A stretch of DNA of 64,000 nucleotides from a virus, in the IMG/VR virus record IMGVR_UViG_3300025168_000036; one strand, given 5' to 3'. The notes below the pieces were generated by a model that saw only the letters and a program-made list of their open reading frames with translations, ran no database searches and had not been told where the DNA came from. The position numbers were made by a program, and so were the translations under genes. Shown here piece after piece: positions 1 to 64,000 of this stretch. Position 1 is the stretch's first letter. The number at the start of each line of letters is the position of its first letter.

Positions 1-834
1 CGTAGACACTTCCGGACTAATTGTTTCAACACCTTGATGCCCTACGATGCTTTCACCTATCTGAACTGCCATATGAGATATTACATCTTCAGACTCAGCT
101 GCTATTTTCTTCTGTAATATATCAGGTATTAAAAACCCAGACAATGTTAAAGAAAAGTTTGATGTTATAACTCTATCAGCTCCAGACTCAACTTCAGTTA
201 CATTATCAAATGAGTCAATCTTACTTTTAAAGTTATATCTTTCTTTTTGACCCCAGTATGCACCTTCTGCGTAGTTAACAGCTTCTATTATTGAATTCAT
301 TTGTTCTATAAACTCAGTGGTCACAATAAAGTCATAGCTTAAATCTACATAATCAGGCACAACAACTCTTTTATATGTCTTCTTTTTTGTAAACCCATTT
401 AGCTTATGAAAGTTGTCATATTTATTTGCCATATTAAAGTTATTTTCAAAACCTTGATATAGCTTAGGTGAGTTTGCATCTATTTTATTCGCAAGGCCTC
501 TTTGCTTTTCTATGCCTGTTCTTTTAAACATAATTAAAGGTAATTGTAATTTACCCTTATTATCTCTATATACCCTACTTTTTTGTATACTAGACCATCT
601 CTCTGGATTCCCATACATTATAGGTACTTGCACCCTTTGGCCCGTACTGTCTGTAATTTCTGGCATTATTGCGTTCTCAAAATAGTCAACAATAACACTA
701 TCTATGTCAATTAAGCCTAGCTTAATATCTAGCTTTCTAGCTACCTTTCCAGCTCTTACCTCTCCACCTCTGTGGCTTAATTCTGGTGCAGACTTTTTGT
801 CTCTTTGATTTTTATTTAATTCAGATATTGCCAT
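1..834 (-). CDS. Tail terminator / sheath stabiliser (T4 gp15-like), truncated by the window edge
   Basis: Not in ORF track. Manual read from ATG at 834: MAISELNKNQ...LIDIDSVIVDYF...VQVPIMYGNPERWSSIQK...KLQLPLIMFKR. VP.MYG..E.W and LP motifs; follows neck genes. Confidence 0.65.
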   Translation of the reverse strand, partial: MAISELNKNQRDKKSAPELSHRGGEVRAGKVARKLDIKLGLIDIDSVIVDYFENAIMPEITDSTGQRVQVPIMYGNPERWSSIQKSRVYRDNKGKLQLPLIMFKRTGIEKQRGLANKIDANSPKLYQGFENNFNMANKYDNFHKLNGFTKKKTYKRVVVPDYVDLSYDFIVTTEFIEQMNSIIEAVNYAEGAYWGQKERYNFKSKIDSFDNVTEVESGADRVITSNFSLTLSGFLIPDILQKKIAAESEDVISHMAVQIGESIVGHQGVETISPEVST

Positions 835-835
835 A

Positions 836-1351
836 TTATATATTGTCAGGTATTATTCCTGCATTTCCTATACTAGTGTTTTCTATAGATAAACTACTTC
901 TTCTTGCCATGTGTGTTTTACACAATATTGATATACTTGCACCAAATTCATCACCTAATGTTGTTGTGTCAGGATTGTGTGCCATGTGATATTGCTCATC
1001 ATTAACTGAATCTACCTCCCAATAAGATGCATCCCACTTAAATATATCTCCAACCTGTATTACCAAGTTTGTATCTTTTATTGTTTCTCTTACAAATGAA
1101 AAATTACATATTTGGCTTACATCTTCACCCATTCCGTTATCTGCCCACTCCTTGCCTTCAGGTGAAATTATACAACCTACCCTCACAGCAGTTTTATAGA
1201 TCTTTCTAACAGCCTCACCATATACATTCTCTTTTGTAAGTGTGTTTGATATCTTATAAATATCAATTTCTGTTCCTAAAATTCTATCTACTAATTCGTC
1301 ACTTAGCTTTCTAAATAACTGTGTATCTCTATTACCTGAAAATAATGCCAT
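836..1351 (-). CDS. Neck / head-closure protein (gp14-like)
   Basis: ENVYGEA..K.Y and VGDIF.W motifs; directly downstream of the gp13-like gene. Confidence 0.65.
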   Translation of the reverse strand: MALFSGNRDTQLFRKLSDELVDRILGTEIDIYKISNTLTKENVYGEAVRKIYKTAVRVGCIISPEGKEWADNGMGEDVSQICNFSFVRETIKDTNLVIQVGDIFKWDASYWEVDSVNDEQYHMAHNPDTTTLGDEFGASISILCKTHMARRSSLSIENTSIGNAGIIPDNI

Positions 1352-1353
1352 AA

Positions 1354-2514
1354 TTATCCTATATAGATTGTTAGTGGTACTTTATTAATTGTTTCTTGAT
1401 GAAAGTTTGCCTCATCATTTTGTCTTTCCATAGCATTCCTTCTAGAAGAAGCCTCTAAGTCTTCTCTTAGTTCTGATACTAGTGTCTCTTTCTCTGCCAA
1501 ACCTTCACTTCTTAAAGTGTCTCCATCCAAGCTTAGTGCCTCTCCTGGTGAAGGTATACTTCCATACTTACTTCTTACTATACCTAATAGCTCTTTTGCA
1601 AGTGCCAGTGTGTATTTTCTTATCCATTGCTTTCCTGGATTATTTATGTATTCATATTCTATATGATTATATGTTATGTTTGAAAAGTCTGATATTTTAT
1701 CAGTTGCTCCTGAAGTATTATTTCTATCTCCTGTTAAGATATACTGGAAGTGTATTTTAAAGCTTCCAGAAGGAATTGGAAATATACGCATTCTATTATT
1801 TTGTATCTCAAATCCATAAGCAGACTTTCTAACATGGTCATTAAATTCAATTGCCTGAACTCTCATTAGATCATCATACATTGGCATCATCATATGATTA
1901 ATTGCAGGGCTAAATCCACTCCACCCAAATTCATTCATTTGTTGAGATGTTGCAGTAGCGGTTCCTACATAAGGGTCAAAGAATCTTGTCATTGCAGGTG
2001 AAGCTTGGTGAAATACTTTCTTTATTTCAATTTCATCTGTTCCTGGTGTCCCCGATTCAAATGTTGTTGAGCCAGTACTTGTTAAATCATATGTTTGTAT
2101 TTGATTCTGTGTTGTTATAGAACCTGAATACCATGTTACGTTTCCACCTACACCAGCCTCAGAGCCATATTCATTACTTAGCGTAATTAGTCTGTTTAAT
2201 CCTGTGCCATCAATTGTTTTACCTGATAGATTTGAGGATGTTGGTTGACCTTGTGCTCCAAGTAGATTTTCTCTTATATTAAACCTGTTAACTTGTGCAT
2301 TGTATTCTGTTACTGCCTCCTCAAAACATGCAAAAAATGAGCCTGATTGCAATTCAATATTAACTATAGGATATCCCATTCTTTTAGCACACCACTTAGC
2401 TGTACTAATTGCAGACTGTGTGTATGTGTCATCATGATCATAAAGACCAAATGGTGTATCATCTGTTCCCGACCAAGTAGCTGTTCCGTCCCATATTTTT
2501 ACTTCTGTTGCCAT
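1354..2514 (-). CDS. Neck / head-tail adaptor protein (gp13-like)
   Basis: KRMGYPIVNIEL, WIRKYTLALAKELLG.VRSKY and LDGDTL motifs; follows major capsid. Confidence 0.8.
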   Translation of the reverse strand: MATEVKIWDGTATWSGTDDTPFGLYDHDDTYTQSAISTAKWCAKRMGYPIVNIELQSGSFFACFEEAVTEYNAQVNRFNIRENLLGAQGQPTSSNLSGKTIDGTGLNRLITLSNEYGSEAGVGGNVTWYSGSITTQNQIQTYDLTSTGSTTFESGTPGTDEIEIKKVFHQASPAMTRFFDPYVGTATATSQQMNEFGWSGFSPAINHMMMPMYDDLMRVQAIEFNDHVRKSAYGFEIQNNRMRIFPIPSGSFKIHFQYILTGDRNNTSGATDKISDFSNITYNHIEYEYINNPGKQWIRKYTLALAKELLGIVRSKYGSIPSPGEALSLDGDTLRSEGLAEKETLVSELREDLEASSRRNAMERQNDEANFHQETINKVPLTIYIG

Positions 2515-2530
2515 AGATTTCCCCTTTTAT

Positions 2531-2567
2531 ATAAATATAAACTCAATATTGTACAATAATAAATATC
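2531..2567 (-). promoter_or_regulatory. Two copies of putative late promoter motif (sense (G)ATATTTAT)
   Basis: + strand ATAAATAT at 2531 and ATAAATATC at 2559, upstream of the neck gene; same motif precedes many structural genes. Confidence 0.6.
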
Positions 2568-2583
2568 AGCTAAAAGTTAAAAC

Positions 2584-2616
2584 AAAAAAAAAGAGCCCCA
2601 AATTAATGGGGCCCTT
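2584..2616 (-). terminator. Rho-independent terminator after the major capsid gene
   Basis: Sense GGGCCCCA-TTAATT-TGGGGCTC followed by a long T-tract. Confidence 0.85.
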
Positions 2617-2641
2617 CTTAAGAATAATTAAAAACTATTTA

Positions 2642-4279
2642 TTAAATAGTGTTTAATCCAGATACATTAATCTTACCGTAGAATTCTGGTCTTACAACTT
2701 TCTTAGCATACCTAGTCATTACACCTTTTCTTGGAGTAAAGTTAGTTGGATCGTATACTAGTGGAGTCATAATTAATGGAATATAAGGAGCATAAACTGC
2801 ACCAGTTTCCAAGAATTGAGTACCACGGAATCCCATAATAATCTCATTTGATTGCATGTAAGGGTTTTTGTAAACTGTAAATCTGTTAGCTAAGCTACCG
2901 ATTTTAGTTACGCCCATTGCAAATGATTGTTGAGCACCATCTGTATCAACACCGAATCCAGAAATAGATTCTAACACAGTAGAAACCTCAGGTCCACATA
3001 CTAAGAAGTTAGCACCACCACGCATTGTTTTTGCATGAATTTTGTTACTTACTTTTTGTACTTTTGTACCTAATGTTGCAAACCATGAAGTTTGTTGATA
3101 AGCATATTGTGAACCAACAGCAGAAAATGCAGTTCCAGCAGCATTTAATGCCTGTCCGTCTGCATGCCATGAATCAGTTGTGTTTGCATTTGCAGATAAC
3201 ATACCTAAGATTTCTAAATCTATTTCCATAGAAATATATTCAGATAACATAGATGTTAATTCAGCCTCAGCATCAATTGAGTGATAAGCATTTAAGTCTT
3301 GAGCAAATTCTGGAGTCCAGATTACTTTTAACTTTCTTGTCTTAGCTACAATTGCCTCAGATCTTAATTCAACATTTACTTCAGGAATATTCAAGTCTGT
3401 TGCAGTTCCAGCAGCATAAGATGTAGGATCTTTATCCTCAAAATCACCTCTTGACTGGTCATTAGCATTCTTGATTACAAATGAAGTCTTGATTTGACCT
3501 AATCCAAAAGTATCAGCCCATGTTGGTAGTTCAGCAGCAGTTTCACCGATGAAAGTTACAACACCTGCAGCAGTAGCAGTAGTAAACTGTGGATATACTT
3601 TAAAGTCAGATGCAGAAACTTGGAAAGCTTGTGCAGCCTGTTCATCAAGATTAGTGTTTTCAGTTGTAATTACAACCTTCTTTAATCTCTTAGCAGTAAC
3701 TAAAGTTTCTAAACTAGAATCAAAGTTAACATCAGCTAAAGAAGCAGTAGATGCTGCAGTTAAAGCGTCAGCTACACCTGTAGATGCAGATCTGTTAGTT
3801 GAATATCCGAACTTTCCAGAACCATAAAGGCCTCCAGAAGGATCAACATTTTTGGTATCTGTAGTACCCATTATTTTATCACCAGTAGCTACTGTGTGAG
3901 TGTTAGCGGCAGTTCCGCCTACGCCTGAATCAGACCCATATTTGAAGTCTAGGAAAAATACTAGACCTGATGGTAGATTCATTGGTTGTACGCTTACAAA
4001 ATCTTTTGCAGCAATTTCACCGAAAATTCTTCTTACTAGTGGAAGTGCAACTCCTGACCATTCTTCTTTACTACCACCTGTACCGGTAGCATTAGCTTCT
4101 TGGATCAATTGTCTTGCTTGATTTTCTAAAAGAATAGCAGTATTATGTTTTTCATACTCTGCATCGATTCCTTCTAAAAGACCAGTTTTTTCCCACTTAT
4201 TTACATAAGCTTTAGTTTCAGCAATTTGTTGCCTATAAGTATTTTGAGCGTCGTTAAGTAAATTACTTACGTTTGACAT
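2642..4279 (-). CDS. gp23: Major capsid protein (T4 gp23 family)
   Basis: VSVQPMNLPSGLVFFLD, AKTRKLK..WTPEFAQDLNAYH, YAPYIPL, PRKGVMTRYA; strong SD AGGAG. Confidence 0.97.
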   Translation of the reverse strand: MSNVSNLLNDAQNTYRQQIAETKAYVNKWEKTGLLEGIDAEYEKHNTAILLENQARQLIQEANATGTGGSKEEWSGVALPLVRRIFGEIAAKDFVSVQPMNLPSGLVFFLDFKYGSDSGVGGTAANTHTVATGDKIMGTTDTKNVDPSGGLYGSGKFGYSTNRSASTGVADALTAASTASLADVNFDSSLETLVTAKRLKKVVITTENTNLDEQAAQAFQVSASDFKVYPQFTTATAAGVVTFIGETAAELPTWADTFGLGQIKTSFVIKNANDQSRGDFEDKDPTSYAAGTATDLNIPEVNVELRSEAIVAKTRKLKVIWTPEFAQDLNAYHSIDAEAELTSMLSEYISMEIDLEILGMLSANANTTDSWHADGQALNAAGTAFSAVGSQYAYQQTSWFATLGTKVQKVSNKIHAKTMRGGANFLVCGPEVSTVLESISGFGVDTDGAQQSFAMGVTKIGSLANRFTVYKNPYMQSNEIIMGFRGTQFLETGAVYAPYIPLIMTPLVYDPTNFTPRKGVMTRYAKKVVRPEFYGKINVSGLNTI

Positions 4280-4296
4280 TTTTGTCTCCTAATTTT

Positions 4297-5256
4297 TTAT
4301 AGTAAACCTGCCAACTTCTTCATTCTAGATGAAAAGTTGTTAGATTCAACAATTACGTTTTTATTTGGTTTAGTCGAATTAACGGCTTTTGAAGCAAAAC
4401 CTTCAGTTACTGATCTCTTCTTAGTTGGTTTGTATCCAGTTAAAGATTCTGCTAAAGTAGTGTATACTAATTTAACTTCTCTTACTGAACCTGCCCTATC
4501 GAAAGTTTCAATAATTTTCATTTTTTGTGATTCATTTAGACCGTTACTTCTAAATAGTTTGTTTGAGAATAAAAGTTTTGCATTCAACAAATTAACTTCA
4601 TTGATCTTATCTTTTAGGAACTTAATAGTTTTGTAAGCTTCTTTAAGATCTTCATCTTTTTCAGTTTCATTTGTAGGCTCATCTTCGTCCTCATCTTCTT
4701 CTTGAAGTGCTTTAATTACCTCGTCTAAATCTATCTCTGTATCATCAGATGGTTCATCATCTTCAGTTTCGTCCATTGGTTTTTCATCAGAATCTTCAGT
4801 TTCAGTCACAGGTTCTTCATCATCACTGTGGTCTTCATCTTCAGTTTCCATTTCTTCACCATCGTCTTCTAATTCTTTAATGATTGATTCAAGTTCTAAG
4901 TCGTCTTCATCTTCAGTTTCATACATGTCATCATCTTCAGTTTCATGTATTTCTTCATCAGTGTCTTCACCACCTTCTGATTCATCTTCACCTACTTCGT
5001 TGTATGCTTCTTCAGTTTCATCAGCCTGACCTAAGTCGGTTGAGTCATCTGCGTCCATTTCAACAGTAGCTTCTGGAGTATCAGCTAGTTCTTCTTCATC
5101 ATCAAAATCTTCAGATTCTTCAGCGATCTTTTGAGATAACATAGATTGTAGTCTAGGGGTAAAAGCCTCTTCTAAAGCTAGTTTAGCATTCGCAATTGCA
5201 GTTTCTCTAACTGCTTTCGCATCAGCTATAGCTTCTTTTAACAAGTTTTTTGACAT
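4297..5256 (-). CDS. Prohead scaffolding/core protein (gp22-like)
   Basis: Directly upstream of MCP; very acidic centre with repeated xETED units; C-terminal RMKKLAGL. Confidence 0.8.
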   Translation of the reverse strand: MSKNLLKEAIADAKAVRETAIANAKLALEEAFTPRLQSMLSQKIAEESEDFDDEEELADTPEATVEMDADDSTDLGQADETEEAYNEVGEDESEGGEDTDEEIHETEDDDMYETEDEDDLELESIIKELEDDGEEMETEDEDHSDDEEPVTETEDSDEKPMDETEDDEPSDDTEIDLDEVIKALQEEDEDEDEPTNETEKDEDLKEAYKTIKFLKDKINEVNLLNAKLLFSNKLFRSNGLNESQKMKIIETFDRAGSVREVKLVYTTLAESLTGYKPTKKRSVTEGFASKAVNSTKPNKNVIVESNNFSSRMKKLAGLL

Positions 5257-5390
5257 TTTGTGTCTCCTCTTAATTTATGTTTAGGAAGTATAGCTATTAG
5301 GAGCTATAATAGAATTTATTTTAATACGTTTGCAATGTATCTAGTTATCACATGCGTTTTTACGTATAATTGTTAATCGAATATAAATAT
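5257..5390 (-). promoter_or_regulatory. Putative late promoter plus structured 5' leader of the scaffold-capsid operon
   Basis: ATATTTAT motif at 5383-5390; hairpin TATAGCT-CCTAAT-AGCTATA (5289-5308); ATACGT...ACGTAT inverted pair; SD GAGGAG. Confidence 0.5.
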
Positions 5391-5428
5391 ATATAGATAT
5401 ATAAAAAGTATCGTTTTTCTAAAACTTT

Positions 5429-5647
5429 TTAACTAAATGGGTTTAATTTATTCCAGTGACGCTGTGGGATTCCACAATATATACACATTAAACCTAAGCT
5501 AAAAGATACAAAACAGAAGCCCATTTCGTTAAGTGGGTCTGCAAACGATATATAGTTTAGTATTGTACCAGTAGCTGTAATATATGCTACGTATAATGAG
5601 ATTAAACCTCCCATAAGGGTTAGTAAATTTTGAGTAGAACTTTTCAT
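5429..5647 (-). CDS. Small two-TM membrane protein
   Basis: 72 aa ORF with two hydrophobic stretches. Confidence 0.6.
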   Translation of the reverse strand: MKSSTQNLLTLMGGLISLYVAYITATGTILNYISFADPLNEMGFCFVSFSLGLMCIYCGIPQRHWNKLNPFS

Positions 5648-5650
5648 ATT

Positions 5651-5836
5651 TTATTTATTATTTATTAGTTTTGATTCTTGTTTTTCAACCACCTTACATG
5701 CGTAGTCAAATTCTTCTGGTGCAGTATGAATGTTTTCAGCATCATAAGCTTTGATTACAAATGTTGTTTTATTTTCAACAATTGATATTAGTGTTCCTGA
5801 TAGTTTGACGGTGTAATTTGGAAAGGTCTTTTTCAT
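5651..5836 (-). CDS. Hypothetical protein
   Basis: 61 aa ORF directly behind the dispersed ~80 bp promoter-like repeat. Confidence 0.6.
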   Translation of the reverse strand: MKKTFPNYTVKLSGTLISIVENKTTFVIKAYDAENIHTAPEEFDYACKVVEKQESKLINNK

Positions 5837-5863
5837 AAGTCTGTTTTTCGTTAGTATGTTAAT

Positions 5864-5946
5864 TAGTTATTTATATATAAATATAAACAAAAATACGCAA
5901 GAAAAAAAATTTCTCACGTATTATTTTTAGAAAGTTATTAACAATT
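5864..5946 (-). repeat. Dispersed ~80 bp promoter-like repeat, copy 1
   Basis: + strand ATAAATATAA...CGCAAGAAAAAAAATTTCTCACG...AAAGTTATTAACAA; recurs at 60941 and 61315. Confidence 0.85.
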
Positions 5947-5951
5947 AGTTG

Positions 5952-6296
5952 TTAAACAGCCTTACCATCTCTAATTACAGTCCATATATGGTTCTTATCA
6001 TGCCTCTTTTGTCTTGCAGTCTCTCTCTTTTGCATGGCTTTGGCATAGTCCATCTTTTTAACTCTTTTTGCAGAATTACCTTCAAAGTATCTCCTTTCCT
6101 TATACTCATCTAGCTTCCCTGAGTCCTTTATTTGTCTCTTAAATATTTTAAGGGCCTTTTCTAGGTCTCCTGGTGTTGAACCTGGAACCTTAACTCCTCC
6201 TGGTACTCCTGGTATAATAAAGTCTGAACGCTTCCTATAATTTTTAATTGGCCTTCCAGACCTATCTCTTGGTGTATGCTTTCTTTTATCTGACAT
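5952..6296 (-). CDS. rpsU: Phage-encoded ribosomal protein bS21 with N- and C-terminal extensions
   Basis: DLEKALKIFKRQIKDSGKLDEYKERRYFEGNSAKR matches the bS21 core (ALxxFKR...G...E...R.xF.KPS..R). Confidence 0.88.
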   Translation of the reverse strand: MSDKRKHTPRDRSGRPIKNYRKRSDFIIPGVPGGVKVPGSTPGDLEKALKIFKRQIKDSGKLDEYKERRYFEGNSAKRVKKMDYAKAMQKRETARQKRHDKNHIWTVIRDGKAV

Positions 6297-6322
6297 AAAT
6301 GTTTTTTTTGTATTAATTAATT

Positions 6323-6364
6323 GTATATAATATAAACAATTTCTGCTTAATAAAAAAATTTATT
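6323..6364 (-). promoter_or_regulatory. Putative non-late promoter of bS21 (TTATATTA class)
   Basis: 27 bp (6338-6364) identical to 58392-58418, followed in sense by TTATATTA. Confidence 0.55.
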
Positions 6365-6962
6365 TAATATTTTTTTTCATCCAAGAGTTTACGTATTGCA
6401 TTAGCTCTTTCTGGGCAGGTTTAATGTCACCTTTCTCTGTCATAGGACCATTTTTCCAGTCTAACCAACCATCTTTAATTAACATTAAGCCTTCATCAAG
6501 ATCTCTCATGATTTCAATGTATTCTTCTGTAATTGTAGTCTTCTGTGTGTTCCATTCAAGAATTTTATTTTCCTGCATTTGCTTTAATAAGTTAGCCTCA
6601 TCACCTTTACGCCATGTGTTTCCTAACTTACCACCACCACCAATTCTTAATTGGCCATACTTAGCATAAATAGTATATTTTCTTCCATCAACATTAATAA
6701 TTGCAGAATCAGAATACTTTTCTTTCATTGAACCTAATACATCTCTAACCTTATTCTTTTTAAGCCACTTCATAGCTATGTCATGGCCTTTTTTATCAAA
6801 GGTATAATTTAATGATGTTCCAACCTGGTCGCCTTTATCAAGCTTAACAGCTTCATCCTTTCTTTTAGGATTCAATACTGGATTCCATCTCATCTTTTTT
6901 AATTTTGAAGAAGGTAGCTCACCTAAGTATGCATGTTCTTTTAATATATCTTTAAGTTTCAT
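6360..6962 (-). CDS. Hypothetical protein, putative internal head protein
   Basis: 200 aa; N-terminus MKLKDILKE shared with several neighbours. Confidence 0.65.
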   Translation of the reverse strand: MKLKDILKEHAYLGELPSSKLKKMRWNPVLNPKRKDEAVKLDKGDQVGTSLNYTFDKKGHDIAMKWLKKNKVRDVLGSMKEKYSDSAIINVDGRKYTIYAKYGQLRIGGGGKLGNTWRKGDEANLLKQMQENKILEWNTQKTTITEEYIEIMRDLDEGLMLIKDGWLDWKNGPMTEKGDIKPAQKELMQYVNSWMKKNIK

Positions 6963-6964
6963 TA

Positions 6965-8131
6965 TTAAGCTCCTATTCTTGAGTATGTTAGCATATCATT
7001 AATTGCTTTAAGTGCTTTCTTTTTTGCTGAATCAAATTCTTTTCCATATCTTCCTGATCCACCAGCCTTTTTAGCATTGGATACCATTTTCATTATATTG
7101 TTAATTTCCTTTGTCTCCTTTGAAGTTTTCATCTTAGGAGCAGCTTCTTTGATATGCTTCTTAGCTACAGCTTGGAAGTTTCTAAGGTTTGCTCCATTAA
7201 GTCTATCTGCAAAGCCTCTAGAATGTAGTGCTTTTACTAGATCTGTAAAACTGCCCTTGGTTAGTTTTTTAGCATCTTTTTGTTTTTTCAGAAATTGTTC
7301 TATGTCCCAAGATAATACTGCAGGAATTGTTTTAAGACCTTTTTCTGCTGATGGAGCAGCTTCCTTAATGTGAGTTCTTTTCCAACCATCATATCTTACT
7401 TTTCCAAAGTTGTTTCTTCCAGTTGCAATACCTCTAAACCCTCCAACAGATTCATTAACAGACCCATCTTCCTCATCATCAATAGCATTTGCAATTGCAG
7501 CTCTTTTCTTAGCTAAATACTTATCTGATTCATCTTCATCACCATCATTATCTATATCTCCGTCTTCTTTTCCGACTGAGTCTAAAGCCTCTGATATTTC
7601 GTAGTATTTACCAAGCTTGTGGCCAATGTCTTCAAACACAGATTCCAATCTTTGCTGTAATGTATTCATTTCATTTGCAGTTTTTGTTAGCTGATCAACT
7701 GAACCACCAATCCCTTTTACATCATTCTTTACAGTAACTGAATCAAACCAACCATCTGTCTCTTGTAATGCTAATTGGCCAGCACTTGAAGCCATAAGTT
7801 TTATTGACTCAACCATCTCTTTTATCTCGTCTGTTCTGTATATCTTTGATGCAAACTCATTAAAGTTTTTTACTGCCTCAAGAACTTCTCTTTTTTGCCT
7901 TGGAGTAAGCTTTTGCTGTTCACTTTCCATAAGCGTTGAAAGTTTTATTCCCATTGTATTTTCTCCTATTTCAGTTTCTATTGTTTTTAGGTCTATATTT
8001 GGCTCTTCCTCATCTTTTACTGAGGGTTTAGCCTTCTTATTATAATTATCAAGCTCATCATCAAGAGTTTTAATCTGCTCAGGTGGCTTAGGTATCATAT
8101 CGTTATCTATAAGTTCTGATAGTCTAATCAT
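6965..8131 (-). CDS. Hypothetical modular head-associated protein
   Basis: Likely start 8131 (ATGA overlap with the protease stop); coiled coil, DGDIDNDGDED Ca-binding-like loop, duplicated HIKEAAP; SD-preceded internal ATG at 7954. Confidence 0.7.
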   Translation of the reverse strand: MIRLSELIDNDMIPKPPEQIKTLDDELDNYNKKAKPSVKDEEEPNIDLKTIETEIGENTMGIKLSTLMESEQQKLTPRQKREVLEAVKNFNEFASKIYRTDEIKEMVESIKLMASSAGQLALQETDGWFDSVTVKNDVKGIGGSVDQLTKTANEMNTLQQRLESVFEDIGHKLGKYYEISEALDSVGKEDGDIDNDGDEDESDKYLAKKRAAIANAIDDEEDGSVNESVGGFRGIATGRNNFGKVRYDGWKRTHIKEAAPSAEKGLKTIPAVLSWDIEQFLKKQKDAKKLTKGSFTDLVKALHSRGFADRLNGANLRNFQAVAKKHIKEAAPKMKTSKETKEINNIMKMVSNAKKAGGSGRYGKEFDSAKKKALKAINDMLTYSRIGA

Positions 8132-8793
8132 TTTCTTTTTCTCGGCAATGAACACTTACAAGTTAGTTCGCATAACATTTCTGATATTATGTTTTCTACT
8201 TTCTCATATTTGTTTGCTTTTTTAGCTACTGGAGAATATGACTCATTTACACCTGGTATTTTACTTGTTGGGTGCATAAATGCTCCGTGAGTTGATGGAT
8301 TAGAAACAAAGTCCCAACATACCAATTCAAAGTCATCTTGTACAATTAAAGTTTCCTCTCCTGTATCTTCACTTATTTCATTATTTACAGAACCTAAGCC
8401 TCTAGATGATATACCTAATTTAATATCGCACTTAAGTAGCTCTTTTAATATATTTCCAGATGGTGTACTTAGCACCTCAACCTTACCCATTAAATCATCA
8501 CCTTCCCACCATATCTTACTAATATTATGTGACACATTTTGAAGGTTTACTACTGAAGATTCTGGGTGATCTAATTCACCTAGAGCTCTTCTCTCTTTAA
8601 TTTGAGAAGCATTATATTTATTTGCCTCCCTCATTAGTACCTCCTTAGGGTAAATTCTTCCATTTTGATTTTTTGCTCCAGATCTTTGTAGCACACCTTG
8701 TACTATAATCTTTCCATTATTCTTTTGTTCAGACTCAGCTATTTGCTGTCTTGATATCTGGAATGGTATTGTGTCTATTAATATTTGTTTCAT
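8128..8793 (-). CDS. gp21: Prohead maturation protease (T4 gp21 family)
   Basis: KNQNGRIYP, ALGELDHP, VSH, GISSRGLGS, DFVSNPS; likely start 8793 (ATGA overlap). Confidence 0.95.
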   Translation of the reverse strand: MKQILIDTIPFQISRQQIAESEQKNNGKIIVQGVLQRSGAKNQNGRIYPKEVLMREANKYNASQIKERRALGELDHPESSVVNLQNVSHNISKIWWEGDDLMGKVEVLSTPSGNILKELLKCDIKLGISSRGLGSVNNEISEDTGEETLIVQDDFELVCWDFVSNPSTHGAFMHPTSKIPGVNESYSPVAKKANKYEKVENIISEMLCELTCKCSLPRKRK

Positions 8794-8918
8794 GCTTTTG
8801 TCCACGATTGTCTTTTTCTGTATAAGTCAAAAAATACTTTAGCAATCTCTTGCCTAATTATATCTCTTACTTGTTGTTCAGTAAGCTCTTCTTTAATTAT
8901 TTTTTTTGACCTTTTCAT
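8790..8918 (-). CDS. Small 42 aa protein (not in ORF track)
   Basis: MKRSKKIIKEELTEQQVRDIIRQEIAKVFFDLYRKRQSWTKA; fills the gap exactly and its stop overlaps the protease ATG. Confidence 0.7.
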   Translation of the reverse strand: MKRSKKIIKEELTEQQVRDIIRQEIAKVFFDLYRKRQSWTKA

Positions 8919-8919
8919 A

Positions 8920-9378
8920 TTAAAATTTTCTTAGCTTTTCACCTATTCTCATCATTCTTTCAGATATCTTATAAAGACCTTTTCTTGTTGACTTCCAATA
9001 CTGCCTATTATCAATACCTTCCTCTGTTTTAAGCTTAATATTTTGATTAATAATTCTTTCAATTTTAATAAGCTTACTGTGCACCTCTTTTATTGCACTA
9101 TTAACTTTATTCTTAGATGTTCTAGACTCATCCTTTTTATAAGCGCTGTATGAAATTTCGTTCATTGCCTTTTGCATCTTCATAAATGTCGATTCCTTAA
9201 CTTTCTTGTAACCTAATACCTCAGCGTTTTTATTCTCATCTTCCTTCTTTTTCTTACTAAATGCATTTGGAGTCTTATATGGGCCCGCTGCAGAAGAAGT
9301 GTTGTGCTCATCCACATCTTCCTTCTTATAGCTTTCCCAGCTTTCTAGAAGCTCATCTAACTTTTTATTTAGTGACAT
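8920..9378 (-). CDS. Hypothetical head-module protein
   Basis: 152 aa; YKTPNAF motif; x-x-E delimited segments. Confidence 0.7.
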   Translation of the reverse strand: MSLNKKLDELLESWESYKKEDVDEHNTSSAAGPYKTPNAFSKKKKEDENKNAEVLGYKKVKESTFMKMQKAMNEISYSAYKKDESRTSKNKVNSAIKEVHSKLIKIERIINQNIKLKTEEGIDNRQYWKSTRKGLYKISERMMRIGEKLRKF

Positions 9379-10219
9379 TTTTTAGCTCCTTAATAAGTGA
9401 ATGTGATCTCATACATGAAAGTATATGTGTTTCATTAATAGACTTTAAGTCTTTTAGCTTAATTAGTTGACTTTTTACTTCATTAAGCTTTATCTTTACA
9501 ATTTTATCATTAACCTTATTACTTAGTAGTGATATTGCCTTAGATATACTTTGTATTTCATCACTTACAACTTCTTTAAGTGAATTTGTATTTGATATAT
9601 TTTCTATATATGCCCTAAGAAGTCTTTTCTGGCTTATACCTAGCTTTGCACCATACTTATCATTAAACTTTTCTAATAATATTTTATATGATAATATTCT
9701 TAGGTCTTTATCGTGCTTGGTAAGCTCATTTTGAACCTCATCAACCCTCTTCTTGTTTGGCTTTGATTCTGTAATGTTTTCTATAATAAAGTATCTAGAA
9801 GACACTGTTTTTGCAGGATTTAGCCCATTTCCTTCAAGCATTCTCCATATCGATGCATTCATCTTATAAGTTGGCACCTTCGTTCTAAAAAAGTCTTCTA
9901 TTATATAACACCTTTTAATCTCCTTAATAAGATTGTATTTTTGCTTATTTAGTAAAGACTTATTTATCTTTTTATACTCAGAGATAACAGTATCAATAAG
10001 CCTTCCAGCCTTTTCACTGTTTGAAAACTTTGTCTTTTGTAGAGTTTGATATAATTCAAGCTCCCTGTTTAGTGATGTTCCTCTTCTAAAGAACTCTTTT
10101 ACTAGTGATACTGCTGGTGAATTCTCATTACCTAGCATCATATCATTAGTTATTTGTCTCACCAATAACTCAAACAGTATGCCTGTATTTTTGTATTTTG
10201 AATGTCTGTCTCTGGCCAT
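9365..10219 (-). CDS. Hypothetical protein adjacent to portal
   Basis: 284 aa basic helical ORF, SD AGGAG, preceded by late motif. Confidence 0.75.
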   Translation of the reverse strand: MARDRHSKYKNTGILFELLVRQITNDMMLGNENSPAVSLVKEFFRRGTSLNRELELYQTLQKTKFSNSEKAGRLIDTVISEYKKINKSLLNKQKYNLIKEIKRCYIIEDFFRTKVPTYKMNASIWRMLEGNGLNPAKTVSSRYFIIENITESKPNKKRVDEVQNELTKHDKDLRILSYKILLEKFNDKYGAKLGISQKRLLRAYIENISNTNSLKEVVSDEIQSISKAISLLSNKVNDKIVKIKLNEVKSQLIKLKDLKSINETHILSCMRSHSLIKELKNVTK

Positions 10220-10252
10220 TAATCTCTCCTAAGTTATATATACTTATATGTT

Positions 10253-10261
10253 ATAAATATC
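10253..10261 (-). promoter_or_regulatory. Putative late promoter GATATTTAT
   Basis: Exact motif in the intergenic gap. Confidence 0.6.
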
Positions 10262-10269
10262 ATCTTATT

Positions 10270-12120
10270 TTATAAATTATCATCTATAAGGTTATTTTCG
10301 TTTAATAGGCCACTTTCGCCTTCTTGCTTATCATTAAATAGTGATCTTACTATTTTTTGATTATTTTCTCTAAAGTTATGTCTAATAGATCTATCTCTAT
10401 TTTTATGATCTGATTTTCTCTTCTTTTTGCCTAATGGGTCTCTACCTCTTGCAGACTTATCTGTTCCTGGTTTTGCCCCATCCTTTGGCCTACCTTGACC
10501 TGGCTTATTCTCTGTCATTTCATCATCTGAAAAGAAATTAGTTACATCTGGTGCATCTGGTTCAAAACCACCGTCTTCTCCTTCGGGAGGCGTACCACCT
10601 TGCTGTAGTGCCCAATCAGTTGAAACAGATATCTTAGATACTTTAGGGTTATTTCCATCTTCAAGCTCATTGTGTAAAAATACCCTTTTTCTATCATCTT
10701 CAACTTCCTTTCTGTTTCTATTCATCTCCTCTTCACTCATATTAAATATATTTTCATATATCCATTTCTCGCCTAACAGCTTTCCAGTTTGTATATCTGA
10801 TGCTAATGTCACTTTACTAGACCATAGCTCTACTTGTTCTTGTTCATATATCTTAGAAGGATTAGTTAAGTTTAGTGAAAAGTTAACTAAGTCTTCTCCA
10901 TCCATACCTTGTGAATGCAAATGCACTATTGCTATCTTAGTTAGCTCAGATGTTACTATCTTCTGTATTCTTTCTATTGTTCTTGCAAACCTTACATCCT
11001 CTGCAGCTAATGTTGCTTTCCCAGATGTTGACTCATCATACCCTAAAAATGCTTTTGGTATCTTTAGTGCAGCAAACATTCTGTTTCTTAGGTACTCAAT
11101 ATCTTCAATGCCTCCAAACTCCATACCGGAAAGAGAGTCTATTTCTGTCCCACTTTGACCTCCTCTAACAGGTAAATAAAAGTCTTCCATCATATTTTGT
11201 AAATTAAACTTAAGGTTATAATTACCAGTATCTTGGTCTATGAATGGAGTCTTTTTCATTGATGTCATAACTCTTTGCATGTATTGGTCTACCTCATTCG
11301 GTGGAATATTTCCAATATCAACCTTAAAAACTCTTTTCTCTGGAGCCCTCATAATTCTATGAATCATCATTGCATCTTCCATAAGAGTTAATTGCTTCCA
11401 GTTTTTTCTAGCACCTTCAAGCATAGACTTACCATAAGGTAAAAAGTTTGCATCACTTAGCATTCTAAGGTGAGCTATTTCATAATTTTCATATTTTACT
11501 GTATTTGAATTTGATGCGCCGTAATTACCTGCACCTCCTAGTGATGGGTCGTGATGGAATAATACAGATTCAGGCTTAGAAGGGTCGAATCCTTCTTCTC
11601 TTAGCATCTCATAAGGTGTAATTGGAATTACATTAGTAACTCCATATTTTTCTGTTATATCTAGTTTAAGATAGAAGTCTCCATATTTAACTAAGTTTCT
11701 TACCCATGGCCATAAATTAAATTCTATATTTAATATGTCATAGAATAAGTTATGTAATATCTTCTGAGTATCATCATTGGAACTCTTTATATTTAGTATA
11801 TCACCATACTCATTCTTCATTGTTGACTCATCAGCATAAATATCTAATGCAGAGGCAATAATAGAATCTTCATCCATCATTTCGTAGTCCGTAAATAGCT
11901 GTAACCTGTGTGTATGATAGTTTTGCTGAAAGTTATATCCTGTATTTCTAGATGAGGTATATAATCTATTAAATCTATCAACCAGCCTATTAGTTTCAAG
12001 GTTTGATGATTGAACTCTGTTTATATCTACTACTTTTAGCTTCTTTTCACCTGTTCTTCTGATTATACTACCAGTAGAAAATAGTGTTTGTAGCCTTCCA
12101 AATAATGTTTTATCTGCCAT
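10270..12120 (-). CDS. gp20: Portal protein (T4 gp20 family)
   Basis: MEDAMMIHRIMRAPEKRVFKVDIGN, EDFYLPVRGG..GTEID.L.G, ALKIPK. Confidence 0.95.
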   Translation of the reverse strand: MADKTLFGRLQTLFSTGSIIRRTGEKKLKVVDINRVQSSNLETNRLVDRFNRLYTSSRNTGYNFQQNYHTHRLQLFTDYEMMDEDSIIASALDIYADESTMKNEYGDILNIKSSNDDTQKILHNLFYDILNIEFNLWPWVRNLVKYGDFYLKLDITEKYGVTNVIPITPYEMLREEGFDPSKPESVLFHHDPSLGGAGNYGASNSNTVKYENYEIAHLRMLSDANFLPYGKSMLEGARKNWKQLTLMEDAMMIHRIMRAPEKRVFKVDIGNIPPNEVDQYMQRVMTSMKKTPFIDQDTGNYNLKFNLQNMMEDFYLPVRGGQSGTEIDSLSGMEFGGIEDIEYLRNRMFAALKIPKAFLGYDESTSGKATLAAEDVRFARTIERIQKIVTSELTKIAIVHLHSQGMDGEDLVNFSLNLTNPSKIYEQEQVELWSSKVTLASDIQTGKLLGEKWIYENIFNMSEEEMNRNRKEVEDDRKRVFLHNELEDGNNPKVSKISVSTDWALQQGGTPPEGEDGGFEPDAPDVTNFFSDDEMTENKPGQGRPKDGAKPGTDKSARGRDPLGKKKRKSDHKNRDRSIRHNFRENNQKIVRSLFNDKQEGESGLLNENNLIDDNL

Positions 12121-12129
12121 AATTTATTC

Positions 12130-13713
12130 CTATTTTATTAACCAAGTTAAGTCTTCGTCTGGGCCTTTATTTCCCATCTTCATCTTCCATGGGTCACTTG
12201 TTAAGTGGCTTGAGTTACTAAATCCTCCTGCACCAGTCTTGCCCATTAATCTTAGCGCATTCTTATTCATTGCCAATCCTTCGTTTCTCAGTTTTAGAGC
12301 TGAGTCTCTTACAAACAGTCCAATTGCGAAGGCCATTACCAAGTCATCATTATATCCACTTTGAGCTTCTGGCCTATTATTTTTCCAAATAAATACAGAT
12401 AGCTCATCTAAGAGTCTTCTTGATCTTACTATAATGTCCTTTTCTCTAAAATAAATATCAAGCTTAGACACTAAAAGTGGTCTAGTCCTCGAAGAAGTTG
12501 TAAATCCTGGAACCATCTGAGACTTATCTTTTAAGTCGTATCCTTTTGTTAAATGTGTTGCAGAGTCAGTAACTCCTTCATGTTTATATGTATAATATAA
12601 ATTTTGGTAGTCTCTATCTATTGCCTGCTGTATTGCTGCCCACCCAACATTTGCGTTTTCTATAACTAGCAATGCATTATTCCATTCGGTAGCTACTGTA
12701 ACTAACATATTCCCAAAATCTTTTGTGCTTGGCTGACCTTTATATTCTGCAACTTGCTTTAAGCCTTGTATGTCTAATACATGAAATGTTGAATAGTCAC
12801 TTCCATCTCCTCTAGATACATCAGCAACTACTACATAATCTTTTGAAAAGTCTGGGTATTCCCATATCCAATAATTGCCATCAACCCCTCTTCTTTCAGT
12901 AGGCTCTTCTGCATAGTTTTCTTTATACCATTCTAGTATTTTAGGTTCGACTACAGATGCACCAGAGCTAATAAAGTCACAGTCACATTCTTGCGCTGCC
13001 ATCTTAGGTCCTAGCAATCCGTCTTGTTTATCTCTCCAATCTTGTTCTCTCTCTGGGTGCAATGACCAGTGGAGCCTAATTGTATTAAAGTCGTTTTCGC
13101 CGTCTTCTGCCTTTACCCATGTTTTATGAAAGAAATTACCAACACCATTTGGTGTAGAAAGTATTATTGCCTTACCACCAGTTGCAAGTGTCTGTTGAGA
13201 TGAAGCCCATATATCATCTATCCTATCAACAAATGCAGCCTCATCAATAATTAATAGCGAAAGTGCCTCTGATCTACCAGCATCTCCGCCAGATGATATT
13301 GCCTTAATTTGTGAGCCATTTGCAAACCTTAAACTTAGCTTATTATCTTCTATTGACTTATTCTTTAACCATGATGGTAAATACTGATGCATTGTTCTTA
13401 CCTTCGTTACAAGGTTTTTTGCTACATCTTGCTTAGTTGCAATTACCAGACAGTTAAAGTCATCTTGAAAGATCATATGCCATAATGATATACCAGCTGA
13501 CAGTGTTGATATTCCTAGCTGCCTAGACTTTAATATAATATTATAGTCATTTGTTGCAAACTCATCTATACACTTCTCTTGGAATGGGAAAAGATTAAAT
13601 AGTATCTTTCCTTTTGTTGGGTGCTGTATATAACAATACTTGCGCATAAAGTGCACCGGATCAGTAGCACACTTTTGATATTCTTTAGCTATTAATTGTT
13701 TGATATTCGACAT
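12130..13713 (-). CDS. gp17: Terminase large subunit (T4 gp17 family)
   Basis: LKSRQLGIST Walker A-like, LIIDEAAF Walker B, STPNG, nuclease DVSRG.G.DYS and NDDLVMA. Confidence 0.96.
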   Translation of the reverse strand: MSNIKQLIAKEYQKCATDPVHFMRKYCYIQHPTKGKILFNLFPFQEKCIDEFATNDYNIILKSRQLGISTLSAGISLWHMIFQDDFNCLVIATKQDVAKNLVTKVRTMHQYLPSWLKNKSIEDNKLSLRFANGSQIKAISSGGDAGRSEALSLLIIDEAAFVDRIDDIWASSQQTLATGGKAIILSTPNGVGNFFHKTWVKAEDGENDFNTIRLHWSLHPEREQDWRDKQDGLLGPKMAAQECDCDFISSGASVVEPKILEWYKENYAEEPTERRGVDGNYWIWEYPDFSKDYVVVADVSRGDGSDYSTFHVLDIQGLKQVAEYKGQPSTKDFGNMLVTVATEWNNALLVIENANVGWAAIQQAIDRDYQNLYYTYKHEGVTDSATHLTKGYDLKDKSQMVPGFTTSSRTRPLLVSKLDIYFREKDIIVRSRRLLDELSVFIWKNNRPEAQSGYNDDLVMAFAIGLFVRDSALKLRNEGLAMNKNALRLMGKTGAGGFSNSSHLTSDPWKMKMGNKGPDEDLTWLIK

Positions 13714-13767
13714 AAAATTACCTTAAGTTAATATAATAAAATTTATTGAAAAATAAAAATTATAGTA

Positions 13768-14166
13768 TTACTTTTTAGCTCTTTTTTCAAGTGATCTACC
13801 ACCAAAATAAGCACCAATAACTGTTATAAGTACCAATTGTAATAAGTCTGTCCACTTTTCTTCTACTACGAACTTAATAGAACCTGCATCAATAAATATC
13901 ATTAATACAGTACATACAACTAAAAATATTAACACTAATGGTCTTACATTTTTTGATAACCATGAATCAGAATTCATATCTGCAGACCAACGATCTGTAA
14001 TGTTTTGCTCCATCTTTGCTTCATGGTTGGCAATTAATTCTTTCATCTTTCTTTTTGCTTCTAGCTTCTCTTCCTTAGATGTTGTTAGGTTATCTAGCAC
14101 TCCACCTACACCTTTAACTAACTCATTAGCTCCTGAGCTAAATATTTTGCCTAAAATTCCTGACAT
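13768..14166 (-). CDS. Holin-like membrane protein (3TM/GTA-holin type)
   Basis: DSWLSKNVRPL, hydrophobic helices, YFGGRSLEK C-terminus. Confidence 0.7.
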   Translation of the reverse strand: MSGILGKIFSSGANELVKGVGGVLDNLTTSKEEKLEAKRKMKELIANHEAKMEQNITDRWSADMNSDSWLSKNVRPLVLIFLVVCTVLMIFIDAGSIKFVVEEKWTDLLQLVLITVIGAYFGGRSLEKRAKK

Positions 14167-14178
14167 AACTTCTCCTTT

Positions 14179-14739
14179 TTAGTATTCAAATGGTGGTGTG
14201 CCATAGTCTTTTTGTTGAATACCATACCATGTGCTACCATTTAGGTAGTACCACCATCCATGCTTATTGTCTTCTATAATCTTAAACTTACCTTTTGGCA
14301 GAGGTGAATCTTTTTTAGAAGCTCTTGCAATGTATTTTAACACAGGGACTCCATCATCCCATGTCTTATCTGTTTTTCTAGCCATTACAGATTTTCTTTT
14401 ATCTGTATTTGTTGCTGTATACACTTTAAATGCTGGATCATCAGCTAAGAAAGACTTAAATACATCTTCATTAATTGACTCATCCATATCAATTGGCTCA
14501 CCTTTAACAGCATCGTTAAATGTAGACTCAGCCTTTTGAACAATTTTATGCATCTTTATCAATGCATCCTTAAGCTTTTCTTTCTTCTTTGGGTCCTTTT
14601 CTGCTACAAAAGCTTTTCTAATCTTCTGTTGCTCCAACTGTACCTTTTGTAGTGCCTCAACTGCTTTAGTAAATCTCTTTGTCATAGAAATTTCTAGAAC
14701 ATTCATTATTTCTTCTTTAATAATATCTTTTACATTCAT
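14179..14739 (-). CDS. Hypothetical protein, putative internal head protein
   Basis: MNVKDIIKEE N-terminus; two halves joined at SINE. Confidence 0.65.
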   Translation of the reverse strand: MNVKDIIKEEIMNVLEISMTKRFTKAVEALQKVQLEQQKIRKAFVAEKDPKKKEKLKDALIKMHKIVQKAESTFNDAVKGEPIDMDESINEDVFKSFLADDPAFKVYTATNTDKRKSVMARKTDKTWDDGVPVLKYIARASKKDSPLPKGKFKIIEDNKHGWWYYLNGSTWYGIQQKDYGTPPFEY

Positions 14740-14748
14740 AGCACTACC

Positions 14749-15747
14749 CTATATATTGTAGAATGACTTTTCCATATCTACTTTTTTAAGATCAGACTTA
14801 AACCTTTTATACTTTGACTGAATGCCTCTAGCATATTCTAGCATTCTCTTTTTATAGTATTTCTCTTCAGACCACTCACCTTCTCCACCTTTTTCCATAT
14901 CTTTCTTCTTGCCTATAGCCATAGCTTTTTCTTCTCTCATAAAGTATTCGAAGTCCCTCATGATATCATCATATGCACTAGATACTGTTCCTAGATAGCC
15001 ACCCCATCCTTGTCCAACCTTTCCTTTTTTAAGCATTGCAACTTTTACATCTAAAGACTTTTTATATTCCTGGTTGATCTTACTAACCATTTTTACAACC
15101 TGGTCTCCAGGTCCTGTATTAGCTAATCTGTCTCGTAATGCTTTTTCATATCTTGTTCTATTTTCTGCTGCAACCTTGCTTGCCGCTACTAGTGCAGTTG
15201 CACCTTGTTTTGCAGCTGATCTATCTGCAGTCTTGCCTGATGTTGAGAAGTCTTTTGCAGCACCTTTATAATCTACATTCCACACTTCATCTGCTAGCTC
15301 ATTAAATCTTTTAAAGTTATTCATCTCCTTAGCATTAACCCCCATTTGTGAGTTACCACTTCTGTAGCCTGATCTCTTTGTAGTTGAGAAAGATTCTCTA
15401 GATGTATATACTACCTTCTTTCCAATAGTAACGCCTATAAGATTAGGTCCATGTATAGTGTCATCCCAGGAATTTTTTGAGTATGGATTTTTTGCTGTCT
15501 TATTAATAAAAAAGAAATTTATACCTTTACTAGTATCTGCGCCTTTCTTTGCAAAGTCATCAGTTACTTGGTCCCAAGCAATTCCGTGTGCATTATGTAG
15601 CATCTGAAATACATCTTTATCTCTACCTCTTAACTTCTTACTTATTGTTGCAATATTCTTAGATGCAAACTTCTCTGTTAATAGGCCTTCTTTAATTAGC
15701 TCAACAAAGCTTTCTTTTATTAAACTTCTTAATTCTTTTTTATTCAT
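14749..15747 (-). CDS. Hypothetical protein, putative internal head protein
   Basis: N-terminus MNKKELRSLIKE...LIKEGLLTEKF; preceded by late motif at 15780. Confidence 0.7.
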   Translation of the reverse strand: MNKKELRSLIKESFVELIKEGLLTEKFASKNIATISKKLRGRDKDVFQMLHNAHGIAWDQVTDDFAKKGADTSKGINFFFINKTAKNPYSKNSWDDTIHGPNLIGVTIGKKVVYTSRESFSTTKRSGYRSGNSQMGVNAKEMNNFKRFNELADEVWNVDYKGAAKDFSTSGKTADRSAAKQGATALVAASKVAAENRTRYEKALRDRLANTGPGDQVVKMVSKINQEYKKSLDVKVAMLKKGKVGQGWGGYLGTVSSAYDDIMRDFEYFMREEKAMAIGKKKDMEKGGEGEWSEEKYYKKRMLEYARGIQSKYKRFKSDLKKVDMEKSFYNI

Positions 15748-15779
15748 CTCTATTTCCCTGTATGTTTTCTGTTATTATA

Positions 15780-15788
15780 ATAAATATC
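15780..15788 (-). promoter_or_regulatory. Putative late promoter GATATTTAT
   Basis: Exact motif, intergenic. Confidence 0.6.
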
Positions 15789-15791
15789 AGC

Positions 15792-16004
15792 TTAGTTCCA
15801 AAATATTAGCTTACCTAGTATCCCTAACACAGCAATCCAAACAGACCATAATGCCCCATTTGCCTTCTTTCTAAAGTCTGTATTTCTATTAACTCTTGAT
15901 ATTGTTCCATCATCTGGATCTAATAATCTTACTTTAATCTCTCTAATGTCTGCCTTAAGCTCTAATAGCTCGGCATGAAGTTGTTCGTTTGTTAGTCTCG
16001 CCAT
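15792..16004 (-). CDS. Small coiled-coil protein with C-terminal TM helix
   Basis: 70 aa ending ALWSVWIAVLGILGKLIFWN. Confidence 0.65.
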   Translation of the reverse strand: MARLTNEQLHAELLELKADIREIKVRLLDPDDGTISRVNRNTDFRKKANGALWSVWIAVLGILGKLIFWN

Positions 16005-16564
16005 TTTTTAGCTCCGTCCTCTAATTCTTTTACTCGATTATTAAATATAGATTTTAACTCTTCTATGCCTTGACCTCCAGTCCACTTCTCGATACTTCCA
16101 TCTTCAGTGACATATTTTTCACCTTCTCTTGTTGATAAAAATTCAACATACTCAGATTGTACATCAGCAATCCATGCATCAAAATTCTTTCCGTGTTCTC
16201 TTTTAAAGAACTCATCCCTTGTACCATCAATTATCATTCTGGTTTCCCACTTTACATGACAATGGAAGCAGTGCTTCATTAGGTTCCATGCACCTTTATC
16301 AAATTTGTGCTTCATCCTAGTATTACACTTAGGGCAACTAATAGGTACTCGTAATACTTGCCTTGCTGCATCTAGCTTTGTAACATTTTGCTTTACACCA
16401 TCCTGGATTGTCCATGTCTTTCCTCTTTCTGTCCAGACATCACCTTCTTGTTTTCTTAATCTTCTTGCTTTATAACCTGTTTGTATTTCTGTAGCTGAAT
16501 TATAGTTTCCTGTTGCCAGGTTTCTCATTCTACTTACTCTACTTTCTTTTATTGACTTTTTCAT
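15992..16564 (-). CDS. Hypothetical zinc-binding protein
   Basis: CPKC...CFHC pair. Confidence 0.7.
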   Translation of the reverse strand: MKKSIKESRVSRMRNLATGNYNSATEIQTGYKARRLRKQEGDVWTERGKTWTIQDGVKQNVTKLDAARQVLRVPISCPKCNTRMKHKFDKGAWNLMKHCFHCHVKWETRMIIDGTRDEFFKREHGKNFDAWIADVQSEYVEFLSTREGEKYVTEDGSIEKWTGGQGIEELKSIFNNRVKELEDGAKKWRD

Positions 16565-16568
16565 ATAA

Positions 16569-17192
16569 CTATATTAAATCCTTTAATTTACCTAATATTA
16601 AACCATCTGCCATTTCACCCTTCCCTTTTGGGTTCCACCAATCTTTTGGCTGGTTCTTTAGCCTTGCAGAGGTCTCTTTATTTCTTTGTGAGTATGATTG
16701 TACTCCATCTTGTGCATTTGTTTTCATTCTTCTATGATAATTTTTTACTTTATCAAGATCATTTAGATTTGTTGGAGAATTCTGCTGTCTTCTATACTTA
16801 CCGCTAGGTTCTGGAGTTCCTGCTTCTGGAGCATCCTCTGGTGAAAGTTGTCCTGCCCACGGCCAAGCCTCTTCATCTCCCGTTGATAGGCTTACATAAT
16901 TTAAGCTTTCTGGGGGAATATGGTATGTATTATCACCATGACCTCTCCAAGTTCTTTGCTCTGGGCTTAGTGGTGGAGTATCATCTCTAAGCTCACCTGC
17001 ATGCTCCTCCTCACTGTCATATATTGAATCTGCAATAGGAAACTGAACTTGTGTCATCCCCTTACCTAAGCCAGATGGTGAGATGTGTCTCTCTCTTCCA
17101 GCCTTAACATATATACCATCAGGCCATGCATCACCACTCGGTAAGCCTACATCTGTAGGTGTATGTTCTAATATCTTTTTCAGCTTTATCAT
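16569..17192 (-). CDS. Hypothetical protein, putative internal head protein
   Basis: MIKLKKILE N-terminus; late motif 5 nt upstream of the ATG. Confidence 0.65.
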   Translation of the reverse strand: MIKLKKILEHTPTDVGLPSGDAWPDGIYVKAGRERHISPSGLGKGMTQVQFPIADSIYDSEEEHAGELRDDTPPLSPEQRTWRGHGDNTYHIPPESLNYVSLSTGDEEAWPWAGQLSPEDAPEAGTPEPSGKYRRQQNSPTNLNDLDKVKNYHRRMKTNAQDGVQSYSQRNKETSARLKNQPKDWWNPKGKGEMADGLILGKLKDLI

Positions 17193-17197
17193 ATAAT

Positions 17198-17206
17198 ATA
17201 AATATC
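17198..17206 (-). promoter_or_regulatory. Putative late promoter GATATTTAT
   Basis: Exact motif. Confidence 0.6.
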
Positions 17207-17228
17207 TTCTTTTAACTTAAAAGTGTTA

Positions 17229-19496
17229 TTAAAAGTATATCATTCCTGTAATTTGATTAATTGGTGCAAATGCTCCTGTAAGTTTATATGTGTTTCCTTT
17301 ATATACAAATACTAAACCCTCTGATGGTACTATTGTCTTAAAGCCACCCATAGCAGCTACTTTATTAAGTTGGGCAGAAAGCTTATTCATATTTTTTATG
17401 TCTCCACCTTTCCTAACATGCTTAATTGCAGCTGCAACTTGCTTTCTCATATTTTGTACTGTTTTATCTGGATTTGCAGCAAGGAAGCCATCAACATTTT
17501 TAAGAACCTCAGCTCCTAACTCGAAAAATAGAGTTTCAAATGCAAACATATTCTTTTTTATTTGATCTGCATGCTTTAGCTTATCAAATTCAATTGACTT
17601 AGCTAAGATACTTTCATCTTCTATTGTCTTCTTATTTAATCTAAATGACTTATCAAAGAATGCCCATCTCTTAACTAGGCCCATCTTAATTCTATTTTCA
17701 ATATTGCCTAACTTTTTATCTATAAAGTTTTCCCACCATGCTTGATGATATTCACCAAAAGTATTTGAATCTTTCATTCCGTATACTGACATTAACTTTG
17801 AGAGCTTTTTAATAAAGTAAGATTGTTTATCAGAGAAGTCTTGATGAGGTTTCATCTTTAGGACTTTAGGTCCTATTACTTTAAAGTTTTTTTGTACACT
17901 TTGGTTAGCTTGTGCAACCATACCGGCAAGAATTCTTGCTCCATCATTTACTGCACCAATTGCCTTACCATCTTTATACTGTAATACATTGTGGAATTGC
18001 AGGTACGGTGCATCATAGTTAATTACGTTTGCGGAAGCAGGGTATATGATTTCCATATTAACCCAGTTATTACCGTTATTAAATATTTTAGTTCTTTGCT
18101 TATTATTTAGGCTTCCAATAGACTTAGACAAATCATTCATTGCATAGTTAAATGCTTTTTCAATATTTCCTCTATTCTTAAACTTTTTTGCTACAGCCTT
18201 AGAGTCCATACCGCCCTTTTTAACATCACCAGTATTTCTTGCAGCTCTTAGTCCATTATTCCAACTAATAAATAAATTTTGTCCGTCTGTCTTTTCTGTA
18301 GCTATTTGGTTTAGATCAAGCTTACCTTGTAGCGATACTCTTATTATTTCTTTAAAGTCACCAAATGTTAAACCTTTATCATCAAATGGGTGAGCCATGT
18401 GGCCGTATGCACCACCTTCTGTTAACAGACTTTCTGATAGCATGTCATTATTTTTCTTAGTCTTATCTTTATTCTTTTTACCTACTTCTGCACCTATCCA
18501 GTTAACAAACTCCCATCCAATCTGAGATGCTATTCTTATAATATGTTTTTTGTATTGAGTAAATGCAGGTTTTGGTTCTAGATCTTGGTATACATTTGTT
18601 CCAGATATCTTACCTTTAATTCCAGTTGACCAATATGAAACTGCACCAGTAGGGCCTTTAGGATATTGTGTATTGTGAAAGAAAAATTCATCTTTTCCAG
18701 ATATATAATCTAACACTTTCATTCCTCTATTTATATCTTTTTCTAATGCACTTCCAAACCTTTTCCATGATTTTTGATTTCCCCACCATCCACCAGGACC
18801 ATCATCTACTTCTGTTGCACTATTTGCTGTAGAGAATGTTGATATTTCTTTTATTATTTTTGCAATGTTTTTGTCATAACAGAAGTTTTCCATAATCTCA
18901 GTTAAAGACTCTAACTTATTAACTATAAGGTTATAATTTTTTGTGTGGCCAAATATTCCCTTAAATAGCTTTACTTTTTCTTTTTTATCTATTGTTGTGT
19001 CACCTAAAGCCTTTCTAATAGTTGTACCTGACATCTCACCATATCCACTGACCTTTAATGATACATGTGGTGCTACTATTATATATGCACCTTCTTTATA
19101 TCCTACTTCAGCCTTACCTTTCCATTCTTGAAAAAATTTACCTTTTAGTCTACCAGCATCTTTTGCACCAAACATAAACACTGCAGCAGTAGTTTCTGGG
19201 TCATACTTTTTTAATATTTCTGTAGCTTGGTAAGGGCTTTTTACTTGTACTACATTTTTAATTCCGTGAGAGTTTATTATCTTTTTCTTTTCTGCAAATG
19301 AGAATGGAGACTTTGGAAGGCTAACCTTACCACTAGTAGCCACATAAGCATCACTAAACTTAGACTTTAACCACTTATATGTTTGTGCATGGTGCTTACC
19401 CATAGGCTGGAACCTACCAGGGTATATTGCAACTATATTTTTTATCTTTGAGTCCTCGGCAAGGATGTTTTCTACAAGCCATTTATCTAGTTTCAT
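17229..19496 (-). CDS. Fusion: cytidylyltransferase-like (HUP) domain plus ligase-like covalent nucleotidyltransferase domain
   Basis: N-terminal YPGRFQPMGKHH...MSGTTIR; C-terminal EKTDGQN (motif I), NMEI (III), LQFH (IIIa), EGLVF (IV), YKL (V). Confidence 0.7.
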   Translation of the reverse strand: MKLDKWLVENILAEDSKIKNIVAIYPGRFQPMGKHHAQTYKWLKSKFSDAYVATSGKVSLPKSPFSFAEKKKIINSHGIKNVVQVKSPYQATEILKKYDPETTAAVFMFGAKDAGRLKGKFFQEWKGKAEVGYKEGAYIIVAPHVSLKVSGYGEMSGTTIRKALGDTTIDKKEKVKLFKGIFGHTKNYNLIVNKLESLTEIMENFCYDKNIAKIIKEISTFSTANSATEVDDGPGGWWGNQKSWKRFGSALEKDINRGMKVLDYISGKDEFFFHNTQYPKGPTGAVSYWSTGIKGKISGTNVYQDLEPKPAFTQYKKHIIRIASQIGWEFVNWIGAEVGKKNKDKTKKNNDMLSESLLTEGGAYGHMAHPFDDKGLTFGDFKEIIRVSLQGKLDLNQIATEKTDGQNLFISWNNGLRAARNTGDVKKGGMDSKAVAKKFKNRGNIEKAFNYAMNDLSKSIGSLNNKQRTKIFNNGNNWVNMEIIYPASANVINYDAPYLQFHNVLQYKDGKAIGAVNDGARILAGMVAQANQSVQKNFKVIGPKVLKMKPHQDFSDKQSYFIKKLSKLMSVYGMKDSNTFGEYHQAWWENFIDKKLGNIENRIKMGLVKRWAFFDKSFRLNKKTIEDESILAKSIEFDKLKHADQIKKNMFAFETLFFELGAEVLKNVDGFLAANPDKTVQNMRKQVAAAIKHVRKGGDIKNMNKLSAQLNKVAAMGGFKTIVPSEGLVFVYKGNTYKLTGAFAPINQITGMIYF

Positions 19497-19515
19497 ATTA
19501 TTGTCTCCATATTAT

Positions 19516-19524
19516 ATAAATATC
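19516..19524 (-). promoter_or_regulatory. Putative late promoter GATATTTAT
   Basis: Exact motif. Confidence 0.6.
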
Positions 19525-19525
19525 A

Positions 19526-21808
19526 TTATATTATAGTTCTTGGTGATAGAAAAAGGAATGCAGCATATACCTCAAACTTATTTTTAGCAAGTACCTTTAT
19601 TGTTGCAATATTTAGATCTGAACCTATAAACTTTGCTTGTTCAGCAGCTGTAAGTACCGTCATATCTGCTGTGTATGTTGAACTCCAAGTTGCACCTGGG
19701 TCTTGAGCAGGACACTTAGTAGCTAAAAGTGAAACTGTATCTGTATTACTACATGCACCCGTTGAGAGTGTTGATGAGAACTTAACAGAAGATTTGTCAT
19801 TTGCTAGCACTATAATACCTTCAATTATCATCCCTTGTGGAATCATAAATGAAGCATAGAATTCATTATTACCAGTTGCTCCGATTCCCCCAGTAGCCCT
19901 ATAGACTGTTGCCGATGGATCTTGTCCAACAAAATCAGTGCCTGGTATGCAGTAATGATTCTGGTATCCTTGCATTCCGCCGTATGCATAATTGGAACAG
20001 TCAGTTGATTCTGTAATATATGTTTTAAGCCTACCTTTGACACCAAGATCTAGGCCAGTTGGTGCAATAATTAGATCTCCTGCAATATCTATTTGTGGAG
20101 TTGAATCTAAATTAAATGTAAACCTGTCAGTTCCATTATCTTTCATGTAAATTTGATCGCCGGCTGCATCTAATGTAATATCAGCTGCTGAATCTAATGT
20201 TATGGAAGAACCTTCTAATTCTGTACCTATAAATTTTGTAGCTGCTGATATGTTATCACCAAATATATTACCACTTGCACTTATATTAGCTGATGATGTT
20301 ATTGACCCATCTGTAAATATAGGTGTAGGTCCTTTACCTAACATAATACTTGTCCAGTTATTAGAAAATCCTAATTGCAATTGTGAAGGGGTAGAGGAGT
20401 TTGATTGTACTGCATTCATATTATCATCTAACCAATAACCACTACTATATACTAAACCACTTGAACTTATATTACCTGAGGCTGTTACATGACCTGCCTT
20501 GTTGATACTAAATATATTAGTACTATTTACACCTGGTAATGCTGATGTGTTTATTGCATTATAGATATTAAATGATCCAGAATTTCCTATAGCTCCTCCA
20601 TTTAATAAAATGCTGAGTCCATTATCTGAATCAATATATCCATCAATTATAGATGGTGTTCCGGATGCATCCAGCCCTCCTCTAATTGCAAGGTGGCCAC
20701 CAACTGCATCATTTCCTGCAATTATTAAATTGCCATGGGAAAAACTATTTATTGTAGAGCCAGATACTACAAATTTTGGTGCAACTATATCACCAGATGA
20801 TGTAACAATTTGAGTAGTTAGAGATGGGTTGCCTAATTGTATAAAGTCACCATGTATTCTTGTTCCATTTGTATCATTTCCAAATTGTAGATCTGTGCCA
20901 TCAGGACTAATAGATACCATCTTACCTGTTCTTATCTTACTTGTATCTAATTCACCACTGGCACTAAAATGTCCAGACATTGTGACATCACCACTAAATT
21001 CTGCAGAACCTTCTGATACAAACTTACTTGTTGCTAATATAATACTTGCAGTCAGATTTGACTTACCTGTGCCTGCAGAGTCTCCAAATTCTGCACCTTT
21101 GTCAGAAAATTTTAGGTGACCTAGCTTTGTTGTTGTTCCTGCCTCTCTAAATTCTATTGTGTCACCATCTGTTACTATATGGTTAAATGAGCCTGTTGTT
21201 GCAACCATATCACCACTCATACTAACATTTGATGCAGTAATTGCACCAGATGCAGAAATTGAACCACTCATCATTGTAATATCAGAACCTTTTGACTTAA
21301 TTGCGCCTTGAACAATTAGCGTTCTTGTTCTACAATTCCACATTATGTTTTCGTTTGTTCTAACAGTTTCGCATTCTGCAAGAGAATTATTATCATCAAC
21401 AAATGTTAAATATCTATTTACATCAGCTGAGTCACATGCAATTGTTTTAACTTTATCAGCACAATCTGATGAGCCTACACTACTTATTGTTCTTGTGTAT
21501 GTTGTTCCATCAAATGTAGTTGCAGTTACTGAGTTTCCAGTACCTGTGTTTATGTTCATCACAGCATCTGGGACATATGAGGCAGTTTCTGCATATGATG
21601 ATGATAGTTCATATGTTATCTCATGTGAAGCAGAAAGTGCATATGAAGCAGATATTGCGTATGAAGAGCTAACAACAGAGTCGGCCCCTAAGGTCACTAA
21701 AGACCCAGTTCCATCTGTTAATATGTTAGCTTGAGTGCCAGATATTTGTAAGACTCTTTGGTAAGTGTCTTGTATATTTTGGCTTGTAAAATCGTTTGGT
21801 CCAGCCAT
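19526..21808 (-). CDS. Tail fibre / virion structural protein
   Basis: 760 aa, S/T/G-rich, ISASG/ITAS repeats typical of trimeric fibre shafts. Confidence 0.65.
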   Translation of the reverse strand: MAGPNDFTSQNIQDTYQRVLQISGTQANILTDGTGSLVTLGADSVVSSSYAISASYALSASHEITYELSSSYAETASYVPDAVMNINTGTGNSVTATTFDGTTYTRTISSVGSSDCADKVKTIACDSADVNRYLTFVDDNNSLAECETVRTNENIMWNCRTRTLIVQGAIKSKGSDITMMSGSISASGAITASNVSMSGDMVATTGSFNHIVTDGDTIEFREAGTTTKLGHLKFSDKGAEFGDSAGTGKSNLTASIILATSKFVSEGSAEFSGDVTMSGHFSASGELDTSKIRTGKMVSISPDGTDLQFGNDTNGTRIHGDFIQLGNPSLTTQIVTSSGDIVAPKFVVSGSTINSFSHGNLIIAGNDAVGGHLAIRGGLDASGTPSIIDGYIDSDNGLSILLNGGAIGNSGSFNIYNAINTSALPGVNSTNIFSINKAGHVTASGNISSSGLVYSSGYWLDDNMNAVQSNSSTPSQLQLGFSNNWTSIMLGKGPTPIFTDGSITSSANISASGNIFGDNISAATKFIGTELEGSSITLDSAADITLDAAGDQIYMKDNGTDRFTFNLDSTPQIDIAGDLIIAPTGLDLGVKGRLKTYITESTDCSNYAYGGMQGYQNHYCIPGTDFVGQDPSATVYRATGGIGATGNNEFYASFMIPQGMIIEGIIVLANDKSSVKFSSTLSTGACSNTDTVSLLATKCPAQDPGATWSSTYTADMTVLTAAEQAKFIGSDLNIATIKVLAKNKFEVYAAFLFLSPRTII

Positions 21809-21818
21809 TTATAACCCC

Positions 21819-22394
21819 TTATTTTCTTTTTTGAAGAACTTTTATAATTCCGTCTATAACCTTTTCTTTTTTATTTACAGTATTTTTCTGTATGTATTCT
21901 GCAACTATTGTATTTAGCTTCCCCTTCTTTATGTTTAAGTTTTTTATATTTATGTCTTCTTTAATAAGAAGTCTCATAATATTTATAATGTGAGCTCTAT
22001 CAACACTAGTTACTTCCTTGCTTTCCTTGATGCCAGTTATTGAGATCTTAGGTTTGCCTACTTCTTTTATTACTTCCTTGCTTTGAGATTTAACCTCTAC
22101 AGTTACTTTTTTACTTGCCTCAACAGAGAATTCTGATTTCCATGGGACAAAATATGTATCATCTGCAACTACTTCCAGCTTAATGTTACCAGATTCGCTT
22201 TCACCTAAAAGGCCTTTTAACTTTTTTACTGGTATGCTACATTTTCCAGATTTTGATATTGTACCATTAAATACAAAGCTAATATCATTAGCTTCAACTA
22301 TTAATCTTGCAAATGAATCCTTTATTGAAGCCCCTGAAAGCTTAATATCACATTCAAATAGCTCGTTCTTGTCTGTATATAATTTATATGCCAT
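21819..22394 (-). CDS. Hypothetical protein (Ig/BppU-like N-terminal beta domain)
   Basis: 191 aa with alternating beta pattern; SD GGAG. Confidence 0.6.
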   Translation of the reverse strand: MAYKLYTDKNELFECDIKLSGASIKDSFARLIVEANDISFVFNGTISKSGKCSIPVKKLKGLLGESESGNIKLEVVADDTYFVPWKSEFSVEASKKVTVEVKSQSKEVIKEVGKPKISITGIKESKEVTSVDRAHIINIMRLLIKEDINIKNLNIKKGKLNTIVAEYIQKNTVNKKEKVIDGIIKVLQKRK

Positions 22395-22546
22395 TATTTG
22401 TTCTCCGTGTAAGGGAATAATTTATTGAGTTTGTCTTTTCTATCATCACAGCCACAATCGTCACCTACGATCTTTTTAACTGCTATCTTTATACCAGTTG
22501 CTTTAGTGATCTTTTCTATTGTATCACCTAGACCTTTTGATTTTAT
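22394..22546 (-). CDS. 50 aa DCGC-motif protein with apparent ATA start (not in ORF track)
   Basis: (I/M)KSKGLGDTIEKITKATGIKIAVKKIVGDDCGCDDRKDKLNKLFPYTENK; ATA overlaps the upstream TAA, and its stop overlaps the next ATG. Confidence 0.6.
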   Translation of the reverse strand: MKSKGLGDTIEKITKATGIKIAVKKIVGDDCGCDDRKDKLNKLFPYTENK

Positions 22547-22875
22547 ATTACTATCTTTACTGATGATTTTACCTCTTTTATTATTAGTTCAACATCTTTA
22601 ACTTTTGCTTTTATGTTTTTAACTTCCTTAGACTCATCATATTGTTTTATTCCATTTCTTTTCATAATTAGCCTAATAAGCTTTTTCTTCTTTTCCTTAT
22701 CAACCTTATCAATGTCTGAGTAGCCACCACTAATAAGGTCTACAACTAAAGCAACATCATCCCATGTATATGGAAAAACATTTGGCTTAAATCCTGTTTT
22801 ATATGTCTTACTTGGAGGAGCAGAGCTCCACTTAAAGTCTGCATCTTTCCATTTTATTTTCGTTATTGTTGCCAT
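22543..22875 (-). CDS. Hypothetical protein
   Basis: 110 aa; late motif 3 nt before the ATG. Confidence 0.65.
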   Translation of the reverse strand: MATITKIKWKDADFKWSSAPPSKTYKTGFKPNVFPYTWDDVALVVDLISGGYSDIDKVDKEKKKKLIRLIMKRNGIKQYDESKEVKNIKAKVKDVELIIKEVKSSVKIVI

Positions 22876-22878
22876 TAT

Positions 22879-22887
22879 ATAAATATC
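22879..22887 (-). promoter_or_regulatory. Putative late promoter GATATTTAT
   Basis: Exact motif. Confidence 0.6.
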
Positions 22888-22909
22888 ACTTTATAATTTA
22901 ATAAATTAA

Positions 22910-23617
22910 CTATTTACCAAGTATTGTCCATGTTGATGTACCATCAGTAATTGTTAGAGTTGTCCCTTTAACAGTAAATGAAAGAGTAGTTTTGCCTACA
23001 GTAATACCTGATGCCGCTGTTGCTGTTGCAGCATTTCCTGTTGTGTCTTGGTCTCCTGCTATATTAACACCTTTAAGATCTATATTTGCACTACCATCAA
23101 ATGATACACCACCAATTGTTCTTGCTGTTGCTAATGTTGTTGCATCTGCTGCTAATGTTGCTGTATCTGCATTACCTGTTGTGTTTTGATTTCCTGCTGC
23201 ATTAACTCCTGGTAAGTTTATATTTGCTGTTCCATCAAATGATACACCTCCGATTGTTCTTGCATTCTTTAGCTTTAATGAGCCTAGGTTCTTTTCTGCA
23301 TCTTTATCAACCTTAAATAGGTCTGTTTTAGATGCATCTGCCTTGTCTTCCCCAATGTCTTTTACATCAAATGCGGATTGTGGGTCTTTTGTTCCTATCC
23401 CAATCTTTCCACTACCTGAGACATAGAATGCTATTCTATCATTTGCAGTTCCTGATATTTCTTTTGGTACTCTAAGCTGTATACTTGAAGCGTCATCTGG
23501 ATCTATTTCCCACTTTGCAACTTGCTTAAATGTTGAACTAGATACAGGCCTTTGGCCTTCTGAGCTTCCTGATGCTGGGATTGACCCTGAGTATATTATT
23601 ATGTCCCTGGTAAACAT
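22910..23617 (-). CDS. Short tail-fibre-like protein with duplicated ARTIGGVSFDG.ANI repeat
   Basis: GKIGIGT.DP fibre motif; two ~37 aa repeats. Confidence 0.7.
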   Translation of the reverse strand: MFTRDIIIYSGSIPASGSSEGQRPVSSSTFKQVAKWEIDPDDASSIQLRVPKEISGTANDRIAFYVSGSGKIGIGTKDPQSAFDVKDIGEDKADASKTDLFKVDKDAEKNLGSLKLKNARTIGGVSFDGTANINLPGVNAAGNQNTTGNADTATLAADATTLATARTIGGVSFDGSANIDLKGVNIAGDQDTTGNAATATAASGITVGKTTLSFTVKGTTLTITDGTSTWTILGK

Positions 23618-26600
23618 TTTTTGATCTCCTTTATTTCATTCTTTAATTCTTCTATTTGGCCTTGTTGCTCTTTAATACCTTCAATAAGAAGTGCAGTTAA
23701 TTTGTCATATTGAACAGTTAAATAGCCACCTTTCTTACCATCAATATCAATTGGTGCTGGAGAAACTGCTTCTGGTAAAACTTTTTGTATTTCTTGAGCA
23801 ATAACACCTACGTGGTTATCTCTTTTCTTTTTATCTTCCCAATCACTAGTAGAAAGATACCCCATCTCCTTAGCATTTTCATTATAGTCAAATGTTACTC
23901 CTCTAACCTTTAATATCTTATCAAGTGCATTAGGTATAACTTTTACGTTTGTTTTTACTCTTTTATCTGAAACACCGTCAGTGAGGGATCCCCTTACACT
24001 TACATTATTACTATTATATTGCCACCACATTACATCATGGTTTGTAACATCATTATAATCTGTTCTAAATAGAACAACAGCATCTTGAGACCAGTGATTT
24101 ATTTCATAAACGTGGCTGGAACCTCCATCAAATCCAATACCTCCACCTACATCGGATGATTGTCCAACAAAAAGAACACCTCCACCCTCGTGGTTATGTC
24201 CCATAGCTCCAATAAGTGAAACTTCAGCATTTGTAGATGCTTTTACTAAAAGACATGATGCACCGTTTGATAGATCAGTATCTTCAAAAAACATAGGTAG
24301 TGTTGTTGCTGTTCCTACACTGTCATCACCAATAGTTACTTTATCGCCTAGATATATTTCTCCGTCTGAGTCATCTATCATAAATAAAGTTTTATTTCGT
24401 TCTTCACTGTATATTTGGAATCTCTCAGATGAGTCCATACCAATTTTCCAACCATCTGTATTTGGTGTAGTGCTTGTTGTTGAGTTCATAAAGTGAACCC
24501 ATATACTATCTGAGTCTCCAGCTGTAAGTGAGATTCCTTTATCGGCTCCACCAGTAGGTTCATGTACAGTAAGCATTGTAGATTTAAGACCATCAAGACT
24601 TCCAATACAAGCACTTTGTGAATTTACAAGGTTTCCATGTTCACCAAAAAAAGAATATTGTTGGTTTTTACTTGGGTCAGCAACTATTGCTCTTGACATT
24701 ATTCCGTATGCATCATGTCCGTATCCAGATACCATTCCGACTGTTGCTTGTGCGTTATGAACACTACCTACAATTGCTCCTACATCATAACATGAAGCTC
24801 CACCACCTCCGCCTTTTGTACCACATGAATCAACAAATGTTGTTGTAAAGTCTGTGTAGTCTGTATTTACAGTTGCTCCATCACTAAGTGCAAACATTGC
24901 ACCTACCCTACTATCAGCAATTCCAGGTACACCTCCAGCTGTTACATTTGTCATTACTGTACTAAATCCTGGTGAAGCATATGTGGCACCTGCACCATAA
25001 TCTGTAGAACCTGTAATTACTATTGTTCCTTCTGTCATAGATATTCCTGGTACTACTCCATCTATATTATCATCAAGTGTCATTACAGTATTTCCACTAC
25101 CATCAAAAAATGACATACTTGCATTAGTACCATCTAACTCTATTCTTTGTGCCCCTGGATTACCTACAGTAATTTTACCTGCACTACTCATTGTAACTTT
25201 AGCTTGTCTTAATTCTGAATTATCAAATGTCCATCCTGCAATTTGATTTGTGGAACCTAATTGGAAGAATTCATCGCCATTTTTAGTACCTTGCAGACCC
25301 CATGTACCAGAATTGTAGTTAAACATCATAACAAGATTACCCGATCCTCCAGATAAATCTCCATCTGGTGTTACTAAGAATCTGTTGTCAGGTGTGGCAT
25401 CTGCAAGCATTTGTAAATAACCACCACCTGCGTCTGGTACACTTTTTATTTGTGTAGCATCTACTGTAAAGCCAGCTATCTTTCCTGCACTTGCAGTAAT
25501 TGCACCTTCTGAGTCAACTTGGAATGCTGAAGATGAGAATGGATATAGACCTGATGCATCTAGTTTTACCTTATTATTTACATCGTTTAATGTATTTGAG
25601 TTAATATTCCATCCACCTATCTTACCAGCACTTGCAGTTATTGTTCCTGATAGATAAACATTTTCACTATATAAACCAAATCCTGGATCTGCTGGAACTG
25701 GTCCTTCCCCTGCAACACCAGATAAATCACCTAGCCTAGCCCTTCTTTTTACTGATGCTGCATTACTTCCTGTTCTTTCTATAATATCTATATAAGGTGT
25801 TGCTGCATCACTTGGTGCTGCATTTAAGTGTATATAACCACTTCCACTTACACCTGCAGAAGCCAATACTTGCCCAGCACTCATGCTAGGTATTGTTCCA
25901 GCACCATCTTGATTTCTTGATACTGTTAATGTGTTTGGCTCACTTGTTGAATCAACACCTGTAATTTTCATAGTCTCTGTAGTAAAGCCTGTACTACCAG
26001 TTGCCTTAGAAATTATATATTCATTTGCTACAAATCCATCAGCATTCTTTACTGGAATTGTTGTTGTACTTGCCAATATTATACTACTACCAGTGATTGT
26101 TGTACCATTTGATACAAGTAATTGTCCACCTACTACATTTACACTTTGCTTTTCAAATACTGCTGTATTTAATGTTCCTCTAATTGATGCATTTTCAAAT
26201 TCAGCCTCACCTGATGCTTTTATTCTCCATCCCCTACCTGCACTACCTGGAAGGTTACTTGATGTAAAGTCTGCAGTTTTTAGTTCACCTGATGATTTTA
26301 TTTCTAAGTTGTTTGATGAGAGCTTATCATTGGTAAATGTCCAGCCAGCTATTTGATTTGTAGAGCCTAATTCAAATACTTTGGTGCCAGAACCTGATAC
26401 TCCTATGATACCATAATTAGTATCACTACTATATTTCATTTTAACAGTATGTTGAGCAGACGGACCTGTTACTTTAATTTCGGGACTTGTACTTCCATTC
26501 AGTACAATATTTCCACCAGATGAAGATATATTATTTGTTCCTACATGCCAGTCACCAATTCTTGCTGCACTTGTTGTAATTGTACCTTGAAATACTGCAC

Positions 26601-27198
26601 CACTTGCATGTAAGCTTCCACTTTTATCTACTGCAAAATTAGGTCCAAATTTAACAAAATAGTCTGTTGTATTTCCTTGATCATCCGGTGTAAAGTCTAT
26701 ATAGTATTCATCTCTTAATATATCAAATGCTGCACTACTATCTGTGTCTGGGCCTTTGTTAGACATATATAAAGCTGCACCAACTGCATCAAGTGTTGCA
26801 TTTGAACCACTTAGCTTTCCGTCCTTAATTATCCAATTTCCAATCTTACCTGCACTTGCAGTTATTTCTGTTTCACCATTTGATAATGGCCTTATATGAA
26901 AACCTGAACCACTAATCTCTATATCACTTGCACTACCAGACATAAATTGAAGTTTTGGATTTCCAATAAAAAACTTATTTGCTCTTACATCTAAGTCTCC
27001 TCCATCATCACTTCTAAACCTAAAGTAGCTTTCGCTTCCTGCTATTGCTTCAATTCCTACACCTGAATAGCTTGTTGTTGGGCTTGAATCTTTAAGTTCA
27101 AATGATCCACTCCATAGCATCCAGCCAGAAGTAGGGCCAGAATTTGAAGACGAAGCTGCATTAAAGCCTTGATATGATGTATTTTTTATTCCTGCCAT
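23599..27198 (-). CDS. Long tail fibre with C-terminal intramolecular chaperone (peptidase S74-like)
   Basis: ITASAGKIG.W repeats; SDKRVKTNV...GVIAQEI..VLPEAV...YDKLTALLIEGIKE coiled coil. Confidence 0.85.
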   Translation of the reverse strand: MAGIKNTSYQGFNAASSSNSGPTSGWMLWSGSFELKDSSPTTSYSGVGIEAIAGSESYFRFRSDDGGDLDVRANKFFIGNPKLQFMSGSASDIEISGSGFHIRPLSNGETEITASAGKIGNWIIKDGKLSGSNATLDAVGAALYMSNKGPDTDSSAAFDILRDEYYIDFTPDDQGNTTDYFVKFGPNFAVDKSGSLHASGAVFQGTITTSAARIGDWHVGTNNISSSGGNIVLNGSTSPEIKVTGPSAQHTVKMKYSSDTNYGIIGVSGSGTKVFELGSTNQIAGWTFTNDKLSSNNLEIKSSGELKTADFTSSNLPGSAGRGWRIKASGEAEFENASIRGTLNTAVFEKQSVNVVGGQLLVSNGTTITGSSIILASTTTIPVKNADGFVANEYIISKATGSTGFTTETMKITGVDSTSEPNTLTVSRNQDGAGTIPSMSAGQVLASAGVSGSGYIHLNAAPSDAATPYIDIIERTGSNAASVKRRARLGDLSGVAGEGPVPADPGFGLYSENVYLSGTITASAGKIGGWNINSNTLNDVNNKVKLDASGLYPFSSSAFQVDSEGAITASAGKIAGFTVDATQIKSVPDAGGGYLQMLADATPDNRFLVTPDGDLSGGSGNLVMMFNYNSGTWGLQGTKNGDEFFQLGSTNQIAGWTFDNSELRQAKVTMSSAGKITVGNPGAQRIELDGTNASMSFFDGSGNTVMTLDDNIDGVVPGISMTEGTIVITGSTDYGAGATYASPGFSTVMTNVTAGGVPGIADSRVGAMFALSDGATVNTDYTDFTTTFVDSCGTKGGGGGASCYDVGAIVGSVHNAQATVGMVSGYGHDAYGIMSRAIVADPSKNQQYSFFGEHGNLVNSQSACIGSLDGLKSTMLTVHEPTGGADKGISLTAGDSDSIWVHFMNSTTSTTPNTDGWKIGMDSSERFQIYSEERNKTLFMIDDSDGEIYLGDKVTIGDDSVGTATTLPMFFEDTDLSNGASCLLVKASTNAEVSLIGAMGHNHEGGGVLFVGQSSDVGGGIGFDGGSSHVYEINHWSQDAVVLFRTDYNDVTNHDVMWWQYNSNNVSVRGSLTDGVSDKRVKTNVKVIPNALDKILKVRGVTFDYNENAKEMGYLSTSDWEDKKKRDNHVGVIAQEIQKVLPEAVSPAPIDIDGKKGGYLTVQYDKLTALLIEGIKEQQGQIEELKNEIKEIKKCLPGT

Positions 27199-27199
27199 T

Positions 27200-27604
27200 T
27201 TATATCCCTAGATTTCTTTTTTTCATCCAACCATCTCCATAATAAGAAAGAATTTCCTCATCTTTTTTAATATCTCTTATACACATAAATGAAAATATCT
27301 TATCATCTTGAAACTGCCTGTGAGTTATATTTCTTTTGTCAGCTGTTTCTGAGCAATTATATATCATTCCAAAGCCTAATAGTATTGCAAAACTTTCTTC
27401 AATTTGTCCTGTTTTTATTAATTTATTATACTTAAATATATAGTTGTGTAGCTCAGGTACAAAGTTTGCTTTATTAATTTCTATAAAGTAGCACTCTTCT
27501 ATTAGTTCGCCTACACTTATACTTTCTTTTGCAAATACTCCATATCCGTGTATATTGGACTTTCTAACTTCAATTTTATTATTTTTATATAATACATCCT
27601 TCAT
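27200..27604 (-). CDS. SET-domain protein (putative lysine methyltransferase)
   Basis: IHGYGVFAKE.I..GELIE; GMIYNCS (NHS-equivalent); RDIKKDEEILSYYG; likely start ATG 27604. Confidence 0.85.
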   Translation of the reverse strand: MKDVLYKNNKIEVRKSNIHGYGVFAKESISVGELIEECYFIEINKANFVPELHNYIFKYNKLIKTGQIEESFAILLGFGMIYNCSETADKRNITHRQFQDDKIFSFMCIRDIKKDEEILSYYGDGWMKKRNLGI

Positions 27605-27608
27605 AATA

Positions 27609-30600
27609 TTAACCTTGTGGGCCTCCACCAGTATCTGGTATACTAGGGCCACCTCCTCCAAATATTGTTATTCCAGTATTAACACCGCCACCTACCTCTT
27701 GGATGGTAGTATTTCCGGTAGCTACATCAGATGGATTGTTTGTCCAAGTATTTCCACCTTGAACCCATAGTCCATATAAATAATAATCTTTATTTGCTTT
27801 TTGGTTGTACCAGTTATAAAACTCTAGCTTAAAGTCCATTATTTCGCCATATTGCTCTGTTCCTAGTTTTATTTGCATACCAAAGTCTGCAGGTGTGAAG
27901 CCTGTTTGATTTTTATTCTTTATAGATATTTCTGACAATATCCATTGACCTCCTGTAATAATAAATCTTATTTTATTGTCTGATGTTGTTGGCCCATCTG
28001 TTGAAAAGTTTGCGAATTGCTTTCCAAATGAGAGTACCTCACCTCCTGCAGCTTGATCTGGATGTATAAAGTATGTCCTTACATATTTTCCAAAATTGTG
28101 TTCGTATAATGGGTCATCAGCTTCTTGTACTGGGAATGCAGATCCTGTCATATAAACATGCAAGCAAGGAGGATTATGGCCAGTTGGTGCACCATCACTA
28201 CCAGTTGTAAATGCAGCGTATTGTTTTGCATTTAACACAAAAGACAGCTCATAAGGTGTTGCTGAGCTAAGTTTTATTCCTGTTGTTGTTTTTATATCAT
28301 AGAATGACCTTGCCTTTCCAGGTTGCAAATTCACACCATTAAGAGGTGCAGAAAAACTTGAATATCCAGGTGGTAAATATAGTAAGCCATTTCCATTCTG
28401 TTGCATATTATCTGCAGTTGCATTATCCCAAGATTGACTTACCAGATCATTTCCTAAACCACAAACAATTGAGCCTAATATGATTGCGTCACTAATTGAT
28501 GCAGTTGGGTATGGAGGATAATTACCATTTGGATTAGACTCATTTGCATATATAGTCCCTCCTACACCGCCCCACTCAATGTTATATTCAGCTAATGATG
28601 TAGATACTGCAGCTGAGTTACCTCCTGCATCTGTATCTGGAAAGTGGTGAGTTAGATAAGTACCAGAACCTGTGTACCAGTTATTATCTATTGTTTCGAA
28701 ACTATCAAAGAAGCCAATGCTTGATATAGGTCTATTGGAACTTTCTGATATTAATAGTTCAATTCTTTCTACTATTTGCTCATCCATAAACTCCCAAGAC
28801 TTAACTCCGGCCTGAGGTCTTCTAAATACTTTTACCTTATATACATCTCCTGTAATTGGTTGCATATTTTGTATTCTAAAGTTAAGATATGATACTATAT
28901 TATTTACTTGAAATTGTTGTGGCTGTTGAGCATAAGACATAGAGCACTTTATGCCTTGATTAACCCACTCATTAAAAAAGTTTGTTTTTATAATATTACC
29001 ATAAGTAGGACTAGTTGGATTTGCCGACCAAAGGTTTGTGTCTATGTCATGAACTACAGGTGATGTATAATCTTGGATAGTGCCTCCTGCCCAAAAGTTA
29101 TTTTTTATTGTTGAAGCTGTAGTAGGATTATCATAATATATCATAGTTAAGAATCTAGGTAGATCAATCTTAGGAGTAGACTGCCCTCCAGTTGGGGGTG
29201 GAGGAGGTGGTGGTGGAAAAGGAGGGAATGGCGGCCACCAATCATCAAATCCTATACCTCCACCTCCTAAGTCTACCTTTCCATCTATTGTTAATCCTTG
29301 TGCTTTTCCATCATAAGCCATCTCTCCATCGAAATATGGCATACCACCACCAGGAGTAAATGTTATCGTATCAGTTTCTATTGCATTTGTATACTGATCT
29401 GTAAACTGATCTGAATGTACCATTGCACTTCTAGTAAATACAAACGACCACGGCTTAGGTTGAATTGTTACTTGATTTTGATTGTGGCCTCCAGTACCAG
29501 GGTGTATTGTAGCCCTAAAAGGAATTGTCTGACCTGCATATTGTGGCTTATACCATAACATATACTTTTGGTGGTGCTCATTAGGATTCTGTCCATACTG
29601 ATTCCACCCAGGAGTTATACCTCCGTCATTTGAAGCTTCATTTATTAGGTGTATATTTGTAGGTGTATTTGTTCCTTGGTGATTATATTCAAATGCACCA
29701 TAGCTGACTTTTTGTGTAGGTGAAAAGAACTCCCACCCACTTGCGCCTCCGTATGAAGAGCCATACCCACTACCACCTAATGACTCAAATGCTTGTTGTC
29801 CAAGCTTAATAAGTTTAAACCCATATCTAGAGTCTAAAAACCTTGGATGATAAGTTGCACCATCAACTACAGTGTCTGTTGGTGGTTCACCCGACATTGA
29901 TGTAATAAAGGTATCCCACTCATTATCTTCAAATTCTGTGGTTGCATTTGTGTTGTCTCTAAGGGCATCAAACCTTGTCCATATACCTGCACTAGATCTA
30001 CCTGTCATATCATTTCCAAAGAATTCATGGAATACACCTGCCATATAAAATGCATCTGTCCCCATCCCACCGTCTTCATACTGGAATCCAAAGTCTACAT
30101 ATCCATCGCCACCTTCCGTACCTATTGTATATACACCTGCCCCTACAGGATTACCTAGAGCATCATCCCCATTTTCAACCCAGCCAGCTGTATTACCACT
30201 TCCGCCACCATCTGGGTCTAATGTACTTATTGCAGAATAATATGAAGGTTCTACATGGTCTGTCCAGCCTGTATTTGATCTTATTGATGATGTTATATTT
30301 GCAGTAGATATTGGGCCAAAGTCGTAAACTCCATCTGGGAAGTTTGGTGTCCCAATACTAAAATAATTTCCCGAAGTTGCGCCAGCATCTGTGTGGTATG
30401 TGTCACCTTGATTTGCAGTATTTGAGTTATATAAAGCATGGACTAAACCTTCACCCACAGAGTGTGACTCATTAGGAGCCCAGAATGAGTGTGATGCTAG
30501 CAGCCTCCACATATCATATCCGCTAATTGAGAATCCGTATGCAGATTCAATTCCTTGAAATGTTAAGCTGTCTATGTCCATACACTGAACATTTATTCCT

Positions 30601-31601
30601 GCTCCATTGGCATACGGGCCTCCCCCACCTCCTTGCAAGGTTGCATAGACTGAAGGTAACGATTGAGATATATTTCTGGAGCCTGCAAAGTTTGCTCCTC
30701 CCCATACGTGAACAATACCTGGGTCTTGATACCCTTGTTGTCTACCACTACCTGTTTGAACTCCAATTTTTATTACATTTTCATTTGTTGAAGTGTTGAA
30801 ATATTCATGCCAACCTGGTATTCTTGTCCCTGCAACTGGATTAATTTCACCATTTGGTTCCAATTCTGAGTGATATGTGCTGTACATTGCAGACATTGAA
30901 TAATAGATATGAGTATCCATTGTTTCAAGATTATCACTAGTTAAATAGTTATATGAAAATGTAGCCTCAGATACAGATGCAGAAAGCTGGTATGTAGAAC
31001 CTTCTTGTTCTGTGTTATATTTTGTCCTGTCGTAATCTAAAAATATTAATTCACTACTATTTGGTCTAAAAGGTTCAATTACTATATCCTTTGACCACCT
31101 AACATTTATTTGCCCATAATATTTCGCTACATCAGGGTCTGGATTATTTTGAATAAGTGCTCCATCTGGTGTTCTTGCTGCAACACCTGCCATTACTAGC
31201 TTTCCTATACCTGGAGCTGCGTCCTCTTGTACCCAAACTGCTAAACATCTTTTTCCACCTTTTGCATCAAGAATTGTATTGTTATTCAAATTAGACCATA
31301 ATCTATCTATTCCGTATTCTGTAACTTCTACAAATATATTATCACCATTTGAATCTAAAACTTCAATAAGAATTTCAGTATCTTTCTCTAGGAATACATC
31401 ATCACCTAATAAGAATATAGCATTCTTTCCACCTTCAAATTGTACTGGAGACTGAATTACCTTAAAGTATTGTGAGCTCATTGCACTAGTATCCTCTATG
31501 AGAATATCTTTATCTAAAAGATCCCAGTATTCAATATTTTGCCTTCCGGCAATAAAACTGTCTCCGTATATATCAATACCTGTTTCGATACTATTTGGCA
31601 T
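27609..31601 (-). CDS. Large virion structural (tail/baseplate) protein with polyproline linker
   Basis: 1330 aa, G/S/T/N-rich; WWPPFPPFPPPPPPPPT; late motif and SD upstream. Confidence 0.65.
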   Translation of the reverse strand: MPNSIETGIDIYGDSFIAGRQNIEYWDLLDKDILIEDTSAMSSQYFKVIQSPVQFEGGKNAIFLLGDDVFLEKDTEILIEVLDSNGDNIFVEVTEYGIDRLWSNLNNNTILDAKGGKRCLAVWVQEDAAPGIGKLVMAGVAARTPDGALIQNNPDPDVAKYYGQINVRWSKDIVIEPFRPNSSELIFLDYDRTKYNTEQEGSTYQLSASVSEATFSYNYLTSDNLETMDTHIYYSMSAMYSTYHSELEPNGEINPVAGTRIPGWHEYFNTSTNENVIKIGVQTGSGRQQGYQDPGIVHVWGGANFAGSRNISQSLPSVYATLQGGGGGPYANGAGINVQCMDIDSLTFQGIESAYGFSISGYDMWRLLASHSFWAPNESHSVGEGLVHALYNSNTANQGDTYHTDAGATSGNYFSIGTPNFPDGVYDFGPISTANITSSIRSNTGWTDHVEPSYYSAISTLDPDGGGSGNTAGWVENGDDALGNPVGAGVYTIGTEGGDGYVDFGFQYEDGGMGTDAFYMAGVFHEFFGNDMTGRSSAGIWTRFDALRDNTNATTEFEDNEWDTFITSMSGEPPTDTVVDGATYHPRFLDSRYGFKLIKLGQQAFESLGGSGYGSSYGGASGWEFFSPTQKVSYGAFEYNHQGTNTPTNIHLINEASNDGGITPGWNQYGQNPNEHHQKYMLWYKPQYAGQTIPFRATIHPGTGGHNQNQVTIQPKPWSFVFTRSAMVHSDQFTDQYTNAIETDTITFTPGGGMPYFDGEMAYDGKAQGLTIDGKVDLGGGGIGFDDWWPPFPPFPPPPPPPPTGGQSTPKIDLPRFLTMIYYDNPTTASTIKNNFWAGGTIQDYTSPVVHDIDTNLWSANPTSPTYGNIIKTNFFNEWVNQGIKCSMSYAQQPQQFQVNNIVSYLNFRIQNMQPITGDVYKVKVFRRPQAGVKSWEFMDEQIVERIELLISESSNRPISSIGFFDSFETIDNNWYTGSGTYLTHHFPDTDAGGNSAAVSTSLAEYNIEWGGVGGTIYANESNPNGNYPPYPTASISDAIILGSIVCGLGNDLVSQSWDNATADNMQQNGNGLLYLPPGYSSFSAPLNGVNLQPGKARSFYDIKTTTGIKLSSATPYELSFVLNAKQYAAFTTGSDGAPTGHNPPCLHVYMTGSAFPVQEADDPLYEHNFGKYVRTYFIHPDQAAGGEVLSFGKQFANFSTDGPTTSDNKIRFIITGGQWILSEISIKNKNQTGFTPADFGMQIKLGTEQYGEIMDFKLEFYNWYNQKANKDYYLYGLWVQGGNTWTNNPSDVATGNTTIQEVGGGVNTGITIFGGGGPSIPDTGGGPQG

Positions 31602-31619
31602 AGTTAGCTCCTTTTAATA

Positions 31620-31628
31620 ATAAATATC
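31620..31628 (-). promoter_or_regulatory. Putative late promoter GATATTTAT
   Basis: Exact motif. Confidence 0.6.
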
Positions 31629-34600
31629 AATAGATGATATTACTGAATCCTGACTGTTTGGTTATTTCAATAGATTCATCACTCATGTCCTTCATAACAT
31701 CAATGTGGGATATTATAAAAATAAATTCAAATTCTGTTTTTAAGTATTCAAGCAATGTTGTCATTGAACTAAGGTTAGTTGAATCTAAGTTACCAAAGCC
31801 TTCATCTACAGCTAGGAAATTAGGCCTTGGCAGGTTTGACACATTTATTAATGCAACTCTTATTGCTAGAGATGCTATAAACTTTTCCATACCTGATGTT
31901 AGCTCTAGTGGCCAAGTATTAATATCATCATATACTATATTTGCAAGTATATTTTTGCCATCAACACTAAATGTTATTGAGAACTCAACTATCTGTGAAA
32001 GTATATTATTAACTTCTTCTTGTATATAAGGTAAGACATTTGTTATAATGTCATAAGGTATCCCATCTCTCTTAAGTGCAGTTAAGTAATACTCATATGC
32101 TTTCTGTTTGCTTTCAAGATCATGAGCTTTTTCTATTAAGTCATTTATTGATTTTATCTTATTTTCTGCCAGCTTAATATCACTAAAGGCACTTGTTGTG
32201 ACACCTTCGGCACCTACAAGTTCTATATCTAAGTTTGCTTTTTGCTTATCCAAAACTTCTATCTCAGAATTTATTGTTTTATTATCAGCTATTGCTTGTT
32301 CATTCTTATTATATCGTTTAATATCTCTATTAATTATTCTTAGGTCAGACTTTAGTGTACTTATATCAGATTCTCTATTTGCCGTTTTTGCTTTTATTTC
32401 TGATTGGTATTGCTTTATTGTTGATACCTCTCTTTCTAAGTCTGTGTGTAGCTGTATATCTGTAAAATTAGAGTTTTTTACCATAGTTTCTTCTAGTAAT
32501 ATCTTTTTGTCTAGTAGGCTCCTTACATCACTCTTTAATTTTACTATATCTTCTTTTGCCTTATATGCAGACTTTACAAACTCATTGTCACAACAAAAAT
32601 TACAATTGGGGTCGTATTTGTGTGTGTCAAGCTTTGATATTAAATCTAATTTATTTTTTACTGACACTTTTATAAGCTCAATATTTTGCTTTATCTTTCT
32701 ATAATCAACCTCTGCAGTATCATATATCTTCTTAGTCTTATTTGCCAAGTCTAAGTCTATTGATGCTAAGTCTTTTGCTATTTGCCTATATGACTTTTTA
32801 TTTTCTTCAGTATAGTTTTTATATTTCTGCAGCTTTTTATTATGTTCATTAATTGAGTTCTCTACAGATACCTTTCTTGATTCTAGCTTATTAATGTCCA
32901 ATGTGTCATCTATTCTACTGAGAGTCTTTGACAGAGACCTTATTTTAACATTTATATTTGCTATTTCTTTTTTAATAACTTTTAATTCAGAGTCTTCTTT
33001 TTCCCAAATAAGCTTTGCTTTGTCACAATCATCTTCTGCATCTACCAGCTCCTGTGAATAGTCTGTCTTCTTAAAGTCTTTTAATAGTGCCTGTACATCC
33101 CTTATCTCCTCATTGGCTATTTGGTATAGCTCTTCAAATACTGTTATATCTAAGAATTGTGCCAATAGATCTTTCTTTTCAAGCTGAGTTTTATCTATAA
33201 AGCCTGTATTATTATTTTGTACAGACATTGCAGTTAGAATAAAGTCATCATATGTCCCTAGGTATCCTTGAATGTTTTGGTTTGTGTATACTCTTTGCTC
33301 ACCATTAAGTGATATCTTTTCGCCACCTTCGCCATCCATCCAAAAGTCTACCACTACTTTTACATGGCCATTCTTTTCTTTCTTACCTTTTCTTTCAATG
33401 TAATAATTGACACCATCTATTTCAAAATTAAAATAGCAATCAAAATTTGACCTTTGGTTGTTTAATACATCTCCTGCAGACTTTGTTCTAGAGCATTTGT
33501 CAAATATACAATATGATAATGCATCTAATAGAGCAGATTTACCCATATGATTTTTTGCAAATAAGCCTACGACACCTTTTGTTTTTGAAAAGTCAATACT
33601 ATTACCAGTACCATAACTAAACATATTTGAAAACTTAAATAGCTTAGGCTTCCAATTTATATGTCTAGATACAGCAACATTGGATAGGCTTTGGTTAAGT
33701 GCTCTATTTATGTTCTTTATTCGGTTTAAGACGTCTGTCTCGATTGAAAAATTTCTAGTTAAATAGTCATCAATCAATCTGTTCTGATAATTGACATCTC
33801 TAGTATCCTTCGTTAATGAACGAGCTTTACGATTCTCTCCTGTATTTAATATATTATCTTTCTTAATTGTGACTATGTCAGATGTCTTGCATTTTCTTTT
33901 AATCTGCGCTATTATCTTTTTTAACTCAGCCTGTGTTGTATTCTCTGTTCTTAGCCTTACCCTTGGATATTTTGGAATATCACTTATATCAGGCTTTGCA
34001 CCACCTACTACATCTATTGTATAATATCCATAGTCATTATCTAACTGAAAGAATTTATGTTTTCTCTTTTCTACATCCCATAGTGAATAGCCGTGACCGT
34101 TAAATGCTTCTCCAAAGTTTTGCTGTATTAGTGAACCTACATAGTGAATTCTCTTCTTTTTATCTAAAAACTGGTGTTTATGTATATCACCTAATAGTGC
34201 AAGGTCATATCCAGAAAACATAGATACTTTTAGATCATCATTTGACACTTTAAACCCAATATCTGTAGTTGAACTGTTTACTGGTCCATGGAACAAAGCT
34301 ATCTTTGTCTTTGCATTAAATGAATCAGCTTTTATAAATGTGTGTGGTTCATCAAAGACACTAAAGACTGCAAAGTGTGTGTCTGCAATCTCATATACAC
34401 CAGAATCTTTTAAGTAGTGAAGTTGTGGGTGATTAAGATTGTCTATTATAGGAGACAATGAATCCATCCTACTGCTGTTATTTAGATTTGTATCATGATT
34501 TCCTGTAATTACAATTGTGTGCCTTTTGTCTGCTAGCTTCTTAAAGAACTCAGATGTTAGGTCAATTAATTCAGGTGATATATCTGTCTTATTATGTACA

Positions 34601-34767
34601 ATATCCCCACCTACATATACAATTGCATTCTCCGGTAGCTCAGATACTGCTTTATATAACTTTCTAAATATGTGTCTATATTCTTTATGCCTTTGGTAGT
34701 TTCTTATGTGGATATCTGCAATGTGTAATATACTTTCTAGCTTATCAAAGCCTACATTAATTTTCAT
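31627..34767 (-). CDS. Fused SbcD/Mre11 (gp47-like) nuclease and SbcC/Rad50 (gp46-like) ATPase
   Basis: ADIH, GGDI, GNHD, FHG, GDIH phosphoesterase motifs; then AKNHMGKS Walker A, coiled coil with CNFC zinc hook, TSGMEK signature, AVDEGFG Walker B. Confidence 0.92.
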   Translation of the reverse strand: MKINVGFDKLESILHIADIHIRNYQRHKEYRHIFRKLYKAVSELPENAIVYVGGDIVHNKTDISPELIDLTSEFFKKLADKRHTIVITGNHDTNLNNSSRMDSLSPIIDNLNHPQLHYLKDSGVYEIADTHFAVFSVFDEPHTFIKADSFNAKTKIALFHGPVNSSTTDIGFKVSNDDLKVSMFSGYDLALLGDIHKHQFLDKKKRIHYVGSLIQQNFGEAFNGHGYSLWDVEKRKHKFFQLDNDYGYYTIDVVGGAKPDISDIPKYPRVRLRTENTTQAELKKIIAQIKRKCKTSDIVTIKKDNILNTGENRKARSLTKDTRDVNYQNRLIDDYLTRNFSIETDVLNRIKNINRALNQSLSNVAVSRHINWKPKLFKFSNMFSYGTGNSIDFSKTKGVVGLFAKNHMGKSALLDALSYCIFDKCSRTKSAGDVLNNQRSNFDCYFNFEIDGVNYYIERKGKKEKNGHVKVVVDFWMDGEGGEKISLNGEQRVYTNQNIQGYLGTYDDFILTAMSVQNNNTGFIDKTQLEKKDLLAQFLDITVFEELYQIANEEIRDVQALLKDFKKTDYSQELVDAEDDCDKAKLIWEKEDSELKVIKKEIANINVKIRSLSKTLSRIDDTLDINKLESRKVSVENSINEHNKKLQKYKNYTEENKKSYRQIAKDLASIDLDLANKTKKIYDTAEVDYRKIKQNIELIKVSVKNKLDLISKLDTHKYDPNCNFCCDNEFVKSAYKAKEDIVKLKSDVRSLLDKKILLEETMVKNSNFTDIQLHTDLEREVSTIKQYQSEIKAKTANRESDISTLKSDLRIINRDIKRYNKNEQAIADNKTINSEIEVLDKQKANLDIELVGAEGVTTSAFSDIKLAENKIKSINDLIEKAHDLESKQKAYEYYLTALKRDGIPYDIITNVLPYIQEEVNNILSQIVEFSITFSVDGKNILANIVYDDINTWPLELTSGMEKFIASLAIRVALINVSNLPRPNFLAVDEGFGNLDSTNLSSMTTLLEYLKTEFEFIFIISHIDVMKDMSDESIEITKQSGFSNIIY

Positions 34768-35668
34768 ATAATTTATACTCCATAATCTTCGCGAATGTTA
34801 GAGAATTTGTATTCTCTATTATTTCATTTATTTTTTTTCTACCAAGTTCGTTTGGATCTTTTCCTGGCATTTCTACTAGCCTAACATCAACCCCACAGCC
34901 CATAAAATATTCTGCATGCCTTATTGCGTCAACCTTAGCATCATCATCTAATACTATATTTATTTTTTTAACATTCTTTTCTATAATTTTCTTTCTTAGC
35001 TCATTAGATATTAGCTTCCCAAAAAGTGGTATTGCATTGTTATTAACTGTCATAGCATCTATTGGGCCTTCAACTATTGTTAGTGGTGATGACCAATCAA
35101 CTAATAGTTCAAATCCTATAATGTCCTTAGACACTTGTGGATTTTTATGCTTAAAACTTGTATCATAAAAGGATCTTCCTGTAAAGTAGTTTAATTCGCC
35201 ATTGTGATCGTAGCTTGGTATTATAATCATGCCTGAGTATGGTCCATCTTCACAATAGCCTATGTTATATCTTAATATATCATATTTACTAAAGCCTCTT
35301 TTCATAATATATCTAAATGCATTTCTAAAGTCTGGGCTATTTCTATTACCTTCAATTATTGGAATATATTCATTTGGTAAACCTACTATTGTAGATGCTG
35401 TCTGCTTTGCTGTTGGGATTGCATCGCCAACCAAATTATAGTATTTTTTTATCTTGTCTTGAGATGCACCTACCTTCTTAAATATAGAGTATAGCTTTCT
35501 ACCTTTTTTGCCACAAACCCAGCATTGCCATTTTTGGCTTATTATGTTTATACTTAGCTTCTTCTTATGATGGCTACAATAAGGGCACTTAAATGATACC
35601 TCGTCATTATTAACGTGGCCATTTCCTAAGATACCTTCTAATAAGCTTATTACTCGAAAATTTGACAT
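34757..35668 (-). CDS. DNA primase (Zn finger + TOPRIM)
   Basis: CPYC...CWVC; IVEGPIDA; LDDDA; KDPNE. Confidence 0.9.
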   Translation of the reverse strand: MSNFRVISLLEGILGNGHVNNDEVSFKCPYCSHHKKKLSINIISQKWQCWVCGKKGRKLYSIFKKVGASQDKIKKYYNLVGDAIPTAKQTASTIVGLPNEYIPIIEGNRNSPDFRNAFRYIMKRGFSKYDILRYNIGYCEDGPYSGMIIIPSYDHNGELNYFTGRSFYDTSFKHKNPQVSKDIIGFELLVDWSSPLTIVEGPIDAMTVNNNAIPLFGKLISNELRKKIIEKNVKKINIVLDDDAKVDAIRHAEYFMGCGVDVRLVEMPGKDPNELGRKKINEIIENTNSLTFAKIMEYKLYEN

Positions 35669-35673
35669 AGTGT

Positions 35674-35690
35674 TAATATAACAAAATTTT
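35674..35690 (-). promoter_or_regulatory. Putative TTATATTA-class promoter upstream of primase
   Basis: Sense AAAATTTTGTTATATTAA; similar elements near 6330, 13730, 54355, 58382 and 62646. Confidence 0.45.
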
Positions 35691-35705
35691 GTGAATTACT
35701 TAAAT

Positions 35706-36104
35706 TTATCTTAACCAATCTTCAGGAATTTCTTTACTAGCAAAAAGTATTTCATGCTTTGTACAGAAGTCTGCGTATGAAGTTTTTGAACCTTTTCTTA
35801 TTTTTTGATTTTCATTTTGAAACACAATTCTTATATCTAAGTTTGGGTTTTGATCTTTTATCAGTAGATGCTTCTTTCTATCTTCTAGTGTCCATCTACC
35901 TTTAGTTTCTATTATTACACCATTTGGTAAAAAGAAGTCTGGGGTGTATGTTCTCTTCTTTTCAGGTACTGTAAATGATACCTTTTCAGATTCATACTTA
36001 AATTTTATCTTTTTGCTTTCAAGCTGTAGAGCTGTGTCATATTCAAATCCACTCTTATAACCGTTTTTGATTGCAATCTTTCTTTTGTTTGATTTTCTTG
36101 CCAT
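35706..36104 (-). CDS. T7 endonuclease I-like Holliday junction resolvase
   Basis: YKSGFE, YTPDFFLPNGVIIETKG, DIRIVFQ...SKTSYA. Confidence 0.9.
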   Translation of the reverse strand: MARKSNKRKIAIKNGYKSGFEYDTALQLESKKIKFKYESEKVSFTVPEKKRTYTPDFFLPNGVIIETKGRWTLEDRKKHLLIKDQNPNLDIRIVFQNENQKIRKGSKTSYADFCTKHEILFASKEIPEDWLR

Positions 36105-36106
36105 AT

Positions 36107-36772
36107 TTAATGATAACCATTTAATAGTTCTAATAGGTCATCTATTGCAGCATGTCTATGATTATCTGTTAGAACTGTTTTATATACATATTTTGAATTA
36201 ATTAATTTTGCCATGTCATGATAGGCTGAGTAGTTTTTATCTTTTAGATCCATTTGATATGAGTCTCCACAAAATATCATTGTTGAGTCTTTTCCTAACC
36301 TTCCAATTGCCATTGCCAATTGACTTCTAGTTAAGTTTTGAAACTCATCAACAATAACAATTGATCTATCAAATGTCCTACCTCTAAAGTGTGCAAGGGA
36401 TACTAGTTCAATTTGTTCAGCTAGCTCCATCCTATCTAAAATTTCTGGTTTATTATAGATCTTTCTCATGTTTGATCTAATTGGTACAAGCCACGGCTCC
36501 ATCTTTTCTTTTTCTGAGCCAGGCAAAAAACCATTGTCTTCAGTTGCAATAGTTGGCCTTGTAATTATTATCTTATTACATTGTCTCTTGAAAAATTGGT
36601 CTAGTGCAACTTGTACAGCTAGTAAAGTTTTTCCACTACCTGCCTTACCTACAATAAAATTAAATGGGTGTTTTAATATCTCTGCCTTTGCTGCTTTTTG
36701 CTCTGCAGATAGACTTAATGAAAACCTTACTGCACCTTTTGGTGCTTTTTTATCAATATTTGCTTTAGTCAA
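36107..36772 (-). CDS. phoH: PhoH-like ATPase
   Basis: GKAGSGKT, ITRP, GFLPG..EKM.PW, RGRTF, DEFQN, GDSYQ; TTG start with SD. Confidence 0.93.
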   Translation of the reverse strand: MTKANIDKKAPKGAVRFSLSLSAEQKAAKAEILKHPFNFIVGKAGSGKTLLAVQVALDQFFKRQCNKIIITRPTIATEDNGFLPGSEKEKMEPWLVPIRSNMRKIYNKPEILDRMELAEQIELVSLAHFRGRTFDRSIVIVDEFQNLTRSQLAMAIGRLGKDSTMIFCGDSYQMDLKDKNYSAYHDMAKLINSKYVYKTVLTDNHRHAAIDDLLELLNGYH

Positions 36773-36792
36773 AATGTGACTCCCTTTATTTT

Positions 36793-37758
36793 TTAAGCAT
36801 CAAATCTTACAACAATACTTATGTCATAATCATTTGAATTTTTTAGTGGTCTTGCAAGCTTACCAGTTGCACAAAGATCTCCACTATCATTATATAAACC
36901 TACAGTAGTTATATATGGAGAAAATGCACTTGATGTCACAACACTTCTTAATATATAGCTACCTGTTCCTTCGGCTCCTGCAGCAACTCCATTGTTTGAG
37001 CCACTTAATATTGTTGGATTAACTGATTGATTATATTCGCCATCCTGTATTGTGCAATAGTATTCATGTTCAGTCATTGAAAGAGTACTTTTAAAGTATA
37101 TATTCCTTGTTCCAGCAAATGCATTACCATTTTCATTCTCCATTTCTGAATAAAGAAGATCTGCCCCAGCTCCCTGTATAACTATAATTCCTGAGCCATA
37201 GAATATATTTCCTTTATGGAATCCGGCAGGGTTAGTAATATTTCCATTGCCATCGTCTATCAAGCTGAAGCCAATGCCACCAGAGTGTGATACTACCAAT
37301 GATCCAGGCTTTATACCTTCACCTATTACATTTGTAGGCAATTGCCAAATTGATCCTGTTGTAAAAGATGCAGCAGGGTTATAGAAGCTATTTGTGTTTC
37401 TTAGTCTATTGTATTCATGTGCATTCTGGCTTGTATGTTCAGACACACCATCAACAAAAGACTGGCTTATTGAACCTGTTCTGTAAAACGTATGTAGTAG
37501 ACTTGAGTATACTAGTCTGTCATATAATGGTCCAGTTGTTGTGCTACCAGTACTACTTTGTATTGAAGCTATACCTTCGTCATCACCGAAAAATTGGCTT
37601 GCACTATAGTATGCTCCATATCCACTATGTCTCTTATACTTACCGTATTTGAATCCAAGTGTGGTAAGATCTGTGTGATGAATATTCCACTCTTTGTGTG
37701 ATTTAAAGTCTTGTATGGAGATGTCATCAGGAAGTAAATCCTTATAAGTAATTGACAT
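36793..37758 (-). CDS. Baseplate/tail structural protein
   Basis: GEGIKPGS, DDGNGN, C-terminal PYITTVGLYN...KLARPL; paralogous C-terminus to the next gene. Confidence 0.65.
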   Translation of the reverse strand: MSITYKDLLPDDISIQDFKSHKEWNIHHTDLTTLGFKYGKYKRHSGYGAYYSASQFFGDDEGIASIQSSTGSTTTGPLYDRLVYSSLLHTFYRTGSISQSFVDGVSEHTSQNAHEYNRLRNTNSFYNPAASFTTGSIWQLPTNVIGEGIKPGSLVVSHSGGIGFSLIDDGNGNITNPAGFHKGNIFYGSGIIVIQGAGADLLYSEMENENGNAFAGTRNIYFKSTLSMTEHEYYCTIQDGEYNQSVNPTILSGSNNGVAAGAEGTGSYILRSVVTSSAFSPYITTVGLYNDSGDLCATGKLARPLKNSNDYDISIVVRFDA

Positions 37759-37770
37759 TGCTTATCTCCT

Positions 37771-38868
37771 TTAGTATTCTAGCTTAACCTTAATTAATGC
37801 CTCTCTAGTAAAGTTTTTTAATAATGGTTTGCTTAACTTTGCAGTAGCTACCAATTCATTTTCATCATTAAACATACCTACAGTTGTCACATATACTTGT
37901 GGATCTCTTACCATAGTTGCATGTCTTATTTGACCTGAGTCTGGCAATGTAAATGTTGGGTTTGTACTAAAGTTGTAGTCACCATTTTTAATTCTGCAGA
38001 AATAGTGTGCAGATGTAATATCCTCTTGACTCCTTGCAACAAATGAAGAACCAGTATTTATATTTCTCCATATTGAATGATGGTGTAATAAATCTGTATT
38101 TGCTGATGATGTATATTGATGTAATGTAAATGCAGGGAATGTGCCTCCAGTATATACATTGGTTGCGGCTGTTGTAGTTGGTGATATTAATCTCTTTGAG
38201 AGAATCATTGTAGCAGCTTCAGGGTAAAACAGACCATATATATGAGTTGAATCAGATATAGAAGTATCAGAGCCACTAACTATATTATAGACAGACTTTC
38301 CACCTTTTGTAAGTGGTGAGTTTGATTTGCTATCATCACATAATGTAAGAACGTGAGACCCAGATGATAAAGTCAAGGCCCAGTTTCCTGGATTCATTTG
38401 TTCCTTATAGTTTCTTCTGTCAATTGTTATTGCAAAAAACTCATGGTCATCAGTACCATTAACAGTAAATATATCATCAGTAGCATCAAGTAATATATTT
38501 GCATACTGTGTGTATATTGCTTTTGAAGGTGTCATACCTTGTGATGCACCAGAACCAGAAGCAGAACTACTTCCAAAATAATTTCCGTATGCAACAGTAA
38601 ATTCTGGTTGTGTCCTAGCAGAATCGGAGAAGCTTTGAACATAATAGTTATTATGAGTTGCAGAAGATGTGAAGAAAGCTGCAGCCTTTAATGAGCCTGT
38701 TGTTCCAGCAGTCCACATTCCGTCAGTTACTGCTATTTTAGTATTTGATTCAATGACATCTTCAGACTCAAAGTCTTGAAAGACCTTAGCTTGAATCTGT
38801 TGTCTTCTTTTAACTACCTTTTGTTGTTGGATAGCTCTTCTATTTAATTTTGATATTCTTCTTGCCAT
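37771..38868 (-). CDS. Baseplate/tail structural protein
   Basis: C-terminal YVTTVGMFN..ELVATAKLSKPL.K. Confidence 0.65.
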   Translation of the reverse strand: MARRISKLNRRAIQQQKVVKRRQQIQAKVFQDFESEDVIESNTKIAVTDGMWTAGTTGSLKAAAFFTSSATHNNYYVQSFSDSARTQPEFTVAYGNYFGSSSASGSGASQGMTPSKAIYTQYANILLDATDDIFTVNGTDDHEFFAITIDRRNYKEQMNPGNWALTLSSGSHVLTLCDDSKSNSPLTKGGKSVYNIVSGSDTSISDSTHIYGLFYPEAATMILSKRLISPTTTAATNVYTGGTFPAFTLHQYTSSANTDLLHHHSIWRNINTGSSFVARSQEDITSAHYFCRIKNGDYNFSTNPTFTLPDSGQIRHATMVRDPQVYVTTVGMFNDENELVATAKLSKPLLKNFTREALIKVKLEY

Positions 38869-38880
38869 TTAATTATCCCG

Positions 38881-39519
38881 TTATGCTAATATATCTAGTG
38901 ATGCATCCTTTTTAATTGTCACTGGAATGTCTACACTACCACCTGTTTCATTTGCAGTTATTGTTATTGTTGTTGTACTATCTACTGTTAATTGTTTTGC
39001 TACCAACTCAAACCTTAGACCAGTAACAGAAAGAGACTTAGCATCATCACCTAATACATCAGATGTAGTAGCAGATCCTATTGAACCACCTTGTGCCACC
39101 CTTAGTATTGCATAGTCACTATTTCCAAGTGTTGCGGTGTAGCCTAATACAGAATTACCATTTGATATATTTGCAGTAGTTGGTGTAATTACTTGTCTAC
39201 TTCCAGGTCTTTGTAGTGTTATTGAAGATAATCCAGTTTCTAATACTGGAAGTCTTAATGTATTTTTACCCAAAGAGATAAGCTTGTATTTCATCATTTG
39301 AGTTTCTAATGGGAAAGCCTCTAGCATTGGTAGAGACTCTATTGCCTCACCATACTTATCTGATCCTTGATCATGTCCTGTGTCCCAGAGCCTGTAGTCT
39401 ATTTCATCATCTGCTAATGCAAATTTTGTAATTTCTAGCTCACCTTTAGCCAACAGCTCTCTGCCCTTCTTTGTAAGAATTGCATCTACTGTTAAACTTG
39501 TATTATCTAAATATCCCAT
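38881..39519 (-). CDS. Virion structural protein
   Basis: DAILTKKGRELLA...ITKFALADDEIDY; late motif and SD upstream. Confidence 0.65.
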   Translation of the reverse strand: MGYLDNTSLTVDAILTKKGRELLAKGELEITKFALADDEIDYRLWDTGHDQGSDKYGEAIESLPMLEAFPLETQMMKYKLISLGKNTLRLPVLETGLSSITLQRPGSRQVITPTTANISNGNSVLGYTATLGNSDYAILRVAQGGSIGSATTSDVLGDDAKSLSVTGLRFELVAKQLTVDSTTTITITANETGGSVDIPVTIKKDASLDILA

Positions 39520-39550
39520 ATTGTTTCTCCCGAGTTGTATTGTATTTAAT

Positions 39551-39559
39551 ATAAATATC
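39551..39559 (-). promoter_or_regulatory. Putative late promoter GATATTTAT
   Basis: Exact motif. Confidence 0.6.
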
Positions 39560-39586
39560 TTTTAGTATATTTTTTGTTACGTATTA

Positions 39587-42500
39587 CTATGTTACGTTTA
39601 ATTTTCCACCTCTTGTATTTTCCCTAACAATAAGCTGGTTTGTTTTAATTAATATAAATGACACCAAAGGTCCACCATCAACAGTATCATCTGTATTTGT
39701 GTTGAATCCGTCAGCTCTTTGTTTACTACCTAGATAGTATAAGTTTTGTAAACCTTGATTTAGTTTTTCAAATCTTGGCAGCCTATGCCTTAGACTGCTT
39801 TCTGTTGGTGCGAAGTCTCTAACTCCATGACCAGCAGTAATTGCCCTTGAATCCATCCAAGTAAAGTTTTCCAGACTTGATGTTGTACCTAGCTGCCATG
39901 ATGATTGTGATACCCACAACCCATTTGAATACATACCTTCACCCGACATATCTACTAATGCAACATATGTATCTGCATTAGAGTAGTCTCCATCTCTTGA
40001 AAGAGCAGGGTCAAACAACTTATCTGTGCCTATTGCATTTATAAAGCTAGCAGTCATATCAGTTACTACACCTTCAAATGTAAAGTTTTCTCTGTATTCA
40101 TCTCTTTGCCTTACTCCTGATGAGTCAAAACTTTGTAATGAAGGACTTGTAGCATCATATAATACACTTGGTTGACCTTGAACCTTTGACCTTTCTAGAG
40201 AGTGAGGCTTTATAATTAGACCTACCCTCTTTACTGCTCTTGCAGGTAATAAGTTTTCAAGCTGTCTAAAGAACCCTTTATTAAAATAGTTTAGAATTTT
40301 TGCAAATTCAAACGGATTGCCTGCTTTAGAATATTTCTTAAAGTATTCATCTCTTAACTCTTTAAGCTGTGGATAGTGAGTTTTATATCTATCCCTTGGG
40401 TCACCTACAAAGTCATCAACTCTATTTTCACCAAATTGATATGCTATATCTAAGTCTGTATTATCTGTTGGTGATAGTGCAACCTGAACTATATTTGAGT
40501 CTTTTCCTATAAAGTCTAGTGAGCTACTATCATGAGTCTTATTTGGAGATAAGAATCCATCACTATATGTTTCTAAGTTTCTTATCTTTCTATCACTTCT
40601 TTTATTACCTATAGAGTTAGGTACAGATATATAGTGTTCTTCTATTTGCTCTTTATAATTTCCATCTGTATCTGTTTCATTTCTAAAATTCTGAAATAGT
40701 GCCCAATCTTTTACTGTGGTGCCATTATAAAAATAACTTGAAGGTTGACTTTGATTTGGATGACTTGAGCTAACATGTATCTCGCCTTCTATTTCATTAT
40801 GATTATATACAACACCATCAGATCCTAGCGTAAACCTTCTTACTAGTGTATCATATGAACTTGTATAATGATTACCAAAGTATGCTGTTGGTGCCATAGT
40901 ATGCTTATGGAATGTTTCTTCGCTTATTTCTTCTGCATATTCTCTATATTCTTGTAATGAACCTGAAAAGTTCATATCCGGAGCATCTGTACTATAGCTC
41001 CAACCGCTACCAGTTGTAAAGTGTTGGGCCCAATTACTGGTGTATGATGGAAGGAATAGCGAGGAATATCCTAGCTTATATTGGGTATTACTTAGTACAG
41101 TCTTAAACTGGTCATTATAATCTGCAGCAAGTCCTCCACCAGAACCATTTACTGTTAATTGTGCAGTTCCACTATGTGTTATCTGGTTGTCCTCATGATC
41201 GCCAGACTTAGCACACCTTAGTGTATAAACTACATTTACACCACTTGATACTAATGGTACATCTGTTGATAGCTGTAAATTCCACCAGTCGCCATCAAAT
41301 ATAGGTAGTTCTATTGAAGCAGAAACAATAGGGTCTGAATCTGTTTCTCCTATATAAAACTTAACCGCACCAACACTTCCAGTCCCACCGCCTATAGGTT
41401 GTAGAAGTATTCCCCATCTATTTGAGCCTAGTATTAGTGATTGTGGAGTTAGTTGTGAAGACTGACTATATGACTTAAATCTTAGTTGGATAGTTTGAGG
41501 AAAAGCGTTGACATCAAGACCATTAATATTTGATGAATTGTGTGATGATCTACCTAAGCCTATACATGCACTTTCACTTATATGTATACCATAATTATGC
41601 TTAGTTATTTCTTGAAAGTCAGCTCCATCAATTGGTGCACTTCCTCCAAACTCCTGAACATTCATAAGAGTTTTAGGTATGCCATAGCAAGATAAGAATG
41701 TATTTATACTTCTTTTTGTACCTTTACTTTTTAGCAGTTGAGGTAGATTATTTAGAATTCTTTTCCAGATCTGCTTATCGACATCTTCAAAGCTTGGAGT
41801 TTCTTTTCCTGGTATATATGAGACTGAGCCTCTATATCTTTCTGGTTGTGTATATAAGTCTTGAACTGACTGTGTTGTCATTAACCTACCATATACTCTT
41901 ACATCATCCAAACTTCCTGTGAACATGTTGTCATCTGAGAATGGGGTAGTCTCTGATTTACCACCTATAGATATACCTTGTCTTTCAAATGTTTGGCCAT
42001 GTTGTGTTCCATATGAAACTGATGAGGATGGGAAATTATAACTTGCATCTAGTCCAGTTTGAGCACTTGTGTCTTTTAACCTATGCTGCCCATTAACAAA
42101 GAAGTCAACAACTTCATTTCTATCAACATTCATTACGTAGTGGGTAAGTGAACCTGTTGCCTCGCTATTTGTTATAGTTACATTGGTGGCAGATAGACCT
42201 CCGTTCTTGTCAGCAAATAATACCCCTATTCCTGAACTCAGACTATTAAAGATGCCGAATCCAGGGCCTTGTTCTACAACACCGTCCTCATCATTATCAC
42301 CATATGATCTTGCATCCAATATTGTATACAGTCTACTACTCTCAAAAGTCCATGCTGTTGAGTCAAATTTTGCCCAAAACGATACTGAAAAGCTACCTGA
42401 ATTTATCCAGTCACTTTCTCCTGCAGCATATGTTGACATAGACCCACTTGGTGTTGAATAGACACCTGCATTCCCAAATGCACCAACTTCTGTGCTAAAG

Positions 42501-44275
42501 TTTTCAATTGCTTCTTGGTTATATACTGTATCACCTGAGCCATCAATTGTTCTTGCAACATATGTTCTATTATACTTACTTGTATCTGCAAGTGTGAAGT
42601 TTCCGTCTTTATTTTCATATCCTACCCTTAATAATAAGTCATCATAATATGATTCAACTTCATTTCCAGGTACATAGCTACCACTTGCATCTGTTCCATT
42701 TACATAATCCCAAAGTTCGGCAAGATCAAAACCAGGTTGTAATGTCCAGCCCATACTCTTAGCTGCTTCATAGATTAGGTCTTTAGATATACCTTCATAA
42801 AGGCTTTCGTCTCTATTATTTATTTTTGCAATATGCTTTATATATGTATATATTGAATCAAAGTGGTGTCCTATCATATCTACAAATAATAGATAGTCAG
42901 AATTACTACTATCAAGCTTAATATGGTCTGGCACTTGCTCCTTAAGTGTGTGAGGATTATTTGTATCATGATAGCTTGCAGTTGCCAACTGTCTTGTAAA
43001 CCAGTCTGTTGCTTCTACGCTTTCTGCAGAAGCCAATGTGTAGGGTTTAGATGAATTTGTTTTAGGCCAAGTTGAGTTATAATATGATACATAGTTTATA
43101 TCTGTCTTAAAGTCTTCTATATCTAGTCTGTTTCTGTCCTCACCTGCAGAGTGTGATGAGTAATATAGATACTTTTCATAGCCATCAAAACTTACCTTTA
43201 TATCATTTAGCTTTGACTCATATATTGCTTTATTCTCTAAGAACTCTACAGAACCTGTTGCACCTCCATGTAATAAGCCATCAAGCTGTGAAGTTACAAA
43301 ATCTACTTGGCTATTATAATATTCTATTTGCTTAACTTTTAACTTAAAGTTATTTAATCTCTCAGTTGCAGAACTAAAGCATACAAAGTTATTATAATCT
43401 CTATAGTCTACATTAAGCGTTGAATTAATATTACTAGAACTTAATACAAGATTTTTTATACTTTGAGTAACACTACCGGTTGCATTAAGCAGCTGATCTT
43501 GACTTCTATATTCTACTGTTCCTGCTTGAGGTAGCTCATTATAGCTATATCTAAATGCAGGTTGTCTAAGCCTATTGTGTTCCTCTTCTTGTTCATCTTG
43601 TAGCTGTACATTTATTGTTGTTGTAAAAGGTAGTAGCTTTTGGTGGTATAGATTTAGTATATCACCTTCATTAATTTCATCTGGTAATGGTTGTGCTAAT
43701 CTTAATATTGTAGAGTTTGACTTTCCGTATTTATCTCTTGCCCAAGAAACAACCATACATTCATATGTTGCATTAAACCATGCAACTGCAGTTTGTTGTA
43801 TTATATCTCCTTGAGAAGCTTCACCTGCATCAGACCACTGTCTAAATTTACCAACAGAGGCTTCATCATCAGTATATGCTAGCTCAACCCTTATCTCTCT
43901 TCTGTCTGCAGAAATTTCTGGTACTATAAATGTTGCATCAGTGTTAAATATTCTTTGATAGAAATTACCTATTAACATAAACTCACCATGAGTTATCTGA
44001 AATTCATCTGCAACTAAGCCATAAAGGTCAATCTTAAATTTGTTTTCTGAGAACGAAGTGTATTGCTCTTCTGAGTCTCCTGTATATATAAATTGTATTT
44101 CATTATCTTGATAGAACTTTAATATAAAGAAGTCTTCTGTATTTGGGCCTAGTATAAGTGACTCATCTGTGAATCTAGACAACGTTCGATGCCATACCTG
44201 ATGTGGCAAAGATATTATTCTCTCACCTATTGTATACTTTGGGTCTTTCTGACCGTTATCTAAGAATAGCTTCAT
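39587..44275 (-). CDS. Large baseplate wedge-like protein with inserted LamG/ConA-like domain
   Basis: MIGHHFD, LPQLLKSKGT (gp7-like wedge motif); FSVSFW...FFVNG...FTGSLDDVRVY (LamG). Confidence 0.7.
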   Translation of the reverse strand: MKLFLDNGQKDPKYTIGERIISLPHQVWHRTLSRFTDESLILGPNTEDFFILKFYQDNEIQFIYTGDSEEQYTSFSENKFKIDLYGLVADEFQITHGEFMLIGNFYQRIFNTDATFIVPEISADRREIRVELAYTDDEASVGKFRQWSDAGEASQGDIIQQTAVAWFNATYECMVVSWARDKYGKSNSTILRLAQPLPDEINEGDILNLYHQKLLPFTTTINVQLQDEQEEEHNRLRQPAFRYSYNELPQAGTVEYRSQDQLLNATGSVTQSIKNLVLSSSNINSTLNVDYRDYNNFVCFSSATERLNNFKLKVKQIEYYNSQVDFVTSQLDGLLHGGATGSVEFLENKAIYESKLNDIKVSFDGYEKYLYYSSHSAGEDRNRLDIEDFKTDINYVSYYNSTWPKTNSSKPYTLASAESVEATDWFTRQLATASYHDTNNPHTLKEQVPDHIKLDSSNSDYLLFVDMIGHHFDSIYTYIKHIAKINNRDESLYEGISKDLIYEAAKSMGWTLQPGFDLAELWDYVNGTDASGSYVPGNEVESYYDDLLLRVGYENKDGNFTLADTSKYNRTYVARTIDGSGDTVYNQEAIENFSTEVGAFGNAGVYSTPSGSMSTYAAGESDWINSGSFSVSFWAKFDSTAWTFESSRLYTILDARSYGDNDEDGVVEQGPGFGIFNSLSSGIGVLFADKNGGLSATNVTITNSEATGSLTHYVMNVDRNEVVDFFVNGQHRLKDTSAQTGLDASYNFPSSSVSYGTQHGQTFERQGISIGGKSETTPFSDDNMFTGSLDDVRVYGRLMTTQSVQDLYTQPERYRGSVSYIPGKETPSFEDVDKQIWKRILNNLPQLLKSKGTKRSINTFLSCYGIPKTLMNVQEFGGSAPIDGADFQEITKHNYGIHISESACIGLGRSSHNSSNINGLDVNAFPQTIQLRFKSYSQSSQLTPQSLILGSNRWGILLQPIGGGTGSVGAVKFYIGETDSDPIVSASIELPIFDGDWWNLQLSTDVPLVSSGVNVVYTLRCAKSGDHEDNQITHSGTAQLTVNGSGGGLAADYNDQFKTVLSNTQYKLGYSSLFLPSYTSNWAQHFTTGSGWSYSTDAPDMNFSGSLQEYREYAEEISEETFHKHTMAPTAYFGNHYTSSYDTLVRRFTLGSDGVVYNHNEIEGEIHVSSSHPNQSQPSSYFYNGTTVKDWALFQNFRNETDTDGNYKEQIEEHYISVPNSIGNKRSDRKIRNLETYSDGFLSPNKTHDSSSLDFIGKDSNIVQVALSPTDNTDLDIAYQFGENRVDDFVGDPRDRYKTHYPQLKELRDEYFKKYSKAGNPFEFAKILNYFNKGFFRQLENLLPARAVKRVGLIIKPHSLERSKVQGQPSVLYDATSPSLQSFDSSGVRQRDEYRENFTFEGVVTDMTASFINAIGTDKLFDPALSRDGDYSNADTYVALVDMSGEGMYSNGLWVSQSSWQLGTTSSLENFTWMDSRAITAGHGVRDFAPTESSLRHRLPRFEKLNQGLQNLYYLGSKQRADGFNTNTDDTVDGGPLVSFILIKTNQLIVRENTRGGKLNVT

Positions 44276-45708
44276 AAACTTATCTCCTTGTAGTCATCAA
44301 AATTATTTCCATCATATATATACTCAATTTCATTTTCATAGACCTTAAATCTAATGTGAACCTTTCGTATTGTTTTTTTATTTTCTATCCTAAAAGCTTT
44401 TGGGCCAGTTGTGTAATTTGGAGTTTGTATTCCTGCAGAAAGTCTTCCTAACTTTGATAGCTCAAGTGTTGGTTGAAAGTCAACTTTTGCCCAACTAAAA
44501 AAATCTCTTTCGTGTAGCTCTCTTATTGTATATACTGTTTTTCTAGGCCTATAGGTTTGCCCTTCCGAGTCTCTCTTAAATCCAAATTTTGCATTTTTGT
44601 TCTTTGTTGTTTGCCCAAATTTGGAAGCAAAAAGATCTACCTCAATCTTCCAATTATCCTTATAGTATTCTGGTATTGTTTCATAATCTTCACATGTAAA
44701 GTGCAACATAAATCTGTGGTGTGCCCAATATCCAGAATTCAAACCAGTACTATTTGTCTTTGATTTATCTACTGCAAATAAACCTCCATGCCTTGATTTT
44801 GGCCTAGTCATTAAGTCATCCCAAGCCCAATATGTCTGGTTTTGCTGCCTATATGAACCATATTTATTACTTACTTGAAACTTTCTACTTATTGTAGCAC
44901 TTCCAAAGTCATTATATACTTCTGCAGTTATAGTTTGTATTGTATTGTCTTTTTCACCTACATTAAATAATTGAATATATTCATTGCCACCATAGAGCCC
45001 TTCCTTTATAACTTCACCATCATGATAGAACTTATACTTTAAACCTTTATCTATTCCCTTCTTTGTGTCTAAGTCAATATAGTTTACTGCATCAAAGATG
45101 AAGAATAGTGCATGGCTGTCTTCTGAGAATTGATATACATAGTCTGTTAAATTTTCTGATTCTGGAGATGGAGAGTCTGGAAATACCCACCAATTGGAGT
45201 CAGGCACCTTCTGGCCAGATTGATCTGTGACATCTCTAAAGTTTCTTGCACCTAATTTTATTTGTATTGGTGCAGCATTTGGTAAAGGATTAGCTGCTAG
45301 TAACTCATCTGTTATCTCGCAGTCTATTTTATCTCTAAATGTTTGCGATTCAAACTGAATATTATTAGGTGGTATTTCTATAATTGGATATCCATCAGCC
45401 TCTTTGTCAATTAAGAATCTTCCTTGATTGTCAAATTTATATAATGCATCAGATTCATCTTCAAATATTGAAGGTATATTTCCAAATCCAGCCTGGTTAG
45501 TAAATTGTGGCATATCTGAGATTTCAGTTTCAATTGCCTCTTGTGCTGCATCTCTTACACTTTTACCTTTAACATTAAGACTTTTTACTAGCTTCTCATT
45601 TTTCTCAATGTCTGCAATTGCAGAAGCTAACTTATTCTCATCTGTTGATGTGAGTACCCACCTTCCAGTTGCTTTTGGTTTGTCTTCTGGTTTCTCTATT
45701 CTTCTCAT
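44272..45708 (-). CDS. Hypothetical baseplate-region protein
   Basis: 478 aa ORF in the baseplate operon. Confidence 0.65.
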   Translation of the reverse strand: MRRIEKPEDKPKATGRWVLTSTDENKLASAIADIEKNEKLVKSLNVKGKSVRDAAQEAIETEISDMPQFTNQAGFGNIPSIFEDESDALYKFDNQGRFLIDKEADGYPIIEIPPNNIQFESQTFRDKIDCEITDELLAANPLPNAAPIQIKLGARNFRDVTDQSGQKVPDSNWWVFPDSPSPESENLTDYVYQFSEDSHALFFIFDAVNYIDLDTKKGIDKGLKYKFYHDGEVIKEGLYGGNEYIQLFNVGEKDNTIQTITAEVYNDFGSATISRKFQVSNKYGSYRQQNQTYWAWDDLMTRPKSRHGGLFAVDKSKTNSTGLNSGYWAHHRFMLHFTCEDYETIPEYYKDNWKIEVDLFASKFGQTTKNKNAKFGFKRDSEGQTYRPRKTVYTIRELHERDFFSWAKVDFQPTLELSKLGRLSAGIQTPNYTTGPKAFRIENKKTIRKVHIRFKVYENEIEYIYDGNNFDDYKEISL

Positions 45709-45709
45709 A

Positions 45710-46846
45710 TTATACTACCTCGAAGTGATCTTTGGAGTCAAAATATTCAACTCCACCTTCTGCAATTCTATCTACTACTTTGATTACTGGTTTATATATT
45801 CTATCTTTTGGGAAGCCTTCAAGTGGTACATCAAAGTACATACCTTCTGAATCTGCACATACCTTAGTAAATATATCATCATATCCTAATATCTCTTCAT
45901 CTGTTCTCACATCAACAATTGAGTAGTATGATCTTGCGGATGTAAATGTCTTTATTGTATCTGCCTGTGGAGAAGTCGAATAAGATGCTGTTGGGAATGA
46001 TTCTCTTACAACAGGTCTAAATCTTACTGTAGATCTACTATCATACTTTCCAGAGTTACCTCTATAATAAACTGTTGCCTGGTCTGTTCCAATAACTTTA
46101 TTTGTTGAACTCCAACTATAGTCATCATATTTAAGCTCAAGTCTTGGTTGGTATACTGTATGTGTGTCATTTGAGAAAAACTTTTTTGAACCTACAAATA
46201 TGGCTCCATGTTCTTCATCATTCGGAGTATGCATAATCATTAAGCCATTCATATTAGTTCCAGAAGATTCAGTTACCAAACCATAATATGTAGTTATATC
46301 AAATGTCATATCATATTGATCGGCATCATGATAATATATATTGCTTGGGTAACCTGATTCAGCACTACCACTATTACTACCTGTATAATAGACTGGGCCT
46401 TTTGAGCTTTCTTGGTATTGATAGCTTTGTGTTAAACCAGCAGCCCTTAATGTTGCTTCTGATGTTCCAAATATATTATGAGTTATTGCAACTGCTCTAC
46501 TCTTCCAAGTAACTCCAGTTGTTTGGTTTGTTTTTTGTGGGCTATCAAAATACTTTTCTGTACCTTCAGTCCAAGACTCATATAATCTATTAGCCTGAAT
46601 TGTTACAGCTGAGGATCTATTAGATTCATCTTCTACATTTGCAGCAAAAAGCTTTAAACTTGCACTATTGTAGTTATCTGTGTGTGGTCGGATATCTATT
46701 AGTATCCTTGAAGCTTGGTTTGTAGCCATGCCCCAATTATCTTTATTTCTAACACCTAACTCCAATATTGGATCAGCACCAGAATTTAGATGTTCATTCC
46801 ACTCATAAATTGAGGTTGCCCTTTCTATTTTTTTTATAGTTATCAT
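45710..46846 (-). CDS. Virion structural protein (DNRLRE-like carbohydrate-binding fold)
   Basis: SRILI, SWTEG, GVTW, FDIT, FFS.DTHTVYQPRLE motifs. Confidence 0.55.
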   Translation of the reverse strand: MITIKKIERATSIYEWNEHLNSGADPILELGVRNKDNWGMATNQASRILIDIRPHTDNYNSASLKLFAANVEDESNRSSAVTIQANRLYESWTEGTEKYFDSPQKTNQTTGVTWKSRAVAITHNIFGTSEATLRAAGLTQSYQYQESSKGPVYYTGSNSGSAESGYPSNIYYHDADQYDMTFDITTYYGLVTESSGTNMNGLMIMHTPNDEEHGAIFVGSKKFFSNDTHTVYQPRLELKYDDYSWSSTNKVIGTDQATVYYRGNSGKYDSRSTVRFRPVVRESFPTASYSTSPQADTIKTFTSARSYYSIVDVRTDEEILGYDDIFTKVCADSEGMYFDVPLEGFPKDRIYKPVIKVVDRIAEGGVEYFDSKDHFEVV

Positions 46847-46855
46847 AATTTATCC

Positions 46856-48721
46856 CTAGTAGTTAACAACTCTTCCTATAATATCTTTTTCAGGATATTT
46901 TATCTCAAATATACTAGGGTCAAGTGATGGGTATATCATATCTTGTCTAGTTGCTTCGTCCATATCATATTTGTTACCTGAATATCCATCAGATGCCCTC
47001 CATTTATTTTGATATCTAACATCAATAACTGATTGAACACCTTCAATATTAGCAAGGTCTAGTATAACATCCTTCTTAATAATAGGCTTACCAAAGTGTT
47101 GTTTTGTTGTATCAAATCTTTCCTTTATCTTTTCAATTGCCCTAAGCAATACTTCATTGGAGTTAAATGAAGGTAGTACAACAATGTCAAAGAATATACC
47201 AAAATTAATAATAAACCCATCTTTTATATTTACTGCATCAGTTAGCATTCTATATTGTGATAGATAATTTCTAAGGTTAAGTTTTGTTGCACTATTTATT
47301 GTTGTAAGATTTCCTCTTGAGTCTTCACCTAATGTATATAGGTTTATTGCTAGTGGATTTTTTATCTCCTCTACAGACTGGGCATTTAATTGTTGGTCTT
47401 GGATTACATATGCTTTTGATATATGACCAAACCTTTGAGGTAGAGACATTGCTCTGAGCATATAATCATCTTTAGTCACTATTCTTTTTTGAGCAGAAAA
47501 GTATGCAAGTGCATTTCTTTTTACATCATCAATTGATTCTGCTCCTGCACCTCCAGTTGCTGGTTCTTCATTTATTACTGCAACAGAAGCTTTTACAATG
47601 TCAACAACACTAGTAGTTAGGCCTTGATCATCTAACTGCTTTGTTATTGAATCTACAGTAACAATCTCCTTTGAGCCAACATTACTTCCAACACCAGTGC
47701 CAACTCTATATGTTACTGTTAGTGTTGTGTTTGCTGGAGCCAAACCGTATGTTCTTGAGTATAAAAAATTTGATGGGTCAAATGCCCTGTCAATTTTATT
47801 TTTCTCTCCTGGTAGCCCAGTTGCAAGATTGTCTGCATTTGGTAGAATCTTTTCATCACTATATGATGATATACCTGAGCCAAAATGAAGCTTATGTCTG
47901 TTTTGCTCAGTGATTGTTGTCTTAAATCTTCTTGGTGTTGTTAGCATACTAAGTATTTTTGGTGTTTGAGTTTTATGATCAGATAATTGAGGATCAAATT
48001 CAAATGAATTAACATCTTCCTTAAATACTGTATCTTGTGCTAAATTATCAACTTCATACCATTCATTTCCATCTGAGTCAACCACACTATCTATTGATAT
48101 TATATTCTCTTCAGTTATTGTAAAAGAGTCATTAGCAACGCCTGTTCCAAAGCTTACATCTTGAGACTTTCTCTCACCGTGTTCTACATCAACATACTTT
48201 TTTAATAAATAGTATTCTGGAGTACCTGTTGTTTGGTTGATTTGATATACACTTACATTTGTTGGATTTGCAGAGCTAGAAGCTGCAAAGTCTACTTGTT
48301 CCATTGTCTGGAAGGATACACCTCCTGCAGTCTTTAGTACTGCATCTGAGTTTATTAACATACAATATGCAAAGTCTGGCCTAGAAGAAGCACCAGTATT
48401 TATTGCTGGTATTAATTGGTATATTGCTACTCTTGCTGTTGAAGGTGTAGTAACTCTAGGTTTATAGCCAAATGTTTGAGCTATTGAATAAACATTTTTT
48501 GATTCTTGAGCTCTATCTAATAGAGTCTCCTTCATTGAATAGTCAGTATACATAGACAATACATCACCTACATATGCAGCCATCTCAATAAACATCATTC
48601 CTGGAGATGCCTCACTAAAGTCATTATAAGTATTTGGAAAGTATGTTTTAGCATACTCTATTAGTGACTTTTTATAGTCATCAAAATCTTTAGTTAAATA
48701 ATTTACATTTTTTTGTGCCAT
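46856..48721 (-). CDS. gp6: Baseplate wedge protein (T4 gp6 / baseplate J-like)
   Basis: DFSEASPGMMFIEMAAYVGDVLS, GYKP, ATGGAGAES, QKRIVTKDDY. Confidence 0.9.
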   Translation of the reverse strand: MAQKNVNYLTKDFDDYKKSLIEYAKTYFPNTYNDFSEASPGMMFIEMAAYVGDVLSMYTDYSMKETLLDRAQESKNVYSIAQTFGYKPRVTTPSTARVAIYQLIPAINTGASSRPDFAYCMLINSDAVLKTAGGVSFQTMEQVDFAASSSANPTNVSVYQINQTTGTPEYYLLKKYVDVEHGERKSQDVSFGTGVANDSFTITEENIISIDSVVDSDGNEWYEVDNLAQDTVFKEDVNSFEFDPQLSDHKTQTPKILSMLTTPRRFKTTITEQNRHKLHFGSGISSYSDEKILPNADNLATGLPGEKNKIDRAFDPSNFLYSRTYGLAPANTTLTVTYRVGTGVGSNVGSKEIVTVDSITKQLDDQGLTTSVVDIVKASVAVINEEPATGGAGAESIDDVKRNALAYFSAQKRIVTKDDYMLRAMSLPQRFGHISKAYVIQDQQLNAQSVEEIKNPLAINLYTLGEDSRGNLTTINSATKLNLRNYLSQYRMLTDAVNIKDGFIINFGIFFDIVVLPSFNSNEVLLRAIEKIKERFDTTKQHFGKPIIKKDVILDLANIEGVQSVIDVRYQNKWRASDGYSGNKYDMDEATRQDMIYPSLDPSIFEIKYPEKDIIGRVVNY

Positions 48722-49287
48722 TATGCAACTCCACTTGTTATTTCTAAGACTTCATTTATATTATATTCCTTTACTGAGAAGCCTAATACTATATGTATCT
48801 TATGTTCTTTTTGCTCAACCTCTAGCTTCTCTATTCTTGCTAATGGCATATATCTATCAAATGCATCTCTAACATTTGCTCTTATTGTTTCATCTAATTC
48901 TGGAATATTATTTTCAAATAGCAAACTATATATGTCTGTTCCGAAGTCTGGGTTCATTAACCTTTCACCCTTATTAGTAAGTATTAAATTTCTTACATTA
49001 CTTATAACTTGATCCTTTGTAAGATATGACAACTTAAATAGTGATGAGCCTTGCTTAACTGGGTCAGTTGCATCTAGTTGCATGCCTGATGTACTAGTTT
49101 CCGCATCAGAATATCCAGACTTAGAATTATTCTCTGAACCAAAAGGCAGTAATATTCCAATTGCCTTACTTTCATCTAAGTCTGCAGGGTTTATTAAGGT
49201 TGTATCTGGAATTGCTGTTCTATTTGAGAATCTAGCATTTACAGATGTCCTTCCTGTATATTCTTTAAGTTGCGGTGTTCTTGCCAT
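48721..49287 (-). CDS. gp25: Baseplate protein gp25-like (sheath initiator)
   Basis: NLILTNKGERLMNPDFGTDI..LLFE. Confidence 0.88.
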   Translation of the reverse strand: MARTPQLKEYTGRTSVNARFSNRTAIPDTTLINPADLDESKAIGILLPFGSENNSKSGYSDAETSTSGMQLDATDPVKQGSSLFKLSYLTKDQVISNVRNLILTNKGERLMNPDFGTDIYSLLFENNIPELDETIRANVRDAFDRYMPLARIEKLEVEQKEHKIHIVLGFSVKEYNINEVLEITSGVA

Positions 49288-49293
49288 TTCTTA

Positions 49294-49710
49294 TTACTTC
49301 TTCTTTTTAGTCATTGCCTTTACTAATTCAGTATAGTCTCTTGTTAGTGCTTTTCCTACTTCGGGAGCAACCTCTCTACCTTGCATATCTTTTGGTACCA
49401 TCTGAGCTACAGTTGGCTTACCACCACTCATCATATCTTGCATGGATGCAAATCCAGCCCTAGCATCTTGAGAGTCATATGCCTTCATTGTTTTATAACC
49501 ATCATTTGCTGTTTCATTTAATGCAGCATTAAGAGATGTATTCTTTGAATAATTAGTTTGTGTAGTACCAAAACTCTCCATCATCTCATTTTGAGCATCC
49601 TGTGCACTTTTCTTATTTTTATCACCAAAAATTGAAACAAGCTGTTTCTCAACCTCTTGTTGTACTATCTCTCTTATAACCTTTGATAATTTGTTCTTAG
49701 CATTTGCCAT
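49294..49710 (-). CDS. Hypothetical protein
   Basis: 138 aa; KVIREIVQQE N-terminus; late motif and SD. Confidence 0.65.
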   Translation of the reverse strand: MANAKNKLSKVIREIVQQEVEKQLVSIFGDKNKKSAQDAQNEMMESFGTTQTNYSKNTSLNAALNETANDGYKTMKAYDSQDARAGFASMQDMMSGGKPTVAQMVPKDMQGREVAPEVGKALTRDYTELVKAMTKKKK

Positions 49711-49731
49711 ATTATTAACTCCTATCTATAT

Positions 49732-49740
49732 ATAAATATC
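49732..49740 (-). promoter_or_regulatory. Putative late promoter GATATTTAT
   Basis: Exact motif. Confidence 0.6.
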
Positions 49741-49752
49741 TAATATATTGTT

Positions 49753-50745
49753 TTATTGTTTCAACTTAGCAACATCTGTTGTTAAACTAACAACCTTTGA
49801 TGCGTTTGTTGCCGGGAATGTAGGGCCTACCCCAGTGTTAAATGTTGCAGTGGCACTAGTAAGAGCTTTTAGCTCATTACCCATACCTTCAATTATATCC
49901 ATTAACTTATCTATATCAACCTTCCATTTTTTTGTTGATATTCCTATCTTGTCCCCTGATGATAATAAGATAGAATCTTTTCTTGAACTTAATATTAATC
50001 TATCTGATCTTATTATTATCTGATTGCCTGCGTACCTATCTACCTTTTCATAGTCTTTATCTAGGTTTGATTCTAGCTTTAATGTTGAAATTGGTGTCTC
50101 AGAGCATAAATAAATTGAATTATCATCACCTATTATATCTTCATTGCCTAAACCTTCCTCTTCATCGGTGTGACATGTTATCATTATCACTGGTTTATTC
50201 TCAGACTTTCCACCAAAAAGTTTTCCAAAAAAGCTTTCCTCAGATGTTGAAGATAGTCTAATTGTCTGTCCACCTCGACCTTCAATAATAACATCACCTT
50301 CAGTTGGGTCCATTCTCTTTGCTGGTCTTGGTTTTGCAAATAAGCCAAAAAAGAATTCTGTTGCATCTGAAGTTAAAGAGGCTTCCTTGGGTGGTATATT
50401 ATCACCTAGCTTTCCGTTTGCATTAATTATATCTGAGTAATAGTATTTGTCATTATTACCTTTTACAACTAATACTTGTTCTCCTGCAAGAGGGACTGAT
50501 CTGAAATATGGGTTTAAAGGAGTTGCCGTAAATGACTTAGGTGTTCCTGGATTACCCATATTTAATCCATCAACTGCTGATAGCCTTATAGAATCTGCAC
50601 CTTCGAAATCCTTCTTCTCTCTTTTTCCAGCTGCAGCTGAGACACTTGCAATAAATACTGTTTCATCTGCTTTCGCACCTTTATTTTCATTAGTTGTAGA
50701 TGAAAAAAATTTAGACCTTGTTGCTCCAGTTTTATACTTAGACAT
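49753..50745 (-). CDS. Baseplate hub / central spike protein (gp5/VgrG-like)
   Basis: PL.GEQV, EGDVIIEGRGGQTIRL, QIIIRSDRLILSS, TGVGPT; lies upstream of gp25. Confidence 0.6.
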   Translation of the reverse strand: MSKYKTGATRSKFFSSTTNENKGAKADETVFIASVSAAAGKREKKDFEGADSIRLSAVDGLNMGNPGTPKSFTATPLNPYFRSVPLAGEQVLVVKGNNDKYYYSDIINANGKLGDNIPPKEASLTSDATEFFFGLFAKPRPAKRMDPTEGDVIIEGRGGQTIRLSSTSEESFFGKLFGGKSENKPVIMITCHTDEEEGLGNEDIIGDDNSIYLCSETPISTLKLESNLDKDYEKVDRYAGNQIIIRSDRLILSSRKDSILLSSGDKIGISTKKWKVDIDKLMDIIEGMGNELKALTSATATFNTGVGPTFPATNASKVVSLTTDVAKLKQ

Positions 50746-51094
50746 TTTTCTTATCCTTATCAGATTTCACCATATCTTCTGCAGCTGCTAATAGCTGTTT
50801 TTTCTCATCATCTGTGAGTAGTGGTGAATCATTATTTTTATTTTCTGGTCTTGCCATAGCTCTTTGCACAATTGCAGCCATCTTAACAAGGTGTTCATCA
50901 TTTTTTACTGAAGCTTCTAGGTATTCTTTTATTAGAGGTACTATAAGTGTAGCATCACCAGAGTTTTTTATTAGAGGTTGAAGATCTGCTATTAGCAGCT
51001 TTATTTGTCTATCCTTTGACTTAGAATTCAAATAAATGTCTTCTAATAGACCTGAAAAAGTCTTTCCCTTAAATAGTTCTAAATTTCCATCCAT
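50738..51094 (-). CDS. Hypothetical helical protein
   Basis: 118 aa; late motif 7 nt upstream. Confidence 0.65.
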   Translation of the reverse strand: MDGNLELFKGKTFSGLLEDIYLNSKSKDRQIKLLIADLQPLIKNSGDATLIVPLIKEYLEASVKNDEHLVKMAAIVQRAMARPENKNNDSPLLTDDEKKQLLAAAEDMVKSDKDKKNV

Positions 51095-51101
51095 ATCAAT
51101 A

Positions 51102-51110
51102 ATAAATATC
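51102..51110 (-). promoter_or_regulatory. Putative late promoter GATATTTAT
   Basis: Exact motif. Confidence 0.6.
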
Positions 51111-51117
51111 AGTAAGT

Positions 51118-51894
51118 CTAAAACCTACCAGAGTTTTGATAGTTGTTATACTTTTCAATGAAGTGGACTTTAATTGCATTAACAACTCTTGTTATATATT
51201 GAGTCTTTACATCAGACATTTCTCTTATCATAATATATATTGCTTTCTTATTAAAGTTCTCAATGTCTTCACGCCTCTTAAATATTTCAATAATTGAATG
51301 AAGTATTTTTATATCTCTATCCTTTGTCACAACCTTTGTTGGATTTCTTTCCATCCAGCTTGTAAACTGATCCATAAATTCTGAAAGTTCAGACTGCTCC
51401 TTATCCTTTATTATTTCATTTGTGACATTTCTTGTCTTATCAATTAGGTCAACACTTCTACGTGCACACATCTTTTTGTAGTTATTGTTATTATGTAGTA
51501 TTAACCAATTTTTTGCAACTATAGAAAAGTATGAAAATGCCTTACCTTTGTCTGCAGTAAATTTATTTAGCTTTTCTAATAGGTGAACAATTACTTCGTG
51601 TTGAACTTCTCTAGTTGGGTAGTCAAAATAATAAAACTTAAATCTATGAATTAAATTTTCAGTCAATTTCATAAAAGGATAATTTATATGCTCTGCATAT
51701 ACCCTATTTCTTTTTATCGGATCTGGTTCGTTATTATATGCTATAATTGCAGCTTGTGTATCTTCTGTAAAGTATTGCTTTTTTGATCTAGGTCTTCCTC
51801 TCTTTCTTTTTTGTGGGCCTAGTGCTGCTAGTCTTGCTTCCTCTACTTTTTTTGCTTGAAGGTCTATATAGAATTGATCTACTGAGCTTTTCAA
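51118..51894 (-). CDS. Phage sigma factor (gp55-like late sigma) with N-terminal AT-hook-like motif
   Basis: KLTENLI..F.F, KF...KGKAFSYFSIVAKN (sigma region 2-like); KRGRPR; TTG start. Confidence 0.75.
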   Translation of the reverse strand: MKSSVDQFYIDLQAKKVEEARLAALGPQKRKRGRPRSKKQYFTEDTQAAIIAYNNEPDPIKRNRVYAEHINYPFMKLTENLIHRFKFYYFDYPTREVQHEVIVHLLEKLNKFTADKGKAFSYFSIVAKNWLILHNNNNYKKMCARRSVDLIDKTRNVTNEIIKDKEQSELSEFMDQFTSWMERNPTKVVTKDRDIKILHSIIEIFKRREDIENFNKKAIYIMIREMSDVKTQYITRVVNAIKVHFIEKYNNYQNSGRF

Positions 51895-52166
51895 TTATCA
51901 TCTCCTCTTAAGTTTTTAATTACATCATTAAGTTGTTTAAATGTTTGGCCAACCTCATCATCTGTCTCAAAGATGTCTTTTGAATCTATCTCTTGCATCT
52001 TATCATAAGAATCTTTTATTGCACTTTCAAGCTCAATAATTCTATCTTCTGATTCTAAAATTTGATCAACAATACCTTCATACTTTCTTAGAATATTCCA
52101 AGTTACAAATGATAAAACTATAATTGTAATTGATAGTGCTATATATATGTATATATGTATATCCAT
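51891..52166 (-). CDS. Membrane-anchored coiled-coil protein
   Basis: N-terminal TM helix; FETDDEVG. Confidence 0.65.
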   Translation of the reverse strand: MDIHIYIYIALSITIIVLSFVTWNILRKYEGIVDQILESEDRIIELESAIKDSYDKMQEIDSKDIFETDDEVGQTFKQLNDVIKNLRGDDN

Positions 52167-52888
52167 TATTTATCTCCAAATAGCTCATCAAATAATTTTG
52201 ACTTGTCATTTTTAGGTTTACTAGACTTTCTATATTTCCAATTTTCAAATTCTATTCTAGATGCCATGTGATCTGCATGGTGCATTACTATTGGTAAGTT
52301 TGCACGAAGACTTCTTTCTGGTAGATAGGACTTTAAGTATGTATCATTTGAACCATCATATACTCCATCATGTGTAAGTATACCAATCATTTCATTTTGT
52401 GATACCTTAATCCCAAACTCCTGTAATAGCCAAAGACTTCTGTGGGGTACAGACATATGTGTTATATCTGGATTATTTGTATAAATCTTTCCTTGATTTT
52501 TTCTGTGCCATTCACTTGGATTTGGTATATAGTATTCGTTATCAATGTCTCCTACCTTACCTAAGTCATGGTTAAGAGCTACAAACATTAGCTCCTCTCG
52601 TGTATAGTTATCCATGTATGCACCCATTTGTCTCCACATATTATATAATTGCTCTGCACACTTCATTACATTTAATACATGCGAAACATATCCACCTATA
52701 AATGAATTATGAAAATGTTCTATTCCAGATGCAGGAGCCATCATAATTTGGTCTTGCATCTTTGTATATAAGTCTAGTAAAGCTTCCTGCCTTTCCCCAC
52801 TAAAATTATCTTTAATATTTTTTGTTAAATCATTCCAATTACTTGTTAGTAATTCTGCTGATAAATCTTTACTGTTTTTTGGTATCAT
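52166..52888 (-). CDS. HD-domain phosphohydrolase
   Basis: SHV...NHDLGK...H...HDG...HHAD; likely start 52888 (ATGA overlap). Confidence 0.85.
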   Translation of the reverse strand: MIPKNSKDLSAELLTSNWNDLTKNIKDNFSGERQEALLDLYTKMQDQIMMAPASGIEHFHNSFIGGYVSHVLNVMKCAEQLYNMWRQMGAYMDNYTREELMFVALNHDLGKVGDIDNEYYIPNPSEWHRKNQGKIYTNNPDITHMSVPHRSLWLLQEFGIKVSQNEMIGILTHDGVYDGSNDTYLKSYLPERSLRANLPIVMHHADHMASRIEFENWKYRKSSKPKNDKSKLFDELFGDK

Positions 52889-53481
52889 TTGAATTCTCCT
52901 TGTCTTATCCACTTTGTTGCTATAAACTTTTCACCACTTATTACTGGCCTACCACAATGGTATGATAGATTATTTTCATCGTATTTTGTATTTCCAAAAT
53001 TACTTAAGCCTACCAGGTTTGACCATATTACACACCTACCTATTTTAGGCATTATCTTTAGATTTTCATAGTTAAGAAACTCTGTTTCACCACCTTCAAA
53101 ATTGTCATTAAGATAATAAAGTGCAGTTGCAATTCTATTTCCGCCATTTAATATTGCTGAATCATATAGTTCAGATTCTCTATGAAAGAAGTCATAGTGT
53201 GGCTTATATTGTTCTGTCCTTTTATATCTTATTAGTGATGTTAGTTCATAATTAGTTGAAGGTATTTTTGTTAGCTTTTCTGTTACAGAATTTAATTTAT
53301 TTTCTAGCTCAGAGTTTTTATCTAACCACCTCTGATTACTTGTCCTATAGCCTTTTGCATCACCTTGAAGTGGTTGATTAGTAAACGGCTTTACTGAAAA
53401 GTTTATTAATTCAAAACATTCTTTGTCTGTTAGGACGCTATCATAAACCTTAAGCCATCCATTATCAACTATTAATTCCAT
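52885..53481 (-). CDS. 2OG-Fe(II) oxygenase, prolyl 4-hydroxylase-like
   Basis: YKPHYDFF (HxD), RIATALYYLND..EGGETEF, H.GRPV..GEKF. Confidence 0.9.
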   Translation of the reverse strand: MELIVDNGWLKVYDSVLTDKECFELINFSVKPFTNQPLQGDAKGYRTSNQRWLDKNSELENKLNSVTEKLTKIPSTNYELTSLIRYKRTEQYKPHYDFFHRESELYDSAILNGGNRIATALYYLNDNFEGGETEFLNYENLKIMPKIGRCVIWSNLVGLSNFGNTKYDENNLSYHCGRPVISGEKFIATKWIRQGEFK

Positions 53482-53482
53482 A

Positions 53483-54106
53483 TTATCCTATTAAATCTAT
53501 TAAGCCTAATTCCAATGCCTCTTCGGAAGATAAAAACATATCTGTTCTAGTATTCTCTCTCCACCATTCAACATCCTTATTTGTAGACTCAGACAATAGC
53601 ACCAAAGAGTCTTCTTCCATCTTCTTATATTGCTTAGCAGATGCCTGTATATCAGAATTCTTTCCGTATCTTCCTCCAGATGCCTGGTGCAACATTATTG
53701 TTGAATGTTTACTACATATTCTTGAACCTGTTGCACAAGCTAAAAGCATTGCAGCTGCAGACATTGCCTGACCTCTAACAATAATATTTACTTTAACCTT
53801 TAGTGATTTTATATAATCAATAATAGCAAACATCTCAAACATACAGCCTCCAGATGAGTTAACAACAATTGTAATAGGTTCACTTGATTTCTCTTCAGGT
53901 CTCTCCCTTAATAGTGTCCTACACTTTGTACAAAGATCATAGAAAGTGTACTCCTCTATTTCACCTATAAGGTAAACTATGCTATCATCAATGTTAATTC
54001 CATGTATGATTTCTGTGAATTTATCTGTAGGTGTTTCTATATTAGGTTTATTACTATCTATAGACACCTCTGTCTTATCACCGTAAATTTTTTTCATATT
54101 AATCAA
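53483..54106 (-). CDS. clpP: ClpP-like serine protease
   Basis: NSSGG, GQAMSAA (Ser), IMLHQ (His), D.FLSSEEALELGLID (Asp). Confidence 0.9.
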   Translation of the reverse strand: MINMKKIYGDKTEVSIDSNKPNIETPTDKFTEIIHGINIDDSIVYLIGEIEEYTFYDLCTKCRTLLRERPEEKSSEPITIVVNSSGGCMFEMFAIIDYIKSLKVKVNIIVRGQAMSAAAMLLACATGSRICSKHSTIMLHQASGGRYGKNSDIQASAKQYKKMEEDSLVLLSESTNKDVEWWRENTRTDMFLSSEEALELGLIDLIG

Positions 54107-54320
54107 ATAAAAGTTTTAATTGTGCTTTATCAGCTTCGTGTTCATTATTCTTTGGTTTAGGGAAAGCACACTCAACACTTGTGTCTGCATAACCTAATGA
54201 CTTAGCCATTCTTACACATATATTTCTAAACTCGAATGCAGTTAGTCCATTGCTAAATTCTAATTCGATTTTAGAAGGTTCTTTAGTTGAAATACCCCTA
54301 ACATAAGTTAGCTTATCCAT
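54099..54320 (-). CDS. Hypothetical protein
   Basis: 73 aa, SD AAGGAG. Confidence 0.65.
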   Translation of the reverse strand: MDKLTYVRGISTKEPSKIELEFSNGLTAFEFRNICVRMAKSLGYADTSVECAFPKPKNNEHEADKAQLKLLFD

Positions 54321-54369
54321 TTTGTTCTCCTTCTTGAGTTATTAGTAATTATAGTAATATAATAAAAAT

Positions 54370-54921
54370 TTATGAAGAATGAAAATTTCCATCGAGGTAT
54401 TTTTGTATATCTTCTTGAGAAAACTTACCTTTTAATAATCTAGTAAAATATCTTATTTCTTTCATAATAGGCTTCTTATCTTTTTTCCACCTTGTTTTAT
54501 CTAGAGTCTTTTTTAATTTATGTAAGTTAACACCTGAAATTCTTTTTAGATCTTCTTTTTGCTTAGACTTAAGCTTTAATCTTTCTTTGACCTTCGTTGC
54601 TGGTAGTGTGCCTTTTAGTTTTGGTTGCTCCTCACCTTTATGAAATACTCTACCATCCTTATGAACAAATTCCTTCATCCATCTCCAACCTCTATGGAAG
54701 CCTGTAGGTTTACTTGTTTGTTGGTCAATATCACCAAACTGTTCTTTATATCCATCTGACACACATGTGGAGCATGTAGTTGATTGTGTATCACCAGATA
54801 CTGGAGTAAATTGGCCACAAACTTTACATTCCATATATCTATACATAGCACCCTTTCTTTGATTCCAAGCTGTGCCAGGTCTATATTCTACACAATATTC
54901 TATATCACTATCTTTTTTCAT
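54370..54921 (-). CDS. Zinc-ribbon basic protein
   Basis: CKVC...CSTC; RGWRWMKEFVHKDG.VF.KGEEQP.LKGTL. Confidence 0.7.
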   Translation of the reverse strand: MKKDSDIEYCVEYRPGTAWNQRKGAMYRYMECKVCGQFTPVSGDTQSTTCSTCVSDGYKEQFGDIDQQTSKPTGFHRGWRWMKEFVHKDGRVFHKGEEQPKLKGTLPATKVKERLKLKSKQKEDLKRISGVNLHKLKKTLDKTRWKKDKKPIMKEIRYFTRLLKGKFSQEDIQKYLDGNFHSS

Positions 54922-55870
54922 AGTTCTTAATTTTTTTAGTTAATTTATCCCTTTCAATTTGTAGGTCCTTAAGACCCTTTTCTCCATATATATCACTATT
55001 AGAAGTTTTTTCTTCGGGAAAAGCAGCAATAACTTCATCTATTGTATATGGTGTGTTGAATTCCAAGCCGTCTGGCTTAGACATCTTAACTTGATCATCA
55101 AAGTCTATATTAGGCTTTAATTGTGCGAATGCCATGTTTGCAGCTATTACCATTGCAATAGCTAATGGGTCAAATACAAATATAATTAATATCATAAACC
55201 AATTTACAATATTTCCCATAGGTTGGCCTGTTAGATCAGCCATATACTTTAGTGGGCCTAATTCTCTAGCAGACTCATTACCTATTTGCATTTCCAGTAT
55301 CTTTACATCATATAATGCTATTGAATCTGTTACTGATGTTAGATTTAACTTGGCTTCTAATAGTTCTGATTGTTTTAGTTTTCTAACTCTTGATGAGGTT
55401 GTAGTTACTAATTGTCCAGTCTGCTCGTCAACATATTGAATCATTGTTGGATTTGCTAGTGCAGTTGTTAACTCTTTTACTGTTAGCTTATAGTCATCTC
55501 TAGACTCAATAAATCTGATATTTTTTGCATCTAAAATTTGTACTTGCTTATCTAAGAACTCTGATTGTGTATTTGTTTCTTGGAATGCTCCAGATAAGAA
55601 TCCATATATACCACCTGATGTAATTATCATTAATATAAATACTGCAAGTATTAGATATGATCTTAACCATTTATTGACTACCTCCCAATATTGATATAGC
55701 AAAGAAGCAACAATTAGCTTTGCAACTTCAAGTGTACCAGCCATTATTATAACTTCAGTACTTGCACCTGCAAATAGCTTACTTAGTCCAAATACTGAGT
55801 AAAATGCTGCAGAAGCAGACACTGAAAGTGCTGATATTGCTATTATAAAAGGAAATAGTCTCTTTCTCAT
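54908..55870 (-). CDS. Multi-pass membrane protein with coiled-coil loop
   Basis: Three N-terminal TMs, coiled coil, C-terminal TM IIFVFDPLAI. Confidence 0.75.
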   Translation of the reverse strand: MRKRLFPFIIAISALSVSASAAFYSVFGLSKLFAGASTEVIIMAGTLEVAKLIVASLLYQYWEVVNKWLRSYLILAVFILMIITSGGIYGFLSGAFQETNTQSEFLDKQVQILDAKNIRFIESRDDYKLTVKELTTALANPTMIQYVDEQTGQLVTTTSSRVRKLKQSELLEAKLNLTSVTDSIALYDVKILEMQIGNESARELGPLKYMADLTGQPMGNIVNWFMILIIFVFDPLAIAMVIAANMAFAQLKPNIDFDDQVKMSKPDGLEFNTPYTIDEVIAAFPEEKTSNSDIYGEKGLKDLQIERDKLTKKIKNYEKR

Positions 55871-56074
55871 TTATCTTTCTAAGCTAATATAATATCTTAT
55901 CTTTTCATTTATTTTATGAATAACATTAAGCTCTCTTCTAATCTCACTTACATGAATATTATCAGTTGCTGATTTTAACATCATTTCTTCTACTTTCTTT
56001 ACTTGAAATTCTAAATTTTGTGAAAGTTGCTCTACTTCCTCTTTAAACTTCATTGCTGTCCAAACTTGTCCCAT
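55871..56074 (-). CDS. Hypothetical protein
   Basis: 67 aa, abutting both neighbours. Confidence 0.6.
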   Translation of the reverse strand: MGQVWTAMKFKEEVEQLSQNLEFQVKKVEEMMLKSATDNIHVSEIRRELNVIHKINEKIRYYISLER

Positions 56075-56076
56075 AA

Positions 56077-56718
56077 CTATTTCTCTCCTAGTCTTTCATA
56101 CATTATAGTATGAATTTGTTTATTATTGTATGGATTTTCGATAATTCTGTATCTTATATTTCCAATACCTTCCTTGATTAATTTTAATTTTATATTTTCA
56201 ATGCTACTAAGATTATATGAACTTAGAGCAACTGTTTTTGTCTTTTCTAAAAAGGATACCTTAATAGAATTAAATATATCATTCTCTGAATGTTCATAGT
56301 AGATCTTATTAACTATATTATATATATTATCTAGATCTTTTTTAGTACCTTTTGGCTTTAGTGGAGCCATCATATTTTCTAATGTCTTTAGAAAGTCTGA
56401 CTTTTGATCTGAATTCATATCTAATAAGCCTGAAATAAAGTCATCTAATACATCTTCAAACCTTTGATTAATTATATAATCCTGATATGTTTCACTAAAA
56501 GGCATAGACTTAGGGTTATAAGACCCATCACTATAATCTCCATTATCAGGTACAAAACTACTAGTATTATTCCATGATTCCCAATCCATAGGTTTATCTT
56601 TATTAATACTGTTTGTAAATTTATACATACAATCACTTAGCCTTCTATCTTTAATAAAAGGTACACAATTAGTCATATCCTTTAAGGACATTACATATAA
56701 TTTTATTTTTCGTTCCAT
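56077..56718 (-). CDS. Hypothetical protein
   Basis: 213 aa ORF. Confidence 0.6.
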   Translation of the reverse strand: MERKIKLYVMSLKDMTNCVPFIKDRRLSDCMYKFTNSINKDKPMDWESWNNTSSFVPDNGDYSDGSYNPKSMPFSETYQDYIINQRFEDVLDDFISGLLDMNSDQKSDFLKTLENMMAPLKPKGTKKDLDNIYNIVNKIYYEHSENDIFNSIKVSFLEKTKTVALSSYNLSSIENIKLKLIKEGIGNIRYRIIENPYNNKQIHTIMYERLGEK

Positions 56719-56996
56719 ACCTCCTCCTTTAATTTAACTAATACAGCACACCTCTCATACCATTCATATGCTGTATAATGTTCTATTAATAAATCAATGA
56801 CTTCATTAAAGTCAATGTTCTTATTGTATGGATCAAATGGTAAAGGTATCCTATCAGCATTTTCAACAAACAATGTTTTATACTTAAACTTTCCAGTAAG
56901 AATATTAAATGCATTATCCATTGCATCATCAACTAATTCAACTTCATCAGTCTCAAATTTGTCATCCTTAAAAAAATTTTCCATACCTTTTTCCAT
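56703..56996 (-). CDS. Hypothetical protein with UVR-like helix pair
   Basis: C-terminal EWYERCAVL.KL. Confidence 0.6.
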   Translation of the reverse strand: MEKGMENFFKDDKFETDEVELVDDAMDNAFNILTGKFKYKTLFVENADRIPLPFDPYNKNIDFNEVIDLLIEHYTAYEWYERCAVLVKLKEEVWNEK

Positions 56997-57046
56997 ATCT
57001 TTGATTTTATTTACTTAATACTATTTATAATAAATATTAATATATA

Positions 57047-57454
57047 TTACTTATTAGTTAATAGCTTACTAACTCTTTTATGTTTACTGTAAATCTTATT
57101 GACTTCTTTCAAGGAATTAGCTGCCGGCTTAATACCTGTTGATTGATATTTTGATTTTATGTTAAACACAATGTTCTTTTCATTTACGTACTCTTTAGTA
57201 TCAAAGTTTGCATGTCCATTTGCTAACTTAGTATTAATCTTAATTAAGTCTAAGACCTTATCTATTTTCTTTATTATACTATCATCTTTACTCTGGCCGG
57301 CACTAGAGTCTAAGGCTGATTGTATATTATCAAAGATCTTTGTTATATCAAGATTTGATGTCTTCCCTAACTTTTTTAGCTTTTGGTTTTGATGGTCCTT
57401 TTTTACTAGACCATTTGCCATTTGAGCTAACTTTTTTCTTACCTCTTTGTCCAT
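57047..57454 (-). CDS. Hypothetical basic protein
   Basis: 135 aa; overlaps the upstream ORF by 107 nt. Confidence 0.5.
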   Translation of the reverse strand: MDKEVRKKLAQMANGLVKKDHQNQKLKKLGKTSNLDITKIFDNIQSALDSSAGQSKDDSIIKKIDKVLDLIKINTKLANGHANFDTKEYVNEKNIVFNIKSKYQSTGIKPAANSLKEVNKIYSKHKRVSKLLTNK

Positions 57455-57611
57455 TTTTTGTTTTCTTAGATTCCTCTGACAAAAGTCTGTTTTTAATCTG
57501 ACTTGTCCGAAGAAGTTGCTCTAGATTAGCAATCCTCTTTTCACTTCTTAAGTGAAGTGCAGTGTAAATTCCTAATGCTAGAACAAATAATACTCCGTTT
57601 AATATTTCCAT
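57348..57611 (-). CDS. Membrane-anchored protein with Lys-rich tail
   Basis: N-terminal TM; strong SD AAGGAGGT. Confidence 0.6.
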   Translation of the reverse strand: MEILNGVLFVLALGIYTALHLRSEKRIANLEQLLRTSQIKNRLLSEESKKTKNGQRGKKKVSSNGKWSSKKGPSKPKAKKVREDIKS

Positions 57612-57629
57612 TTATCTACCTCCTTTCTT

Positions 57630-57941
57630 TTAATCGCCGTAATATGTTCCGACATTTTTACCAATCATACCTAATCTAGAAGCAACATTAAATTGATGTT
57701 TCGCATCACTTAGTGTTTCAATAATTTTGTTTGCCTCTGTAAATGTAATGTCATGTCTCTTGCCATCAATCATTAGCCACCCAATAGTAGTTTGTGTTTG
57801 AGGTTCTTGTACATATTCATTATCCGTTAATCTGAATCCAATACTTGTCCATAGTTTTCCGTATTTGTCTCCATTAAACTCTTTCTTTTGATTGTGAATA
57901 GTTGGTCTGCTTTTTTGAAACTTTTTATAATTTCTTGCCAT
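57630..57941 (-). CDS. Hypothetical protein
   Basis: 103 aa ORF. Confidence 0.65.
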   Translation of the reverse strand: MARNYKKFQKSRPTIHNQKKEFNGDKYGKLWTSIGFRLTDNEYVQEPQTQTTIGWLMIDGKRHDITFTEANKIIETLSDAKHQFNVASRLGMIGKNVGTYYGD

Positions 57942-57969
57942 TTTGTTTTAGTGGTTAAGCCACAAGCTG

Positions 57970-58359
57970 TTAATGATTATTAATAAATTCTTTTTGTTTT
58001 TGAATTGCCATATCTAATTCTGATACGGACTTTTTTTGTTGTTTGTTTGTCATTGTATATGAACCGCTTTTACTTACGTTGGCTGGTCTTTCACTTTCCG
58101 TATTGTTAAATGTTTGTTTGCCTTCCATTGCCTCCTTAATCCTTTCATCTGTCATAGATCCGTAGATCATATAACCTCTTGGGTATCTATCACTAGGTAC
58201 ATGAATTGTATATTGAGGGCAATCATAATATATCTTATCTGATACCTTATCGCCCATATAGTTTAATTCAGCTATTGTGCCTTTGTGAACACTACCATCA
58301 AAGAATTTGAATTTAACAGTTTGTCCAATTTTGTAAGTATGTAATTTCTTTTTTGCCAT
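57970..58359 (-). CDS. Hypothetical SH3/KOW-like protein
   Basis: YKIGQTVKF.F.DG..H.G.I pattern. Confidence 0.6.
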   Translation of the reverse strand: MAKKKLHTYKIGQTVKFKFFDGSVHKGTIAELNYMGDKVSDKIYYDCPQYTIHVPSDRYPRGYMIYGSMTDERIKEAMEGKQTFNNTESERPANVSKSGSYTMTNKQQKKSVSELDMAIQKQKEFINNH

Positions 58360-58380
58360 TTGTTATTTTTTAATGTTATT

Positions 58381-58418
58381 TTAATATAATAAATTTCTGC
58401 TTAATAAAAAAATTTATT
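58381..58418 (-). promoter_or_regulatory. Putative promoter sharing 27 bp with the bS21 upstream region
   Basis: + strand AATTTCTGCTTAATAAAAAAATTTATT. Confidence 0.55.
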
Positions 58419-58432
58419 GTTAATTATTTTTG

Positions 58433-59716
58433 TTATACGTCACGACCATTATTAAATACATGTTTAATTACTGGGAATCTTAGTGAGTATTTTCCTTCCT
58501 TGTTTTTGCTTTCCTCAAAGTATTGTACTGTAATTGTCTTGCCTATAATTTTGCTATGGTCATCTCCAAACTCTTTTCTTTGATCAAGTGAAAAGCCAGA
58601 ACCAACACCAACAAGATTACCTTTATGTTCAATAGCAATATTACTTAGACAATTAATAGTTTTTTCAACACCTTCCTCTACAATCCTAATATTACCATTA
58701 GTCGCACCTGTAACTACATATTCTGCGTCGTGCATCTTTTTCACCTTTAGTATATCCTTTGATCTTTTACCGTTATACGTAGTATTTTTTCGAAGCATAA
58801 TACCTTCATAGCCAGCATCATCTGCATCTTTAGCCATTTTTAACATATGTTCCTCACCCCTTACTGTTATTTGTTCTAACAATGATAGGTATTTGAATGT
58901 ATTGTGATGAAAGTCAATTGACACATCTTCTAATCTTTCAGTAAGAGTTCTTGTTCCAACTTGTTTGTCAAATTCATTTGTTGATACACAATCAAATATA
59001 ACAAATTGTGGATTTTCAATAGTATGATTTTTCCTTCTTATTTGCTTCATAATGCCTTGGAAGTCTTCATTACCATTTTCATCCATCATACAAACCTCTC
59101 CATCAAGAACAAAATCACCATCAAAGATTGCAACCTCATCAATAATATTTTGTAGTGTTTCAAACTCCTTACCTTGTCTAGAAAAAGCAGTAATGGTATC
59201 ACCTTCCTTTCTAATTAGGCACCTAACACCATCTAATTTTCTAGATGAATACCAACTATCAGCTATAAAGTCACATATACCAGGTTCATATTTCTCTGCC
59301 AATGCAACATCAAATGTAGGAATACAATTTGGAATAACCTTATTAATTGTTTTTGTATTAGCCCTAAGCTTTAAGTCCTTATCAATCATGCAATAAATTA
59401 TTCTTGCACTATCTTCATCCCCTCTTAGTACAAGTCCATTAACTAGCTTTATAGCTTCATGGCCAGTAGCTTTTCTAGATGCTAGCATCTCTAATACATC
59501 TATAATGTCAAATTTGTGTTCCATCCAAAGGTCTGGCCTTTTTGCACATTGCTTTGCAGAGACACCAAACTGCTTAAAAGGACTGTATGTATAATGTAGT
59601 GCGAGCTGAATTGCAGATGAATCTTTATACATTGCAAGTATCTTTTTCTTTTCATTACCACTAGTAGTAGACTGCATCTCTTGTTGAAACTCAGATATCA
59701 TTTTTAATATAGTCAT
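58433..59716 (-). CDS. lig: ATP-dependent DNA ligase
   Basis: RKLDGVR (I), LDGEV (III), IFD (IIIa), EGIMLR (IV), LKVK (V), GSGF, SLRFP. Confidence 0.95.
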   Translation of the reverse strand: MTILKMISEFQQEMQSTTSGNEKKKILAMYKDSSAIQLALHYTYSPFKQFGVSAKQCAKRPDLWMEHKFDIIDVLEMLASRKATGHEAIKLVNGLVLRGDEDSARIIYCMIDKDLKLRANTKTINKVIPNCIPTFDVALAEKYEPGICDFIADSWYSSRKLDGVRCLIRKEGDTITAFSRQGKEFETLQNIIDEVAIFDGDFVLDGEVCMMDENGNEDFQGIMKQIRRKNHTIENPQFVIFDCVSTNEFDKQVGTRTLTERLEDVSIDFHHNTFKYLSLLEQITVRGEEHMLKMAKDADDAGYEGIMLRKNTTYNGKRSKDILKVKKMHDAEYVVTGATNGNIRIVEEGVEKTINCLSNIAIEHKGNLVGVGSGFSLDQRKEFGDDHSKIIGKTITVQYFEESKNKEGKYSLRFPVIKHVFNNGRDV

Positions 59717-59717
59717 A

Positions 59718-60185
59718 TTATTTATTTTTTATGTCTTGAACAGCAGCAACTGTTGTTAATATTTCTTTAACCATTTTCCAATCCATGCCGTTTTTACCGA
59801 AGTGGAAGAATGCACCTTTAAAGTCTTTTTGACCTCTGTATGTTGTATCATCAATAAGAATATCTCCCATAAGAAGATCTTTTCTATGAGTTAAAAACAT
59901 TCTTCTCTTAAGGGCAGGAAAGTGTTCCTCAACCCAGTTTCTTTTTTGTCCCCAAGCATCTGGATTATTCCAGGGAGGTGTAGTAGCAATAAAGACTTCA
60001 TGACCAGCTTCTATAAATGTTGCAACTGCATCCTTTGCTCCTGGCATTGGTTCAAATGTTGAAAAGTCTAGTTTTAGATCTGGCCTAGCAGTTCCAGGTT
60101 GTAGTGTTTCAGCTGCCTTTTCGAAGTTGGCAAGGACACCATCCATATCTATAAATATTGTTAACTTGTCTTTTGTATTTTCCAT
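59718..60185 (-). CDS. 5'(3')-deoxyribonucleotidase (HAD family)
   Basis: FIDMDGVLANF, ATTPPW, K..WV, GDILIDD. Confidence 0.88.
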   Translation of the reverse strand: MENTKDKLTIFIDMDGVLANFEKAAETLQPGTARPDLKLDFSTFEPMPGAKDAVATFIEAGHEVFIATTPPWNNPDAWGQKRNWVEEHFPALKRRMFLTHRKDLLMGDILIDDTTYRGQKDFKGAFFHFGKNGMDWKMVKEILTTVAAVQDIKNK

Positions 60186-60188
60186 ATT

Positions 60189-60431
60189 TTATATTTTAAT
60201 GTGAGCTCGTTTAATAATGTAGTTCCATAACTCACCACAATCATCATCTTCATCTACAAGATTTTCTATAGCTTGCATGTAGTGAGGTAGCAGTGATGTT
60301 AATTTTTCCAAATCAATCTGCTTCCAGTAACCGAAGCGTAGTGTGATTGAATCTTTTTCGAATGAACTACCGACCTCCATTGGGCCGAAAGCTTTATCTA
60401 TTTGTTTTAGTATTGAAAAGTCTATTCTCAT
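60189..60431 (-). CDS. Hypothetical protein
   Basis: 80 aa ORF. Confidence 0.6.
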   Translation of the reverse strand: MRIDFSILKQIDKAFGPMEVGSSFEKDSITLRFGYWKQIDLEKLTSLLPHYMQAIENLVDEDDDCGELWNYIIKRAHIKI

Positions 60432-60432
60432 A

Positions 60433-60918
60433 TTATGAATTTTGTAGTTGTGTAGCTACTGGTGATAAATCTTTATTGGTACAGTAACTATAGTCATGTT
60501 TTTCCCAATCAAATCCAAGCATCATAAACCTTGTCCTTGGAACTAATCTTTCAAATGACATATAACTATAACTTTCATGTAGTTGCCAATTAGCCATCAT
60601 ATCTAATTCTTTTAAGAATTCTTCATTGACCATATCTATAGTATAGCCTTCACCATATCCAAAAGAACAAATGCCTCTTTGAATTTTAAGAAGTTTAGGA
60701 GCCCCAACCTTAATATCATATTCATTCCAATCATCGGCCATTGCATTGACATCATTGAATTCTTTGATTTTAGCTAGTTCATTTTTCCAAGCTTGAAGGA
60801 TATTTTGTTTCATCTCTTCAGCAACTAGATCGTTGTGGTCATACATTTGTTTTGAGTGAGGTTTAGTGACCTCGATACCAAAGTGAATTGGATTTGATTT
60901 TTTAGTCTTTTTAGCCAT
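60433..60918 (-). CDS. Hypothetical protein
   Basis: 161 aa, behind repeat copy 2. Confidence 0.65.
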   Translation of the reverse strand: MAKKTKKSNPIHFGIEVTKPHSKQMYDHNDLVAEEMKQNILQAWKNELAKIKEFNDVNAMADDWNEYDIKVGAPKLLKIQRGICSFGYGEGYTIDMVNEEFLKELDMMANWQLHESYSYMSFERLVPRTRFMMLGFDWEKHDYSYCTNKDLSPVATQLQNS

Positions 60919-60940
60919 TTGTTAGTTATTTAGTTAATAT

Positions 60941-61027
60941 TAGTTATTTATTTATATATAAATATAATCAATTTCTCGCAAGAAAAAAAATTTCTCACGC
61001 GTTATTTTCAAAAAGTTATTAACAATT
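60941..61027 (-). repeat. Dispersed ~80 bp promoter-like repeat, copy 2
   Basis: CGCAAGAAAAAAAATTTCTCACG...AAAGTTATTAACAA. Confidence 0.85.
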
Positions 61028-61310
61028 CTTCTTGAATCTTTTTTGAATGTTTACAATTACCCCTGAATCTACCACCAGGACAATCACAGCTTAGTTCATT
61101 GCCCCTCTTTGTAATAGTATATTTATCACCTCTTGAGCCTATAACATTATATGTTTCTGTTTTTATGTGTGCATAGGGGTTGATATGTTCCACATCATCT
61201 ATTGTAATGTGATCCTCTACTGGTGTCCAGCCAGGCATAAGATATCTTTGGTTGTTTATTGTTGCAAAGCAAGGTGGGTAGATGTGGACTAATTTATATT
61301 TCTTATTCAT
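61008..61310 (-). CDS. SWIM zinc-finger protein
   Basis: GS.G..Y.I...SCDCPG...GNCKH. Confidence 0.8.
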   Translation of the reverse strand: MNKKYKLVHIYPPCFATINNQRYLMPGWTPVEDHITIDDVEHINPYAHIKTETYNVIGSRGDKYTITKRGNELSCDCPGGRFRGNCKHSKKIQEELLITF

Positions 61311-61314
61311 TGAT

Positions 61315-61407
61315 TAGTTATTTATAGTATAAATATAATCAAAATAACGCAAGAAAAAAAATTTCTTACGTACGAATCTAAAAAGTTATTAACAAAGTTA
61401 TTAACAG
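61315..61407 (-). repeat. Dispersed promoter-like repeat, copy 3, with tandem AAGTTATTAACA
   Basis: CGCAAGAAAAAAAATTTCTTACG...AAAGTTATTAACAAAGTTATTAACA. Confidence 0.8.
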
Positions 61408-61491
61408 TTATAAATTGGTTCCAAGCAAGAACACAGCAATCATTACTACTACATATATTGCTGGTGTTATGTCTATTTGTTTTCCTTCCAT
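61408..61491 (-). CDS. 27 aa single-TM micro-protein (not in ORF track)
   Basis: MEGKQIDITPAICVVVMIAVFLLGTNL. Confidence 0.4.
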   Translation of the reverse strand: MEGKQIDITPAIYVVVMIAVFLLGTNL

Positions 61492-61561
61492 ATTAATAAA
61501 TAACAGTAATGATTTTTGGTGCTTAGTTCCTATATTAATTTTGTGTTAATAGTTTGTTAAA

Positions 61562-61753
61562 TTAAAGTACTTTAATTACTTCAGACTTCTTAACTTCAGT
61601 TACCTCAAACTCTGTAGAGTCATCTTTAAACTCTTCATTGATAATAGCTTCTGCATCTGTTACTGATACACCTTCTACTAGATAAACTTCTCTGATCCAC
61701 TTGACACCTTTACCAGTGTCAGTTGCAATCTTTACTTTTGCTAAATAATACAT
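61562..61753 (-). CDS. DUF4494-like protein (Bacteroidota family)
   Basis: Y..KVK...K.I.E.YLVEG.SVTDAEA.I...FEV..VKKS.V..V. Confidence 0.7.
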   Translation of the reverse strand: MYYLAKVKIATDTGKGVKWIREVYLVEGVSVTDAEAIINEEFKDDSTEFEVTEVKKSEVIKVL

Positions 61754-61765
61754 AATATTCTCCTT

Positions 61766-62218
61766 TTAATTAAATTTATAAAACTTCTTTCTATTCATTA
61801 TTGACAACCCAATTGGTTGGTCTATATATTGTCTTCCATATATGTCAGTGTATATTTTATTAAATGAACTTTGTTGTAATTCATCTAGTGAAACAAACCC
61901 TATCATATCTAAATATGCCTCACAAGCACTACCTTCAAAATAATTATATGCACCTGGTAAGCCTGGAGTTGAAGCTACTTTACAGCAGCAATCATAGGTA
62001 TCTTTAATAGCTATATTAGGCCATAATGCATTTAACATTCCTTCACTAGGGTTAATACAATCTTGAATGATACCACTGAATATCCAGCTATCCATTGCTT
62101 GTTCTATTGAATCTGCTGTATCACAATACTTTGGTGAGTAATATATAGAATCACTAGTCTCTGGTATTTGAGCTGTTATTAATGAGGTTGACAATACTAA
62201 AAATAATAAACTTTTCAT
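61766..62218 (-). CDS. Secreted Cys-rich protein with short T9SS type A-like C-terminal sorting signal
   Basis: Signal peptide MKSLLFLVLSTSLITA-Q; C-terminus VSLDEL...IYTDIYGR...IGLSIMNRKKFYK. Confidence 0.6.
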   Translation of the reverse strand: MKSLLFLVLSTSLITAQIPETSDSIYYSPKYCDTADSIEQAMDSWIFSGIIQDCINPSEGMLNALWPNIAIKDTYDCCCKVASTPGLPGAYNYFEGSACEAYLDMIGFVSLDELQQSSFNKIYTDIYGRQYIDQPIGLSIMNRKKFYKFN

Positions 62219-62228
62219 AGTCTCTCTT

Positions 62229-62378
62229 TTATCTAGACATCCAATTAAAGACGTCCTTCATTACAAAATAGATAATTGCAAATGCTGCAACCATCGTGAA
62301 CAAGTATAGAGTTTCTTCTATACCTTCTAGTGCGTTAACTATTTCTGCACTTTTTATTGTTGTTTCTAATTCAAACAT
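62229..62378 (-). CDS. 49 aa single-TM protein (not in ORF track)
   Basis: MFELETTIKSAEIVNALEGIEETLYLFTMVAAFAIIYFVMKDVFNWMSR. Confidence 0.55.
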   Translation of the reverse strand: MFELETTIKSAEIVNALEGIEETLYLFTMVAAFAIIYFVMKDVFNWMSR

Positions 62379-62388
62379 AATTTCTCTC

Positions 62389-62499
62389 TTAATAATATCT
62401 TCTTCGTTCTTTACTTCTACTAAGTTGCTCCAATAACAATTGGCAAACCTCAGCAGTTATCTTGTCTTGATAGTATAGGTCATATATTAGTCTACTCAT
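62389..62499 (-). CDS. 36 aa protein (not in ORF track)
   Basis: MSRLIYDLYYQDKITAEVCQLLLEQLSRSKERRRYY; upstream AGGGAAG. Confidence 0.5.
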   Translation of the reverse strand: MSRLIYDLYYQDKITAEVCQLLLEQLSRSKERRRYY

Positions 62500-62626
62500 A
62501 TTGCTTCCCTTTATGTTTGGTCTTACGTCTATACTTCTTTTTGTTTCTAATTGGTGTTGGCACTTTCATTGCCTCCAATATATCATTCCAAGTCACAATG
62601 ACCCATTCTAGTTTTTTATTTTTCAT
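62492..62626 (-). CDS. 44 aa basic protein with ArfA-like C-terminal motif (not in ORF track)
   Basis: MKNKKLEWVIVTWNDILEAMKVPTPIRNKKKYRRKTKHKGKQYE; first gene behind a TTATATTA element. Confidence 0.55.
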   Translation of the reverse strand: MKNKKLEWVIVTWNDILEAMKVPTPIRNKKKYRRKTKHKGKQYE

Positions 62627-62683
62627 TCCATTTTATTTTATAGTTATAATATAACAAATTTTATTGACATATGAAAACTTTTA

Positions 62684-63652
62684 TTAATAAAAGACTGTAA
62701 CATATCCATTCACTTCATATACCTCAGTAGGATTGTATTTAATAGCCTTGATAGTATATACATAGACTCCGGTTGCAACATCTCCATCCCACTCATCTAA
62801 TGAACTAGCACTTATCCATACTAGTCCACCCCACCTATTATATATTCTAACCTCCCACTCATCCCAGCAGTTATCTGCTAGCACTTGCCATGTATCATTC
62901 CATCCATCTCCATTTGGTGTTACTGCATTTGGTGCATAAATAGACGTTTCATCACATTCACTTTGAGAACAAGGCAGCCCAGTAATGCAATCTATATATT
63001 GAGTTAGAGTATGATATTCTGTAATTGTGTCAACTTGATAAATATATTCATAGACTAAACTTTCATTATAGATGGTATCAGTAATAAACTCAGTTATAGT
63101 AATTGTATCTAGTTCATATATTGTTATAGTGTCCGTTTCTATAATGGTAATAGTATCTGTAAGATATTCAATAACATCTACATATTCTATAATAGGATCA
63201 CAATCTCCGGGACATGGTCCTCCAAATTCAATTGAACTATATCCTAGTAGATTACCTCCAATGTTAATTTGCCATATACCTACTTCACCTTCGCAGAAGA
63301 ATCCTTCCTCATAGTATTGTACCCAACATTCTGCAATTGTATATGGATTAGCAACACTGTTATTCCATGCGTCAAATATATTTAATTCAATTGTACCTTG
63401 TGTGACCATTGGAAAGTCAAAGAAAGTAAATGTGTATTCAGGCCAATTTATATTTTGTGAGAAGTTACCACATGGTGGTATATCATCTAGTTCTGCATTG
63501 CCTAAGTATAAGCATATATCTGTAAGTCCTTCTTCGCAATCTACATCAATAGTTGCTGTATATGTTTCCCAATTAAAGTTAGTAATAACTGCATCACATT
63601 GTGCAGAGGTTGCCGGAGCCCATAGGGCTAGTAAGTAAATTAGCTTTCGCAT
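62684..63652 (-). CDS. Secreted protein with gliding-motility / T9SS type B C-terminal domain
   Basis: Signal peptide MRKLIYLLALWAPATSA-Q; IYAPNAVTPNGDGWNDTW...IYNRWG..VW...WDG...GVYVY...GYVTV. Confidence 0.88.
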   Translation of the reverse strand: MRKLIYLLALWAPATSAQCDAVITNFNWETYTATIDVDCEEGLTDICLYLGNAELDDIPPCGNFSQNINWPEYTFTFFDFPMVTQGTIELNIFDAWNNSVANPYTIAECWVQYYEEGFFCEGEVGIWQINIGGNLLGYSSIEFGGPCPGDCDPIIEYVDVIEYLTDTITIIETDTITIYELDTITITEFITDTIYNESLVYEYIYQVDTITEYHTLTQYIDCITGLPCSQSECDETSIYAPNAVTPNGDGWNDTWQVLADNCWDEWEVRIYNRWGGLVWISASSLDEWDGDVATGVYVYTIKAIKYNPTEVYEVNGYVTVFY

Positions 63653-63690
63653 TGTATTCCTGATTTTTTTTGTAAGATTAGTAATGATTG

Positions 63691-63764
63691 TGAACCAGAT
63701 AGGAGTCGAACCTATGACCTACAGCTTAGAAGGCTGTTGCTCTATCCAGCTGAGCTACTGGTCC
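63691..63764 (-). tRNA. tRNA-Arg (anticodon UCU)
   Basis: GGACCAG-TAGCTCAGCTGGATAGAGC-A-ACAGC CT TCT AA GCTGT-AGGTC-ATAGGTTCGACTCCTAT-CTGGTTC-A; CCA not encoded. Confidence 0.96.
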
Positions 63765-63786
63765 ATTCGGCGGCGGTATTACTCTC

Positions 63787-63975
63787 TCATCCCTCTAACT
63801 GGCGCGTATGGCGATTTTTTATCCATTTATCATAAGCATGTGAATATACCTCAAGTCGAGTATATTGTTCAGGGTTAGCAATCATATAATTTTCAGCCCA
63901 TTCTTTTACTTGTTCACGTAAACCATAAGCATTAGCTTCTTCTAATATTTCTTCTATTGCTTGTTCATCACTCAT
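63787..63975 (-). CDS. Hypothetical protein
   Basis: 62 aa acidic ORF; IEEILEEANAYGLREQV. Confidence 0.6.
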   Translation of the reverse strand: MSDEQAIEEILEEANAYGLREQVKEWAENYMIANPEQYTRLEVYSHAYDKWIKNRHTRQLEG

Positions 63976-64000
63976 AAAGTCCCATTCACGTCCGCTATTA

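What the first reader, a model, noticed from the sequence alone, without database searches (positions are those of the whole stretch)
62684..63652. Phage-encoded T9SS cargo with a stalk of host O-glycosylation sequons
Seen: Sec signal peptide (SA|Q), a Cys-rich N-domain, then a repetitive stalk YLTDTITIIETDTITIYELDTITITEFITDTIY...VDTIT with five D-T-I tripeptides, and a complete type B (gliding-motility) CTD (PNAVTPNGDG.ND, IYNRWG, WDG, GVYVY). Established: this CTD routes proteins through the Bacteroidota type IX secretion system, and D-(S/T)-(A/L/V/I/M/T) is the general Bacteroidota O-glycosylation sequon. Inference: the phage borrows the host T9SS and glycosylation pathway to display a glycosylated, stalked protein on the infected cell. 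Possible roles are superinfection exclusion, receptor masking, jamming of T9SS/gliding or grazing avoidance. No T9SS machinery is encoded in this window.
Basis: partly seen in the sequence, partly recalled or inferred. Interest (0 to 1): 0.85.

Follow-up and report, generated by a model that had tools for sequence, protein, structure and literature searches.

The report
Phage-encoded type IX secretion cargo protein
A large uncultured marine phage carries a gene for a protein built to be exported by its Bacteroidota host's type IX secretion system; it has a variable head, a repeat stalk packed with the host's sugar-attachment motif and a conserved secretion tail, but export, sugar coating and purpose are all untested.

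Summary
ORF 62684-63652 (-) encodes 322 aa in five parts:
- a Sec/SPI signal peptide ending A|Q
- a Cys-rich beta-sandwich head
- a 66-aa T/I/V/Y/D/E repeat with exactly five D-T-I sequons
- a Cys connector
- a complete type B T9SS CTD (TIGR04131 42.3 bits, cutoff 35; PF13585 60 bits, cutoff 27; fold match to CTDs in the F. johnsoniae translocon, Z 9.5)

It is phage DNA: the window has capsid, portal, terminase and baseplate genes, and the gene is identical on a 147-kb contig.

New here:
- It belongs to a family of at least 460 proteins (234 IMG/VR contigs). All contexts examined are phage-like, and no full-length homologue was found in ~185,000 prokaryote species genomes.
- The sequon-rich stalk separates these phage proteins from bacterial type B cargo (5.9 vs 1.3 sequons in the 90 aa before the CTD). 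Asp, not Glu, precedes the Thr.
- The gene moves as a cassette, usually with a 120-aa secreted partner. Here only the partner's last ~14 codons remain, next to a tRNA-Arg.
- No PorP/SprF shuttle is phage-encoded, so a host shuttle must be borrowed.

Glycosylation, surface display and biological role remain inference. Phage T9SS cargo is published (type A; Bellas 2020), and this scan has seen it on other DNA. I rate it a new variant of a known kind.

The parts
62684..63652 (-). Whole gene (322 codons plus stop): phage-encoded type B T9SS cargo
   Evidence: ORF list and translation. 100% identical on the 147,239-bp contig L177. dN/dS 0.03 against the L092 copy.
63602..63652 (-). Sec / signal peptidase I signal peptide, residues 1-17, cleavage T-S-A|Q exposing Gln18 (Bacteroidota Q-rule)
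   Evidence: Sequence. One of only four signal-peptide-like ORFs in the window. The A-Q-C-D/E junction is kept in 114 of 121 homologues. Q-rule literature: PMC5837995. No SignalP was available, so this is a heuristic call.
63203..63601 (-). Cys-rich head domain, residues 18-150, beta-sandwich with two short helices, function unknown
   Evidence: AF2 pLDDT ~70-88. Only generic beta-sandwich matches, Z ~7. The nearest Atlas cluster is 100% viral and 100% CHU_C. It is the most variable region (mean pairwise identity 52%, several length classes).
63005..63202 (-). Repeat region, residues 151-216: units x-Y-x-T-D-T-(I/V/L) with five D-T-I sequons
   Evidence: Copy number varies across the family (2-16 sequons, median 8). 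Spacing between sequons is even in 609 of 691 cases. AF2 pLDDT ~30. No tandem repeat at the DNA level.
62951..63004 (-). Connector with three nearly invariant cysteines (C222, C228, C233), residues 217-234
   Evidence: Alignments A1 and A2.
62687..62950 (-). Type B T9SS C-terminal sorting domain (CHU_C / TIGR04131), residues 235-322
   Evidence: HMMs above curated cut-offs. AF2 pLDDT 82-91. Best fold matches are substrate CTDs in the F. johnsoniae T9SS translocon: 8glk_D Z 9.5, rmsd 1.8 over 72 residues, also 8glj, 8gl8, 8gl6. 92% aa identity to L092 at only 52% third-codon-position identity.
63640..63684 (-). Remnant of the 3' end of the lost partner gene (last ~14 codons, reads LLILQKKSGIQCES* against LLLILQNYGTQCEN* in L092); overlaps the cargo gene's start
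   Evidence: Nucleotide homology to L092 begins at window 63680 and ends at 62676.
63690..63764 (-). tRNA-Arg(TCT) occupying the slot where syntenic relatives carry the partner gene
   Evidence: ARAGORN. Synteny with L003 and L177.
61766..62218 (-). Neighbouring 150-aa Cys-rich secreted protein (signal peptide ...I-T-A|Q); possibly part of the same exported-protein hot spot, link unproven
   Evidence: It has the highest sequon density in the window (3 in 150 aa). 63 marine homologues and no Pfam or PHROG family. Not found next to the CTD gene in the other loci.

Best explanation
The gene encodes a cargo protein that the phage has the infected Bacteroidota cell export, rather than a virion part.

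Proposed steps:
1. Sec translocation, then signal peptidase I cleavage before Gln18 (Q-rule). The Gln is probably cyclised by the host.
2. Oxidative folding in the periplasm: 12 Cys, most of them conserved.
3. Probable O-glycosylation of the Thr in the five D-T-I sequons by the host's general O-glycosylation system.
4. Recognition of the type B C-terminal domain by the T9SS translocon, then hand-over to a host PorP/SprF-type shuttle, because the phage encodes none. The protein then stays on the outer membrane with its variable head held out on the repeat segment.

The design is modular: variable head, conserved D-T-hydrophobic repeat, conserved CTD. It travels between phage genomes as a cassette, ancestrally with a 120-aa secreted partner that this phage has lost.

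The most likely purpose is to remodel the infected cell's surface, for example by excluding other phages or masking or competing with a T9SS-delivered receptor such as an SprB-like adhesin.

Shown: gene, architecture, family, phage context, selection. Inferred: export route, glycosylation, anchoring, role.
For: Phage origin:
- The window carries major head, portal, large terminase, baseplate and ligase genes.
- The gene is identical on a 147-kb contig with the same gene order.
- Homologues at 96-37% identity all sit in phage-like contexts, in at least three genome types. 234 IMG/VR contigs carry relatives.
- In ~185,000 species genomes only the CTD part matches.

Export signals:
- The signal peptide has an invariant A|Q-C junction. 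The Q-rule is Bacteroidota-specific (PMC5837995).
- The type B CTD scores above curated cut-offs and spans the full Pfam profile.
- The CTD model matches translocon-bound substrate CTDs at Z 9.5.
- The CTD keeps 92% aa identity at 52% third-position identity. Whole-gene dN/dS is 0.03.

Cargo rather than virion part:
- The gene lies in the non-structural region next to ligase, NT5C and dCMP deaminase genes.
- The same stalk+CTD module carries M43 metallopeptidase heads in other phages.

Glycosylation:
- There are 5 sequons against 1.39 expected, and 2-16 (median 8) across the family.
- In the repeat D and E are equally common, but D-T-hydrophobic outnumbers E-T-hydrophobic 805 to 120.
- The 90 aa before the CTD hold 5.9 sequons in phage proteins against 1.3 in bacterial type B proteins.
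- The motif is defined in PMC8550257.

Host shuttle:
- PorP/SprF is absent from the window, from 100 phage loci and from 5 phage records, one of them 100% complete. Positive controls worked.
- Orphan type B cargo served by a stand-alone shuttle has precedent in F. johnsoniae (PMC12618676).
Against: - There is no experimental evidence for export, glycosylation or surface anchoring.
- The host is unknown. The best large-terminase match in the phage database is a Microcystis phage (59%), ahead of Flavobacterium phages (55%).
- The repeat has no confident predicted structure (pLDDT ~30).
- Strict even spacing and the T/I/V/Y-rich composition also fit a purely structural beta-repeat.
- Repeat units descend from one another and homologues are related, so the sequon counts are not independent events.
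- The viral loci compared with bacterial ones were ranked by similarity to the query, which favours repeat-bearing proteins.
- Type B CTD-shuttle pairing is specific (PMC12618676), so a host shuttle that accepts this CTD is assumed, not shown.
- The partner gene has been lost here, so this copy might not work as the ancestral cassette did.
- The head has no recognisable function.
Confidence: 0.68

Rival explanations
1. The protein is a T9SS cargo, but the D-T-hydrophobic repeat is a structural element, not a glycosylation array. It would be an amphipathic beta-strand or beta-hairpin spacer or oligomerisation module, with Asp at strand ends or turns and Thr on one face. The match to the sequon would then be incidental.
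For: - Spacing between motifs is even in 609 of 691 cases.
- Six residues (T, I, V, Y, E, D) make up 83% of the region, a strongly beta-prone composition rather than that of a typical disordered glycosylated linker.
- The alternating pattern places Thr on one face and Ile plus Asp/Glu on the other.
- An earlier scan note (e1-5378836) found that an Asp-Ser excess in phage fibres was a structural stalk signature.
Against: - Asp is preferred over Glu nearly 7 to 1 before T-hydrophobic despite equal abundance. A generic beta-repeat would not need that, but the sequon does.
- 89% of D-T-x before the CTD have a sequon-compatible third residue.
- The protein must cross the periplasm, where the host glycosylation system acts.
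- AF2 does not predict any beta structure in the repeat.
- The two readings are not exclusive: a structured stalk can also be glycosylated.
Confidence: 0.3
2. The gene is a decaying leftover of a two-gene cassette. Having lost its 120-aa secreted partner, the remaining CTD protein no longer has a function in this phage.
For: Only the last ~14 codons of the partner survive upstream, abutted by a tRNA gene. The partner is directly upstream in 43 of 86 related viral genes, and it is more conserved than the cargo (70% vs 32% mean column identity).
Against: - The ORF is intact with all conserved Cys and CTD motifs.
- dN/dS against the partnered L092 copy is 0.03.
- Partner-less copies persist in other lineages: L001/L002 at 83% and L005/L006 at 50% identity.
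- An SD-like AGGA sits 7 nt before the ATG.
Confidence: 0.07
3. It is a virion or capsid-decoration protein in which the CHU_C domain serves as an Ig-like binding module, not as a secretion signal.
For: The CTD has an Ig-like beta-sandwich fold, and phages often decorate virions with such domains. Fold searches also list many non-T9SS Ig-like domains at Z 7-8.
Against: - A conserved cleavable Sec signal peptide and 12 Cys would send it out of the cytoplasm where virions assemble.
- The gene lies outside the structural module.
- It has no PHROG structural family.
- The top fold matches are T9SS substrate CTDs.
- Sister proteins carry a secreted-type M43 peptidase head.
Confidence: 0.04
4. The segment is host DNA or an assembly chimera rather than phage DNA.
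For: The CTD family is otherwise a Bacteroidota chromosomal family.
Against: - The same gene order appears on an independent 147-kb contig and on three short contigs from other samples.
- There is a syntenic slot in L003/L004.
- GC content and strand bias are uniform across the window.
- No bacterial genome holds a full-length homologue.
Confidence: 0.01

Closest known systems
Type B CTD cargo of Flavobacterium johnsoniae (SprB with SprF; Fjoh_3952 with Fjoh_3951; orphans Fjoh_1123/1720/4934 with shuttle Fjoh_1677) - PMC12618676, PMC9143113
   Same: It has a Sec signal peptide plus a C-terminal TIGR04131/PF13585 domain. Like the three orphan substrates, it has no adjacent shuttle gene. The expected fate is retention on the outer membrane through a PorP/SprF-type shuttle.
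   Different: It is encoded by a phage and is very small (322 aa, against thousands for SprB). The head has no bacterial homologue. A sequon-rich D-T-hydrophobic repeat directly precedes the CTD, which is rare in bacterial type B proteins (2 of 83 with 4 or more sequons). CTD identity to any bacterial genome is only 30-50%.
Phage-encoded T9SS cargo of 'Cryophage' (Bellas et al. 2020, Nat Commun, PMC7468147)
   Same: These are phage genes with T9SS sorting domains. They are variable between phage variants and were proposed to hijack host secretion for competition or superinfection effects.
   Different: Those carry type A CTDs (PorV route, LPS-anchored or released) on recognisable enzymes (endoglucanase, GH39, PA14) in a freshwater or ice phage. 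Here the CTD is type B (PorP/SprF route), the head is unknown, the stalk repeat is conserved, and the gene sits in a two-gene cassette spread across marine phage lineages.
Bacteroidota general O-glycosylation substrates, motif (D)(S/T)(A/I/L/V/M/T) (PMC8550257, PMC8729774)
   Same: The same three-residue motif occurs on a protein that transits the periplasm. Known glycoproteins include T9SS cargo.
   Different: No glycan has been demonstrated. Here the motif is the core of a tandem repeat, up to 16 copies in relatives, rather than scattered sites.
Phage-encoded envelope proteins that block receptors or superinfection (for example T5 Llp lipoprotein, phi80/N15 Cor, P22 SieA). This comparison rests on my own knowledge and was not checked here.
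   Same: A phage gene outside the structural module uses a host export pathway to place a small protein in the cell envelope during infection.
   Different: The export routes differ (Lol or inner membrane against T9SS). There is no sequence or fold relationship, and the function here is conjecture.

Membership tests
T9SS type B C-terminal sorting domain proteins (TIGR04131 / PF13585 CHU_C) | HMM score above the curated cut-off | tested here: met
   TIGR04131 42.3 bits vs 35. PF13585 60 bits vs 27, covering profile positions 3-86 of 86.
T9SS type B C-terminal sorting domain proteins (TIGR04131 / PF13585 CHU_C) | Domain at the extreme C-terminus | tested here: met
   The match covers residues 240-320 of 322.
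T9SS type B C-terminal sorting domain proteins (TIGR04131 / PF13585 CHU_C) | N-terminal Sec signal peptide | tested here: met
   n/h/c regions with T-S-A|Q. Found by the heuristic screen. The junction is conserved in 114 of 121 homologues. No SignalP run was possible.
T9SS type B C-terminal sorting domain proteins (TIGR04131 / PF13585 CHU_C) | Ig-like beta-sandwich CTD fold as in solved T9SS substrates | tested here: met
   8glk_D Z 9.5, rmsd 1.8 over 72 residues; 8glj_D Z 8.2; 8gl8_D Z 8.1; 8gl6_D Z 7.9. I did not check which CTD type those solved substrates are, and many unrelated Ig-like domains score Z 7-8.
T9SS type B C-terminal sorting domain proteins (TIGR04131 / PF13585 CHU_C) | Five conserved motifs A-E required for secretion (Paillat et al. 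2025) | tested here: inconclusive
   The motifs are defined only in a figure that was not readable here. The conserved blocks PNxxTPNGDGxND, YNRWG, WxG and GxYxY are present and nearly invariant in the family.
T9SS type B C-terminal sorting domain proteins (TIGR04131 / PF13585 CHU_C) | Cognate PorP/SprF-like shuttle (usually the adjacent gene) | tested here: not met
   None in the window (best E 0.44), in 100 phage loci or in 5 phage records. Controls were positive. This is not strictly defining: 3 of 12 F. johnsoniae type B substrates are orphans served by a distant shuttle.
T9SS type B C-terminal sorting domain proteins (TIGR04131 / PF13585 CHU_C) | Secretion depends on the T9SS | not testable with these tools
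   Needs expression in wild-type and T9SS-mutant hosts.
Bacteroidota general O-glycosylation substrates | Sequon D-(S/T)-(A/I/L/V/M/T) | tested here: met
   Five D-T-I. Family median is 8. Asp is specifically required rather than Glu.
Bacteroidota general O-glycosylation substrates | Protein reaches the periplasm | tested here: met
   Signal peptide and conserved cysteines. This is inference from sequence.
Bacteroidota general O-glycosylation substrates | Glycan attached to the Ser/Thr of the sequon | not testable with these tools
   Needs glycoproteomics.
Phage-encoded T9SS cargo (as in Cryophage, PMC7468147) | T9SS sorting domain gene inside a bona fide phage genome | tested here: met
Dockerin type I (for the lost partner protein only) | Pfam PF00404 above cut-off, duplicated Ca-binding loop-helix | tested here: not met
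   Best result E 0.094, 13.4 bits vs cut-off 22.9, in 1 of 4 partners tested; only a single loop-helix. It is a resemblance only.

The most novel reading that the evidence does not exclude
Marine Bacteroidota phages share a phage-specific, portable export module: a D-T-hydrophobic glycosylation stalk plus a type B CTD, often with a small secreted partner. The module loads interchangeable phage heads onto a host PorP/SprF shuttle, and so onto the gliding/T9SS track. The infected cell's surface is thereby re-dressed with glycan-shielded phage proteins that exclude rival phages or displace receptor adhesins.
Probability: 0.2. Interest if true: 0.8.

Novelty: new variant of a known kind. Interest (0 to 1): 0.55.

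Why it matters
T9SS-delivered surface proteins and the gliding apparatus are important phage receptors in flavobacteria (my own background knowledge). Flavobacteriia are major degraders of marine organic matter.

A widespread, mobile family of phage genes that feeds phage-designed proteins into the host's T9SS would mean phages routinely rewrite the surface of infected Bacteroidota. That could affect superinfection, adhesion, gliding and particle colonisation.

The conserved stalk also gives a clean natural test bed with a small protein. Does the host's general O-glycosylation system act on foreign cargo, and how do type B CTDs choose their shuttle?

The practical value is modest until a host or an expression system is available.

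Tried and rejected
- **Whole genome:** none is held for the window. The 147-kb record behind L177 is not searchable, so the roughly 83 kb of this phage outside the window was not screened for shuttle genes or further cargo.
- **Fold search 'atlas'** was not installed.
- **Foldseek on the whole model** gave only low-TM multi-domain Ig/FN3 hits.
- **The head** has no informative fold match (Z ~7, generic sandwiches) and no feature hit in the protein Atlas.
- **The partner's model** (pLDDT 65) has a best Z of 5.3, so no fold was assigned.
- **The dockerin reading of the partner's C-terminus** fails the Pfam cut-off.
- **Tandem Repeats Finder** sees no DNA-level repeat, so the protein repeat is old or degenerate at the nucleotide level.
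- **Promoter and terminator scan** is at chance level (16 promoter-like sites vs 14.0 +/- 3.7), so no transcription unit could be defined.
- **Cultured-phage database:** no full-length homologue, only CTD-only hits in two huge uncultured phages.
- **PHROGs:** no family for the gene or its secreted neighbour.
- **An ice-binding (T-x-T face) reading of the repeat** was considered and dropped for lack of any fold or family support.
- **A lipoprotein signal** was considered and rejected: Gln at position -1 does not fit a lipobox.
Full report

Yes. The ORF at 62684..63652 on the minus strand encodes 322 residues.
- Its N-terminus is a textbook Sec/SPI signal: MRK, an 11-residue hydrophobic core, then T-S-A followed by Gln18.
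- Residues 19-151 hold 8 of the 12 cysteines.
- Residues 151-216 are a low-complexity repeat with exactly five D-T-I tripeptides, at 166, 174, 182, 192 and 208.
- The C-terminus passes both curated models of the type B T9SS sorting domain. TIGR04131 scores 42.3 bits against a cut-off of 35. PF13585 scores 60 bits against 27 and covers profile positions 3-86 of 86.
- Five sequons compare with 1.39 expected from composition shuffles (179 of 20,000 shuffles reach five). Density is 1.55 per 100 aa against 0.37 for the window's proteome.

**2. Is it phage?**

- The window encodes a major head protein, portal, large terminase, baseplate wedge and DNA ligase, all on one strand.
- GC content and skew are uniform up to the end of the window.
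- The gene, together with the tRNA upstream and the genes downstream, is 100% identical on an independent 147,239-bp metagenomic contig (L177).
- The closest cultured relatives by large terminase are a Microcystis phage (59%) and the 160-kb Flavobacterium myophages vB_FspM_immuto (55%).
- The host is not identified. However, the T9SS domain and the Gln after the signal peptide point to Bacteroidota. That 'Q-rule' is specific to Bacteroidetes (PMC5837995, PMC10653852). It is obeyed here, in the 150-aa neighbour and in the partner family.

**3. The family**

- A protein search found 460 relatives, all carrying PF13585, mostly from marine metagenomes. Many are full-length at 36-96% identity.
- Every context I opened looks like phage:
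  - a 49-kb contig (83% identity);
  - 52- and 28-kb contigs syntenic with the window (51% identity), running MoxR-type AAA, dCMP deaminase, small ORFs, cargo gene, DUF4494, NT5C, ligase, ClpP;
  - 113-133-kb contigs (50% identity);
  - an 85-kb contig;
  - 65-67-kb contigs with ART-PolyVal, SLT and DUF5675 genes (37-40% identity).
- IMG/VR holds 234 contigs with relatives.
- A scan of one genome per ~185,000 prokaryote species found 547 CTD matches. All those listed are in Bacteroidota-type MAGs or genomes at 30-50% identity, and essentially all are confined to query residues ~230-322. None extends through the head.
- The protein Atlas agrees: the head's nearest structural cluster is 100% viral and 100% CHU_C.
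- The full-length architecture therefore looks phage-specific. The limit on this claim is that the genome scan was seeded with CTD peptide patterns.

**4. Anatomy**

AlphaFold2 with 121 sequences gave the following:
- Head, residues 19-150: a beta-sandwich with two short helices, pLDDT ~70-88.
- CTD: confident, pLDDT 82-91.
- Repeat, residues 151-216: no confidence (pLDDT ~30) and no secondary structure.

Fold searches:
- The CTD's best matches are substrate CTDs trapped in the F. johnsoniae translocon: 8glk_D at Z 9.5 and rmsd 1.8 over 72 residues, plus 8glj, 8gl8 and 8gl6.
- The head finds only generic sandwiches (Z ~7).

So 'stalk' is a reasonable picture but is not structurally supported.

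Across the family the head is the most variable part (52% mean pairwise identity, several length classes) and the CTD the most conserved (75%).

**5. The repeat and the sequon**

- The unit is roughly x-Y-x-T-D-T-(I/V/L). Copy number varies, giving 2-16 sequons per protein with a median of 8. Of all D-T-x before the CTD, 89% have a sequon-compatible third residue.
- In 114 repeat regions Asp and Glu are equally common (1108 vs 1204). Yet 73% of Asp and only 10% of Glu are followed by T-[AILVMT], which is 805 vs 120. A generic amphipathic beta-repeat would not need Asp; the Bacteroidota O-glycosylation motif (D)(S/T)(A/I/L/V/M/T) does (PMC8550257).
- The 90 residues before the CTD carry 5.9 sequons on average in 85 phage proteins (83 have at least four). 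In 83 bacterial type B proteins the average is 1.3 (2 have at least four).

Caveats:
- Repeat units and homologues are not independent.
- The viral set was ranked by similarity to the query.
- Spacing is even in 609 of 691 cases, and T/I/V/Y/E/D make up 83% of residues. Both point to beta structure, so a structural role is likely as well, or instead.
- There is no tandem repeat at the DNA level.

**6. Cassette behaviour and the lost partner**

- In 43 of 86 related viral genes a ~120-aa ORF ends a few bases inside the cargo gene's start.
- That partner has its own signal peptide ending in Gln. Its mature N-terminus Q-C-N-Q-H-V-F is invariant. It has conserved cysteines and a C-terminal D-x-(D/N)-x-(D/S)-G...D-L-L-x-F-L-x-N-Y-G segment that only resembles half a dockerin (Pfam E 0.094, below cut-off).
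- It is more conserved than the cargo (70% vs 32% mean column identity). Its model has no informative fold match.
- The window lacks it. Nucleotide homology to the closest relative (L092: 96% aa, 89% nt) runs only from 63680 to 62676, and the flanks are unrelated.
- The 14 codons upstream still read as the partner's C-terminus (LLILQKKSGIQCES*), with tRNA-Arg(TCT) abutting them.
- In the syntenic relative L003 the same slot holds an intact partner and a different head allele.
- The gene is mosaic. Head and repeat are 93-96% identical to L092 at the nucleotide level. The CTD is 81% identical, with 52% identity at third positions but 92% at the protein level.
- Whole-gene dN/dS is 0.03.
- In other phages the same stalk+CTD sits on larger heads, two of which are M43 zinc peptidases.

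Taken together this describes a portable, recombining 'head - stalk - anchor' export module under strong purifying selection.

**7. Who supplies the shuttle?**

- Type B CTDs are collected from the translocon by PorP/SprF-like shuttles, which anchor them. Pairing is specific, and F. johnsoniae has three orphan substrates served by one stand-alone shuttle (PMC12618676, PMC9143113).
- SprF-type shuttles are disulfide-linked to the moving GldK track (PMC12635249).
- PF11751 is absent from five phage records carrying this family, including a 100%-complete 67.5-kb genome. The same search finds 10 and 14 copies in two Bacteroidota genomes.
- A local PorP/SprF HMM finds nothing in the window (best E 0.44) or in 100 phage loci. 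It does find shuttle genes within 8 kb of 10 of 80 bacterial type B genes.
- Only four ORFs in the window have signal-peptide-like N-termini, and none is a barrel candidate with a family hit.
- The cargo must therefore use a host shuttle. That makes competition with host type B adhesins conceivable, but this is inference.

**8. Verdict**

- Glycosylation is plausible (I put it near 50%). Surface display is probable. The proposed biological roles are untested.
- Phage-encoded T9SS cargo is already in the literature for type A CTDs (Bellas et al. 2020, PMC7468147). Q-rule-obeying secreted phage proteins have been noted in P. gingivalis phages (PMC10367356). This scan has also met phage T9SS cargo on other DNA, including a type B case, though not this family.
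- What I did not find described is the large marine, phage-specific type B family, its sequon-repeat stalk as a hallmark, its cassette mobility with a conserved secreted partner, and its dependence on a host shuttle.
- I rate it a new variant of a known kind, with interest 0.55.

Noticed in passing
L092:1341-1703; also L003:9651-10013, L007:7651-8013, L010:7651-8010 (alignment A3): A highly conserved ~120-aa secreted protein family overlaps the start of the cargo gene in about half of the related phages. It has an invariant mature N-terminus QCNQHVF, conserved cysteines and a half-dockerin-like C-terminus. It has no Pfam family and no informative fold match. It has no CTD of its own, so it may ride out on the cargo protein or act in the periplasm.
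   Followed up: partly
window 61766-62218 (-): A 150-aa Cys-rich protein with a Q-rule signal peptide (...I-T-A|Q) and the highest O-glycosylation sequon density in the window (3 in 150 aa). It has 63 marine homologues and no known family. It does not co-occur with the cargo gene in the other loci.
   Followed up: partly
window 63690-63764 (-): tRNA-Arg(TCT) sits exactly where syntenic relatives carry the partner gene, abutting the partner's 14-codon remnant. This suggests that insertion or replacement by the tRNA deleted the partner.
   Followed up: partly
L005:389-3253 and L006:383-3247: A 113-133-kb phage that carries a family member also encodes a 954-aa protein with a type A T9SS CTD (PF18962 Por_Secre_tail). 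It lies directly after an 811-aa CHAP/PG_binding_1 protein, so one phage may use both T9SS sorting types.
   Followed up: no
L141:2070-4979, L143:1035-3890: Phage proteins of 951-969 aa place an M43 (pappalysin-type) zinc metallopeptidase head on the same sequon-repeat stalk plus type B CTD.
   Followed up: partly
window 62687-62950 vs L092:2392-2656: There is mosaicism within the gene. The CTD segment is far more diverged at synonymous sites (52% third-position identity) than the head and repeat (82-91%), while keeping 92% protein identity. This implies a recombination breakpoint near residue 235.
   Followed up: partly
viral loci L131-L171: Nearly all phage type B CTD proteins retrieved start their mature chain with Q-(T)-C-D/E, even those with unrelated signal peptides and much larger heads. 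The invariant Cys right after the Q-rule Gln is unexplained.
   Followed up: no
window 54908-55870 (-): A 320-aa ORF with a signal-peptide or TM-like N-terminus (MRKRLFPFIIAISALSVSASA...) and no Pfam hit. It is the only other sizeable exported or membrane candidate in the window.
   Followed up: partly
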